A stretch of 50,646 bases of DNA from Eubacteriales bacterium. Lineage in GTDB: Bacteria; Bacillota; Clostridia; Oscillospirales; CAG-272. Numbering within the stretch: position 1 is the first letter of the stretch; the number at the start of each line of letters is the position of its first letter. The DNA lies in contig JAZRTS010000168.1 of assembly GCA_045652135.1 (NCBI GenBank), positions 1 through 50,646 on the forward strand. The letters run 5' to 3'. The notes under the pieces are model-generated. The model saw only the letters and a program-made list of their open reading frames with translations, ran no database searches and was not told the origin of the DNA. Positions 1-50,646 of the stretch are shown here, piece by piece. Position numbers and translations under genes: made by a program.

Positions 1-1
1 T

Positions 2-1456
2 TCTGCGGCGCAGACAACACCGTTTGAAATAAAAGAGGGACTCAATGTACGTGATGAGCTTTTGCTCAAATACAGATACCTTGACCTTCGCCGTACTCAT
101 TTGCAGAAGAATATCCGTGTAAGACACGAAATTGCCAAGATCGCAAGAGAATACTTCTACGAAAACGGATTTCTTGAAATCGAAACACCTATGATGATAA
201 AGCCTACGCCCGAGGGCGCACGTGACTATATCGTTCCGTCACGAATCCACCACGGAAAGGTGTACGCACTTCCGCAGTCGCCTCAGATATACAAGCAGCT
301 TCTTATGCTTTCGGGCTTTGACAGATACATTCAGCTTGCACGTTGCTTCCGAGACGAAGATTTGCGCGCTGACAGACAGCCCGAATTTACACAGATAGAC
401 CTTGAAATGTCCTTTGTTGACGAAGAAGACATAATGACAATGGTTGAAGGTTTTATCGCAAGACTTTTCAGTGAGCTTCTTGATAAGAAAATAAACCTTC
501 CCATAACAAGAATGACGTATGCAGAAGCTATGTCAAGATACGGTTCCGATAAGCCCGATACACGCTTCGGTATGGAGATCGTTGATATTTCCGATATCGT
601 TAAAGACAGCGGATTTTCCGTATTCTCAGGCGCTTGCGCGCAGGGCGGTTCGGTAAGAGGTATCGTTGCGAAGGGTGCAGCAGGCAGACTTACGAGAAAA
701 GAAATAGACAAGCTTACCGAAGCGGCTAAGGGTATAGGAGCTAAGGGACTTGCATATATAAGATATAACGATGATGCTCCCAACTGCTCATTCGGTAAAT
801 TTATGGCAGAGGGCGAGCTTGACAGAATAATGGAAGCGCTCGGATGCGAAAAGGGCGACGTTGCGCTTATCGTTGCCGATAAGGACAGAGTAACGCTTCC
901 TGTTCTCGGTGCGCTTCGTCTTACCGTCGGTAAACAGCTTGATATAATTGAGGATGGATACAACTTCCTGTGGATAACGGAATTCCCGTTCTTTGAATGG
1001 GACGAGGAAAGCGGAACGTGGCAGGCAATGCACCATCCGTTCACAATGCCTAAAAACGAATGTCTTGAATTCCTTGAAAGTGATCCCGGTAAGGTAACGG
1101 CTAAGGCTTATGACCTTGTTTTGAACGGTGTTGAGCTTTTGTCCGGTTCAATCAGAATTACAGACTTTGAGCTTCAGCAGAAGATGTTTGAAGCGCTTGG
1201 ACTTACAGAGGAAGAAATTCAGAAGAAGTTCGGCTTCCTTGTTGATGCATACCGCTACGGTGCGCCCCCTCACGGCGGTGCAGGCATAGGTCTTGACAGA
1301 CTTTCAATGCTTATATGCGAAGCGGCAAGCCTCCGTGATGTAGTGGCATTCCCGAAGGTGCAGAATGCATCTGAAATTATGTCAGAGTGTCCTGCATCAC
1401 CTGAAGACAAGGCTCTTGAAGATCTTGCGATTAAATTTACAAATACCGACGAATAA
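2..1456 (+). CDS. aspS: Aspartate--tRNA ligase (5'-truncated by window edge)
   Basis: LKYRYLDLRR, motif 2 CFRDEDLRADRQPEFTQ, motif 3 PPHGGAGIGLDRL; frame is open from position 2, so the true start lies upstream of the window. Confidence 0.97.
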   Translation, partial: SAAQTTPFEIKEGLNVRDELLLKYRYLDLRRTHLQKNIRVRHEIAKIAREYFYENGFLEIETPMMIKPTPEGARDYIVPSRIHHGKVYALPQSPQIYKQLLMLSGFDRYIQLARCFRDEDLRADRQPEFTQIDLEMSFVDEEDIMTMVEGFIARLFSELLDKKINLPITRMTYAEAMSRYGSDKPDTRFGMEIVDISDIVKDSGFSVFSGACAQGGSVRGIVAKGAAGRLTRKEIDKLTEAAKGIGAKGLAYIRYNDDAPNCSFGKFMAEGELDRIMEALGCEKGDVALIVADKDRVTLPVLGALRLTVGKQLDIIEDGYNFLWITEFPFFEWDEESGTWQAMHHPFTMPKNECLEFLESDPGKVTAKAYDLVLNGVELLSGSIRITDFELQQKMFEALGLTEEEIQKKFGFLVDAYRYGAPPHGGAGIGLDRLSMLICEAASLRDVVAFPKVQNASEIMSECPASPEDKALEDLAIKFTNTDE

Positions 1457-1489
1457 TATATAAAAATAAGCACAAAGGAGATTTTTATT

Positions 1490-2782
1490 ATGCATATGGA
1501 TTATATTCATCCTGCCGACCAGCTTGTAATGTTTATGCAGCGTATATACGACAGAGGACTTACGACGACATCGGGTGGTAACCTTTCTATTATGGATAAG
1601 GACGGAAATATCTGGATCACTCCCGCAGGTATCGACAAAGGTACTCTTACAAGACGTGATATTATTTGCGTAAAGCCCGACGGAACGTGTATCGGTCCGC
1701 ACAAGCCGTCAAGTGAATTTCCTTTCCACCAGTCGGTTTATAAAATGCGTCCCGACATTCACGCGGTGCTTCACGCGCATCCTCCGGCGCTTGTTGCGTT
1801 TTCCATTGCACGTAAGATTCCCGACCTCGATCTTATCCCCACGGTGAGAAAGACGTGCGACCGTATTTCAATTGCAACATACGCTGTACCCGGAAGTAAA
1901 GAACTCGGCGAAAACATTGCTCGTGAATTTGAAAAGGACGTAGACATTGTTCTGCTTGAAAATCACGGTGTATGTATCGGTGCTAAAGATATGTTCACGG
2001 CATTTATGATGTTTGAAACTATCGACTATTCGGCTAACCTCGAAATACTTGCCGCAAAGCTTGGAAATATCAACAGACTTTCACCCGAGGCTATAAAGAT
2101 AACAGAAACACGCAACCACCTTTTGATGGATGATTTTATACCCAACACACGTTCATCCGAGGAGCTTGAAGCAAGACGTGAAATGATAACGCTTATCAGA
2201 CGTTCTTATAAGCAGGGACTTTTTACTGCAACTCACGGAACGTATTCGGTAAGACTTTCCGACGGAAGCTTCATCATTACTCCGTTCGGACGTGACAGAG
2301 CGTATCTTTGCGAGGAAGACCTCGTAAGAATAAAAGCAGATATGAAGGAGCTTGGAAAAACTCCTTCCCGTGCGGTTAAATCCCATGCGGCTATATATGA
2401 GAAGAATCCCGATATAAACGCTATCCTCTTGGCTCATCCGCCGCACGCAATGGCGTTTGCCGTAACAGATGCGGAGTTTGACCCCAGAACTATTCCCGAA
2501 AGCTATATTTTGCTTCGTGATATTGAAAAACAGCCGTACGAAGGACTTTATGCCTCGCCCGAGGAAGTCGCTGAACGCTTTGCTCCCAATCGTCCGGCGC
2601 TTATTTTCAAGAATGACTGCGTAATCGTAACTGGTTCAACGCTTCTTCAGGCATTTGACCGTATGGAGGTGCTTGAGTCTACTGCTCACTCCATCATCAA
2701 TTCAAAGAGCATTGGCGATATCGTTCATATTTCTTCCAATGAAGTTGACGATCTTAAAGAAGCCTTCAATCTCAAAGACTAA
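1490..2782 (+). CDS. Class II aldolase/adducin family protein with two tandem domains
   Basis: Domain 1 has GGNLS, TPAG, PSSE, HAH, LENHG; domain 2 is a repeat (HGTYS, ITPFG, AHPPH); RBS AAAGGAG. Confidence 0.88.
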   Translation: MHMDYIHPADQLVMFMQRIYDRGLTTTSGGNLSIMDKDGNIWITPAGIDKGTLTRRDIICVKPDGTCIGPHKPSSEFPFHQSVYKMRPDIHAVLHAHPPALVAFSIARKIPDLDLIPTVRKTCDRISIATYAVPGSKELGENIAREFEKDVDIVLLENHGVCIGAKDMFTAFMMFETIDYSANLEILAAKLGNINRLSPEAIKITETRNHLLMDDFIPNTRSSEELEARREMITLIRRSYKQGLFTATHGTYSVRLSDGSFIITPFGRDRAYLCEEDLVRIKADMKELGKTPSRAVKSHAAIYEKNPDINAILLAHPPHAMAFAVTDAEFDPRTIPESYILLRDIEKQPYEGLYASPEEVAERFAPNRPALIFKNDCVIVTGSTLLQAFDRMEVLESTAHSIINSKSIGDIVHISSNEVDDLKEAFNLKD

Positions 2783-3435
2783 TGACAGAGCTTGTAATTT
2801 TTGACCTTGACGGCACGCTTCTTTATACGATAGAGGATTTAAAAGACAGCGTGAACTATGCCCTGAAGCAGTTTGGTATGCCGGAGGTTTCCCTTGACGA
2901 TGCAACGGCAAACGTCGGAAACGGTGTAAAAAATCTGATATTTCTTTGTGCTCCGCAGGGAACCGACGAAGAAACGCTTGACAAGATACTTTCAGCATTT
3001 AAAGAGCATTATAAGGGTAATATGGAAAACAAAACAAGACCGTATGACGGTATTGTTAAAATGCTCGGTAAATTAAAAGAAAAGGGAATAAAGACTGCCG
3101 TTCTTTCAAATAAATTTGATGCGGCAACGGTAAGACTTTGTAATAATCTTATGCCCGAGCTTATCGATCTTCCCGTCGGAGAACGTGCGGATTTTCCGAG
3201 AAAACCGTCACCTGAGGCGGTCTATGATATAATCGAAAAGCTCGGAGTCAAACGTGAAAATACCGTATTTGCAGGTGATTCCGACACTGATATAAAAACG
3301 GGCAAAAACGCAGGCATCAAAACCGTTGCGGTAACGTGGGGATACAGAAGCCGTGAGCTTCTTGAATCCTCTCAGGCTGATTACATGGCAGATACGGTTG
3401 ATGAGCTTTGTGAAATACTCATTAATAAGATCTAA
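2782..3435 (+). CDS. HAD-superfamily hydrolase (phosphoglycolate phosphatase-like)
   Basis: FDLDGTL motif I, SNK motif II, KPSP, GDSDTD motif IV; start overlaps upstream stop. Confidence 0.9.
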   Translation: MTELVIFDLDGTLLYTIEDLKDSVNYALKQFGMPEVSLDDATANVGNGVKNLIFLCAPQGTDEETLDKILSAFKEHYKGNMENKTRPYDGIVKMLGKLKEKGIKTAVLSNKFDAATVRLCNNLMPELIDLPVGERADFPRKPSPEAVYDIIEKLGVKRENTVFAGDSDTDIKTGKNAGIKTVAVTWGYRSRELLESSQADYMADTVDELCEILINKI

Positions 3436-3437
3436 TA

Positions 3438-3471
3438 TAAAAACGCTCACTTTTCGAAGTGAGCGTTTTTA
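3438..3471 (+). terminator. Rho-independent terminator
   Basis: TAAAAACGCTCACTT-TTCG-AAGTGAGCGTTTTTA hairpin directly after the HAD gene. Confidence 0.9.
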
Positions 3472-3566
3472 CGTTAAAATACGGAAATTTTTTACCTTTT
3501 TCTGTGTCAGATGCGTTTTTTCGGCAAATAATACATATATAATTTGTTGAAAAAGGGAGACAAAAT

Positions 3567-3872
3567 ATGTATGTAAATAAGGTTGAAATTTGCGGGGTTA
3601 ACACCTCAAAACTCAAGACACTTTCAGAAAAAGAAAAGGAATTGTTTTTAAAGCTTGCCAAAGCAGGAGATAAAGACGCAAGACAGAATCTTGTAAACGG
3701 TAATCTTAAGCTTGTGCTAAGTGTTGTTCAGCGCTTTACGGGCAGACGAGAAAATCTTGATGATATATTTCAAGTTGGATGTGTAGGACTTATCAAGGCA
3801 ATTGACAATTTTAACACCGAGGTTGGAGTTAAATTTTCCACGTACGCCGTGCCGATGAATATAACAAGGTGA
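3567..3872 (+). CDS. sigG: N-terminal half (regions 1.2-2.3) of sporulation sigma factor SigG; truncated or split gene
   Basis: SigG-diagnostic N-terminus NKVEICGVNTSKL, NLKLVLSVVQRF, DDIFQVGCVGLIKAIDNF, KFSTYAVPM, then NITR-stop instead of IIGEIRRYLRD; 101 aa versus about 255 aa for full SigG. Confidence 0.9.
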   Translation: MYVNKVEICGVNTSKLKTLSEKEKELFLKLAKAGDKDARQNLVNGNLKLVLSVVQRFTGRRENLDDIFQVGCVGLIKAIDNFNTEVGVKFSTYAVPMNITR

Positions 3873-3874
3873 AA

Positions 3875-4396
3875 TTACCGTTCTGAAGCATCCTCATATA
3901 ATGAATACAGCAGTCCCAGATGATGTTCTTCATCTTTAATAATACGCTTGATAAGCGCATTTATCTTATGGTCGTCACATCTCTCTGTAAAGTTGTTATA
4001 CGAAGCTATTGCTTTTTTTTCACTTCGTATGTCGCCACGCAGCATTTTTACGAAATTCTGCGAATAATCAACGCACACACCATTCCAGTAAACGTAACGG
4101 CTTCTGTCACATACAGCGGCCCTGCAGTCACCGCCGAGGATATTTATCAGCTTGCAAAGCATTTCAAAGTGCTTCATTTCCGTAACCGATATACATTCCA
4201 AAACGTCGGCGGCGTAGGCAAATTTCGGCGGAAGTGATATGTGTTGATACGTGTATTGAAGTACGGCTGTAAGTTCTCCGTCTTTTCCGGAAGCAAGAAC
4301 CGACAGTCTGTCTGAAAGTTCTTTGCTGTGCCTTGTTACCTCGATTTTTGGATACGGTTCATTAAGAATACAGTTAAAGCTTTTCAATATATACAC
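3875..4396 (-). CDS. Ferritin-like / Mn-catalase (CotJC-like) domain protein, probably spore-associated
   Basis: GELTAVLQYTYQ, EMKH, DIRSE, DEEHH four-helix di-metal motifs; RBS AAAGGTG suggests the real start is TTG at 4387. Confidence 0.75.
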   Translation of the reverse strand: MYILKSFNCILNEPYPKIEVTRHSKELSDRLSVLASGKDGELTAVLQYTYQHISLPPKFAYAADVLECISVTEMKHFEMLCKLINILGGDCRAAVCDRSRYVYWNGVCVDYSQNFVKMLRGDIRSEKKAIASYNNFTERCDDHKINALIKRIIKDEEHHLGLLYSLYEDASER

Positions 4397-4424
4397 CTTT
4401 CTGATATTTTTTCTCTTTCCTTTA

Positions 4425-4452
4425 ATTATATGCCCTGCGCTTTTTTCTGTGA
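4425..4452 (-). promoter_or_regulatory. Putative mother-cell sporulation (sigma-K/E type) promoter of the ferritin-like gene
   Basis: Minus strand TCACA-N15-CATATAAT fits the AC...CATAnnnT consensus. Confidence 0.5.
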
Positions 4453-4469
4453 AAATTTTGTTTTAACAC

Positions 4470-4498
4470 TTGAAAATGCCGTAAAAATGTAGTATGAT
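4470..4498 (+). promoter_or_regulatory. Sigma-A promoter of ACP-flippase operon
   Basis: TTGAAA-N17-TATGAT. Confidence 0.7.
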
Positions 4499-4524
4499 TA
4501 ATGAAAAGTATGGAGGAATAAATA

Positions 4525-4773
4525 ATGCTTGATAAAATTATAGAAGTAGTTGCAAGGGAAATAGGACTCGATGATGAGGTTGTTAACGCTGACAGTGACA
4601 TCATCGAAGATCTTTGTGCGAACTCCCTTGATATAGTAGGAATAATAACAGCGCTTGAAGACACGTACGGAATTGAGGTGCCTGACGAAGCAATAATAGA
4701 TCTTCGTACGCCTGCGCTTATCGCAAATTATATCGAAGGTACAACTTCGGACGGTTCGGCTGAAAATGAATAA
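4525..4773 (+). CDS. Acyl carrier protein
   Basis: 82 aa, acidic, DLCANSLD phosphopantetheine-serine motif, ALEDTYGIEVPDE; RBS GGAGGA. Confidence 0.85.
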   Translation: MLDKIIEVVAREIGLDDEVVNADSDIIEDLCANSLDIVGIITALEDTYGIEVPDEAIIDLRTPALIANYIEGTTSDGSAENE

Positions 4774-6160
4774 ATACACGAAGTTACTTAAAAATACGTC
4801 AATAATGGGTGTAGGCGCCTTTCTTTCAAAGGTGCTTGTCTTTTTGCTCCTTCCGCTTTATTCATCGGTTATGTCAACTGCGGATTACGGTGTTGCGGAT
4901 ATTGTTGCGCAATCATCAAATCTGCTTATGCCGATAATAACTCTCGGTATCTGCGCGGCTGTTTTTAGATTTGCGTGTGATAAAAAAGCGGATCATGAAG
5001 CTGTTTTTACGGTAGGTTTTATACTGCTTTTGTTCAGTATGGTGTTTTTTGCGGCACTTATACCGCTTTTCAAAAAGGTATACGTTCTTGATGAATACCT
5101 GCTTTTATTCGCACTTTACGTATTCATGTTCGGACTTCATACACTTTGCGGTCAGTATCTCAGAGGTGTTGATAAGGTAAAAGAATTTGCCGTAAAAGGT
5201 GTGCTTTGTACTGTTTTTACACTTTTTTTCAATGTTCTGTTGCTTCTTGTTTTCCCACTTGGTGTAACGGGATACCTCGTTGCAAATATACTTGCTGACT
5301 TTTTCACGGTAATTTATATGTTCCGCGTCGGTAATCTTATAGACGCGTTCAAACCGAAAAAATTCTCCTTCGGTCTTCTTTTAGATATGCTGAAGTATTC
5401 GCTTCCGCTTGTTCCGACAACTATATGTTGGTGGATAACGAATATGTCTGACAGGTATATAGTGCTTTATATGATAGATGAATCTGCAAGCGGTATTTAC
5501 GCGATGAGTTACAAAATACCTAATATTGTTACGATGATAACGGGTATCTTTGCAGATGCCTGGCAGATGTCTTTGATAGATGAAAGCAATCAAGGCTCAG
5601 TAAGTAAGTTCCTTACGAAGATATTCGAAAGCTATAAAGCTGTACTTTTTATGGTAGGTTCGGGAATTATACTTTTTGTCAAGGTCATTACGGGAATTCT
5701 TATAAGAAATGACTTCTACGTTGCTTGGAAATATACGACGCTTCTCGTCGTAGCAACAGTATGTATGAGCATGGTAAATTTCATCACTGTCATTTTTCAC
5801 GTTAAAAAGAAAAGCGTTAATTCGCTCATATGCGCTACCTGTGGTGCATGTGTAAATATAGTGGGTAACATTGTTCTTATCAAAGCATACGGTGCTATCG
5901 GTGCAGCCGTTGCAACTGTTATAAGTTATGTCGTTGTTTACGTGATAGCCACCAATCTCTCTCTGAATTATGTAAAATATAAGGTATTCTTTACCAAAAC
6001 CGTGGTCAATATAGCTTTATTAACGGTACAGAGTATCGTTATGATATTTGTTCCCGGAGTTGCATCGTATATTATTTCGGCTGTAATTTTTATTGCTGTA
6101 GTAGTCCTGAATATTCCCGTGTTTCTTTATTCTGCAAAGTCTATACTGAAAAGTAAATAA
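4766..6160 (+). CDS. Wzx/MOP-family polysaccharide flippase
   Basis: About 12-14 hydrophobic segments; typical N-terminus KLLKNTSIMGVG..SK..FLLLPLY; SDRY motif. Confidence 0.85.
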   Translation: MNKYTKLLKNTSIMGVGAFLSKVLVFLLLPLYSSVMSTADYGVADIVAQSSNLLMPIITLGICAAVFRFACDKKADHEAVFTVGFILLLFSMVFFAALIPLFKKVYVLDEYLLLFALYVFMFGLHTLCGQYLRGVDKVKEFAVKGVLCTVFTLFFNVLLLLVFPLGVTGYLVANILADFFTVIYMFRVGNLIDAFKPKKFSFGLLLDMLKYSLPLVPTTICWWITNMSDRYIVLYMIDESASGIYAMSYKIPNIVTMITGIFADAWQMSLIDESNQGSVSKFLTKIFESYKAVLFMVGSGIILFVKVITGILIRNDFYVAWKYTTLLVVATVCMSMVNFITVIFHVKKKSVNSLICATCGACVNIVGNIVLIKAYGAIGAAVATVISYVVVYVIATNLSLNYVKYKVFFTKTVVNIALLTVQSIVMIFVPGVASYIISAVIFIAVVVLNIPVFLYSAKSILKSK

Positions 6161-6163
6161 CTT

Positions 6164-6206
6164 AAAAAACAGAGAAGTACCGTGTTAACGGTCTTCTCTG
6201 TTTTTT
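6164..6206. terminator. Bidirectional Rho-independent terminator
   Basis: AAAAAACAGAGAAG(T)ACCGT-GTTA-ACGGTCTTCTCTGTTTTTT between convergent genes. Confidence 0.88.
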
Positions 6207-6212
6207 GTTTTT

Positions 6213-8033
6213 TTACCATTTTGATGGAGATTCATTAAAAGATTCGAGTATTGGAATCCGTGTTCCTTCTCTGAAATGCGTAATATTGTATTTCTTCAGA
6301 GTGATGTACATATTTTCAAGTATTTCGGGATGTTTTTCGGCATCCCATGCTATATACATCATATAATAATCTATTTGTGTTTTTGATTTTTCAACGTGGC
6401 GGCGGCATACGGTTTCTGTCGCACTGTTGTATGCTTTTTTCCACAGATTTGATAATTCTATTGCAAAGGCGGCAAGCTCACTGTCGCTTTTTTTGTTTCC
6501 CATAATTGTTTTCACACCGGTGTAAACAAGCATATGAGAGTTTGAGGCTTCCGCGGAAGTTTTGTCTATATATTCCAGAATATATTTCCACCCATCGCCG
6601 TAGTATCCTTCAAGAAAATCACACATATATGCACGGTATTCTTCCTCCGTCATTTCAGGATCCCACATAAGCTTTGAGAGAAGATATGTGCGCAACTCAC
6701 CGAATTCGCCGCTGGCACAGTTGTAATTGCCTTGCTCAAAAAGCCCCTTGACATTGTTTTCTGCATAGAACCTTATGTTGTCATATATGGTATAAAGATT
6801 AGGGAACGGACACAAATAGAACATAAAATTCGTTGTGTAATCCCATACGTAAAGGTTTTTGCATATCTTTCCCCATGCGGTGATATATTCATCAATAGTG
6901 TTTGCTGCACATTCATTTACAGCGTGTGAAAAACACGCCTCAGCACTTGATAGCCGTATTATGACGTTGTCAGCAGGGACTGACAATTTAGGCGCTTTGG
7001 GATCATCAGCCGAGATAAGTGTATCAACATACACATTGGGATGTTCTTCTTTAATACCGTTTGCAATTTTATTTATAAATACTATGTAAGAGCCGAGTGA
7101 CGTACTCTCTTTTTTATTTGTATCAACACATTTTTGGCAGTCGCACGACTTGTAGTTTTCTTCTCCCAATGAAATGGATATAACTGTTTCTTTCGGGTTA
7201 TCTGCAAGCCATTTTTTCACACTTTCAAGCACAGTGTTATAAACGTTGTCGTCAGACAGGCAGGGAACGGTGCCGCTTGTTTTTGAGAGTGAAGAAATCG
7301 TGTGAACCGTATTTACGTCATACAAAGCTCCTCCGCCGAAGTTTTTAAGATCACGTGAAATACAGCTGTTTATTTTTTGTTTTGCGGAAAATTCAGCGTC
7401 AAGTGCTTCATACCAGAAGCAATCGCGAAAATCAAATGTTGGAACGAAGTGTGTGTCAAGGTCGCCGGGTATATCAATTTTATCGGCTTTGAGTATACGT
7501 TCACAATCGGGTGTGTAATATCTTACCCCTACGTATTCTTCGAGAAAACTGTATACTCCGTAAAGGGTTCCGCGTTCACCGTTTCCCGTTATGTAAAGGT
7601 TACCGTCAAGACAGAGAATGTAATACCCCTCCTCGCCCATACGGGTGAGCTTTTGAACTATTTTTTTCGGTAATGACGATGTTTTTCCGATGTGTATTTT
7701 GTATTTGGCTTCTGAATCATTGTCGGTTGCACATTTAAGATGTATTCCCGTAGATGCATGTATGTAGGAAACAAATTCATCGGCGGCATACTTTCCGGCA
7801 TCAGTGGCATTTTCGGGATATACAACTGTGTAAAGCCCGATGTTGTTACCTGCAATGTTCAACGATTTGATGGGAAAAGTATCACTTACGGGTGAATTTT
7901 CAACTGCATTATCAGTATCAGCATATGTGCTGTATGCATCTGATTCAAATCCTGTTTCGTGTGTTATTGTTTGAGAAACACACGATGTAAGGGTAATAAA
8001 TGTTAAAAGAATTAAAGAAAGTAATTTCTTCAC
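6213..8033 (-). CDS. DUF4838-family lipoprotein (glycoside-hydrolase-like)
   Basis: Lipobox LTSC; GH67/GH20-like N-domain GTLYGVYSFLEEYVGVRYY; CDCQKC, VWDY, GLFEQG motifs. Confidence 0.75.
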   Translation of the reverse strand: MKKLLSLILLTFITLTSCVSQTITHETGFESDAYSTYADTDNAVENSPVSDTFPIKSLNIAGNNIGLYTVVYPENATDAGKYAADEFVSYIHASTGIHLKCATDNDSEAKYKIHIGKTSSLPKKIVQKLTRMGEEGYYILCLDGNLYITGNGERGTLYGVYSFLEEYVGVRYYTPDCERILKADKIDIPGDLDTHFVPTFDFRDCFWYEALDAEFSAKQKINSCISRDLKNFGGGALYDVNTVHTISSLSKTSGTVPCLSDDNVYNTVLESVKKWLADNPKETVISISLGEENYKSCDCQKCVDTNKKESTSLGSYIVFINKIANGIKEEHPNVYVDTLISADDPKAPKLSVPADNVIIRLSSAEACFSHAVNECAANTIDEYITAWGKICKNLYVWDYTTNFMFYLCPFPNLYTIYDNIRFYAENNVKGLFEQGNYNCASGEFGELRTYLLSKLMWDPEMTEEEYRAYMCDFLEGYYGDGWKYILEYIDKTSAEASNSHMLVYTGVKTIMGNKKSDSELAAFAIELSNLWKKAYNSATETVCRRHVEKSKTQIDYYMMYIAWDAEKHPEILENMYITLKKYNITHFREGTRIPILESFNESPSKW

Positions 8034-8034
8034 T

Positions 8035-8706
8035 TTAAACTTCTTCTCCTATCATTTTTTGGAAATTTTCAATGAGATTTGATTCGTAATCACATTCCTT
8101 TCCGGAAAGTCGTTTTCCTTTTAAAATATGCTCAAATTTTCCTATTTTTTTTGAAACGAATTCGCGAAATAATGGATCGCGGTGCGTTTTTAAACCTACG
8201 TGCAAAAATTCTTCCTTTGTCCGGCTCACGTTTCCGTTGTATGAACAGAGAATTATTTCATATATCTTACCGCTGTCACGGCAAAGCAATTCATTTTTGA
8301 TCTCAAATCCGTTTTGTAAAAGATATACTCTTAATTCGTACGTGCATGTCATAGGCTGCAGAATGAGGTTAACATTGCCGTTTTTTACATACTCGCTTTT
8401 GTCAATTATATTCGAGATAAGCTCACCGCCCATACCGGCAATAATAATATCATCGGGGGCAAAATTTTCTATACCGTCAAGACCGTCGGCAAGATGCGTG
8501 GTTATGTACCTTGAAAAACCGTACTTTTCAATATTTGCTTTTGCCGCCTGTAAAGGTCCTTCGCGAACGTCAGAGGCATATATGCGTTTTGAAATTCCAA
8601 GCTGAACAAGCTTGCAGGAAACATATGCATGGTCACAGCCTATATCAGCCACCGACAAGTCTTTTCTGACTTGTGAAATTATAGCATCAAATCTTTCGTT
8701 TGCCAA
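8035..8706 (-). CDS. trmK: tRNA (adenine22-N1)-methyltransferase
   Basis: VADIGCDHAY, GPLQAA, IIIAGMGGELI, LILQPM. Confidence 0.93.
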   Translation of the reverse strand: MANERFDAIISQVRKDLSVADIGCDHAYVSCKLVQLGISKRIYASDVREGPLQAAKANIEKYGFSRYITTHLADGLDGIENFAPDDIIIAGMGGELISNIIDKSEYVKNGNVNLILQPMTCTYELRVYLLQNGFEIKNELLCRDSGKIYEIILCSYNGNVSRTKEEFLHVGLKTHRDPLFREFVSKKIGKFEHILKGKRLSGKECDYESNLIENFQKMIGEEV

Positions 8707-8746
8707 TTTTATCTCCGTTTTGTGTATTTTTCTATTCTATATCGGG

Positions 8747-8775
8747 ATTGTATATCATAATGGCAAAAAATGCAA
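8747..8775 (-). promoter_or_regulatory. Sigma-A promoter of trmK
   Basis: Minus strand TTGCAT-N17-TACAAT. Confidence 0.6.
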
Positions 8776-8872
8776 GTGTATTCATAATAATTTTAATATT
8801 TGACCTTTAAAAAAAAACAAATTAAGTATAACATTTACTGTGTATGCTATTTAAAGGGAGGAAAAACGTACT

Positions 8873-9187
8873 GTGAATGAACTTATAGAAAAAATTCTTA
8901 AAGCAGACGAAGAAGCACGTAAAAAATCACAGGCAGTCGAGGAGAGACGTGCCCACCTTGAAGCTGATATAACAGAAGCAAAAAACAAGATGAAAGCGGA
9001 ATATGACGCGGCGGCTGACGAGGAAATAAAAAGACAGCTCGAAGAAAAGAAGAAAAACGCGCAAGCCTCGTGGGATGAAGCCGGCAAGAAATATAAAAAA
9101 CTCGGTGACGATCTTAAGTTTTCATATAATTCAAATTATGAAAAATGGGCAAGTGAAATTGCCGAAAAAGTTATAGAAGGTATATGA
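8873..9187 (+). CDS. V/A-type ATP synthase subunit G/H (peripheral stalk)
   Basis: 104-aa charged coiled coil, first gene of the operon; RBS AGGGAGG. Confidence 0.65.
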   Translation: MNELIEKILKADEEARKKSQAVEERRAHLEADITEAKNKMKAEYDAAADEEIKRQLEEKKKNAQASWDEAGKKYKKLGDDLKFSYNSNYEKWASEIAEKVIEGI

Positions 9188-10236
9188 TGCGCACTGACAA
9201 TAAAAAATCAGTAACACCTCGCTTTTCCGGAGGAGAGAATGCCGCTGCGGCAAAAGCGAGATGTATGTATGCCGACCGTCTGACAAAAGACGATTACAAA
9301 GAACTGGTAATGTGTAATTCTGTCGGTGAGGCAGCGTCGTATCTCAACACCAAAAAACGCTATGCTGATATTCTGAAAAATGAACGCGCTATATCAGGTA
9401 TGCACAGAGAGCAGATAGAGTATATGCTCGAAAAGCGAAAGTACGGTGATTATGTAAAGCTGTCGGCGTATCTTATGGGAAGCGGTGATTATATCCGTCA
9501 TTTTCTCAGCGCACGCCGTGAGATATCGTTGCTTGTTCATGCCGTTTCTTCTGTGTGTTCGGGAAATTATGATGATTATTACTATATCTTGGCATCGGAT
9601 TTTGATAAGGAATCTCCCATAGATATTGCTATGCTTTCCGAAGCAAAAACATATGACGGTATTGTACGCGCTTGTGAAAGTACGGTTTATGCAAACGTAC
9701 TGAAAAAATATACTCCAAAGGATTCGCTTTACCCTGATATAGTTCATCTGGAGGCTGACTTATGGAATCTTTTATTTGGTGAGATATTCAGCCGTGTTGA
9801 AGAGCTACCGTCGAAAAGCGAACGTAATGAGGCATACGATATTTTTAAATCGTATATAGATGCAAAAAATATCGCCGCCGTATCTCGTTTCCGTAATTAT
9901 GCCGAATGTGATGCCGGCTACGTTTTAAGTTCTCTTATTAAATACGGAAATATAAGCGAAAAAGCATTGAGAGATATTTTTACACAAAGCGGAACCGGCA
10001 GTTCTCAAGGAGATAAAATACTTGGCGAGCTTATGGCTAAAGGATATGACTCGGAAACGCGTATATGCGAAAAAAAGTGCAGGAAATATTTACGATATTC
10101 TTCTCACCCTGCCATAACCGTACTTTCGTATCTTTACTTGCTTGAAACAGAGCTTGCAAATATAATAAAAATCGTTGAAGGTATAAGATATTCACTTGCC
10201 AAAGAAAAAATTACGGCAATGATATCGGAGGAATGA
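9184..10236 (+). CDS. ntpC: V/A-type ATP synthase subunit C
   Basis: AKARCMY..LT, YLYLLETELANIIKIVEGIRY; operon position. Confidence 0.85.
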   Translation: MMRTDNKKSVTPRFSGGENAAAAKARCMYADRLTKDDYKELVMCNSVGEAASYLNTKKRYADILKNERAISGMHREQIEYMLEKRKYGDYVKLSAYLMGSGDYIRHFLSARREISLLVHAVSSVCSGNYDDYYYILASDFDKESPIDIAMLSEAKTYDGIVRACESTVYANVLKKYTPKDSLYPDIVHLEADLWNLLFGEIFSRVEELPSKSERNEAYDIFKSYIDAKNIAAVSRFRNYAECDAGYVLSSLIKYGNISEKALRDIFTQSGTGSSQGDKILGELMAKGYDSETRICEKKCRKYLRYSSHPAITVLSYLYLLETELANIIKIVEGIRYSLAKEKITAMISEE

Positions 10237-10237
10237 A

Positions 10238-12139
10238 ATGTCTGTTTGTAAAATGTGCAGTGTAAGCATTGCAGGGCACCGTTCTTCACTTAACGAAACG
10301 CTTGACGTTCTTATAATGACGGGTGTTTTTCACCCGGATGAACTTAAAAAGTTCTATTCGGATATAAGTACGTTTACACCGTTAAGGGAAGAAAATCCTT
10401 ATTTGGCAATGGAAGCATCGCTGAACACGGTACTTAAAAATTCTCCGCCTGCGGTGGGTGATTATAATTTTTCGGATGAACAGATCACCGAATATATATC
10501 ACGCACTTCAAAAGTCGGCGAGGAGATAGAATCGGCGATATCAAAAACTAAAGCAGAGCTTGAGGAAAAAAAGAAATATCACCATATAATAAAGCATTTT
10601 AAGGGAATAAATGTTGATCTCGAAGATGTATTCGCGTGCGAGTATACGTACGTGTCGTTTGGTGTCTTCTCGAAGGAAGCTTATGAAAAGTTTAAAAGCA
10701 ATTATGCAAAAACGGATATAATTTTTTATCCTGCGCATGAAGGAAGCGAAATGTGCTACGGTGTGTATTTCGCGCCTATACAACAAAAAGAAGAAGCAAA
10801 GAGAATTTTCTCGAGTTTGTATTTTGAAAAATTGCCAATAAAAGGCGAAAAGGGAACTCCGCTTTATATTGCAGAGAATCTTGAAAAACAGATAGCGGAG
10901 CTTGAAGAAAGTTTAAAAACGCTTACGGAAAAACAAGTCTCTCACGCAAAAGAAGAACAAAAAATGTGTTCTGAAATGCTTGCATGTGTACTTAAAAGAA
11001 AGAAAGGTTTTGAGCTTCGCAAATATGCGGCAATTTATGACGACCGCTTTATTATTTGCGGCTGGTGTCCGGCAGAAGACGGAGAAACACTGAAAAACGA
11101 GGTTTTGAAGATATCCGGTAACGAGCTGACTTTGGAAGCTGTTGGTAAGGAAACAAAGCTTTCACCGCCTGTTAAATTAAAAAACAATCCAATCGTAAGA
11201 CCGTATGAGTATTATGTGGGAATGTACGGACTTCCGTCGTATAAAGAGAGTGATCCTACGGCGTTCGTTGCTATCACCTATACACTTCTTTTCGGAATTA
11301 TGTTCGGTGATCTCGGACAAGGTCTCGTTCTTTCGCTTGTCGGTTATCTTATGTGGAAGCTTAAAAAGATGCCGCTTGGCAAGATACTTATCCCGTGCGG
11401 TATATCATCTGCTGTATTCGGTCTCATATACGGTTCGGTGTTCGGTTTTGAGGAACTTCTCAATCCGATGTTTCACGCACTCGGATTTCATGAAAAACCC
11501 ATAGAGGTTATGAAGCCGGAAACGACGCAAATGATAATTTACGGCGCGGTGGGCGCAGGTGCTCTCCTCGTTCTTGTGTCGATAATTATGAATATCTTTT
11601 CATGTATTAAGCAGAAAAAAACGGCTCATTCAGTCTTTTCATCGAACGGCGTAGCCGGAATACTGTTTTACTTGAGTGTTTTCTCACTTCTGTTTTTGGA
11701 AAATGCGCAGACGTTTGCAATTCCGGTTATTACAGTAACGCTTATTCTGATGTTCTTCTGCGAGCCTTTGACAAGACTGTGCGAAAAAAAGAAGCCTCTT
11801 GAAGATGGACAAGGTGTGTCCGACTTCATAATGCAAACATTCTTTGAACTGTTTGAAACGGTACTCAGTTACGTAACCAATACGATGTCATTCTTGCGTG
11901 TCGGCGCATTCATACTTGTTCACGCAGGTATGATGAAGGTCGTTTTCACACTTGCGGAAATGTCATCGGGTGCGCCGTACGTGATAATTCTTATAGTCGG
12001 CAACGCGCTCGTGCTTTGCCTTGAAGCGCTTCTTGTCGGTATTCAGGTGTTAAGACTTGAATTTTACGAAATGTTTTCAAGATTTTACACAGGCGAGGGT
12101 GAAGCGTACGCACCTGTGTCTGAAAAAGAAACTGTTTAA
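10238..12139 (+). CDS. ntpI: V/A-type ATP synthase subunit I (a)
   Basis: YGLPSY.E.DPT, FGIMFGDLGQG, NTMSFLRVGAF, IQVLRLEFYEMFSRFY. Confidence 0.95.
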   Translation: MSVCKMCSVSIAGHRSSLNETLDVLIMTGVFHPDELKKFYSDISTFTPLREENPYLAMEASLNTVLKNSPPAVGDYNFSDEQITEYISRTSKVGEEIESAISKTKAELEEKKKYHHIIKHFKGINVDLEDVFACEYTYVSFGVFSKEAYEKFKSNYAKTDIIFYPAHEGSEMCYGVYFAPIQQKEEAKRIFSSLYFEKLPIKGEKGTPLYIAENLEKQIAELEESLKTLTEKQVSHAKEEQKMCSEMLACVLKRKKGFELRKYAAIYDDRFIICGWCPAEDGETLKNEVLKISGNELTLEAVGKETKLSPPVKLKNNPIVRPYEYYVGMYGLPSYKESDPTAFVAITYTLLFGIMFGDLGQGLVLSLVGYLMWKLKKMPLGKILIPCGISSAVFGLIYGSVFGFEELLNPMFHALGFHEKPIEVMKPETTQMIIYGAVGAGALLVLVSIIMNIFSCIKQKKTAHSVFSSNGVAGILFYLSVFSLLFLENAQTFAIPVITVTLILMFFCEPLTRLCEKKKPLEDGQGVSDFIMQTFFELFETVLSYVTNTMSFLRVGAFILVHAGMMKVVFTLAEMSSGAPYVIILIVGNALVLCLEALLVGIQVLRLEFYEMFSRFYTGEGEAYAPVSEKETV

Positions 12140-12163
12140 AATATAAAATGCCGTAAGGCGGAA

Positions 12164-12640
12164 ATGAGGAAAATTATGTTAACTTCAATTATTTTAATGA
12201 CAATACCTTTCGTGCTTATACTTGCAACGGTTTTATACTCAATAAACCGTGTTTCGAAAGGTTTGCCCGCAAAGTCTGCACTTACACGCCAGCTTTGCTC
12301 ATTCATCTGTATATTTGCAATATCTTCGATGCTTGTATTTGCTGTATCCGCTGCAGATGCAGAATCGGCTGATGTGCCCGTAAGTACAGAAGCATCTGAA
12401 GAAACGGAAGAAAAGGATTCCGATATATCCGATGGCCTCGGATATCTTGCCGCTGCACTTGTTACAGGTACTGCCGGCATCGGCGGCGGTCTTGCCGTTG
12501 CATCAGCAGCACCTGCCGCTATCGGTGCTACATCAGAAGATCCCAAGGCGTTCGGTAAAGCACTTATTTTCGTTGCTTTGGGCGAAGGTATCGCCCTTTA
12601 CGGACTTCTTGTTTCGATTCTTATACTCAACAAAATATAA
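12164..12640 (+). CDS. ntpK: V/A-type ATP synthase subunit K (c, proteolipid)
   Basis: AAIGATSEDPKAFGKALIFVALGEGIALYG with the conserved Glu. Confidence 0.93.
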   Translation: MRKIMLTSIILMTIPFVLILATVLYSINRVSKGLPAKSALTRQLCSFICIFAISSMLVFAVSAADAESADVPVSTEASEETEEKDSDISDGLGYLAAALVTGTAGIGGGLAVASAAPAAIGATSEDPKAFGKALIFVALGEGIALYGLLVSILILNKI

Positions 12641-12641
12641 A

Positions 12642-12950
12642 ATGAGATTTTACGTAATAAGCGATAATATCGATACTGTTACGGGGATGCGTCTTGCAGG
12701 CATTGAGGGTGTTATTGTACACGATGCCGAGGGCGTAACAAAAGAGATAGAAAAGGCATCTGCTGATGAAAGTATAGGTGTGCTTCTCATAACAGAGCTG
12801 CTTGTTTCGATGTGCCCTGAGCTTATATACGATATAAAGCTTAACCGCCGCCGTCCCCTTATTGTCGAAATACCTGACAGACACAGCGCGGGACGGTCAA
12901 AGGATTCGATAAAAAAATATGTCCGTGATGCAATAGGAGTAAAGGTTTGA
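12642..12950 (+). CDS. ntpG: V/A-type ATP synthase subunit F
   Basis: Real start ATG 12642: MRFYVISDNIDTVTGMRLAGIEG...IVEIPD...VRDAIGVKV (Enterococcus nomenclature ntpG). Confidence 0.92.
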   Translation: MRFYVISDNIDTVTGMRLAGIEGVIVHDAEGVTKEIEKASADESIGVLLITELLVSMCPELIYDIKLNRRRPLIVEIPDRHSAGRSKDSIKKYVRDAIGVKV

Positions 12951-13552
12951 TGACCGATTTGGATAAAAAAATAAATGAACTGATTGCGGATATACGGAAT
13001 CAGTCCGAAAATGAAAATAAAAACACGGAAAAAGAAATGGCTTTATACAAAGCGATTTCTATAAAAGAAGCCGAGTCTGTTTATAAAGCAGAAGCAAAGA
13101 AAAAAGTAAAAAGAAGCGTTGAGGCAGGAAGTGCCGCTATTTCCTCAGAGCTTGCCGCAAAGCATATGCAAGCGAGAGAGGAACTTGTAAGACTCAGAAG
13201 TCAAATGACGGATGAGATAATAGAATGTGCGGCAAAAAAGCTTATTGATTTTACACAAAGTGATGGATATCCTTCATCACTTTGCAGATCTGCTGAAAAA
13301 ATGTCAGAAGTTTTACACAGTAACCGTATAGTTCTATACGTAAAACCGGACGATATCGTATATAGTGATATAATAAAGAAAGCTTTTGGAAAATATTGCA
13401 CGATTGAATCTGACAGCAGTATCATCATAGGCGGCATCAGAGGGTATGACAAGATACTTTTCAAACTGGCTGACGAAACACTTGATGAAAAGCTTGCTGT
13501 ACAAAGAGAGCGTTTTATACATAACTCCTCTCTTACCATCTCCATACGTTAA
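12947..13552 (+). CDS. ntpE: V/A-type ATP synthase subunit E
   Basis: N-terminal coiled coil, C-terminal IIIGGIRG..ADETLD; operon position. Confidence 0.85.
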   Translation: MMTDLDKKINELIADIRNQSENENKNTEKEMALYKAISIKEAESVYKAEAKKKVKRSVEAGSAAISSELAAKHMQAREELVRLRSQMTDEIIECAAKKLIDFTQSDGYPSSLCRSAEKMSEVLHSNRIVLYVKPDDIVYSDIIKKAFGKYCTIESDSSIIIGGIRGYDKILFKLADETLDEKLAVQRERFIHNSSLTISIR

Positions 13553-13579
13553 TACGGTTTTCGGGAAAGGCATTTAAAA

Positions 13580-15337
13580 ATGAGTAAAATGAATTACGCT
13601 GTTTACGGTATAAACGGTCCTGTCGTAACCGTTAAAGGTGTAACACCATTTGCTATGGAAGAAATGGTGTATGTGGGTCATGACCGACTCATAGGCGAGG
13701 TCATATCAGTAAACAAAGAATATGTAACTATACAGGTTTATGAAGATACAGTCGGATTGAAAACAGGTGAACCTGTTGTCGGAAGCGGTGCTTCGATGTC
13801 GCTTGAGCTTGCCCCCGGTCTTATGTCAAATATCTTCGACGGTATAGGCAGACCTCTCAGTGATATGTATGAATCTCAGGGTGCATTTATAAATGTCGGA
13901 TATGAAGACAATGCGAATGCAAAGCTGTGGGATGTATCGGTGAAAATAAAAGAGGGCGATGAAGTAAAAGAGGGCGAAATTTTCGCAACTCTGCCCGAAA
14001 CTCCTGTTATTGAATACCGCTGTACTGTGCCGTACGGTGTAAACGGCAAGGTTGTAAAGGTACAGTCCTCAGGTAAATATTCAAAAAATGATGTTATTGC
14101 ATACGTTATGTGCGGAGGCGCCGAAATACCGCTTAAAATCAGCCAAAGATGGCCGATAAGAACGCCGAGGCCTGTAAAGGAAAAGATACCGCCGTCAATT
14201 CCGCTTATAACCGGACAACGTGTTATAGACACACTTTTCCCCGTTGCAAAGGGCGGAACTGCCGCAATACCCGGAGGGTTCGGTTCGGGTAAAACAATGA
14301 CACAGCATCAGCTTGCAAAGTGGTGTGATGCCGATATAATCGTTTATGTCGGATGCGGAGAGCGTGGAAATGAAATGTGTCAGGTGCTTGATGAGTTTTC
14401 ACATCTGACAGACCCCAAAACAAACAGGCCTATGACTGACAGAACGGTGCTTATAGCAAACACGTCAAATATGCCTGTTGCCGCACGCGAGGCATCAATT
14501 TATACAGGTGTTACGATTGCGGAATTTTACCGTGATATGGGTTATCACGTTGCCATGATGGCTGACTCCACATCACGTTGGGCGGAGGCGCTGCGTGAAA
14601 TAAGCGGACGACTTGAGGAAATGCCTGCTGAGGAAGGTTTCCCGGCATATCTTCCTTCAAGACTTTCCGATTTTTACGAAAGAGCATCTTATGTAAAAAC
14701 ACTTGGTGGAGATACGGGTTCTGTCACGCTGATAGGTGCAGTATCCCCACAGGGGGCTGACTTTTCAGAACCTGTAACACAGAATACAAAGCGTTTTACA
14801 AGATGTTTCTGGGCGCTTGATAAATCGCTTGCGTATCAGCGTCACTATCCTGCTATAAACTGGATGTTAAGCTACAGCGAATATTTCTCCGACCTTGATT
14901 CTTGGTACGATGAAAAGGCAGGACATGAATTTATTTCGCTGAGAAAAGAAATTACATCCTTACTTAACGAGGAAGACGGACTTATTGAAATTGTAAGACT
15001 TATAGGCTCCGATGTGCTTCCTGATGAACAGAAGCTTATTATAGAGGTTGCACACGTGATACGTGTCGGATTTTTACAGCAGAATGCATTTCACAAAGAA
15101 GACACATACGTTCCGCTTGAAAAGCAAAAGCTGATGATGCACACCATTATCTACCTTTATCACAAGGCATCGGCTCTGATCTCACAGGCGATACCGATAT
15201 CGGACATAATCGCAACGGGACTTTTTGAAAAGCTCGCGACGATGAAATACGATGTGGAAAACGATCAGCTTTATAAATTTGACGAATATATAAAAGAGAT
15301 TGATACAAAGCTTTCGGGCTTCGGCAGAGAGCTTTAA
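13580..15337 (+). CDS. ntpA: V/A-type ATP synthase subunit A
   Basis: P-loop GGFGSGKT, GCGERGNE, PVAAREAS, EMPAEEGFPAYL. Confidence 0.98.
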   Translation: MSKMNYAVYGINGPVVTVKGVTPFAMEEMVYVGHDRLIGEVISVNKEYVTIQVYEDTVGLKTGEPVVGSGASMSLELAPGLMSNIFDGIGRPLSDMYESQGAFINVGYEDNANAKLWDVSVKIKEGDEVKEGEIFATLPETPVIEYRCTVPYGVNGKVVKVQSSGKYSKNDVIAYVMCGGAEIPLKISQRWPIRTPRPVKEKIPPSIPLITGQRVIDTLFPVAKGGTAAIPGGFGSGKTMTQHQLAKWCDADIIVYVGCGERGNEMCQVLDEFSHLTDPKTNRPMTDRTVLIANTSNMPVAAREASIYTGVTIAEFYRDMGYHVAMMADSTSRWAEALREISGRLEEMPAEEGFPAYLPSRLSDFYERASYVKTLGGDTGSVTLIGAVSPQGADFSEPVTQNTKRFTRCFWALDKSLAYQRHYPAINWMLSYSEYFSDLDSWYDEKAGHEFISLRKEITSLLNEEDGLIEIVRLIGSDVLPDEQKLIIEVAHVIRVGFLQQNAFHKEDTYVPLEKQKLMMHTIIYLYHKASALISQAIPISDIIATGLFEKLATMKYDVENDQLYKFDEYIKEIDTKLSGFGREL

Positions 15338-15346
15338 TGGTGAGAT

Positions 15347-16726
15347 ATGTTAATTGAGTATTTGGGCGCAAAAGAGATAAACGGTTCTCTTATCGTTCTT
15401 GATAATATAGAAGATGTTGCGTATGAAGAAATGTGCGACATCGTTCTGGCAGACGGAACGGCAAGGCAGGGCAGAGTTATTCAGATAGACGGTAAACGCG
15501 TTGTCGTTGAAGTTTTTGAAGGCACACGCTCGCTGTCGCTTCACAATATGAAAACGAGGATGAAGGGACATCCCATGCAGCTTCCGCTGTCAATGGAGAT
15601 ACTTGGCAGAACGTTCAGCGGTGCAGGTGTTCCTATAGACGGACTCGGCGAAATATTTGCTGATAAAATCTGCGACATAAACGGACTTCCGATAAACCCG
15701 ATAGCGCGTGAATATCCGCGTGATTATATCGCCACGGGTATTTCATCCATTGATGTTATGTCAACGCTTATAAGAGGACAGAAGCTTCCTATTTTTACGG
15801 GAGCCGGTATGAAACACAATGAGCTTGCCGCGCAGATAGTGCGTCAGGCGCATTTGCAGGGTGTCGAGGATGATTCGTTTGCCGTCGTGTTCGCTTCAAT
15901 GGGTATAAGCGCAGACGTTGCTGAGTATTTCAAAAGTACGTTTGCAAAAGCGGGAGTTCTTTCGAGGGTTGTAATGTTCTTGAATCTTTCGTCCGATCCC
16001 GTTATTGAAAGAATACTTACACCTCGATGCGCATTGACAGCCGCAGAATATCTTGCATATGAGCTTGGAATGCATATCCTCGTTATCATGACGGATATGA
16101 CCTCGTATGCTGAGGCTGTGCGTGAGTTCAGCTCGTCGAAAGGAGAAATTCCCGGCAGAAAGGGATATCCCGGATATCTTTATTCCGACCTTGCTTCGAT
16201 ATATGAAAGAGCGGGTATCGTAAAGGGTAAAAAAGGCTCTGTAACACAGCTTCCGATACTTACGATGCCGAATGACGATATAACGCATCCCGTGCCTGAC
16301 CTTACGGGGTATATCACAGAAGGTCAGATCGTTCTTGACAGAGCACTTTCGGCAAAGGGTGTTTATCCTCCCGTTGCGGTGCTCCCGTCACTTTCCCGTC
16401 TTATGAAAGACTGTATAGGTGACGGATATACGAGAGAAGACCATTCGGAGCTTGCAAATCAGCTTTTCTCAATGTATGCAAAGGTTGTCGATGCACGTGC
16501 GCTTTCGTCGGTTATAGGTGAAGAAGAACTTTCAGATAAAGACAAAAATTATCTTAAATTCGGTAAACGCTTTGAAGATGAATTTATTTCTCAGGGAGTT
16601 GACGAAAATCGTTCAATAGAAGATTCACTTGACCTCGGTTGGGAGCTTTTGTCAGTATTTGACGAAGGTGAGCTTGACAGAATAAAGAAAGAAACACTTA
16701 AAAAATATCACAGAAAAAGTAACTGA
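15347..16726 (+). CDS. ntpB: V/A-type ATP synthase subunit B
   Basis: [44 protein letters not shown]. Confidence 0.98.
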
Positions 16727-16740
16727 AAGGAGATGGCGGA

Positions 16741-17346
16741 ATGGCAGTCGCACCGACAAAAGGGAATCTTATAAATTTAAAAAAATCCTTGGCGCTTGCC
16801 GAAAACGGTTATGAATTGCTTGACCGCAAAAGGAACATCCTTGTCAGGGAAATGATGCGTCTTATTGACGATGCAGAGCAGATACAAAATGCTATCGACG
16901 AAAGCTATGCGCTCGCATATCAGGCGCTTCAGGCGGCGAATGTTTCTCTCGGTATTACAGCTGTGAGAAATGCCGCATCGATTGAGGAGGAAAATTCAAT
17001 ATCGCTTACTTACAGAAGTGTAATGGGTGTTGAAATACCACGTGTTGACGTCAAGTGTGATGATGTTATGGTACCGAGATACGGTATGCACAATACAACT
17101 CCGTCACTTGACGAAGCATTTATTAACTTCAACAAGGTAAAAGTGCTCACGGCGCGTCTTGCGGAGATAGAAAACAGTGTTTACAGATTGGCAAATGCCG
17201 TCAAAAAGACAAGAAAAAGAGCAAATTCGCTTAAAAACGTGGTAATACCAAATTTTAAATCGCAGATAAAGATGATAACCGAGGTTCTTGAGGAAAAAGA
17301 AAGGGAAGAATTCTCAAGACTAAAGGTTATTAAATCAAGAAAATAA
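16741..17346 (+). CDS. ntpD: V/A-type ATP synthase subunit D
   Basis: PTKGNL, GYELLDRKR, KTRKRANSL..VVIP, EREEFSRLK. Confidence 0.96.
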   Translation: MAVAPTKGNLINLKKSLALAENGYELLDRKRNILVREMMRLIDDAEQIQNAIDESYALAYQALQAANVSLGITAVRNAASIEEENSISLTYRSVMGVEIPRVDVKCDDVMVPRYGMHNTTPSLDEAFINFNKVKVLTARLAEIENSVYRLANAVKKTRKRANSLKNVVIPNFKSQIKMITEVLEEKEREEFSRLKVIKSRK

Positions 17347-17364
17347 TTTTTTTTAAAAAAGGTA

Positions 17365-17393
17365 TTGAAAAATATTTCAATTTAAGATATAAT
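17365..17393 (+). promoter_or_regulatory. Sigma-A promoter of galU operon
   Basis: TTGAAA-N17-TATAAT. Confidence 0.8.
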
Positions 17394-17479
17394 AAACAAG
17401 ATTGATAAAAACTTAACAGAGTGAAAAATACAATGTTTATGTTACATTTTGATAATGTACGAAAGGCAGGTATCATTAT

Positions 17480-18355
17480 ATGAAAAAGATTACAAAGGCA
17501 GTAATACCGGCGGCAGGTCTCGGAACAAGAATGCTTCCCATTGCAAGAACAGTTCCCAAGGAAATGCTTCCTATCGTTGACCGTCCTTCAATGGAGTATC
17601 TCATAAGAGAAGCCGTTGAATCAGGTATCACAGATATTCTTATAATCAATGGCAGAAACAAGGGTGTAATTGAAGATTACTTCGATTACTCTGTAGAATA
17701 TGACAACAATCTCCGTATGAAGAAAAAGGAAAAGGAGCTTGCTGATATTGAAGAGGTATGCTCACTTGCGAATATTTATTTTATACGTCAGAAGGTTACA
17801 AGAGGACTTGGTCATGCAATTTCGTGCGCTAAATCATTTGTAGGTGACGAACCGTTTGCGGTTCTTTACGGCGATGATATAATGAAGTACGAAACGCCCG
17901 TTACAAAACAGCTCATCGATGCTTATGAAAAGTACGGCAAGGCGACCGCAGGCGTATGCGAAGTGAGTGACGAAGATGTTAAGAGATACTGTTCACTTAA
18001 GACAGATCACCTTGAAAAGAACATCTACGCTGTGTCAGATATGGTTGAAAAGCCCCAGACAGAGGAGGAAAAGTTCTCTAACTTTGCGATCCTCGGCAGA
18101 GTGGTTTTAACTCCGGATATATTTGATATCCTTGCTAACACAGCTCCCGGTGCAGGCGGTGAAATACAGCTTACAGATGCTATGAAGGAGCTTGCACGTA
18201 CAGTAGGTATGACAGCCGTTGAGTACGAGGGCAAGAGATTCGATATGGGCGACAAGCTCGGATTTCTGCAGGCAAATATCGAATTTGCGCTGAACCATCC
18301 CACGCTTGGTGAAAAATTCAAAGAATATCTCAAGGATTTTTCAAATAAGCTTTAA
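17480..18355 (+). CDS. galU: UTP--glucose-1-phosphate uridylyltransferase
   Basis: KAVIPAAGLGTRMLP, PKEMLPIVDRP, GLGHA, VEKP, GEIQLTDA. Confidence 0.95.
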   Translation: MKKITKAVIPAAGLGTRMLPIARTVPKEMLPIVDRPSMEYLIREAVESGITDILIINGRNKGVIEDYFDYSVEYDNNLRMKKKEKELADIEEVCSLANIYFIRQKVTRGLGHAISCAKSFVGDEPFAVLYGDDIMKYETPVTKQLIDAYEKYGKATAGVCEVSDEDVKRYCSLKTDHLEKNIYAVSDMVEKPQTEEEKFSNFAILGRVVLTPDIFDILANTAPGAGGEIQLTDAMKELARTVGMTAVEYEGKRFDMGDKLGFLQANIEFALNHPTLGEKFKEYLKDFSNKL

Positions 18356-18386
18356 TTTTTGAAAAAATTGAAAGGGTGGCGGAATT

Positions 18387-18893
18387 ATGGCAGATGCTGT
18401 AAATAACGAACGTGTTAACAAAGCGAATTACTATCTTGACATTGCGCAGACCGTGCTTGAAAGAAGTACTTGTCTGCGACGTAAATACGGTGCAATAATC
18501 GTAAAGAACGATACGATCGTTTCAACGGGATATAACGGTGCACCGAGAGGACGTGTAAACTGCTCCGATCTTGGCTACTGCCTTCGTGATAAGCTGTGCA
18601 TACCGAGAGGTGAAAGATACGAAATGTGCCGTTCCATACATGCAGAAGCAAATGCTATAATTGCCGCACCTCGTTCCGAAATGCTTGATTCGGTTCTATA
18701 TCTTGCAGGAATCGATGCGAAAACGGGAGAAATAATTGAAAATTCGTGTAGCTGCCAGATGTGTAAGCGCATGGTAATAAATGCAGGTATTGCAAAAGTA
18801 ATTGTGAGAAATACAAAAACTGAATATACCGTATACGATGTCAGCGATTGGATAATGAACGATGACAGCTTAAGCGGTAAGTTCGGTTATTAA
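18387..18893 (+). CDS. dCMP deaminase family protein
   Basis: RSTCLRR, TGYNG, HAEANA, CQMC zinc motif. Confidence 0.9.
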   Translation: MADAVNNERVNKANYYLDIAQTVLERSTCLRRKYGAIIVKNDTIVSTGYNGAPRGRVNCSDLGYCLRDKLCIPRGERYEMCRSIHAEANAIIAAPRSEMLDSVLYLAGIDAKTGEIIENSCSCQMCKRMVINAGIAKVIVRNTKTEYTVYDVSDWIMNDDSLSGKFGY

Positions 18894-18908
18894 GAAAGGC
18901 TTTATAAA

Positions 18909-19370
18909 ATGGACAAACCTCCGAGTATAAATGAAATTGAGATCGTTCCCTTGGAAGTAGCTCATATAAGAGATATTGCACAGCTTGAGGAGCTGTGTTT
19001 TCCCGATCCTTGGACAGAAGATATGTTTATTCAGCTTCTTTCAAATCCGCTTGCTGTTTTTATAACAGCACAAAAAGACGGCGAGGTGGTAGGCTACGCG
19101 GGGATATATCACATATTGAGCGAAGGTCAGCTTATGAATATCGCTGTCAAGGAAGAATACAGACGTCTTGGCATTGCCGAGAAGATGTTTGATTTTATAC
19201 TTGAATACGCAAAGGAAAACGATATCGAGGTCATAACACTTGAAGTAAGAAAAGAAAACGACCCCGCAATCTCATTTTATGAGAAGTTAGGGTTTGAAAA
19301 GGTGGGAGAAAGACCGGGATATTATTCGCACCCCACAGATGATGCGGTGCTTATGAACTATTCCGTTTGA
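18909..19370 (+). CDS. rimI: Ribosomal-protein-alanine N-acetyltransferase
   Basis: F.DPW, NIAV..YRRLGIA, TLEVR..N..AI.FYEKLGF, R.GYY. Confidence 0.9.
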   Translation: MDKPPSINEIEIVPLEVAHIRDIAQLEELCFPDPWTEDMFIQLLSNPLAVFITAQKDGEVVGYAGIYHILSEGQLMNIAVKEEYRRLGIAEKMFDFILEYAKENDIEVITLEVRKENDPAISFYEKLGFEKVGERPGYYSHPTDDAVLMNYSV

Positions 19371-19372
19371 TT

Positions 19373-20416
19373 ATGTATATATTAGGGCTTGAAAGCTCGT
19401 GCGACGAAACATCGGCATCTGTAATTTATACTGATACCGAAAAAAACATAAACCAAATACTGTCTAATATTGTTGCATCTTCTGTTAATGAACATGCGCT
19501 TTACGGCGGTGTTGTACCCGAAATCGCAAGCAGAGCACACATAGAGGCAATTTCAAATGTTACTTATGCGGCGTTGAATGAAGCAGGTGTGTCGCTTTCT
19601 GATATAGGATGCATTGCGGTCACGTCACGTCCGGGTCTTATCGGTTCGTTGCTTGTTGGTGTTAATTTCGCCAAGTCTTTGGCATATGCCAATAATATAC
19701 CGCTTGTAAGCGTTCACCATATAAAAGGACATATTGCGGCGAACTATCTGTCTGATGATCCGCCCAAGCCGCCCTTTTTTGCTTTTGTCGTTTCGGGCGG
19801 TCACACCTCTTTGATAGATGTAAAAAACTATGAGGATATGGAAACGGTCGGAGTTACACGTGACGATGCCATAGGCGAAGCGTTTGATAAAGCCGGACGT
19901 GTTCTCGGACTCAGTTATCCTTGCGGCGCTGATATGGACAAGCTTGCCTATGAGGGTGATGCGGATGCGATCAAATTTCCGCTTGCAGCGATAAAGGATG
20001 ACAGCCTTGATTTTTCTTTTTCGGGACTTAAAACAGCGGTTATCAATTATGTTAATCGCATGACGATGAAGGGCGAAGAAATCAACCGCGCAGATGTTGC
20101 AGCGTCGTTTACAAAAACAGTTTGTGATTCTGTTATCAAAAAGACAGAAATGGCTTATGAAAGATACAAATTTAAAAAGCTTGTTTTGTCAGGCGGTGTT
20201 GCGGCGAACTCTCATTTAAGACGTGTGTTGTCTGAATTCTGTGAAAATAATGGAATTTCCTTTTACTGTCCGCCCATTTCTTTGTGCGGAGATAACGGCG
20301 CAATGATTGCCGCACAGGGAAAATATGAGTATTTAAGCGGTAATTTTGAAACAACTGCACTCAATGGGAAAGCATCTGAACAGGTGTGCCCAAGACGTGT
20401 CAACAGTTGTGAATAA
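19373..20416 (+). CDS. tsaD: tRNA threonylcarbamoyladenosine biosynthesis protein TsaD
   Basis: ILGLESSCDETS, GGVVPEIASRAH, HH..GH, SGGHT, DDAIGEAFDK, DNGAMI. Confidence 0.97.
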   Translation: MYILGLESSCDETSASVIYTDTEKNINQILSNIVASSVNEHALYGGVVPEIASRAHIEAISNVTYAALNEAGVSLSDIGCIAVTSRPGLIGSLLVGVNFAKSLAYANNIPLVSVHHIKGHIAANYLSDDPPKPPFFAFVVSGGHTSLIDVKNYEDMETVGVTRDDAIGEAFDKAGRVLGLSYPCGADMDKLAYEGDADAIKFPLAAIKDDSLDFSFSGLKTAVINYVNRMTMKGEEINRADVAASFTKTVCDSVIKKTEMAYERYKFKKLVLSGGVAANSHLRRVLSEFCENNGISFYCPPISLCGDNGAMIAAQGKYEYLSGNFETTALNGKASEQVCPRRVNSCE

Positions 20417-20660
20417 AAGTTCACAATTTTCGGCGAAATGACGGCAAAAATCGTCAGTACGTCTCCATTTTTCTACAAGAAACCGTCTTTTTATTCATTC
20501 AAATGAGTACTTATTAATCCCGTTTTATATGGAACGAATGTGGAAAACTTGTGGATTATTTGTAAGATTTGGCTGTTAATGCCCGGATTTTAATATGAAA
20601 ATGTGGAAAACCATGTGGAATGTGTGGATTACTCAAAGTTAACACCTGTATTTTTACACA
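20408..20660. promoter_or_regulatory. DnaA-box cluster (7 boxes)
   Basis: TT(A/T)TNCACA matches at 20408-16(-), 20539-47(-), 20602-10(-), 20652-60(+); 1-mismatch boxes at 20550-58 and 20623-31; 2-mismatch box at 20614-22. Confidence 0.75.
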
Positions 20661-20769
20661 GCTTTTTAGTTTGGTAATATCGCACAAAAGAAATAAAGAT
20701 CAAAACGTTTTGAGTGTTTGCGGCAGTTTTGATTTATATTAATTGAAAATGAATTAAAAATTAATAAAA

Positions 20770-20791
20770 ATGTTTCGGAATTCCGAAACAT
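20770..20791. promoter_or_regulatory. Perfect 22-bp palindrome, candidate operator
   Basis: ATGTTTCGGAATTCCGAAACAT, just upstream of the RBS (GGAGG) of the dehydrogenase. Confidence 0.55.
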
Positions 20792-20809
20792 AATTCGGAG
20801 GTCTTTTAA

Positions 20810-21982
20810 ATGAACGAAGAAATGAAAAAATACGAAGCTTGTGTTGAAGATGCGGCTGAAAAATTTAAGGCTCTTATGTATGAACAGCTTGCACGAGTTG
20901 AAAAAATAAACGCATCGAAGGATTTTGTTGATTACACGAAGCTTGATAAAATAGTTATCGGCGTTACAGGCGGCGACGGTATCGGTCCGACTATAACAAA
21001 TGCTGCGGCAAGCGTGCTTGAATCCTTGCTTGCCGATGATATAGCAAGTGGAAAGATCGAGATAAGATATATCGATGGATTGACTATCGAAAACCGTGTT
21101 AAGCACATGCAGGCAATACCTGATGATGTAATGGAAGAACTTTATAAGTGTGATGTTATACTCAAGGGCCCGACAACGACACCGCATCAGGGTGACGGTC
21201 TGCCTAACATCGAAAGTGCAAACGTTGCTATGCGTAAAAATCTTGACCTTTTTGCAAATCTCCGTCCCGTTAAGGTTCCGGATAAGGGAATTGACTGGAC
21301 ATTTTTCAGAGAGAATACTGAAGGTGCGTATGCTGTCGGAAGCAAAGGTGTTCACGTGACGGACGATTTAGGTGTTGATTTTACGGTTGCAACAAGCGAA
21401 GGTTGCGAAAGAATCGCACGTCTTGCTTATGAATTTGCAAGAAAGAATAACAAGGAAAGAGTTTCGATCGTTACAAAGGCAAATATTATCAAGACTACAG
21501 ACGGTAAGTTCTTGAATATTGCAAAAAAAGTCGGTGAGGAATATCCCGAAATCACAACTGACGAATGGTTTATCGACATTATGACTGCAAAGCTTGTTGA
21601 CGAAAAGCGCAGAGGTGATTTCAAAGTATTTATCCTTCCCAACCTTTACGGAGATATTATTACAGACGAAGCAGCTGAATTCCAGGGCGGCGTAGGTACT
21701 GCGGGAAGCGCAAATATCGGTAAGAAGTATGCGATGTTTGAAGCTATTCACGGTTCTGCACCCAGAATGGTAAATGAAGGTCGCGCTATATATGCAGATC
21801 CATGCTCAATGCTCAGAGCAACAGTGCTTCTTCTTTCTCACATCGGTTATCAGGCTGAAGCTGACAAGCTCTCAAATGCGCTTGATATCTGCATGTTTGA
21901 AGAAAAGCGCATCAAGGTTACGGGCAGAGATACCGGCGCTACGTGCGAAGAATTTACGGCATACGTAAAAGAAAAACTTTAA
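20810..21982 (+). CDS. Isocitrate/isopropylmalate dehydrogenase family protein
   Basis: GDGIGP, LKGPTTTP, SANVAMRK.LDLFANLRP, RENTEG, KANIIK.TDG, PNLYGDI, FEAIHGSAP. Confidence 0.93.
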   Translation: MNEEMKKYEACVEDAAEKFKALMYEQLARVEKINASKDFVDYTKLDKIVIGVTGGDGIGPTITNAAASVLESLLADDIASGKIEIRYIDGLTIENRVKHMQAIPDDVMEELYKCDVILKGPTTTPHQGDGLPNIESANVAMRKNLDLFANLRPVKVPDKGIDWTFFRENTEGAYAVGSKGVHVTDDLGVDFTVATSEGCERIARLAYEFARKNNKERVSIVTKANIIKTTDGKFLNIAKKVGEEYPEITTDEWFIDIMTAKLVDEKRRGDFKVFILPNLYGDIITDEAAEFQGGVGTAGSANIGKKYAMFEAIHGSAPRMVNEGRAIYADPCSMLRATVLLLSHIGYQAEADKLSNALDICMFEEKRIKVTGRDTGATCEEFTAYVKEKL

Positions 21983-22018
21983 TTCCGGCACTTTTAGTGC
22001 TGTTGAAAGGTAACTGAT

Positions 22019-22735
22019 ATGGCACTTGAAAGCAAGAAGAATATCTTTGATGAAAAGCGCTTGCGCGCCAAGCGTGAAAATATGAATTCATACACGGTGT
22101 CAGCTTCCGTTATGCGTAGAATGCCGAGATATTTCAGATTTTTGCGAGATCTTCTGAATAACGATATTTTACGTATATCATCCGGTGATCTTGCGAAGCT
22201 TATGGATATAACTCCATCGCAGGTGCGTCAGGATTTTAACAGCTTCGGCGACTTTGGCCAGCAGGGATACGGATATAACGTTAAGTTTTTGTATACGCAG
22301 GTCAGTAGGATACTTTGCGTCAATAAAAAATATTCCGCTGTAATTATCGGTGCAGGAGATATAACGAAAGCACTGTTGGCAACTAATATTTTTGATATCA
22401 GAGGTATACGTGTAAAAGGGGTGTTTTCCTATAACGAAGGCGACATCGGTGCGAAATACAACGATCTCACTGTTTCGTCGGTAACCGAGCTTAAGGATTT
22501 TTGCAAAGATGATATTTCTATTGCCGTACTTGCTTTGCCGGAGGCTGTTGATGGTATTTGTGACACTCTTGCCGATTGCGGCATCAAAGGTGTATGGAAT
22601 TTTTCGACAAGTGAATTGCATTCCGAAAGAATAAAATGTCAGAATGTAATGCTTGGTGATACACTTATGCTTCTTATGAATGAAATTAACGAAAATGAAT
22701 TTTCGGGAAACGGAGAAAACAAAAATGGAAATTAA
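22019..22735 (+). CDS. rex: Rex-family redox-sensing transcriptional repressor (divergent NADH site)
   Basis: RRMPRYFR.L, ISS..LA, QVRQDF..FG.FGQQGYGYNV winged helix; Rossmann domain IIGAGD, GVWNF; start may be 22082. Confidence 0.88.
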   Translation: MALESKKNIFDEKRLRAKRENMNSYTVSASVMRRMPRYFRFLRDLLNNDILRISSGDLAKLMDITPSQVRQDFNSFGDFGQQGYGYNVKFLYTQVSRILCVNKKYSAVIIGAGDITKALLATNIFDIRGIRVKGVFSYNEGDIGAKYNDLTVSSVTELKDFCKDDISIAVLALPEAVDGICDTLADCGIKGVWNFSTSELHSERIKCQNVMLGDTLMLLMNEINENEFSGNGENKNGN

Positions 22736-23693
22736 TTATTCTGCTCATGTTTTGTCCGTTCCTCTTGACTCTGTATTCCGTGTAATACAAACAGCAACAG
22801 CTGATCAGTTCCGTGTTTTACTTTATATCTGCTCAAACAGTGCGTTTCGTAAGGAGCCGGAAAAAAACAGAGCGCTTGCAGTTAAGGATTTGCATATGCA
22901 GTGGGCGGATATTGAGGAAGCCATAAGTTTTTGGAATAAAAACGGTGCATTTTTGAATTCTGATGATATACAAACGCCTGTTATAGAAAAGAAAGGTAAA
23001 TCATCCGATTTACTTAAACGTGATGCTCCGGAATATTCAAGCGAAGAAACGGCTGTTATTATTGAAAAGAGCGACGAACTCAAGCGTCTTATTGATAAAT
23101 GCAGTGCAATGCTTGGCAAAATGCTCAATAAAAATGAAATTGCACACATTGTTTCTATGTATGAATATTTAAGACTTTCTCCCGAATACATAGAAAAAAT
23201 GTTTGACTATTGTATCAAAAACGATAAAAAATCCGTTGTGTATATTTCACGCATGGTCTACAGTATGTTTGAAAACGATATAACGACGATAGATGAGCTT
23301 GAAAGTCATCTTGCCAAAGAAGACATTAAAAACGATCTTTTATACGGAATAAAGGAGCTTTTGGGAATCGGCGCACGCGCGCTTACCTCAAAGGAAAAGA
23401 ACAGCTTTGCCAAGTGGATAGAAGAATACGGTATGTCATATGAGATGATAAAAGAGGCATATGAAATAACCGTTGACCGAACGGGTGAGTCGGCAATAGG
23501 GTATATGGGAGCAATACTCAAGCGTTGGCACTCAGAAGGTTTTACGACAGTTGAAGAAACTAAGGCAGAGGCCGAAAGCTATAAGGCAAGCCAAAAAGAA
23601 AAGGAAAACAAAGACAAAAAACAGCTTGGTAATTTCGATGAAGACGAATTTATGACAGCCGCTATCAAACGAAGTTATAAGGATAAAAAATAA
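22725..23693 (+). CDS. DnaD/DnaB-domain replication protein
   Basis: Two DnaB_2-like repeats (YISRMVYS; YMGAILKRWHSEG); RBS GGAG favours ATG 22725. Confidence 0.85.
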   Translation: MEINYSAHVLSVPLDSVFRVIQTATADQFRVLLYICSNSAFRKEPEKNRALAVKDLHMQWADIEEAISFWNKNGAFLNSDDIQTPVIEKKGKSSDLLKRDAPEYSSEETAVIIEKSDELKRLIDKCSAMLGKMLNKNEIAHIVSMYEYLRLSPEYIEKMFDYCIKNDKKSVVYISRMVYSMFENDITTIDELESHLAKEDIKNDLLYGIKELLGIGARALTSKEKNSFAKWIEEYGMSYEMIKEAYEITVDRTGESAIGYMGAILKRWHSEGFTTVEETKAEAESYKASQKEKENKDKKQLGNFDEDEFMTAAIKRSYKDKK

Positions 23694-24667
23694 TGAGTTA
23701 TAGAGACGATATATACATATCGGTCAAACGTTCGTTTGACGAAAATGCGCAAAAGGCACGCCGCGAAGCAGATGAAAAAAGGCGCAGACTTTCCGAAAAA
23801 TATCCCGATATGGCAGAAGTGGAAGCAGAGCTTTCGCAAACGGCGCTTTCTGTTTTTAAGGCGGCAACAGACGGCCGTGCGAGCCTTGACGAAAAGCTTG
23901 CACAGCTTAAGGAAAGAAATAGGGAATTGCTTTTGAAGCGTTCCGAACTTCTCAAAAAGTACGGTTATCCGCAGGATTATTTTATGCCTGAATACAGATG
24001 CGAAAAATGCTCTGATACGGGAACATTTGAGGGAAAAATGTGCATTTGTATGAAAAATGAGCTTACAAAGCGAATGACTCAAATTTCAGGTCTTGGTATT
24101 CTTGCTGAAAAAATGACATTTGAGAATTTCGACCTTTCGTATTACGGTGATAATTCGAATGAATATGAAAATATGCAGTTTATATTCGGTAAACTGAAGG
24201 AATATGTTGAATCGTTTTCCAAGGAAAATAATGACAGTTTGCTTCTTCTCGGTACTACCGGTACAGGTAAAACGCATTTGTCCGTAGCTCTTGCCGCAGA
24301 CGTTATCAAACGTGGATATTACGTAATATATAACACGGCGCAGAATGTTTTTGCTGATTTTGAATATGATAAATTCAAACGAACTCAGAATGAGCCGGCG
24401 ATAAGCGAAAAGTATTTCGATTGCGAGCTTCTTGTAATTGACGATCTCGGAACGGAAAACGTAAATCAGTTTACAACGTCGTGCCTTTACAATCTCGTTA
24501 ATACAAGATATTGCGAGGGTAAGGCGATGATAATAAATACAAACCTTTCTCATAAAGAACTCAGAACAAAATATGACGACAGAATCTTTTCAAGACTTGC
24601 CGGCGAATTCAAACCGTTTGTTTTCACCGGTAAGGATATAAGACTGAAGAAGCTGTTGATGGATTAA
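23693..24667 (+). CDS. DnaC/DnaI-like helicase loader ATPase
   Basis: CEKCSDTG..C.C zinc site, TFENF, GTTGTGKTHL, LLVIDDLGTE, RIFSRL. Confidence 0.9.
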   Translation: MSYRDDIYISVKRSFDENAQKARREADEKRRRLSEKYPDMAEVEAELSQTALSVFKAATDGRASLDEKLAQLKERNRELLLKRSELLKKYGYPQDYFMPEYRCEKCSDTGTFEGKMCICMKNELTKRMTQISGLGILAEKMTFENFDLSYYGDNSNEYENMQFIFGKLKEYVESFSKENNDSLLLLGTTGTGKTHLSVALAADVIKRGYYVIYNTAQNVFADFEYDKFKRTQNEPAISEKYFDCELLVIDDLGTENVNQFTTSCLYNLVNTRYCEGKAMIINTNLSHKELRTKYDDRIFSRLAGEFKPFVFTGKDIRLKKLLMD

Positions 24668-24670
24668 TGT

Positions 24671-24707
24671 AAATCAGCCTATACGTAATAAACGCATAGG
24701 CTGATTT
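24671..24707. terminator. Bidirectional terminator
   Basis: AAATCAGCCTAT...ATAGGCTGATTT hairpin between convergent genes. Confidence 0.85.
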
Positions 24708-25583
24708 TTATTTGTCGATGTACGGGGTGTTTTCAAACCCGGTGTTTTGTAATTTTGTAACTGTTTTATCCAATAGACACTTTCCTATTTTCAAAAATAA
24801 CGAATTATTTCCGAACCATTTTACAAGTGTCGGGCTTACTGCGTAGTAAAACTTTATAAACAAACTACCAAAACAGCTGTTTGCAAGTACCTGATCTCGG
24901 AATCTTCGAAGCACCCAAACTTCAGGACAGTTATATGATCCGTAAATACAAGTAGCGACATAACACCCTTGTTTTCTCGAAGTAGTTTTATTTGAAGATT
25001 GCTTTTCTGAATTGTCAAAGTGATGTATACGTGCAATAGGGAATTTTGCAAGAGCTTCGTCGATACGTTCCTTTATGTATTCTTGTTTTACACCGTATGA
25101 AGTCCATAATTTTATGATTGGTATTCCTGCTTCTTCGCAGATATCACGTACTTTTTCATCTCTTTCCTTACGATCTTTGTTCAAATGTGTCTGGTCATTG
25201 ATTTCTATGACTAACTTCGGTGTATATTCCGAATCTGTTATTAGAAAATCTACATTCCTGAATAGCTCGTTGTGAAATCTGGAGTTATCGGTACGTTCAA
25301 TAAATGCTGCCAAGTTTATTTGAGGAAAAACATAGTAATTTTCAGGTAATGATGCTTTTATGGCTGCATAAAATTCCTGTTCCGATGTAGTTATCAATGT
25401 TCTTTTTAAATCATAGAGATAAACGTCGTTGTTAATAATTTTTGGCAACGGGCAAGGTGCATCTTTATAATGCCATTTGCCGCATTTTTCGCATTTTATA
25501 ATTTCTCCGTTCTCTTTCTTTATATTACAAGCTTTACATAGTGGATATTTTCCACTTTCAGCGCCGCAAATATTACATTTCAT
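24708..25583 (-). CDS. DUF2726 (PD-(D/E)xK-like) protein with N-terminal Zn fingers and C-terminal CFI-box-CTERM-like domain
   Basis: CxxC..CxxC..CxxC..H..C; VDFLI...IEINDQTH..R.ERD..V..IC..AGIP; GCYVATCIYGSY..PEV.VLRRFRD. Confidence 0.75.
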   Translation of the reverse strand: MKCNICGAESGKYPLCKACNIKKENGEIIKCEKCGKWHYKDAPCPLPKIINNDVYLYDLKRTLITTSEQEFYAAIKASLPENYYVFPQINLAAFIERTDNSRFHNELFRNVDFLITDSEYTPKLVIEINDQTHLNKDRKERDEKVRDICEEAGIPIIKLWTSYGVKQEYIKERIDEALAKFPIARIHHFDNSEKQSSNKTTSRKQGCYVATCIYGSYNCPEVWVLRRFRDQVLANSCFGSLFIKFYYAVSPTLVKWFGNNSLFLKIGKCLLDKTVTKLQNTGFENTPYIDK

Positions 25584-25618
25584 AATAGCCCCATCCTGTG
25601 TTATGAATTATAGTGTAG

Positions 25619-26989
25619 TTAACCTATTATGCGCATCAGATATTCATCGTTCATAAATGTTTCCATATTATAGAGGATAAGTACCTTTGAAACGGTTTCT
25701 TCCGATGCATATTGCATAACGGTTTTATTTATGTTTCCATCAGGAATATAATAACGCATATCAAGTATTATGAGGTCGTAGTGATATGCAAGGAAAGGCG
25801 CAAGCGAATGCGCAAAGCTGTCCTTTATAAGCACAAGTTTTTCTCTGTTGCCATCGCCATCCTTTGTGATAAGAGTCAAAGGGTTGTTACCGCCGAATGT
25901 GAAATTGTCATGACCTAAAAATGCACTGTATTTATCGGCATCTGCGAGATATTTTCTGTTATAAAAGCCTTTGTATTCGGTTACTTCTTCTCCAACGGGA
26001 ACTGTTGTTGTGAATTGCTCATCATTTTCAAAACGGAAAAATGTTATTGTGTCAGCACCTGACGGAGCAATGCCCGATTTTGCATATACAGTACCGAGAA
26101 AATCTTCACTTGCAATTTCTTTTGTGAATGCATTTAACGGTAACGGCTCTTCGCCGAGTGATTTTATTATTTCGGTATATGCGTAGTATGCGCCGAGCGT
26201 TGTCCAGTGGTGGTCTGTTTTATAATAAACGTATTCACCGTTATTTGCGTGCTCGCGAAGCGGGGAGAGTATATCAATAGTATTTATTCCTGCCTTTTCA
26301 GCACCGCTTGTATACGCTTCCCAGAAAGCGTAGTTGTCATCAGAAGGATAAAGTGACGGGAGTATACTTTCGTGAACGTCTACCGTACGGCCTGCGATTG
26401 CTGTGTAGACTTCAGTTTCCGTCCCGCCGAGCATTTTGCTTAAATAATTGATATATCCTATATTTTGTGTTATGTTTTTAACGGCATCTTCACTGTTTCT
26501 GTCACGTATATTGCCGTCTTCGTCTTTTGTTGTTCCCGTTATTGTATCGGGATTTATAAGCATACCGTCTGAAATTATTATACCGTTTGACTCATTTTTA
26601 CAAAGCAACATTTCGGTATAGCCCTTCAACATTCGCATGGCATTTCTGCCGGGAAACTGGTCGGCATAATATTCGGCAATTTCGTCAGCGAAATCCTCGC
26701 GTTCTTCTTTTAATGCCTGCTTTTCTTCATAGGTCATAAATATCTCGTTGAAGTCTTGCTTGAAGTCGTTGATAAATCTTTCAAGTGACATTTCGGGCAA
26801 CTGTTTCAAGCTTCTTTTTTCTTCTCCGGAATACTCATTATCGGGTATTATCCAGAATGCGACAGATACGGCGAATATCAAAATGAGAAATACAGCCGTT
26901 GTTATAATATTTGATTTTTTTGCTTTAGGAGCCAACTCAAGCTGTTTGTCAAGCAAAATTTCAGCTTCTGGCTTTTTCATTTCACTCAT
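25619..26989 (-). CDS. DHHW-family (AlgJ/DltD-like SGNH) O-acyltransferase partner
   Basis: N-terminal TM, DQFPGR, YYKTDHHWT..GAYYAY, KDSFA. Confidence 0.88.
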   Translation of the reverse strand: MSEMKKPEAEILLDKQLELAPKAKKSNIITTAVFLILIFAVSVAFWIIPDNEYSGEEKRSLKQLPEMSLERFINDFKQDFNEIFMTYEEKQALKEEREDFADEIAEYYADQFPGRNAMRMLKGYTEMLLCKNESNGIIISDGMLINPDTITGTTKDEDGNIRDRNSEDAVKNITQNIGYINYLSKMLGGTETEVYTAIAGRTVDVHESILPSLYPSDDNYAFWEAYTSGAEKAGINTIDILSPLREHANNGEYVYYKTDHHWTTLGAYYAYTEIIKSLGEEPLPLNAFTKEIASEDFLGTVYAKSGIAPSGADTITFFRFENDEQFTTTVPVGEEVTEYKGFYNRKYLADADKYSAFLGHDNFTFGGNNPLTLITKDGDGNREKLVLIKDSFAHSLAPFLAYHYDLIILDMRYYIPDGNINKTVMQYASEETVSKVLILYNMETFMNDEYLMRIIG

Positions 26990-26999
26990 AACTGTCTCC

Positions 27000-28418
27000 T
27001 TAGAATCTGAAGTATAAGAACGGATTGAAGCTTGAATCTACAAGATATGCAATGCTTACCGTAAGGAATACCAATGTAACAACCGGGACGGCATATCTGT
27101 AAACCGTGCCGAGCTTGTTTTCGCTGAAATAAAGCTTGTAGAAAAGCTTTTTGGGAAGCGGTGTGCAAGCAATACAAAGAATAGCTACGAATACGAGATT
27201 TCTTGAAATTTCATACGCATCGGGTGCTGTAAGAAATCCTGCACCGTTTACGCCAAACATATTCTTTACATACTCAAAGCCTGCACCGATATCCTCAAAT
27301 ACGAATAAGAGCCAACCGAACAGCACTATCAAAAGTGTATAAATGTGGCGGAAGAATGAGGGGATTTTTTCAAGCAACTTGAGAAGAAAACCTTTTTCAA
27401 GCATCAGAATTATGCCGTAGTAAACACCCCAAAGTATGTAATTCCAATAAGCGCCGTGCCAAATACCTGTGAGAAGCCAAACGATAAGGAGGTTTCTGTA
27501 TGTTTTAAACTTTCCTTTTCTCGAACCGCCGAGGGGGAAATATACGTTATCTCTGAACCAGGTGGACAAAGACATGTGCCATCTGCGCCAGAATTCCGTA
27601 ATGCTTTTTGAAATATAGGGGTAATTGAAGTTTTCCAAAAAGCGGAAGCCGAGCATTTTACCAAGACCTATTGCCATATCGGAATATGCTGAGAAGTCAA
27701 AGTAAAGCTGCAGGGAATAGCACATAATACCGAACCAGGCGCCAAGTATCGAACGCTCATCTGTCGGAATATCTCTGAAATAATACCACGCTTCGCCTAT
27801 TGCGTTTGCGAATACTATCTTTTTAGCAAGACCTGCAGTAAACGTTCTTACACCTGAAGCGAACATATCAACGGATTCGAAACGCTCATTTAGCTGATCG
27901 TCAACATCTTTGTATCTTACAATAGGTCCTGCGATGAGCTGGGGGAAAAGTGTTACATAAGCACCGAATGAGGTGATTTTTTTCTGAACGTTTGCATCCC
28001 CTCTGTAAACGTCGATAACATACGAAAGAGCCTGGAAGGTATAGAATGAAATACCTATCGGCAGTTCAAGCCCAAGAAGCGGGATGTTTACACCCGGGAT
28101 AAGATTCAGTATGCTTCCGACGATAAAATCGTAGTATTTGAAAAATCCCAAAATGGCAAGATTAATTATTACACTGATCACTAATACTGTTTTTGCTTTT
28201 TTTCGGTTTTCCCGATATTTGTCAACAAAATATCCGCAAATGTAATCCACAATTATTGTGAATACCATAAGCGCAATATAGACACGCTCGCCCCAGCCGT
28301 AAAAAATAAGGCTTATGATAAGAAGCCAGATGTTTTTCAGCTTTCTCGGAACGAGAAAGTATACCGCCAGCGTGATCGCCAGGTATAAAAATAAAAATTC
28401 AAGACTTGAAAAGACCAT
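27000..28418 (-). CDS. MBOAT family O-acyltransferase (AlgI/DltB-like)
   Basis: MVFSS..FL, LPIGISFYTFQ, FPQLIAGPIVR, DFSAYSDMAIG, FWRRWHMSL, GIWHGA; RBS GGAG gives start 28418. Confidence 0.95.
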   Translation of the reverse strand: MVFSSLEFLFLYLAITLAVYFLVPRKLKNIWLLIISLIFYGWGERVYIALMVFTIIVDYICGYFVDKYRENRKKAKTVLVISVIINLAILGFFKYYDFIVGSILNLIPGVNIPLLGLELPIGISFYTFQALSYVIDVYRGDANVQKKITSFGAYVTLFPQLIAGPIVRYKDVDDQLNERFESVDMFASGVRTFTAGLAKKIVFANAIGEAWYYFRDIPTDERSILGAWFGIMCYSLQLYFDFSAYSDMAIGLGKMLGFRFLENFNYPYISKSITEFWRRWHMSLSTWFRDNVYFPLGGSRKGKFKTYRNLLIVWLLTGIWHGAYWNYILWGVYYGIILMLEKGFLLKLLEKIPSFFRHIYTLLIVLFGWLLFVFEDIGAGFEYVKNMFGVNGAGFLTAPDAYEISRNLVFVAILCIACTPLPKKLFYKLYFSENKLGTVYRYAVPVVTLVFLTVSIAYLVDSSFNPFLYFRF

Positions 28419-28636
28419 AATTTCTCCATAATAAGGTATTTTAAAAAAATTATACAACGATTATCATCCTATTTCAATATCGAATTTATGTATGATATGA
28501 AAACAAAAAAGCCCGTTTTTAAGAAATTTTGAGGAAAAATATGTGCAAAATAGTGAAGAATCGGCTGTATTTTTGTTGTAAAAATAGTCAATGTGTCAAT
28601 GGAATTTACTTTTTAAGAGTGATAAAATATATATGA

Positions 28637-28750
28637 ACAGAGTAGGATATAAAGCGTATGCGGAAGTGTTTCCGCAGTGTCGGCAGGACGGGGAGTTGTC
28701 TGCCGAACGAATTGCCGTTTGGCTGCGGTTTTATATCCGCATCCCGCTGA
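28637..28750 (+). ncRNA. THF (tetrahydrofolate) class I riboswitch aptamer
   Basis: CAGAGTAG; P2 GATATAAA/TTTATATC; GCGT...GTG; P3 TCGGCAGG/TCTGCCGA with loop ACGGGGAGTTG pairing to ATCCC (pseudoknot); ACGAA; P4 GCC-GTTT-GGC; 3' CGCATCCCGCTG; lies upstream of folT. Confidence 0.9.
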
Positions 28751-28768
28751 ATATACAGTTTTTGTCTT

Positions 28769-28799
28769 ACGGGGGAGCTTTGCGCTCTTTCCGTTTTTT
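28769..28799 (+). terminator. Riboswitch expression-platform terminator
   Basis: ACGGGGGAGC-TTTGC-GCTCTTTCCGT followed by a T run, between the aptamer and folT. Confidence 0.7.
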
Positions 28800-28841
28800 G
28801 CTTCTACGGGAATTTCCATCTGTCAGAAAGGAAATGCCAAA

Positions 28842-29630
28842 ATGTTAAAATTTAAAAACAATTACAAGCTTTTTATGTGCGGTGTCGTGCTTTTGATAAT
28901 GCAGTTTATCACGCTTGCCGTACGTGCCGTTTCCTATGCGCTTGTAAAGGGAACAGCACTTACGTTTGCGGCAATTAAGCCAACGAGCCCTGAAAGATTT
29001 GCGCTTTTCTGGGGTTTGGGGGTTATAGGGATTATTGTACTGATTATTTCAGCAACTGTCAAATTGGGTCATGAAATGCGCGAGCAGAGCGAAACGTCAG
29101 TAAAAAAACGGACGATGAAGCTCGTTATGTGTTCATTGCTTCTATCACTTGCAGGTGTCGTGTCACTCGTTGAAATAATGCCCGTTCAGGAAATGAAAAT
29201 AACGTTTACGTTTATTTTTATTGCTTTGTGCGGTTATTTGTACGGACCTACGACAGGTATGGCATTTGGTGCATCTGCCGATATTATCGGCTATATCGTT
29301 AATCCTGCCGGCGGTATGCTTTTTCCGGGATTTACGGTGACGGCGCTTATAAGCGGATTTTTCTATGGATTGATTTTGAATAGGGAATATAACAAAAACG
29401 GAAAGCTTCCTATTTGGCGCATAATAACCGCAAAAGCGCTTGATACGATTATTTGCAACATACTTCTTAATACGTTTTGCTGCAGCGTTCTTTATGGAGA
29501 TACATTTATAGCGTTACTTCCTGCGCGTGTTATAAAAAATCTTGTAATGTTTCCGTTTGAAACGATTATACTTATGCTTATAATAACATTTTTGGAAAAA
29601 TATACGGCAAGATACAACGTAAGACTTTAG
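28842..29630 (+). CDS. folT: Folate ECF transporter S component with N-terminal extension
   Basis: KITF.FI.IA..G.LYGP..G..FGA.ADIIG, FPGFT.TA...G..YG, NILLNT, R.IKN; RBS AAAGGA before ATG 28842; THF riboswitch upstream. Confidence 0.9.
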   Translation: MLKFKNNYKLFMCGVVLLIMQFITLAVRAVSYALVKGTALTFAAIKPTSPERFALFWGLGVIGIIVLIISATVKLGHEMREQSETSVKKRTMKLVMCSLLLSLAGVVSLVEIMPVQEMKITFTFIFIALCGYLYGPTTGMAFGASADIIGYIVNPAGGMLFPGFTVTALISGFFYGLILNREYNKNGKLPIWRIITAKALDTIICNILLNTFCCSVLYGDTFIALLPARVIKNLVMFPFETIILMLIITFLEKYTARYNVRL

Positions 29631-29699
29631 ATTTTTAATTTAAAACTGTGTTTTTTTGCCGTTTTTGTGCGTTTTTAGTGTTATACTTTTTATTGGATA

Positions 29700-29728
29700 T
29701 TGACAAAAAAAATTTTTTATGCAATAAT
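29700..29728 (+). promoter_or_regulatory. Sigma-A promoter of GT2 operon
   Basis: TTGACA-N17-AATAAT with extended -10 TG. Confidence 0.6.
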
Positions 29729-29769
29729 GATTCTATAGAATAGGTCGATTTATTTGAAAGGTTAATATT

Positions 29770-30732
29770 ATGGAAAAAATTGCTGTATTGATTCCGTGTT
29801 ATAACGAAAGTATAACGATCGGCAAGGTTGTTGCAGATTGGAAAAAAATGTTGCCAGATGCGACAATCTATGTTTACGATAATAATTCATCTGATGGTAC
29901 CGATGAAGCGGCGAAGGCGGCAGGAGCGGTTGTAAGATATGAATATCAGCAGGGGAAAGGTAACGTTATTCGCAGAATGTTCAGAGAGATAGATGCGCAG
30001 GTATACGTTATGGTTGACGGTGATGATACATACCCTGCGGATTGCGCGCGAGAGATGGTTGATCTTGTCCTTGAAAAACAAGTAGATATGGTCATAGGTG
30101 ACAGACTCTCGTCTACTTATTTTACAGAAAATAAAAGGCATTTTCACAACTTCGGAAATACACTCGTGCGTTTTAGTATAAATACGCTTTTTCGCTCCAA
30201 TGTCCGTGATGTTATGACGGGATGCCGTGCGTTCAGCTATGAATTTGTAAAAACGTTTCCTGTTCTTTCGGCAGGTTTTGAAATAGAGACCGAAATGACG
30301 ATACACGCGCTTGACAAAAATATGAGCATACAGCACATTGTCATTCCGTATCAGGACAGACCGGAGGGAAGTGTTTCAAAATTGAGCACTGTTTCGGATG
30401 GGATAAAAGTACTTAATACGATAGTGAAATTGCACCGAAACTATAAACCGGCATCGTTTTTCGGATTGATAGGTGCTGTACTTATGCTTCTGGCAACGGG
30501 TTTCTTTATTCCGGTGTTTATTACTTATTTGAAAACCTCTCTTGTTCCTAATTTTCCGACGCTTATTGTCTGTGGATTTTCGGTTATTGCGGCGCTTTTA
30601 TCGTTTTTTACCGGTTTACAGCTCCAGAATGCTGTTCAGAAGAACAAACAGGATTTTGAAATGGTAAGAATCAGAACAAATAAAGAAATGAGAGATATGT
30701 TACAGCACCTCAAGGAGAAAAAAGATGCTTAA
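29770..30732 (+). CDS. GT2 polyprenyl-phosphate glycosyltransferase (DPM1/GtrB-like)
   Basis: IPCYNE, DNNSSDGT, QGKG, VDGDDTY, GFEIETE, two C-terminal TMs. Confidence 0.92.
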   Translation: MEKIAVLIPCYNESITIGKVVADWKKMLPDATIYVYDNNSSDGTDEAAKAAGAVVRYEYQQGKGNVIRRMFREIDAQVYVMVDGDDTYPADCAREMVDLVLEKQVDMVIGDRLSSTYFTENKRHFHNFGNTLVRFSINTLFRSNVRDVMTGCRAFSYEFVKTFPVLSAGFEIETEMTIHALDKNMSIQHIVIPYQDRPEGSVSKLSTVSDGIKVLNTIVKLHRNYKPASFFGLIGAVLMLLATGFFIPVFITYLKTSLVPNFPTLIVCGFSVIAALLSFFTGLQLQNAVQKNKQDFEMVRIRTNKEMRDMLQHLKEKKDA

Positions 30733-32137
30733 ACTGTCGGAAAAACACGCCGTTATTTCCCAAAAGCTCCTGATCGTTTTCGTTGCTGTAATCACGTTTA
30801 TGTTGTGCATACTGCCGATGTCGAAGCTTCCGATCTGGAATGGAGAAGATCCCGGACACCGTAATCAGTATGAGCTTATGGCTGAAGCGATTCTTGAAGG
30901 AAGGATCCATTTGGCGTACGGAGATGAAGGGGAACTTGAACTTTTGAAAAATCCGTATGATCCTGCCGAAAGAGAAGAAGCGGGAGTGGTTTATCATTGG
31001 GATCATGCGTATTATAACGGACACTATTACATGTACTTCGGCATAGTTCCCGTATTTTTGACATTTTTGCCTTACCGTATCGTTACAGGGCATGCTCTTA
31101 CGACATATCATGCTACTCAGATATTTACTGTTGCGATTGTAATAGGTATTTTTGTTTTGTTTCGCATGCTTTCAAAGCTTTTCTTTAAAAAGCTTGACAT
31201 TTTGCCGTACCTTTCGCTGTCTGTCGCATTTTCTGTAATGAGCGTATGGTACGCGGCGGCAAGACCGGCACTTTACTGTACAGCGATTACGGCGGGAATT
31301 GCACTGGAGCTGTGGAGTATTTACTTTTTTGTACGCGCCGTTTACTGTGACGGAACGGAAAATCGAAAGATATTATTTGCAGCTGTCGGCGCGTTGCTTG
31401 GCGCACTGGTATTTGGATGCCGACCGACGATCGGACTCGCCAATATTGTAGTTCTGCCGTTGCTGTTCGTATTTTTGCGCGAACGCAAGATTACGGCAAA
31501 GCTGATTGGAAAACTTGCCCTTGCCGCTTTACCTTATTTCGTTGTTGCGGCATGCCTTATGACGTATAACTACGTCAGATTTGATAATCCTTTTGAATTT
31601 GGTCAGGCATATCAGCTTACGGTTACCGATCAGTCAAGTTACAATATGTCAATAGGTCTTTATGAGATTTTCCGTATTGTTAACGACACGATTTCGAATT
31701 TTTTTGCGTATTCCGGTATGGATTCCGTATTTCCTTATCTTCGCGCAAGCAGTGTCTTTATGAATTTTCCCATTTTGATGTTGTCCGTGTTTATAATACA
31801 TCCGCTCGTATATAAGAAATTATTGAGTACAAAAACCTCGTACTTCGTAGGAGGATTAGCGGTATCCGTGTTAATTATTACGGCAGCGGATATTCTATGG
31901 TCGCCGTATTTTACGGAAAGATACAGAATGGATATGTATTTTCTGATGGCTATTGCTTGTTTTGTGATACTTGGGTTCCTGTATGACGGTGCCTCACATA
32001 AGCGGATAATGAATATTGTGATCGTGGGATTTTCAGTGCTAACGGTGGCATCTTCGCTGCTTCTGTGCATGGAAAGAATTTACGGTGATTATCCGGATGC
32101 GGCGATAAAAGTTTCTGATTTGTTTTCTGTTTTTTGA
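30725..32137 (+). CDS. Multi-pass membrane protein, probable GT-C glycosyltransferase
   Basis: About 11 TMs, loop WDHAYYNGHYYMYFG..P, GCRP, YNY.RF.NPFEFG..YQ, ERY; overlaps the GT2 stop. Confidence 0.6.
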   Translation: MLKLSEKHAVISQKLLIVFVAVITFMLCILPMSKLPIWNGEDPGHRNQYELMAEAILEGRIHLAYGDEGELELLKNPYDPAEREEAGVVYHWDHAYYNGHYYMYFGIVPVFLTFLPYRIVTGHALTTYHATQIFTVAIVIGIFVLFRMLSKLFFKKLDILPYLSLSVAFSVMSVWYAAARPALYCTAITAGIALELWSIYFFVRAVYCDGTENRKILFAAVGALLGALVFGCRPTIGLANIVVLPLLFVFLRERKITAKLIGKLALAALPYFVVAACLMTYNYVRFDNPFEFGQAYQLTVTDQSSYNMSIGLYEIFRIVNDTISNFFAYSGMDSVFPYLRASSVFMNFPILMLSVFIIHPLVYKKLLSTKTSYFVGGLAVSVLIITAADILWSPYFTERYRMDMYFLMAIACFVILGFLYDGASHKRIMNIVIVGFSVLTVASSLLLCMERIYGDYPDAAIKVSDLFSVF

Positions 32138-32142
32138 TTTCG

Positions 32143-32172
32143 AAAGAGTCCGATATAAAATCGGGCTCTTTT
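32143..32172 (+). terminator. Rho-independent terminator
   Basis: AAAGAGTCCGAT-ATAAA-ATCGGGCTCTTT followed by T-rich tail. Confidence 0.8.
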
Positions 32173-32214
32173 CTTTTATTATAATATTAAATATATATTA
32201 TTCACAAATTATGC

Positions 32215-32243
32215 TTTACAAAATTTTGTTGCTATGATATAAT
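32215..32243 (+). promoter_or_regulatory. Sigma-A promoter
   Basis: TTTACA-N17-TATAAT with extended -10 TG. Confidence 0.75.
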
Positions 32244-32281
32244 TTTATACGGAGAAATATCGTTTATAACAGGAGGCAATT

Positions 32282-32869
32282 ATGGAAATATCCAATCTTA
32301 AACAAATAGGTGAAAGACTCGCGGATCTTCGTGATATTCTCGGTTTTACTGCCGCTGATATGGCTAAATTCACGGATACGACGGAGGAAGAATATATACA
32401 GTGCGAAAAGGGTATGCGCGATATGTCAATCTCTTTTCTTTGTAAAGCGGCGCAGAGACTGCGCGTTGACCTTACCGACCTTATAATGGGTGAAGCTCCC
32501 AAGCTTTCCGTCTATACGGTAACTAAGAAAGGTAACGGTCTTCCCGTTGAAAGACGTCACGGATTTGACTATCAGAATATGGCATATATGTTCAGTGACA
32601 GAAAGATAGAGCCGTTTACTGTAAGAGTACCTTTTACGGAAGAAGCGGTAGAGGCGCCTATACATATGTGCGTTCACGACGGTCACGAATTTGATATGAT
32701 AATTAAAGGTACGCTTAAAATGGTCATCAACGATAAGGTGGAAATACTCAACGAGGGTGACTGCATATACCTTAATTCCAAGTGGCCCCACGGTATGGTT
32801 GCAGTAGGCGGCGAGGATTGTCATTTTCTTGCTATAGTTATCCCTGAAACGGATGCAGATACGAAATGA
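32282..32869 (+). CDS. XRE-family HTH regulator with cupin domain
   Basis: IGERL..LR N-terminal HTH; cupin HDGHEF..G..L.EGD..Y.NS..PHG. Confidence 0.9.
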   Translation: MEISNLKQIGERLADLRDILGFTAADMAKFTDTTEEEYIQCEKGMRDMSISFLCKAAQRLRVDLTDLIMGEAPKLSVYTVTKKGNGLPVERRHGFDYQNMAYMFSDRKIEPFTVRVPFTEEAVEAPIHMCVHDGHEFDMIIKGTLKMVINDKVEILNEGDCIYLNSKWPHGMVAVGGEDCHFLAIVIPETDADTK

Positions 32870-33588
32870 GATTCTTTGTATCATCCGAAGATATAATATC
32901 GGATACGGTAACGATAACCGGTGATGATTGTGTTCATATCGGCGTTTCTCTCCGTTGCCGACCGAATGACGTGATAACGGTGTGCGATGAACAAATGCAT
33001 GAATATACGTGTGAGATCATCTCAATTACACCCGATGCCGTAAAGGCAAAGATTATTGATATGAGCATTGTCGCGGCAGAACCGCGAGTGAAGATACATC
33101 TTTATCAGTCGCTTGCGAAGGGTGATAAGCTCGATCTTATAATTCAGAAAGCTACTGAAATAGGTGTACATGATATAACGTTGGTTAACAGTAAGCGGTG
33201 TATCGTAAAGTATGACGATAAGAGCTCCGCAAAAAAAGTTGAGCGCTTTTCGAAAATCGCAGAATCTGCAGCAAAGCAAAGCGGAAGAGGTATTGTACCC
33301 ATTGTTTTCCCACCCATTGATATAAAAACAGCATTAAGCGAAGCAAAAGGGCAAAAGCTATTTTGCTATGAACTTGAAAAAGGACTGTCTCTTAAAAAGG
33401 CGGTAACCGGAAAGAGTCCTGATGAAATATCAATTTTCATAGGTCCGGAAGGTGGATATACAGCAGAAGAAGCTGAAGCGGCAGAGTTAAACGGGGCGAT
33501 TTCGGTAACGCTCGGCAAAAGAATACTCAGGTGCGAGACGGCCCCTCTCTTTGTTCTTTCGTGCTTGATGTATGAATTTGATCTGTAA
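32866..33588 (+). CDS. rsmE: 16S rRNA (uracil1498-N3)-methyltransferase
   Basis: HI..SLR, QKATEIGV, AAKQSGR, IGPEGG, LGKRILRCETA. Confidence 0.95.
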   Translation: MRFFVSSEDIISDTVTITGDDCVHIGVSLRCRPNDVITVCDEQMHEYTCEIISITPDAVKAKIIDMSIVAAEPRVKIHLYQSLAKGDKLDLIIQKATEIGVHDITLVNSKRCIVKYDDKSSAKKVERFSKIAESAAKQSGRGIVPIVFPPIDIKTALSEAKGQKLFCYELEKGLSLKKAVTGKSPDEISIFIGPEGGYTAEEAEAAELNGAISVTLGKRILRCETAPLFVLSCLMYEFDL

Positions 33589-33664
33589 AGTAGTTTTTTG
33601 TACATATTTTTATAAATTATGACGAAAAAAGGGTAAAAATTTATATAAAATTTTTAAATGTATG

Positions 33665-33710
33665 TTGAAATGTTACAAAAAATAGCGTATAATATTGTAT
33701 ATGTACAATA
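33665..33710 (+). promoter_or_regulatory. Sigma-A promoter plus palindromic operator
   Basis: TTGAAA-N17-TATAAT (33665-33693), then TATTGTA-TATG-TACAATA (33693-33710) over the start site. Confidence 0.7.
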
Positions 33711-33750
33711 AAAAGTGCAATCAATTAAATCGTTATTTTCGGAGGTGTAT

Positions 33751-34836
33751 ATGTCGAACAGACTATTCCAAAGCATAATTCATCAAATGAAGGATGCACT
33801 CGACCGTGTTATCGGTGTTATTGATGACAACGGTGTTATCATATCTTGTTCGGATCTTACCAAAATAGGTGAAACCCGTCAAGGAATAAGGGACGAGCTT
33901 GCGTACACCGCCGATGTTGTTTATTCGAAGGGCTATACGTACCGTCCCATTGAAAATTCAGCGAAAGCGGAATATATCGTTTTTGTCGAAGGTGAGGACA
34001 AGATGTCTGACAGAATGTCATCGGTTCTTGCCATATCCCTTGCAAATATAAAAAATCTATACGACGAAAAGTATGATAAGGCGTCTTTCATAAAGAATAT
34101 CATACTTGACAATATTCTGCCAAGCGATATCTACATAAAATCAAAGGAGCTTCATTTTTCAACGGAAGTCACCCGTGTGGTAATACTTGTGAAATTCCTT
34201 TCTCCCACTGATACGGTTCCGTTTGATATGATTGCGAGCATGTATCCCGACAAAAACAAGGATTTTGTTATCAGTGTCGGTGAACGTGATATCGTTCTTG
34301 TAAAAGAAATGAAGTACGGATATGAATCTTCCGATGTCCTTAAACTTGCAAAGTCAATTTACGATATGCTGTCGTCTGAATTTTTTGCAAAGGTTGCAAT
34401 AGGCATAGGTACTGCAGCTGACAACGTCAAGGATCTTGCTCGTTCTTACAAAGAGGCACAGGTGGCTCTTGAAGTCGGTAAGGTGTTTGATACCGAAAAG
34501 AATATTATAGCTTATGAAAATCTCGGTATAGGAAGACTTATATATCAGCTTCCCACGACTCTTTGTGAAATGTTCCTCAACGAAGTATTCAAAAAAGGTT
34601 CCATTGAAAGTATTGACAGAGAAACTCTTATGACAATTCAAGCGTTTTTTGAAAATAATCTGAATGTTTCCGAAACGTCCAGAAAGCTTTTCGTGCACAG
34701 AAATACACTCGTTTACAGACTTGACAAGATCAGAAAGATAACGGGACTTGATTTGCGTGAATTTGAGCACGCGATAACCTTCAAAGTCGCTCTTATGGTT
34801 CAGAAATATCTTACGAGTAAACCCGCAAAATTCTGA
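33751..34836 (+). CDS. CdaR/PucR family transcriptional regulator
   Basis: N-terminal sugar-diacid-recognition-like domain, SYKEA..AL, C-terminal HTH LFVHRNTLVYRLDKI..ITGLDL; RBS GGAGG gives start 33751. Confidence 0.92.
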   Translation: MSNRLFQSIIHQMKDALDRVIGVIDDNGVIISCSDLTKIGETRQGIRDELAYTADVVYSKGYTYRPIENSAKAEYIVFVEGEDKMSDRMSSVLAISLANIKNLYDEKYDKASFIKNIILDNILPSDIYIKSKELHFSTEVTRVVILVKFLSPTDTVPFDMIASMYPDKNKDFVISVGERDIVLVKEMKYGYESSDVLKLAKSIYDMLSSEFFAKVAIGIGTAADNVKDLARSYKEAQVALEVGKVFDTEKNIIAYENLGIGRLIYQLPTTLCEMFLNEVFKKGSIESIDRETLMTIQAFFENNLNVSETSRKLFVHRNTLVYRLDKIRKITGLDLREFEHAITFKVALMVQKYLTSKPAKF

Positions 34837-34864
34837 TTTGTCCTTTATTAAAAAGGAAATTAAT

Positions 34865-35545
34865 ATGATAAAATTCAATAATGTGTCAAAGGTTTACGGA
34901 AATGGTACCGTGGCACTTAAAAATATAAATCTCGCCATCGAAGATGAAAGCTTTGTTTTTATCGTAGGGCATTCAGGCGCAGGTAAATCCACACTTCTTA
35001 AGCTTTTGCTTTGTGAGGAAGAGCCTACTGAAGGCTCAATTGAGGTGGACGACTACGATCTTAATTCGCTTAAAAGCCGAAAGATTCCTTATTACAGACG
35101 TAATTTAGGTATAGTTTTTCAGGATTTCAAGCTTTTTGAAAAAAGTACGGTTTATGAAAACGTTGCTTTTGCGATGCGCGCCATAGGAGAGCCTAACAGT
35201 GCGATCAAAAAGCGTGTTCCTAAGCTTTTGTCACTTCTCGGACTAAGTGAAAGAAGCGATAATTTTCCGACTGAGCTTTCGGGCGGTGAGCAGCAGAGAG
35301 TATCTTTGGCCAGAGCGTTAGCCAACAATCCCAAGATAATAATAGCGGATGAGCCTACTGCTAACGTAGACCCTCGTATGAGTCTTGATATAATGAATTT
35401 ACTTATCCAGTTGAATCAGGGAGGAAGAACCGTTATTGTCATAACTCACGATAAAAATCTCGTTGACTTTTTCCAGAAGCGTGTTGTTGTTATAGAAGAC
35501 GGTGTTATAACCGAAGACAGGATAGGAGGAATGTTCAATGCGTAA
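34865..35545 (+). CDS. ftsE: Cell division ATP-binding protein FtsE
   Basis: GHSGAGKST, IPYYRR.LG.VFQDFKL, LSGGEQQRV, IADEPT; followed by ftsX. Confidence 0.93.
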   Translation: MIKFNNVSKVYGNGTVALKNINLAIEDESFVFIVGHSGAGKSTLLKLLLCEEEPTEGSIEVDDYDLNSLKSRKIPYYRRNLGIVFQDFKLFEKSTVYENVAFAMRAIGEPNSAIKKRVPKLLSLLGLSERSDNFPTELSGGEQQRVSLARALANNPKIIIADEPTANVDPRMSLDIMNLLIQLNQGGRTVIVITHDKNLVDFFQKRVVVIEDGVITEDRIGGMFNA

Positions 35546-37340
35546 GTACAGTTTTAAATATCTTACACAGAGAAGTTTGCGTAGTCTTGTCAGAAACGGA
35601 TTTATGTCTGTTGCCTCTATTTTGACACTTTCCTTATGCTTACTTGTTATAGGTTCGTTCGGGTTGCTTGTGTATAACATATATGTAAATCTTAATGAAC
35701 TTGACGGATTGAATGAGATCGTTTGTATGTGTGATTACGATCTTGAAGATGGAAAAGAAAAGGATATTGAAGAAGCTATCAAAGCTCTCAATAATGTCGA
35801 AAGTATAACATTTATTTCAAAAGAAGAAGCTTTTGCAGAACAGATAAAACAGTATGCGGCTTTCCCGCAGATACTTGAATATTTCGAAAAAACAAATTCA
35901 TCTTCGAAGGATGAAGCTGAGGATACAACAACCGTTGCGGGTCCCGAAGCACCGAAAGAAGATTCCGAAGAAAATGATACAAATGACAAAAAAGTCGTTT
36001 CTGATGCTATTTCAAAAAGAAAAAACTATAAAAGCTATACATACAAGTCAATCATCACTATGAAGATGCTTGGTAACGAAATACGCATTGATGGTGTTGA
36101 AAGGCTTATTTCGGGCGATGACGGTGTTCAGTTCCTTCTTGAAAGCTATATCGGTGAACAGCTTGAAGATGCTATGTATTATAAAGACGGTGTTCTTTAC
36201 ATTAACGGTGAATCACTGTCTTGCGGTGAGATAAGTGCTGATGAATTTTATGCACTTGACTGTACTGAGCTGTCGAAGATGGCTTGGTTGGCTGATTTTT
36301 CAAATTACGATGCAGCTCAGGCAGAAGAAAATATTGCTGTTATAATGAACGGTATTATGCCCGAAGCTGTAATAAAGGCATTTGATCTTTCGAGTGTTAT
36401 TCCCGGTGGGAAATCGCCTGAAATTTCCGGAGATGCGAAGGTTATCATCAATCCGCACGGAGATATTATAAATGAAAGCTTCAATCTGAAAATCACAGTA
36501 TCAAATGCAGATCAGCCGTTTGAAATGGAAATTGCATATAACTCAGAAATATCAGATATCAACTCTCTTGCTTCAATCGATTTTGATGATGAAGCTTTGT
36601 CGGAGTATGATAAAAAAGACGATATTTTGTCCCTTGTTTCCCACGATACGTCGGCTGATGATGAAACAACACCCGATGACGGCGATGTTACTGATTCAGA
36701 AGCGGAGAGCGATGTTGTTACGGAAGATGCACTTGATACAGAAACAGCCCCTGTAACAGATGGTGAAACAAACAACGGTGCATCAGTTCGTGATCAAAAC
36801 CCTCTTTCCGATGCATTTAAGGTAGTCTATAAGGATATAAACGGTATAACAGAGCTTCGTGACAGACTCTCTGCCATAGACGGCATCAGAAGTGTAAAGG
36901 ATGCGGCAGATGCTGCTCAGACACTTCAGAATCTTAAAGATACTATAATGATCATTTTCGTAGGATTCATGCTTGCGCTTATATTCGTTTCAGTTGTAAT
37001 AATCGCCTTTACAATAAGTATGGCGGTTTCTACAAGAGAAAAGGAAGTACTTGTAATGAGATACGTAGGTGCTACAAGTTTCTTCATAACTTTTCCGTTT
37101 ATACTTGAATCGATGTTTATCGGTCTTATAGCAACGGCTATATCTTATGCTATACAGTACGGTCTTTACGGTTATCTGTGTAACATAATGCTCAATTCAG
37201 GTCAAGAAGTTGCGTCGTTTATAAGCATTGCACCGTTTTCGGATATATGGCTCCCGACGTTGGTAGCTTTTCTTGCGGTTGCACTTTTGACGTGTTACGT
37301 CGGATGCAGAGTAACGCTTTCTAAAAAAGTTAAAGTGTGA
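35538..37340 (+). CDS. ftsX: FtsX permease-like protein with ~300-aa extracellular insertion
   Basis: RNGFMSVASI TM1, FISKEEA, NPL..AF.V, R.KE..VMR.VGAT..FI..PF..E, three C-terminal TMs; 600 aa. Confidence 0.88.
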   Translation: MRKYSFKYLTQRSLRSLVRNGFMSVASILTLSLCLLVIGSFGLLVYNIYVNLNELDGLNEIVCMCDYDLEDGKEKDIEEAIKALNNVESITFISKEEAFAEQIKQYAAFPQILEYFEKTNSSSKDEAEDTTTVAGPEAPKEDSEENDTNDKKVVSDAISKRKNYKSYTYKSIITMKMLGNEIRIDGVERLISGDDGVQFLLESYIGEQLEDAMYYKDGVLYINGESLSCGEISADEFYALDCTELSKMAWLADFSNYDAAQAEENIAVIMNGIMPEAVIKAFDLSSVIPGGKSPEISGDAKVIINPHGDIINESFNLKITVSNADQPFEMEIAYNSEISDINSLASIDFDDEALSEYDKKDDILSLVSHDTSADDETTPDDGDVTDSEAESDVVTEDALDTETAPVTDGETNNGASVRDQNPLSDAFKVVYKDINGITELRDRLSAIDGIRSVKDAADAAQTLQNLKDTIMIIFVGFMLALIFVSVVIIAFTISMAVSTREKEVLVMRYVGATSFFITFPFILESMFIGLIATAISYAIQYGLYGYLCNIMLNSGQEVASFISIAPFSDIWLPTLVAFLAVALLTCYVGCRVTLSKKVKV

Positions 37341-37362
37341 TTATTTTAAAAGGAGTTAATTT

Positions 37363-38775
37363 ATGGTATCAACCTTAAAAAGAATATCGGCGTTGTTACT
37401 TACGGTTATAATGCTTATTTCCGGTGTTTTTTCGGCAAGTGCCAAGAAAATATCGCAAAGTGACATTAATAATATGAATTCACAGATTGCCGGAACGCAG
37501 GCGGAAATAAACCGCTTGAACGGTAACAGAAATGAGATTCGCGACAAGCAGAAAGAAATTGAAGAGCAGCTTAAGGAAATAGAAAAAGAAACAGCGAAGG
37601 TAGAAGAACTTAAACTGCTTCTCGATTTGCAAATAGAGTATCTTACAGAAGAAATACTTACGACTGAGAAGATCATTATGCAGTGTCAGGATGATATTGC
37701 TTTGAAAACGGCGATGATCGACTCGACGAAGCAGGAACTTGAAGAAAAAGAAGCGTTGTTTATAGAGTTTTTCAGAAACAACTATGAACAAGGTTCAACG
37801 AAATTAAAATATATTGAGATACTTCTGACTTCGCGTTCTATTTCAGATTTTATTCTGAATGTTCAGTATATAGGAAGTATACTTGATTACGAACAGTATT
37901 TGCTTGACAGCACTGAAAACCTTATAGCTACATACAAGAGTCAGGTCAGTGATCTTGAAAAAATGCAGGCCTTGAATAGCGAAAATATCGCTTCTCTTGA
38001 TGAAAGAAAACAAACAGTTAATACGTTATCGGCTGAGGCAGGGGACTATATTCTTCAATTGATGAAGGATGAAGAAAAGGCGCTTGCGCTTGAAGAACAA
38101 ATGGAAAAAGCGGAAGCAGACCTTCTTGATGAGATCCAGGCGTTGGTTGATAAGAAAAACAGCCAGGTAGCTACGAAAGAAGAGCTGGAAAAACAGTACG
38201 AAGAACAAAAACGCGCTGAGGAAGAACTCAGAAAACAGCAGGAAGAAGAAAAAAGAAGAGAGGAAGAAGAAAAAAAGAAGCAGGAGCAGCAGCAAAACGG
38301 CGGCAGCAGCAGTTCTTCTTCATCTTCGGCCGGTATTGTTAAGGACGGCGAATGGCAATGGCCTATCAACTACAATCTTGGTAAATGGACAAGTCCGTTC
38401 GGTTGGCGTCCCGATCCGTTCGGAAGCGGTAAGATGAAATATCACAACGGCGTCGATCTTGCACTTGCAGGTGGTAACAATATATATGCTGTTGATGACG
38501 GTACGGTTCTCATATCAAAACGTCACAATTCGTTTGGCAATTACGTTGTAATTCTTCACGACAACGGATATAAAACACTTTACGCGCACGCATCGAAACT
38601 TCTTGTTAGTGTCGGTGACAGAGTTGCGCAGGGAAAGATCATAGCGAAGGTCGGCACTACGGGAGATTCAACGGGAAATCACTTGCATTTCTCCGTAATC
38701 AATCCTAATGGGGATTACGTTAATCCCGCGGATTTTTTCCCGACACTGTTTGCTAAACTTAAACGTTACTTCTGA
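37363..38775 (+). CDS. Coiled-coil + M23 peptidase (EnvC/CwlO-like murein hydrolase)
   Basis: Signal peptide, long coiled coil, HNGVD and HLH zinc motifs, GNYV.I.H, TG.STGNHLHF. Confidence 0.92.
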   Translation: MVSTLKRISALLLTVIMLISGVFSASAKKISQSDINNMNSQIAGTQAEINRLNGNRNEIRDKQKEIEEQLKEIEKETAKVEELKLLLDLQIEYLTEEILTTEKIIMQCQDDIALKTAMIDSTKQELEEKEALFIEFFRNNYEQGSTKLKYIEILLTSRSISDFILNVQYIGSILDYEQYLLDSTENLIATYKSQVSDLEKMQALNSENIASLDERKQTVNTLSAEAGDYILQLMKDEEKALALEEQMEKAEADLLDEIQALVDKKNSQVATKEELEKQYEEQKRAEEELRKQQEEEKRREEEEKKKQEQQQNGGSSSSSSSSAGIVKDGEWQWPINYNLGKWTSPFGWRPDPFGSGKMKYHNGVDLALAGGNNIYAVDDGTVLISKRHNSFGNYVVILHDNGYKTLYAHASKLLVSVGDRVAQGKIIAKVGTTGDSTGNHLHFSVINPNGDYVNPADFFPTLFAKLKRYF

Positions 38776-38850
38776 GTGTTTGAAAATACATAACACTACG
38801 GGCAGGCGAAAGCTTGCCCGAATGGTTTGTAATATGAAAGAAGGTAATAG

Positions 38851-40179
38851 GTGTTTATGGACGAAAATGAAAACATAACCGAAGATATCGAAGATATCAC
38901 AAAGCTTAGCGAGCCGGTCGAATCGGAAGGTTTCGATGGCGATACAGATGATTTTCGCGAACATAAAGCGAGCACTATAAAAAAGAAAAAGCGTACGGTG
39001 TCATATTTTACCGTTGCTGTAATTATGATACTCACAGCGGTGTTGGTTTTTCAAATAACATATCTCGCTGTTGGACAGATGTATAAAAGGGAAATAAACA
39101 GCCTTTTATCAAGCGGTATTTCGAATGCAAAATTAAACGAATTGAATAAAATATATAAAGAAAACTTTATATATGATTTCACTGAAAAGGATATCGAAAA
39201 CGGTCTTATACGTGGATATATATATGGTACAGGTGACAGATACGGTACGTATTATACTGCAGAGGAATACCAAGCATATATTAATCAGCTGAATGATAAA
39301 TCAACCGGAATCGGTGTTATCGCCGGATTTGATGCTTCGGAAAATGCCATAGAAGTCTACAGAGTATACAAAGATAGTCCCGCGGATAAATCAGGTATTG
39401 AGGTCGGTGACCGTATTTTTTCCGTAGACGGAACGAAAGTATCAGATGTTGGATTCGATACTGCTTTGGATCTTATTCTTGGCGATGTCGGCGAAGATGT
39501 TGTTCTTACTGTCAGAAAGAATGATTCTGCTGTAACGAAGGATATTTCCGTTACACGTAATGAATATACTGTATCTACAGTGGAATACAAGCTTACCGAC
39601 AACATAGGATATATTAAAATAACGAATTTTTACAACGATACGGTTAATGAATTGAAAGATGCCGTTGTTGATCTTAGAAATCAAGGCGCTGAAAGTTTGC
39701 TGTTTGATGTACGTGACAATGGCGGCGGATCGCTTGTCTCTATTGAGAAAACGCTTGATTATCTTTTGCCGAAGGGTATCATGTTTACTATAGAGGACAA
39801 AAAGGGGAACAAAGAGGTTTATGATTCCGATGCGTCTTGCGTTGATATGCCGATGGTGATTCTTGTTAACAGCAGAACTGCATCAGCAGCCGAGCTGTTC
39901 ACATCGGCTCTCATGGATTATGATAAAGCGGTTTCGGTTGGTGAGAAAACTCATGGTAAAGGATCTGTTTCAGCTCCCTTTAAACTGAGTGACGGATCTC
40001 ATGTATATCTTTCAACGGCGTTGTATTATCCTCCTGTATCAGATAATTTTGACGGCGAGGGTATAACTCCCGATCACAAAGTCAGTCTTTCGTATGAAGC
40101 TTCGCTTGTAAGTTTATATAAGCTGGCTTGGGAAGATGACGACCAACTGCAATATGCAATAGAGCTTTTAAAAAAATAA
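38851..40179 (+). CDS. S41 C-terminal processing peptidase (PDZ + protease)
   Basis: TM anchor, GIGV PDZ domain, DVRDNGGG, TASAAE, THGKG, GITPD. Confidence 0.92.
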   Translation: MFMDENENITEDIEDITKLSEPVESEGFDGDTDDFREHKASTIKKKKRTVSYFTVAVIMILTAVLVFQITYLAVGQMYKREINSLLSSGISNAKLNELNKIYKENFIYDFTEKDIENGLIRGYIYGTGDRYGTYYTAEEYQAYINQLNDKSTGIGVIAGFDASENAIEVYRVYKDSPADKSGIEVGDRIFSVDGTKVSDVGFDTALDLILGDVGEDVVLTVRKNDSAVTKDISVTRNEYTVSTVEYKLTDNIGYIKITNFYNDTVNELKDAVVDLRNQGAESLLFDVRDNGGGSLVSIEKTLDYLLPKGIMFTIEDKKGNKEVYDSDASCVDMPMVILVNSRTASAAELFTSALMDYDKAVSVGEKTHGKGSVSAPFKLSDGSHVYLSTALYYPPVSDNFDGEGITPDHKVSLSYEASLVSLYKLAWEDDDQLQYAIELLKK

Positions 40180-40211
40180 AATAGAAAAATAATAGAAAAG
40201 AGGAATATATA

Positions 40212-40688
40212 ATGGCTGATAACATCATAACAATAACCGAAGAAGGTTATAAAAAACTTAAAGAGGAACTTGAATATCTCAGAACCACGAAAAGAAACGA
40301 AGTAAGAGAAAGTGTAAAGGTTGCACGTTCATTTGGCGACTTATCGGAAAATGCCGAATATGACGCAGCAAGAACTGAGCAGGCTCAGGTTGAAGCACAA
40401 ATAGCTGAGCTTGAGGATAAGCTTTCGAGAATGAAGGTCGTTTCTGAAGATGACGTTACTACCGACAGAGTAAATGTAGGCGCAAAGGTAAAAATACACA
40501 ACCTTAACTTTGACGATGTTATCGAATATTCTCTCGTTGGTTCTACAGAAGCCGATCCTTTCCAGAATAAAATATCCGACAGTTCTCCCATAGGTAAGGC
40601 GATAATCGGCGCGAAGGTAGGCGACACGGTAACAGTGCGTCTGCCTAAGGGTGATATGCAGATAGTTATTCTTGAGATAAGCAAATAA
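40212..40688 (+). CDS. greA: Transcription elongation factor GreA
   Basis: T.EGY.KL.EEL, ARSFGDLSENAEYDAA, IS..SPIGKA. Confidence 0.97.
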   Translation: MADNIITITEEGYKKLKEELEYLRTTKRNEVRESVKVARSFGDLSENAEYDAARTEQAQVEAQIAELEDKLSRMKVVSEDDVTTDRVNVGAKVKIHNLNFDDVIEYSLVGSTEADPFQNKISDSSPIGKAIIGAKVGDTVTVRLPKGDMQIVILEISK

Positions 40689-40703
40689 GAAGGAGTTTTC
40701 AAA

Positions 40704-42200
40704 ATGAGTGAGGAATTGAACACGGCAGAACAGGTGAATGAAGTTGATGTTTCATCTGAAATAGCCATTCGCAGAGCAAAGCTGGATACACTTAAAAATG
40801 ACGGTAAGAATCCGTTTGAGGTAACGAAATATAATGTTACTGCAGAAGCAGCTGTTATCAAAGAAAAATTTGAAGAATACGAGAATCAGACTGTAAGAAT
40901 TGCCGGAAGAATCATGTCAAGACGCGATATGGGTAAAGCAAATTTTATCGATGTGGCAGATTCAACGGGAAGAATTCAGACGTACATCAAAATAGACGAC
41001 GTAGGCGAAGATGTATTTGAAGGATATAAAAAGTGGGATATTGGTGATATTATCGGTATCGAGGGATTTGTTTTCAGAACGAGACGAGGCGAAATATCCA
41101 TTCACGCAAAGAAGCTCGAGCTTTTGACAAAATCACTCCTTCCGCTTCCCGAAAAGTGGCATGGACTTAAGGACCAGGATACACGTTACAGAAGACGTTA
41201 TGTTGACCTTATCGTTAATCCTGAGGTTAAGGATACGTTCGTTAAGCGTTCGCAGATTATAAGAGAGCTTCGCGCTTTCCTTGATGAAAAAGGATTTCTT
41301 GAGGTTGATACACCCGTTCTTCACACGCTTGAAATCGGTGCATCTGCACGTCCTTTCGTAACGCATCATAATGCGCTTGATATAGATATGTACCTCCGTA
41401 TTGAAACAGAGCTTTATCTGAAGCGTCTTATCGTCGGTGGCTTTAACAAAGTGTATGAAGTCGGCAGAATCTTCAGAAACGAAGGTATGGATATTAAGCA
41501 CAATCCCGAATTTACTTCTATTGAGCTTTATCAGGCATATGCTGATTATCACGAGATAATGGACCTTGTTGAGGAACTCTATGTTCATATTACGAAGAAG
41601 ATATGCGGTAGTGACGTTATAATGTATCAGGGAACTGAAATCAATATGGCATCTCCGTGGCAGCGTTTGACGATGGCTGAATCTGTTAAGATGTATTCGG
41701 GTGAGGATTACTACGAATGGACTTCTGACGAGGATGCACGTGCAAGGGCGAAGGCAAGAGGCGTTGAAATTGAAGAAGGTGCAACGAAAGGTGATGTTCT
41801 TGCAGCATTTTTTGATGAGTACGTTGAAGAAAAGCTTATACAGCCTACATTTATCTACGATTATCCCGTTGAAATTTCACCTTTGGCGAAGAGAAAGCCC
41901 GAAGATCCTGCGTTCACTGAACGCTTTGAGTTCTTTATTTACGCACGCGAGATGGGTAACGCCTTCTCCGAGCTTAATGACCCCATCGACCAGCGTGACC
42001 GTTTTGAACGTCAGGTTGCGGCAAAACGAGCAACAGGAGCAAACGCAGAGGTTGATGAAGACTTCCTTATGGCGCTTGAATACGGTATGCCACCTACAGG
42101 CGGTCTCGGTTTCGGTGTTGACAGACTTGTTATGCTCTTGACAGATAGCTACTCTATCCGTGATGTTCTCTTATTTCCGACAATGAAGCCGTTAGATTGA
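40704..42200 (+). CDS. lysS: Lysine--tRNA ligase
   Basis: PLPEKWHGL, YLRI..ELYLKRL.VGG, FRNEG..HNPEFT, ALEYGMPPTGG.G.G.DRL. Confidence 0.98.
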   Translation: MSEELNTAEQVNEVDVSSEIAIRRAKLDTLKNDGKNPFEVTKYNVTAEAAVIKEKFEEYENQTVRIAGRIMSRRDMGKANFIDVADSTGRIQTYIKIDDVGEDVFEGYKKWDIGDIIGIEGFVFRTRRGEISIHAKKLELLTKSLLPLPEKWHGLKDQDTRYRRRYVDLIVNPEVKDTFVKRSQIIRELRAFLDEKGFLEVDTPVLHTLEIGASARPFVTHHNALDIDMYLRIETELYLKRLIVGGFNKVYEVGRIFRNEGMDIKHNPEFTSIELYQAYADYHEIMDLVEELYVHITKKICGSDVIMYQGTEINMASPWQRLTMAESVKMYSGEDYYEWTSDEDARARAKARGVEIEEGATKGDVLAAFFDEYVEEKLIQPTFIYDYPVEISPLAKRKPEDPAFTERFEFFIYAREMGNAFSELNDPIDQRDRFERQVAAKRATGANAEVDEDFLMALEYGMPPTGGLGFGVDRLVMLLTDSYSIRDVLLFPTMKPLD

Positions 42201-42213
42201 TAAGTTACGATAC

Positions 42214-42241
42214 CCCAAGATATCTCTCGATATCTTGGGTT
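42214..42241. repeat. Hairpin copy A (lysS terminator position)
   Basis: CCCAAGATATC-TCTC-GATATCTTGGG(TT); near-identical to 43434-43463. Confidence 0.8.
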
Positions 42242-42332
42242 GTTTCATAAGGTCAAACCAAAAGTTAAGCCAATCGATGCGTATGTCCTGTTTATGGGAC
42301 ATCAATTGTGCTACTATATTTTATAGAAGGGC

Positions 42333-43262
42333 GTGAAATACACTATGTATTTGGAAAGATTCACATTGCCGATCGATATGGAAGATGATTTGTTGGCTGA
42401 CCGAGCGGCGGAAAATGGTGGTCCCTATGGATATGTGGACAATCCGTATCCGTGTGGTCTATTTGCGGAGAAAGATTTGTTTGAAATCGGATTTAAGAAA
42501 ATTACGATTCTGTATGGTGGAAACGGATCGGGAAAGAGCACACTTCTTAATTTGATAGCCGAAAAGTTAAAGTTGAATCGTATTGCACCCTATAACTCCA
42601 GCGAAATGTTTGCATCCTATGTAGAAAACTGTGAATACTCACTTGGATATGATGATGAAGGATTTGAACATCGCATACCAAACGGAAGCAGGATCATCAC
42701 CAGTGATGATATTTTTGACTATATGCTTACTGTTCGCACAAATAATAACGAAATCATTGAGAGTAAAGAAACTGCGAAAGATGAGTGGGCAAATCTCAAA
42801 TTTGGTGAAACGGTGAAATTCTCCGGAATGCAGGACTATGAAGCGTTGCGGTTACAGGTGCTCGCTCGGAAAAAGTCTGTATCACGCAGACAGTTTATTC
42901 GCAAGACGGTAGGAACCGAAGTGAAACTGAACAGTAACGGTGAAACCGCACTGCAATACTTTGAGCAAAAGTTAAAAAACGATACTTTATATTGTTTAGA
43001 TGAGCCGGAAAACAGCATGTCGCCTAAAATGCAATTGGAACTTGTTAAAATGTTGGAGGAGATGGCACGCTATTGTGGTTGTCAGTTTGTGATTGCTACC
43101 CATTCTCCGTTCTTATTGGCTTTGGATGGAGCACGAATTTATGATTTGGATTCCCGTCCTGCCGAAATAAAAGAGTGGTGGGAGTTGGAAAACACAAAGA
43201 TATATTTTAATTTTTTTGAAAAGAACCGACATTTTTTCAAAAGTGAATTTAACCCAATTTAA
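42333..43262 (+). CDS. ABC/AAA_21-type ATPase (COG3910-like), no TM domain
   Basis: Walker A GGNGSGKST, signature SNGE, Walker B/D-loop YCLDEPENSMSP, IATHSP. Confidence 0.85.
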   Translation: MKYTMYLERFTLPIDMEDDLLADRAAENGGPYGYVDNPYPCGLFAEKDLFEIGFKKITILYGGNGSGKSTLLNLIAEKLKLNRIAPYNSSEMFASYVENCEYSLGYDDEGFEHRIPNGSRIITSDDIFDYMLTVRTNNNEIIESKETAKDEWANLKFGETVKFSGMQDYEALRLQVLARKKSVSRRQFIRKTVGTEVKLNSNGETALQYFEQKLKNDTLYCLDEPENSMSPKMQLELVKMLEEMARYCGCQFVIATHSPFLLALDGARIYDLDSRPAEIKEWWELENTKIYFNFFEKNRHFFKSEFNPI

Positions 43263-43433
43263 GCCACAACTTAAACCAAAAAATATTCCACAATCTTAAT
43301 CTATCGGAAGTTATCGTACCCACGTGCAAAGTGAGAGAAATTGAGAGCGGAACTTATCGAGCGTTACCTAAACTAATCGGACTTTAGAGCGGTAGATCCC
43401 CACGATGAAACCACTTGACTGATGAATTTATGT

Positions 43434-43463
43434 AACCCAAGATATCGAATGATATCTTGGGTT
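43434..43463. repeat. Hairpin copy B
   Basis: AACCCAAGATATC-GAAT-GATATCTTGGGTT. Confidence 0.8.
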
Positions 43464-43517
43464 TGCTGTATTAAAACATATTATCTGAGTATATGATAAT
43501 TTTTTATTGAAGGAAGC

Positions 43518-43961
43518 GTGTTTATGAGTTTTATGGATTCGTATAAGCGTTTGGAAAAGCTGTGCGGTGATGTTTTGAATGACGAACGCAAAATTTCTGC
43601 TTATATTGACAAAATGATCAATACACCGAATGGACGCAATCTTGTGGATGGCTGGGATGATGATTTAAAACAACTTAAACATTATCGCTGGATAAGAAAT
43701 AAAATTGCGCACGAACCAAATTGTACGGAATCGAATATGTGTACCCGTAGTGATACGAAATGGATCAATAATTTTTACTCACGAGTATTAAAACAGAAAG
43801 ATCCCATTTCGCTTTACAGCAAAGCAAATAAATCACGTTCTGTACATAGGTCGAGGAAAAAAGGCGGCAAACGTAAAAATAAGATTAAGTTGTTCGGTAT
43901 TCTGATTGTTGTTATTGCTGTACTTTTAATTATTGCGATAAAAGTAATATTTACACGATGA
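43518..43961 (+). CDS. DUF6548-like protein with HEPN-like RxxxxH motif and C-terminal TM helix
   Basis: F..SYKRLEKLC, LK.YRWIRNKIAHE, basic stretch plus hydrophobic tail; likely start ATG 43524. Confidence 0.65.
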   Translation: MFMSFMDSYKRLEKLCGDVLNDERKISAYIDKMINTPNGRNLVDGWDDDLKQLKHYRWIRNKIAHEPNCTESNMCTRSDTKWINNFYSRVLKQKDPISLYSKANKSRSVHRSRKKGGKRKNKIKLFGILIVVIAVLLIIAIKVIFTR

Positions 43962-44022
43962 TAAAATGCTTAAACTGAAAATATGTAATATGGCACGTTA
44001 ACATATAAGGGAAGTCGAAGAT

Positions 44023-45399
44023 ATGTCAAAAGAAAACGTGAAGAAGAAAATACTTGACGAAACACTTGCAGCAAAACATAGAAATGAGGCGGCTATATCT
44101 TGCCTTAAAGATACGGTTACGCTTACTGATTATCGTTATCTTACAAGTGAAGGTGAATACGGTGTAGTTTGGACTAAAGCATTTCAAACGGCACTTAGTG
44201 AACATGAAATAGTTATAATTCCACCTTCGGACACAATTTATTGGCTTGACGGAACTATTTTTGTACCTTCAAACAGACGTATCGAAGCAAATGGAGCGAC
44301 TATAAGACTCGTGCCTGAATTTCCTTATATTATGATGTGCAACGAGCATATCAAAGACGGAACGTATGCTCCTGTTGATACATCTGATCGTGATACAAAT
44401 ATATCAATTCACGGTGGAAATTGGGAAGAAGTTTGTGTTTCGCGAGGTAAGCGCAGACTTAATGCAGATTTCGAAAATACGTTCAAGGGTGTTCAGACAA
44501 CGATGCTTTTTAACAATCTCGACCATCTGACAATTACCGATGTCACGTTCTCGCACGCAAATTCTTTTTGCGTTCAGGTAGGCGATCTTACAGATGGAGT
44601 TTTTGAGAATTTCAGCTTTATTTCTTGTTTTGCGGATGGCTTGCACGTTAACGGCAACTGCGAAAATCTTTATATCTGTAATTTCAAAGGACACGTTGGG
44701 GATGACCTTGTTGCGCTAAATATGTATGACTGGATACATTCCTCTGTGAATTATGGTCCGGCAAGAAATATTTATTGTGAAAATATCATTTCCGAACCTG
44801 ATAGCAGAGCCAAGATGATGCGTTTACAACCCGGTATGTTCAGATTTGAAGATGGTACACTCGTTGATTGCGCACTTACAAACGTTTACATAAAGCACGC
44901 GCGAGGAATCTTTGAGTACAAACTCTATTTTCAGTCGCCACGCTATTTTATCGGAAGTAAGCCTGAAGGCGAGGGGGCAGGCTCGGCAGATAATATCTTT
45001 TTTGAAGATATCGGAATTGTCGCCCAGCGTCCGTGGTATCCTGATGAGGATGATGACGTAAGGGGACACTTCGGAATGTTTTTTATAAATTCCAACGTTG
45101 GATATCTTTCTCTTGAAAATATTCAGTATACGACAGATGAGAACACAAGTGATAAAACGCATCTTATCGTTGCAGGACCGATGTCTTGCATAAGAGACGG
45201 AAAAGAAGTGTTTGATCCATATGTCAGTGCAACACTTGACACGCTTGAGCTTAAAGATATTTTTCTCAATGGTGAGAAAGTAACGAAACCCGACGGAATC
45301 ATAAAGATAGTGGAATTTGATAACATAAATGGTGACGGTAATTCATCCGGTAAGGGTAAAATTAATCACGTTATACTTGACGGAAAAACGGTATTATAA
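44023..45399 (+). CDS. Pectin-lyase-like parallel beta-helix protein
   Basis: AFQTAL, I.VPSN..I..NGATIRL, ADGLHVNG, GDDLVALN repeats; no obvious signal peptide. Confidence 0.65.
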   Translation: MSKENVKKKILDETLAAKHRNEAAISCLKDTVTLTDYRYLTSEGEYGVVWTKAFQTALSEHEIVIIPPSDTIYWLDGTIFVPSNRRIEANGATIRLVPEFPYIMMCNEHIKDGTYAPVDTSDRDTNISIHGGNWEEVCVSRGKRRLNADFENTFKGVQTTMLFNNLDHLTITDVTFSHANSFCVQVGDLTDGVFENFSFISCFADGLHVNGNCENLYICNFKGHVGDDLVALNMYDWIHSSVNYGPARNIYCENIISEPDSRAKMMRLQPGMFRFEDGTLVDCALTNVYIKHARGIFEYKLYFQSPRYFIGSKPEGEGAGSADNIFFEDIGIVAQRPWYPDEDDDVRGHFGMFFINSNVGYLSLENIQYTTDENTSDKTHLIVAGPMSCIRDGKEVFDPYVSATLDTLELKDIFLNGEKVTKPDGIIKIVEFDNINGDGNSSGKGKINHVILDGKTVL

Positions 45400-45418
45400 T
45401 TCTGAAAAGAAATGTTCC

Positions 45419-45459
45419 AAAAACAGATGCACAAGATTTTCTTGCGTGTCTGTTTTTTT
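45419..45459 (+). terminator. Rho-independent terminator
   Basis: AAAAACAGATGCACAAGA-TTT-TCTTGCGTGTCTGTTTTTTT. Confidence 0.85.
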
Positions 45460-45585
45460 GTTTATTTTGAATTTTGCAATATTTATTCGGAAGATCAATT
45501 AACGGACATATATATTGCAAATCTTTTGATAGATTTATACATTATTTTTTGTTATAATGAATAAAAAGCTTGAAAGGAAATTGCG

Positions 45586-46269
45586 TTGAAAAAAATAATT
45601 AATTGGTTTAAAGAATACGGATATTATTATAAAATGCACTTTGTTGCAGGCGGATTTGCACTTATTATATGTATAATTCTTGTTGTTCAGATATTCACAA
45701 AGACGGATTATGATATTTTTGTAACATATTTAGGTCCTGTGTCGCATACTGTAGACGGACTTGAATCTATAGAGAACGCTATAAAAGAAACACTTGATGA
45801 TGAGCTTTCGGAGAATGTGAAAGAAATATCGATACGTGATATCGTATATCTTAATAAAGAACTTTTTACGCAAAGCAGAAACGACGATATGTTTGTGTCA
45901 TCAACTTCAAATAGTGATGCTGTCAAACTTCTGAACAGCGAAATAAGCGTTGGAGACTCGTACATTTATATACTTGACAAAGAGCAGTACGATCTGATTA
46001 AAACATCAGGAGCTTTATCAAAGCTGTCCGACGTCGTGAAAAACATTCCTGACGGTGCGGATATTTATGGTATTCCGATAAAAAAGACTGAATTTGGAAA
46101 TGCGTTTGCTTGCTTTGCAAATTACAGAGATGATATGTACCTTTGTTTGCGCGCGAATACTTCCGGAAGTGCTGTATCGGCACTTAAGGGAAAGGAAACT
46201 GTAGAGGCTGAATTTGAGCTTCACAGAAAAGTTTTTGAGTGTATCTTGAATTATCAATCGGAGGATTAA
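45586..46269 (+). CDS. Hypothetical membrane-anchored extracytoplasmic protein
   Basis: YYYK motif plus one N-terminal TM; RBS AAAGGA before TTG. Confidence 0.65.
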   Translation: MKKIINWFKEYGYYYKMHFVAGGFALIICIILVVQIFTKTDYDIFVTYLGPVSHTVDGLESIENAIKETLDDELSENVKEISIRDIVYLNKELFTQSRNDDMFVSSTSNSDAVKLLNSEISVGDSYIYILDKEQYDLIKTSGALSKLSDVVKNIPDGADIYGIPIKKTEFGNAFACFANYRDDMYLCLRANTSGSAVSALKGKETVEAEFELHRKVFECILNYQSED

Positions 46270-46312
46270 CAAAAAAGCAACCGAATGGGTGTCTTCCATA
46301 AAGCAGGTTTTA
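46270..46312 (+). repeat. Left copy of imperfect ~43-bp inverted repeat
   Basis: CAAAAAAGCAACCGAATGGGTGTCTTCCATAAAGCAGGTTTTA matches the reverse complement of 47086-47129. Confidence 0.65.
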
Positions 46313-46327
46313 CCTACCGAGAATATC

Positions 46328-46391
46328 GTAGGGCGGTGGCTTGCTGTTGCCGAAAACAAACGGCAAAATCAAAGAAATCGGCCCGACCTAC
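46328..46391. repeat. Degenerate GTAG-type REP/REPIN-like element
   Basis: GTAGGGCGGTGGCTTGCTGTTGCCG-AAAACAAA-CGGCAA...CCCGACCTAC; GTAG/CTAC termini with internal hairpin. Confidence 0.5.
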
Positions 46392-46440
46392 AATAAAAGA
46401 TGACAAAAGCCACTCTTAAACAAGAGAAAATATCTTTTGC

Positions 46441-46469
46441 TTGACAAAACAACAATAATATTATACAAT
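46441..46469 (+). promoter_or_regulatory. Sigma-A promoter
   Basis: TTGACA-N17-TACAAT. Confidence 0.75.
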
Positions 46470-46504
46470 AAATACAACAAAATTTTGTTTCGAGGTGGTT
46501 TATT

Positions 46505-47032
46505 GTGACGGATCATTTTGAAAGACATAAGAAATATATACTAAGAAATAGAAGAATAGCTACTTTCACTTTGATAACCGGTTTGATTTATTTGGTTCTG
46601 TTTTTGTGGGCATTCTTTAAAAAGCCGAATATTATTTGGATTACCATCATTCCTCTGGCTGTAATTTTAATAGCTTCTATTTGCATTGCAACAACAAATC
46701 GTTTGCTAAAACAATTTTCAAAAATTCAAATATCTCAAATTAGCGAAATTAAAATTTCTCACCCCAAAATTGATTTTCTAACAACTCCAGAACTAACACC
46801 GACTACACATAGTGTTAGGCAGAAATATTATGGTATAAAGATTATTGGTGAACAAAAATTCTATTACCTATTTGGAGAGTGTTATAGATACAACGCCGAA
46901 GAGTTGAAGAAGATACATAAAAAATTTAACGATGAAATCAGTATTCAATATTATGAAGGGACAACCATTATTAAAACGATACAGAATGATCCGTATTTTA
47001 TGAAATTTAAAGTCAGTTCATTCTATGGATGA
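46505..47032 (+). CDS. Hypothetical 2-TM membrane protein (AT-rich)
   Basis: RBS GAGGTG, two N-terminal TMs, own promoter and terminator. Confidence 0.7.
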   Translation: MTDHFERHKKYILRNRRIATFTLITGLIYLVLFLWAFFKKPNIIWITIIPLAVILIASICIATTNRLLKQFSKIQISQISEIKISHPKIDFLTTPELTPTTHSVRQKYYGIKIIGEQKFYYLFGECYRYNAEELKKIHKKFNDEISIQYYEGTTIIKTIQNDPYFMKFKVSSFYG

Positions 47033-47038
47033 ATTATT

Positions 47039-47083
47039 ATAACCGAAAAGGACGCGATGTATTCTCGCGTCCTTTTCGGTTAT
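47039..47083. terminator. Long perfect hairpin, probable bidirectional terminator
   Basis: 19-bp stem ATAACCGAAAAGGACGCGA / TCGCGTCCTTTTCGGTTAT with 7-nt loop. Confidence 0.85.
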
Positions 47084-47085
47084 TT

Positions 47086-47129
47086 TAAAATCTGCTTTAT
47101 CGCAGGTGCCCCAAACGGGTGTTTTTTTG
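47086..47129 (-). repeat. Right copy of imperfect ~43-bp inverted repeat
   Basis: Reverse complement CAAAAAAACACCCGTTTGGGGCACCTGCGATAAAGCAGATTTTA. Confidence 0.65.
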
Positions 47130-47142
47130 ATTGTATAACTGA

Positions 47143-49869
47143 TTATTTAATACATATTCTTGTGTAAATATTGCAAATGAGCATCCATATGAGCTGATAA
47201 AGAATAACAGCGAGCGAATTTACACTGCTTCCTTCGATACCTGCAAAGATCGTAAATCCGGCTATCATAATACCTGCTATAATAGAGATAAACGAGAAAA
47301 GCACACCCATTTTTATTACGGATGAAAGTTTTCTGCAGTTTATGAGTACCTTCAGAAGTGACTTTGCGGAACCTTTAGAAACGATTGTTGCATCTGTGCT
47401 TTGGAGCGTCTGAGAAAGTTCGGATTTGTCAGAGCATTTTACTACTCTTACGGGATATTTTTTTATATTGATCTCGCTTGCAAGTAAAGATGTATCAATG
47501 TTGGGGTCAAAAGTCTTTACGGCTATACACATTCCTGCAGCGGTGAGCTGTTGTAAAACGGTGGAAAAGTCAGCGTCGGCGGTATATTTAAGATACAACT
47601 TGGCTACGATCGTACCACCGGATGCCATATACATAATACGTTTTGCGTTTTTGGCTTCAGCACTTTGATCGTCATCTGTATACACAGGAATGAAGTTTTG
47701 TTTTTCCATGAACGACGCGCTTCCAAGTAAAATGTGTTCTTCATTTACAGTTGCTTCGATACCGTCATCGTACACTGAGAATATTTTTACGCTGTCCGTT
47801 TTTTCAATTTCGCGAGAAGCATTTTCGAAAACGTCGTAAAGTGGACCGCCGAGTTTTTTGAAAACACTTGTTGCCGCAAACAAGACATGGTCAATTCTGT
47901 TTTCACCGTATACTTTTACGGAAAGAAGCTTTAACGCATATGACGGAAATACCTCTTTATCATCGAAAGAAACGACAGCGGTTTCTGAAAAGTCATCAGC
48001 TACACATTCACCTATAAATGCGCTGTTATCTTGAAAAGCAATGCTTGACGCTTTATAAAGCGGAAATGAAAATGCCGTAAAAAGTGAGGAGGGAATTATC
48101 GCGCTGAAAAGTATGAATGCGTAAGTTAATGAGGTATCAAAACCTTTCTTAAGCAAAAACATCGCCGTAAACGTGAGTATCGATGCGAGAAAACATAATC
48201 CGCCTGCTATCAAAAAGTGAGTTTTCGATTTTGAATGTTTTCGCGAATTCGATACAAAATTTTCAACGAAATTTGCTTTGTTGATCTTGAGCATTGTCGG
48301 ATTTTCAGGTAAATAACTGTAAAATTCGTCACTTTTAATGCTTTCAGAGGATGGCTTGAATTCATCGATCGTGTATTTTATCATGTTGCTCGAAGCGATA
48401 TTGAACGATGAAATTTCACGCTTGAGATCCCTGTATTCATTCAGCAGCGTTGCAGTGATACAGAATGCACACGGGGAGAAAATAAGGATGGGGTTCTGTG
48501 CTGAAACGACCGCTTGGTATACACCGAACGCAAGAGTTATAAGCGAGAAAGAGGATGTTAAAAGCTCACCCGTTATCTTACCGCTTGACAGAGCTTTGAA
48601 ACCATTTGTAAAGCCTGTGAAGAAAAATGCAAATACAATGAGGAAAAGCTGGAGAGCAACAAGTGTCAGCACTCTTGGATTTGAAACCGGATCTATGAAA
48701 TAGGGAACATTGTAACCGAGGGATATAACAGTTTCGAGTCCCAAAAGAACCATGGTGAACAAGGATGCACATATCAACTTGATTCTTGAATTTTTATAGA
48801 GTTTTCTGTATCTGTCCTTAAAAGGCTTTTTTTGTGCCGTATTCGTGTATTCACCGGAATTCTTTTTTATTTTGTGGTAACTGTCATCCTTTTTCTTTTC
48901 ACCAATGTGACCGATAGCTGCGATATCCGTGTCTTCCTTGTCGTTGTCGTATACGTCTTCAAGTGCTTTTGAGAAATCAACCATCGCATCCATAATTCGG
49001 TGTTCGGCATCGTTGTAACCGTCCGAAGATGTTTCGGGGGTGTTTTTATATACCTGATCGAATCCATAGTCAAAATTTTCGTCAGTGGTTTTATCTTCTT
49101 TTTCAAAAGCATCCACCGGTGATACAACGGTTTTTTCTTCGACGGCCACCGTATCACCGGATATTTCATCTATACGTGTGGTATCTCCGCTTTCCTCGGT
49201 ACTGTCATTCAGAGTTGCCGTATCTTCGTTGTCATCTGCGAATGCTGCGACTACGGCTGTTTTTTCCTCATTCTGTTCATCTTCATCGCTGTCGGAAGTA
49301 TCGTTTGACAACGGAACAGCGGTTGTATCCGGAAATTCAATGTCATCGTATTCAGCATCGTTGAAGAAAGAGCGTCCTGTTTTTTCTTCTTTTTCGTTTG
49401 AAATGTTGATACTGTTTACACTTCTGGTATTTTCGTCAGAGGTGTTTTTCTGTGAACGTTTCATGGGAGCAGGTTGATAAACAGTGTCATCGAGTCTGTC
49501 GAGAGTATCCGAAAATCCTATCAGCGAATCAACATATTCCGACGCTTCACCTTTTTTTGAATCGAATATATCTTGAAGCGTGGTATCGTCTTCTTCATCT
49601 TCTTCCGGAGAGAGATAAAGGATTTCATAATCGTCGTCATTGCCGACTGCGGAGCTTTCTGCGGCATTTGCACCCGTATCCGTGTTAGAATCTTTTCTTT
49701 TTGACTCGTCATATGTGTTTTCAATGCGATCAGCGACAGTGTTTTTGGATTCGCCGCTTTCATCGTCATCCTCGTCTTCTGTATCGTTTTCGGGCTCAAT
49801 ACCGAGAGTTTTATTTAAACGTCTTATTATCTCATCTGCGGAAATATCATTCAAATCTTTCTTTTCCAT
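47143..49869 (-). CDS. Degenerate P1B-type-ATPase-like membrane protein with long acidic N-terminus
   Basis: About 330-aa D/E/T/S-rich region, about 8 TMs, VVSFDDKEVFP at the DKTGT position, GIEATV...LLGS..FM N-domain-like segment; RBS favours ATG 49869. Confidence 0.6.
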   Translation of the reverse strand: MEKKDLNDISADEIIRRLNKTLGIEPENDTEDEDDDESGESKNTVADRIENTYDESKRKDSNTDTGANAAESSAVGNDDDYEILYLSPEEDEEDDTTLQDIFDSKKGEASEYVDSLIGFSDTLDRLDDTVYQPAPMKRSQKNTSDENTRSVNSINISNEKEEKTGRSFFNDAEYDDIEFPDTTAVPLSNDTSDSDEDEQNEEKTAVVAAFADDNEDTATLNDSTEESGDTTRIDEISGDTVAVEEKTVVSPVDAFEKEDKTTDENFDYGFDQVYKNTPETSSDGYNDAEHRIMDAMVDFSKALEDVYDNDKEDTDIAAIGHIGEKKKDDSYHKIKKNSGEYTNTAQKKPFKDRYRKLYKNSRIKLICASLFTMVLLGLETVISLGYNVPYFIDPVSNPRVLTLVALQLFLIVFAFFFTGFTNGFKALSSGKITGELLTSSFSLITLAFGVYQAVVSAQNPILIFSPCAFCITATLLNEYRDLKREISSFNIASSNMIKYTIDEFKPSSESIKSDEFYSYLPENPTMLKINKANFVENFVSNSRKHSKSKTHFLIAGGLCFLASILTFTAMFLLKKGFDTSLTYAFILFSAIIPSSLFTAFSFPLYKASSIAFQDNSAFIGECVADDFSETAVVSFDDKEVFPSYALKLLSVKVYGENRIDHVLFAATSVFKKLGGPLYDVFENASREIEKTDSVKIFSVYDDGIEATVNEEHILLGSASFMEKQNFIPVYTDDDQSAEAKNAKRIMYMASGGTIVAKLYLKYTADADFSTVLQQLTAAGMCIAVKTFDPNIDTSLLASEINIKKYPVRVVKCSDKSELSQTLQSTDATIVSKGSAKSLLKVLINCRKLSSVIKMGVLFSFISIIAGIMIAGFTIFAGIEGSSVNSLAVILYQLIWMLICNIYTRICIK

Positions 49870-49874
49870 ACATT

Positions 49875-50642
49875 TCACCCTTTCTTTTTACTTGTTTTTA
49901 TATACTTTTGCTTTGCAACCTCATTGAGTATTACTGCGGCGGCACACGAAACGTTAAGTGAATTTACGTGCCCAAGCATTGGAATGGATACCGTAAAATC
50001 ACACTTTGATTTTACTATCCTTGATATGCCTTCCCCTTCGCTTCCGAGTACAATGCAAACACCGCCTGAAAAATCGCAATCGAAATAATCCGTTCCTCCA
50101 AAATCAGCGGCGTATACCCAAAGCCCCTTTTCTTTTAATTCATCAACTGTTGAAGCGATGTTTGTCACTCTTGCGATGGGAAGATGTGACGCGGCACCCG
50201 CAGATGATTTTACAGCTGTTGAGTTAACGGTCGCTGAGCGTCTTTTGGGAATTATAAGCCCGTGCGCACCGGCACACTCACACGTTCTGATTATAGCACC
50301 GAGGTTATGCGGATCTTCAATTCCGTCAGCAATTACCACGAAAGGCGCCGTGTTTTTCTCACTTGCTTTTTCCAGAATAAAGTCGACGCTGACGTATTCG
50401 GTTCCGGGAATCATCGCGCAAATGCCTTGATGGACACCTCCGCCGGTCATTTTATCAAGTTTTGCTTTTTCAGCTTCTACGATGGGGATACGTTTTTCCT
50501 CAGCCAATGCTATCAAATATCCCAATGAACCGCTGCGTTCGGAACGTATAACGAAGATTTTGTCAACATCTCCGTTTTTTTTGAGTAATTCGCGTACAGC
50601 GTTTCTTCCGTATATTATATTTTCGTTTTTATCAAATTCCAT
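49875..50642 (-). CDS. rlmB: 23S rRNA (guanosine2251-2'-O)-methyltransferase
   Basis: IYGRNAV.E.L, HQGI, DPHNLGAIIRT, GSEGEG, IPM.G.VNSLNVS.A. Confidence 0.95.
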   Translation of the reverse strand: MEFDKNENIIYGRNAVRELLKKNGDVDKIFVIRSERSGSLGYLIALAEEKRIPIVEAEKAKLDKMTGGGVHQGICAMIPGTEYVSVDFILEKASEKNTAPFVVIADGIEDPHNLGAIIRTCECAGAHGLIIPKRRSATVNSTAVKSSAGAASHLPIARVTNIASTVDELKEKGLWVYAADFGGTDYFDCDFSGGVCIVLGSEGEGISRIVKSKCDFTVSIPMLGHVNSLNVSCAAAVILNEVAKQKYIKTSKKKG

Positions 50643-50646
50643 TTTA

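Follow-up and report, generated by a model that had tools for sequence, protein, structure and literature searches.

The 50,646-nt stretch of DNA analysed here (the window) carries the 5′ half of the sporulation sigma factor gene sigG, which stops at an attL-like junction, and the 3′ half lies behind the reciprocal junction (attR) on another contig of the same genome, C192. On balance, we read the junction in the window as a live attL: a recombinase switch would rejoin sigG in the course of sporulation and be reset later.

The split gene and its junction

An ORF scan and a profile search confirmed that the sigG 5′ half is real and upheld most sequence details of the first-pass annotation, which had described an N-terminal half with its own RBS and no lesions. 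The half scores 146.6 bits against the SigG equivalog NF006071 (positions 1-99 of 258) and 138.2 bits against TIGR02850, and lower as SigF (97.7 bits) or SigK (76.6 bits); GGGAG precedes its ATG. As had been described, homology to SigG ends past GTG CCG ATG A (3849-3858), the stop codon (TGA, 3870-3872) follows, and the convergent gene ends at 3875. Neither a region 3-4 half nor a recombinase was found among the 41 ORFs scanned in the window, in line with the same annotation, and the window itself contains no phage DNA. The start-less 3′ half that the annotation suggested looking for in the whole genome was found on C192, where it matches SigG positions 93-257 with 242.5 bits (181 bits as SigF). 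Neither half by itself reaches the full-length SigG cut-off of 372 bits; their separate scores add up to 389 bits, and jointly they cover positions 1-257. The genome holds no other sigG; its SigF-like (C188), SigK-like (C23) and SigE-like (C85) genes are whole by profile search, and it retains spo0A (261 bits), spoIVA (686 bits) and an alpha/beta SASP gene (104 bits). In the relative G264, the 5′ half occupies the classic spoIIGA-sigE-sigG position; immediately before it are genes for SigE, which scores above its cut-off (372.8 bits), and SpoIIGA, which scores below (142 bits).

Table 1. Features of the split sigG locus and its recombinase (positions in the window unless a contig is named)
Feature	Position	Strand	Remarks
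Putative promoter and RBS of 5′ half	3504-3559	+	GTGTC 3504-3508, 14-nt spacer, GGCAAATAATA 3523-3533, GGGAG 3555-3559
sigG 5′ half	3567-3872	+	101-aa ORF; SigG residues about 1-98/99 (through Val-Pro-Met), a tail of about 4 residues, TGA
B arm of attL	3831-3851		sigG coding sequence; TTTTCCAC at 3834-3841
Central CC dinucleotide (inferred crossover)	3852-3853		First two bases of a Pro codon
P′ arm of attL	3854-3876		Outside sigG; GATGAATATAACAAGGTGAAATT; matches the P arm on C192 in inverted orientation
Ferritin/rubrerythrin/Mn-catalase-like gene (convergent)	3875-4396	-	Stop codon and P′ arm overlap at the outer end of the arm
P′ side (core chromosome after the broken gene)	3877-50646		V/A-ATPase operon 9184-17346, galU, tsaD, rex, ftsEX, greA, lysS 40704-42200, rlmB
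sigG 3′ half	C192:1116-1646		Behind attR
LSR gene	C65:4419-5783		454 aa

Upstream of the 5′ half lie aspS, an aldolase-like gene and a HAD hydrolase gene; the spoIIGA-sigE-sigG order is absent, and the neighbours of intact sigG in 20 relatives have none in common with the flanks in the window. The P′ side is collinear in three congeners (G002, G006 and G010), which also have an orthologue of the convergent ferritin-like gene at the equivalent position; its GC skew is positive and its genes are co-oriented with the 5′ half. The GGCAAATAATA block and a G-T-rich pentamer 14 nt upstream of it are kept before the 5′ half in nine members of the genus.

The break itself has the anatomy of a serine-integrase site. 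GGTGAAATT at 3868-3876 is 4 nt farther from the crossover than GGTGAAAT of the true 3′ half on C192, an offset that the annotation had noticed and that places the in-frame TGA inside the motif. The outward shift of the outer motif by 4 nt in P arms relative to B arms is symmetric, occurring in both arms, and the two outer arms, both non-coding, are inverted repeats of each other about CC, as in the attP of large serine recombinases (LSRs); in G264 they are a perfect 23-nt inverted repeat flanking CC. Across genomes, the sequence common to attL and attR narrows to CCGA. Conservation of the arms is limited to about 20-22 nt on each side of CC, with a pairwise identity in the genus of 75-86% within the first 20 nt and 29-42% farther out, and the arms co-vary between genera. 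The sites thus show the properties expected of serine-integrase att sites, which are short (about 40-50 bp) and have a non-palindromic central dinucleotide, imperfect inverted arms and an attP longer than attB. Within the window alone, the P-arm motif is not above chance, with one match at 3861-3874 (minus strand) and at least one match in 38 of 100 shuffles. The weak inverted match that had been reported around the ATG likewise did not rise above chance and was absent from the repeat search. The evidence for the site is carried by the reciprocal junction on C192 and by conservation in other genomes.

The same junction was assembled in the nine congeners with a recovered 5′ half (none was recovered from G004, and that of G009 is cut by a contig end) and in three more distant genomes, and three further metagenome runs, which come from two studies or more, yielded contigs of relatives that span it. 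Its presence in independent assemblies rejects an assembly chimera. The joined (attB-type) and attP-type junctions are absent from the contigs of the genome. Neither junction of the species, for which the annotation had proposed a search of reads, was seen in four metagenome runs with weak matches (4-5% of words, contig level). In metagenome contigs, loose ends at 3858 and 3862 resemble sigma genes from other organisms.

Recombinase, distribution and selection

The annotation had suggested looking for a serine recombinase adjacent to the 3′ half. An LSR whose orthologues accompany the split in other genomes is present here, but on C65, while the 3′ half is on C192; resolvase or recombinase domains in the genome are confined to C65, C218 and C222. 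The protein is of the TP901-1/A118 type, with Resolvase (PF00239, 132.7 bits), Recombinase (PF07508, 36.9 bits) and Zn-ribbon (PF13408, 52.1 bits) domains, and it matches the catalytic domain of TP901-1 integrase with 173.6 bits and the C-terminal domain of A118 integrase with 96.9 bits over residues 142-451. The Y-x-R-V-S-T motif with an invariant Ser13 is present in 16/16 aligned orthologues. The protein therefore has the make-up of a large serine recombinase, i.e. a catalytic domain with a conserved serine, and Recombinase and zinc-ribbon domains in the C-terminal part.

A small ORF, 55 aa long here, lies just upstream of the LSR gene and runs into its start, consistent with translational coupling. 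On the same strand, it precedes LSR in 14 of 17 genomes and 60 of 79 further loci, and its end usually falls no more than 10 nt from the LSR start; it was not recognised there in G021, G040 and G317 or in the other 19 further loci. It matches no known family, with one marginal PHROG match of unknown function (E 0.05). The other conserved small ORFs within 1.5 kb around LSR are just frames overlapping conserved genes. The small ORF is a candidate directionality factor. Given the overlap of the two genes, the source of LSR free of directionality factor, as a reset needs, is hard to see. The operon is preceded by GTATT, 15 nt and GGTTAAAAT, similar in form to the motif before the 5′ half, although the resemblance is weak; both promoter-like blocks may be of the sigma-F type.

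Each of the other 10 species in the genus breaks sigG at this CC dinucleotide, as do G021, G025 and G040, and the break point is the same in every split genome examined; the annotation had asked whether relatives are broken at the same codon and had taken variable break points as evidence against its reading. Among 41 relatives, an LSR orthologue (50-89% identity) occurs in exactly the 14 split genomes, and the 27 relatives that lack it comprise 25 with intact sigG, two without sigG and none with a split gene. Further LSR-positive genomes (5 + 13 + 15) gave intact sigG in 0/33, so that intact sigG was found in 0/47 LSR-positive genomes checked, and the joined state in 0/47 assemblies. The distances of LSR and SigG between genera correlate weakly (r = 0.31, 91 pairs); therefore, horizontal spread by phages, as in G423 (see below), is part of the history.

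Both halves are under strong purifying selection, and the LSR and the non-coding arms are under purifying selection too. For the N half, the fragment on which the annotation had called for this test, the median dN/dS came to 0.086 over 36 genus pairs (28 with unsaturated dS); for the C half, it was 0.099 over 55 pairs, of which 53 were usable. The dS of the halves is about 1.4-1.6; the LSR has a dN/dS of 0.071 and the small ORF 0.247. There is no stop or frameshift in either half (nine congeners for the 5′ half, 10 for the 3′ half). The 'attL-like scar' of serine-recombinase activity that the annotation had proposed is thus borne out as an attL-like junction by attR, the CC centre, LSR co-occurrence and the 4-nt shift, but it is a conserved, selected site and not a scar.

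Layout of the halves and possible routes of rejoining

Some relatives carry both halves on one contig. In several of them, the halves are direct and compactly arranged, with intervals of 2.5 kb in G436, about 6.4 kb in four genomes of the genus g113, 6.8 kb in G264, 14.7 kb in L226 and 17 kb in G317, and these inserts carry unrelated metabolic or S-layer cargo. G423 has a direct layout across a prophage, a 170-kb phage-like insert in sigG that adjoins an orthologous LSR. An insert that could leave as one circle from between direct sites is found in the compact relatives and in G423, whereas the sites are inverted in G427 (37 kb) and G430 (449 kb), and the inverted interval in G430 spans EF-G, pyruvate kinase, gyrase-type genes, ispG and dxr. 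In these two genomes, inversion is the only possible route of rejoining. In the genus of the window, the halves are on different contigs, with lysS, the V-ATPase operon and other core DNA lying between them; in G010, the flanking core DNA amounts to at least 262 kb. In this genus, G021, G427 and G430, the halves are inverted or have core chromosome between them, which excludes simple loss of an insert from a terminal cell as the mechanism. The doubt that the annotation had raised about skin-type excision was justified, as the downstream DNA is core in this genus. Its suggestion of rejoining by inversion holds for G430 and G427; in the genus of the window, rejoining may be by inversion or by excision. 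The synteny of the G002, G003, G006, G008 and G010 contigs combined with GC skew did not settle direct versus inverted sites for this genus, and a 141-nt contig-end overlap graph with a walk into the G002 contigs (C16, 24.7 kb) also left a gap between the halves. Chaining contigs across species is unsafe because the species differ by further rearrangements; for example, G025 (dispersed) and G317 (compact), of one genus, have almost no synteny.

The 5′ half, with its promoter-like region and RBS, stops at the att centre, and the 3′ half, which has no RBS, lies behind attR. Serine integrases (phiC31, A118, TP901-1, SPbeta) require a directionality factor for attL × attR recombination and favour attP × attB without it. 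We propose that, during sporulation, the LSR together with the small ORF product as directionality factor would recombine attL and attR to give intact sigG, with direct sites leading to excision and inverted sites to inversion. For the reset, the LSR alone would prefer attP × attB and restore the split in late forespores or upon germination. Because SigG acts in the forespore, as established for Bacillus subtilis and Clostridioides difficile, and the intervening DNA is essential, the rearrangement would have to be germ-line and later undone. A broader reading, to which we lean less and which we offer tentatively, is that a self-resetting, LSR-driven germ-line rearrangement gates late forespore development, with a sigma-F-dependent LSR and its small partner rejoining sigG in the forespore. 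Depending on the lineage, rejoining would pop out a small element or a whole prophage, split off a large core segment, or invert up to about 450 kb around the terminus. Vegetative cells would always carry a broken sigG, and lineages whose halves have drifted apart, like the genus of the window, would be locked into the system.

Other readings of the split are possible to different degrees. The LSR could flip or excise DNA stochastically in growing cells, so that only a subpopulation with intact sigG completes sporulation; this would amount to phase variation in the ability to sporulate or, in the case of a phage insert, to 'active lysogeny'. The same site anatomy and LSR evidence apply to such a population-level switch, no reset inside the spore would be required, inverted sites are generally the usual phase-variable layout, and in G423, where the insert is a prophage, the integrase need not be tied to sporulation. 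We nevertheless consider it unlikely, given that serine integrases need a directionality factor for attL × attR, that not one of the LSR-positive assemblies shows the joined state, and that the promoter form before the LSR operon resembles, albeit weakly, that before sigG. Decay in non-sporulating lineages or an assembly artefact might be suspected, as the source genome is a metagenome bin of 228 contigs with 4.4% contamination, and nearly all compared genomes are metagenome bins. This is largely refuted, and we give it hardly any weight: the low dN/dS of open halves at such high dS, the conserved arms and LSR, the intact spo0A, spoIVA, SASP, sigF, sigE and sigK genes, and the recurrence of the junction in independent assemblies all contradict a relic, which the annotation had listed as an alternative.

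It is improbable that the halves are never joined in DNA and that the 101-aa region-2 fragment and a region-3/4 fragment assemble on RNA polymerase as a two-polypeptide sigma. The 3′ half has no Shine-Dalgarno-like sequence before it in 14/14 genomes and is immediately preceded by a terminator hairpin in G000 and G005, and the break falls within the conserved region 2.4 motif. A two-polypeptide sigma would fit two open, selected halves and the in-frame GTG or ATG codons at the start of the 3′ half, but leaves unexplained both the conserved non-coding inverted-repeat arms and the strict link to an intact LSR. Rejoining confined to the mother cell, as in skin, with the germ line never rearranged and SigG used or made in the mother cell, is quite improbable as well. 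To our knowledge, SigG is the forespore factor in every spore former studied, the G264 gene is in the classic position, and SigK, the usual target, is whole here; on the other side, the loss of essential DNA matters less in a terminal cell, and the characterised sporulation gene-intervening elements all act in the mother cell (PMC4191935, PMC5595907).

Comparison with known systems and implications

To place the preferred reading, a rejoining of sigG that is later reset, we compared the locus with known recombinase systems. The TP901-1/A118 (LI) integrases share the domain set, the central dinucleotide, the imperfect arms and the outward attP motif, which is displaced by 4 nt here and reportedly by about 5 bp in structural work on A118. 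They serve phage integration, whereas the present module has become fixed in host lineages, many of which carry it detached from any mobile element. XisF of the fdxN element in Anabaena is an LSR that rejoins a gene during cell differentiation, as proposed here; heterocysts are terminal cells. The LSR matches the NCBIfam XisF model only in part (128 bits against a cut-off of 375) and is not a member. An in-frame split of a sporulation gene by att sites of an associated recombinase, as found here, is what characterises the sporulation gene-intervening elements (the skin, vfbin, vrin, SPbeta, gin and yin class). Their mother-cell-specific target is not shared, the target here being sigG, a forespore factor by established knowledge.

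Skin, with SpoIVCA, in sigK of B. subtilis, C. difficile and others likewise splits a sporulation sigma gene inside region 2-3 and is bounded by att sites, but its target is sigK, which is whole in this genome, and not the forespore gene sigG. The LSR gene of skin is at the edge of the insert and often directly upstream of the 3′ half, as it is in 12 of 80 loci here; a preprint survey of sporulation genes reports this position for spoIVCA (10.1101/2022.02.25.481979), and a small directionality factor is described for the C. difficile skin (PMC5025042). SPbeta, with SprA-SprB, places a large prophage with a serine integrase and a small directionality factor in the sporulation gene spsM, a parallel to G423; SPbeta leaves the chromosome only in the mother cell, and the prophage stays in the spore (PMC4191935). 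The gin element in gerE of Bacillus cereus ATCC10987 is described as a non-phage element defined solely by serine recombinase genes and inverted-repeat att sites (PMC5595907), and the compact sigG inserts are comparable in the unrelated cargo that they carry. It differs from the present case in that gerE is a mother-cell gene and gin is a contiguous 28.6-kb insert. Searches of the open literature turned up no description of a sigG that is split or interrupted, although the supplementary tables of the survey might list fragments.

For annotation, sigG in these abundant, mostly uncultured spore formers would score as 'absent' or 'pseudogene'. Public data hold 4459 short N-half-like proteins, few of them with a source name, labelled merely 'sigma-70 family'. 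Two named records, L210 (titled complete chromosome, strain LBM23126; compact 6.8-kb layout) and L237 ('isolate C64_1'; 170-kb prophage), carry the split and are directly testable if cultured. The system also offers natural orthogonal sets of serine integrases, att sites and candidate directionality factors. The characterised sporulation-linked rearrangements are all mother-cell events, the reason stated in PMC4191935 being that the genome of that cell is discarded. A conserved, selected split of sigG tied to an LSR in dozens of gut Clostridia species breaks this mother-cell-only rule and would imply that the inherited chromosome is rearranged in a programmed and reversible way, in some lineages by inversion of half a megabase. 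If true, this would add a DNA-level lock to the long-studied question of how SigG is kept silent until engulfment.

Reciprocal att-type junctions and two selected halves of sigG

Against the SigG equivalog model NF006071, the ORF at the window junction matches model positions 1–99 of 258 with 146.6 bits (97.7 bits for SigF and 76.6 bits for SigK), and its sole Pfam domain is sigma-70 region 2 (model positions 1–55 of 71). The SigG homology stops past Val-Pro-Met and is followed by four codons and a TGA at 3870–3872. The first-pass annotation, made from the sequence alone, had read this ORF as an N-terminal half ending at an att-like junction, with a 3′ half possibly elsewhere in the genome. 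A search of the assembly to which the window belongs (a bin of 228 contigs, 96.8% complete, 4.4% contamination) located SigG positions 93–257 on contig C192 at 1116–1646 (242.5 bits). No second sigG was found in these 228 contigs; the other sigma genes are whole (SigF-like on C188, SigK-like on C23 and SigE-like on C85), and spo0A, spoIVA and SASP genes are present.

By sequence comparison, the C192 junction (attR) is the exact reciprocal of the window junction (attL). The window reads sigG ...GCCGTG, then CC, then GATGAATATAACAAGGTGAAATT, and C192 reads TTTCACCTTGTAACATCCGTG, then CC, then GATGATAATAGGTGAAAT..., which is the sigG continuation; the two outer, non-sigG arms are inverted copies of one another. 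Across genomes, the sequence common to attL and attR narrows to CCGA, suggesting that the crossover is the CC of the Pro codon (window 3852–3853). Compared with the sigG arms, the outer arms carry the motif TTTCAC(C), or its complement GGTGAAA, 4 nt farther from the centre; the first-pass annotation had noticed this shift on one side, and it is present on both. At window 3868–3872, the TGA of the 5′ product falls within the GGTGAAA arm motif, and the 4-nt offset brings it into frame, so that the product stops four residues past the break. This ending is seen in most genus members. Pairwise arm identity is 72–89% inside 20 nt of the centre compared to 27–47% farther out; in distant genera both arms change jointly and are still inverted repeats, and the outer arms of one relative, G264, form a perfect 23-nt inverted repeat around CC. 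Judging from their sequences, the non-coding arms are also selected.

The first-pass annotation had also raised the questions of whether relatives are broken at the same place and how the fragment evolves. Among 41 genomes, the window's own included, sigG is intact (above the family cut-off) in 25, without a match in 2, and in two pieces with the same breakpoint in 14, i.e. 11/11 genus genomes plus G021, G025, and G040; the 5′ half was not found in G004 and is cut by a contig end in G009. Within the genus, the halves lie on different contigs in every genome and both reading frames are open. At a dS of ∼1.4–1.6, the N half has a median pairwise dN/dS of 0.086 (28 of 36 pairs usable) and the C half one of 0.099 (53 of 55 pairs usable), indicating that the split is old and that selection still maintains both parts as coding sequence. 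Both junctions were retrieved from 13 further genomes, all with identical architecture.

Coordinates and content of the features of the split sigG system
Feature	Location	Strand	Description
sigG 5′ half ORF	window 3567–3872	+	101 aa; GGGAG 8 nt upstream of ATG
Genes upstream of 5′ half	window		aspS, aldolase-like gene, HAD hydrolase
Ferritin/rubrerythrin/Mn-catalase-like gene	window, ends at 3875		convergent with 5′ half
Ordinary core chromosome	window 3877–50646		V/A-type ATPase operon, galU, tsaD, rex, ftsEX, greA, lysS, rlmB
DltC-like carrier protein (PP-binding)	window 4525–4770		far side of junction
Polysaccharide-flippase-like membrane protein	window 4766–6160		far side of junction
V/A-type ATPase operon	window 9184–17346		complete; subunits C, I, F, A, B, D; directly past junction
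CFI-box-CTERM domain protein	window 24711–25583	-	NF041770, 70.5 bits, exceeds cut-off of 40
DltB-like MBOAT	window 27003–28457	-	166.9 bits, under cut-off; far side of junction
sigG-linked recombinase	C65:4419–5783		454 aa; amid chromosomal genes
Another large serine recombinase of window's genome (G000)	C222		contig of 2018 nt
Another large serine recombinase of G000	C218		contig of 1130 nt
Insert in sigG of relative G423	G423:C5:57434–227032		loci L247, L248, L251–L253; prophage-like, ∼170 kb
attR outer flank	G000, G005, G008		LRR surface-protein gene
attR outer flank	G004, G009		similar-looking membrane-anchored gene end (likeness by appearance)
attR outer flank	G002		different flank
attR outer flank	G003, G006, G010		block homologous to G000 contig C29

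A dedicated, selected recombinase module

There is no recombinase in the window, and the resolvase/recombinase domains of the genome are confined to contigs C65, C218, and C222, which carry its three large serine recombinases. The latter two, on contigs of 1–2 kb, probably represent repeated mobile elements at which the assembly broke. In G010 (C31, near 105.7 kb), a homologue of the C222 protein adjoins the locus of the sigG-linked recombinase. The C65 protein has Resolvase, Recombinase, and zinc-ribbon domains and aligns with the catalytic domain of TP901-1 integrase and the C-terminal domain of A118 integrase; its catalytic serine is invariant among the aligned orthologues and its dN/dS in the genus is 0.071. 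Among the 41 genomes, full-length orthologues (50–89% identity; as two pieces in G001) are present in all 14 split ones and in 0 of the 27 others; the remaining matches, paralogues with just 33–34% identity, are in G025 and G029. An even sample of the order yielded the recombinase in 21 of 401 genomes, and the 18 new carriers have the 3′ half in 18 cases, the 5′ half in 16, and an intact sigG in none. Species-representative genomes were also scanned, giving 363 relatives, of which the best 80 loci were inspected. The 15 further genomes reached via these loci have no intact sigG, which is thus seen in 0 of 47 recombinase-positive genomes, the last 15 of which may partly duplicate earlier ones.

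A small ORF of 41–62 aa with the N-terminus M-x-(I/V)-x-R-Y immediately precedes the recombinase gene on the same strand and in most cases overlaps its start; it was found in 14 of the initial 17 genomes and in 60 of another 79 loci (dN/dS 0.247). It matches no known family, bar one marginal PHROG match of unknown function (E 0.05). Its position and conservation make it the most evident candidate for a recombination directionality factor. Upstream of it, close relatives share a conserved GTATT, 15 nt, and GGTTAAAAT, similar in form to the motif preceding the sigG 5′ half (a G-T-rich pentamer, 14 nt, and GGCAAATAATA). Judged against the general sigma-F consensus, both putative promoters may be sigma-F-like, a reading that offers a lead.

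Natural layouts, some demanding inversion

The sigG halves are direct and ∼2.5 kb apart in G436 (C1:63875–67195, locus L208), leaving room for the small ORF and recombinase alone, the smallest form found. Four genomes from a single genus have direct halves ∼6.4 kb apart. The halves are likewise direct, with a spacing of 6.8 kb, in G264, of 14.7 kb at locus L226, and of 17 kb in G317; in G264, SigE (372.8 bits) and a SpoIIGA-like gene lie immediately upstream of the 5′ half. The three annotated compact inserts (G264, G227, and G317) have no cargo in common and are free of phage genes, carrying either sulfite-reductase-like, LysR, and MarR genes, ThiF/ThiS plus an aldehyde oxidoreductase, or S-layer proteins. 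The direct sites of G423 are separated by 169.6 kb, and this interval, judged from three 20-kb samples, looks like a giant prophage: it encodes NrdD/NrdG, guanylate kinase, a DNA ligase domain, a PolIII-alpha-like protein, a phage tail domain, an amidase, a tyrosine integrase, and proteins of 1300–1900 aa, with an unusually strong GC skew of −0.28 to −0.40 switching to +0.15. G021 has core genes between its halves (his operon and dnaE).

The halves are inverted in G427 (37 kb apart) and G430 (449 kb apart on a single 705-kb contig), so that inversion, listed as an alternative in the first-pass annotation, is the sole route of rejoining there. The G430 interval holds EF-G, pyruvate kinase, ATPase subunits, gyrase-type genes, ispG, and dxr, with a GC skew sign change within. 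ATPase A/B-like genes lie near attL in G430 as in the window, where DltC-, flippase-, and DltB-like genes are scattered past the junction (4525–28457). In the 80 best loci, the recombinase gene immediately precedes the 3′ half 12 times, faces and abuts the 5′ half in convergent orientation 26 times, and sits between the halves once; in the other 41, the window's genus included, it is >10 kb from both.

Within that genus, the attL contig of G010 extends 205 kb past the junction and its attR contig reaches 56 kb before it, so the outer arms are flanked by no less than 262 kb of largely core DNA. The window's genome is collinear with G002, and its contig ends share overlaps of exactly 141 nt (59 edges), which allowed a partial rebuild of the assembly graph joining C210–C168, C207–C192, and C107–C89. 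The 5′ half is co-oriented with replication, and the skew stays positive for ∼90–100 kb downstream until a terminus-like flip where C107 meets C89; the 3′ half is oriented against replication, and in G002 the skew past it is negative for 237 kb. Direct sites flanking the terminus and inverted sites on one replichore both fit. The DNA abutting the attR outer arm differs between subclades (G000:C192:1–1100 versus G003:C44, G006:C49, and G010:C31), making it unsafe to chain contigs across species. Homology between these flanks is lost exactly at the arm edge, and the C29-homologous block lies 75–95 kb downstream of the 3′ half in G002.

Proposed rejoining of sigG during sporulation

[quoted passage not shown] We propose that the recombinase with a directionality factor would join attL and attR during sporulation, recreating sigG. 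Serine integrases without such a factor run attP × attB, and the factor-free recombinase may in this way reset the split layout. Such a reset would explain the split state in every assembly, mostly from growing gut communities. The overlap of the small ORF with the recombinase start would couple their translation, a coupling that gives factor-free recombinase no evident source.

No joined sigG junction was seen in the genome's contigs or in four weak metagenome runs for this species, and nearly all genomes compared are metagenome bins. A stochastic switch at the population level, in place of joining tied to sporulation, is unlikely but deserves weight. That the two selected, open frames act as they stand, as a two-polypeptide sigma factor, is improbable; on C192 no Shine-Dalgarno-like sequence precedes the 3′ half, and a terminator hairpin lies immediately before it. 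Joining in the mother cell only is what other interrupted sporulation genes would suggest, and for this forespore factor we consider it quite improbable. With both halves and the recombinase evolving at low dN/dS and the same break in 14 genomes, a relic or artefact is hardly credible.

Known intervening elements include skin in sigK, SPbeta in spsM, vfbin, vrin, gin in gerE, and yin in yabG; all interrupt mother-cell genes (PMC4191935, PMC5595907, PMC10747680), and excision is described as restricted to the terminal mother cell (PMC4191935, PMC5595907). No report of a split or interrupted sigG was found in the open-access literature. The sigG system differs from these elements in that the target is a forespore gene, the system is often detached from any mobile element, and the halves can be inverted and far apart. 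It would thus be a new variety of recombinase-rejoined sporulation gene.
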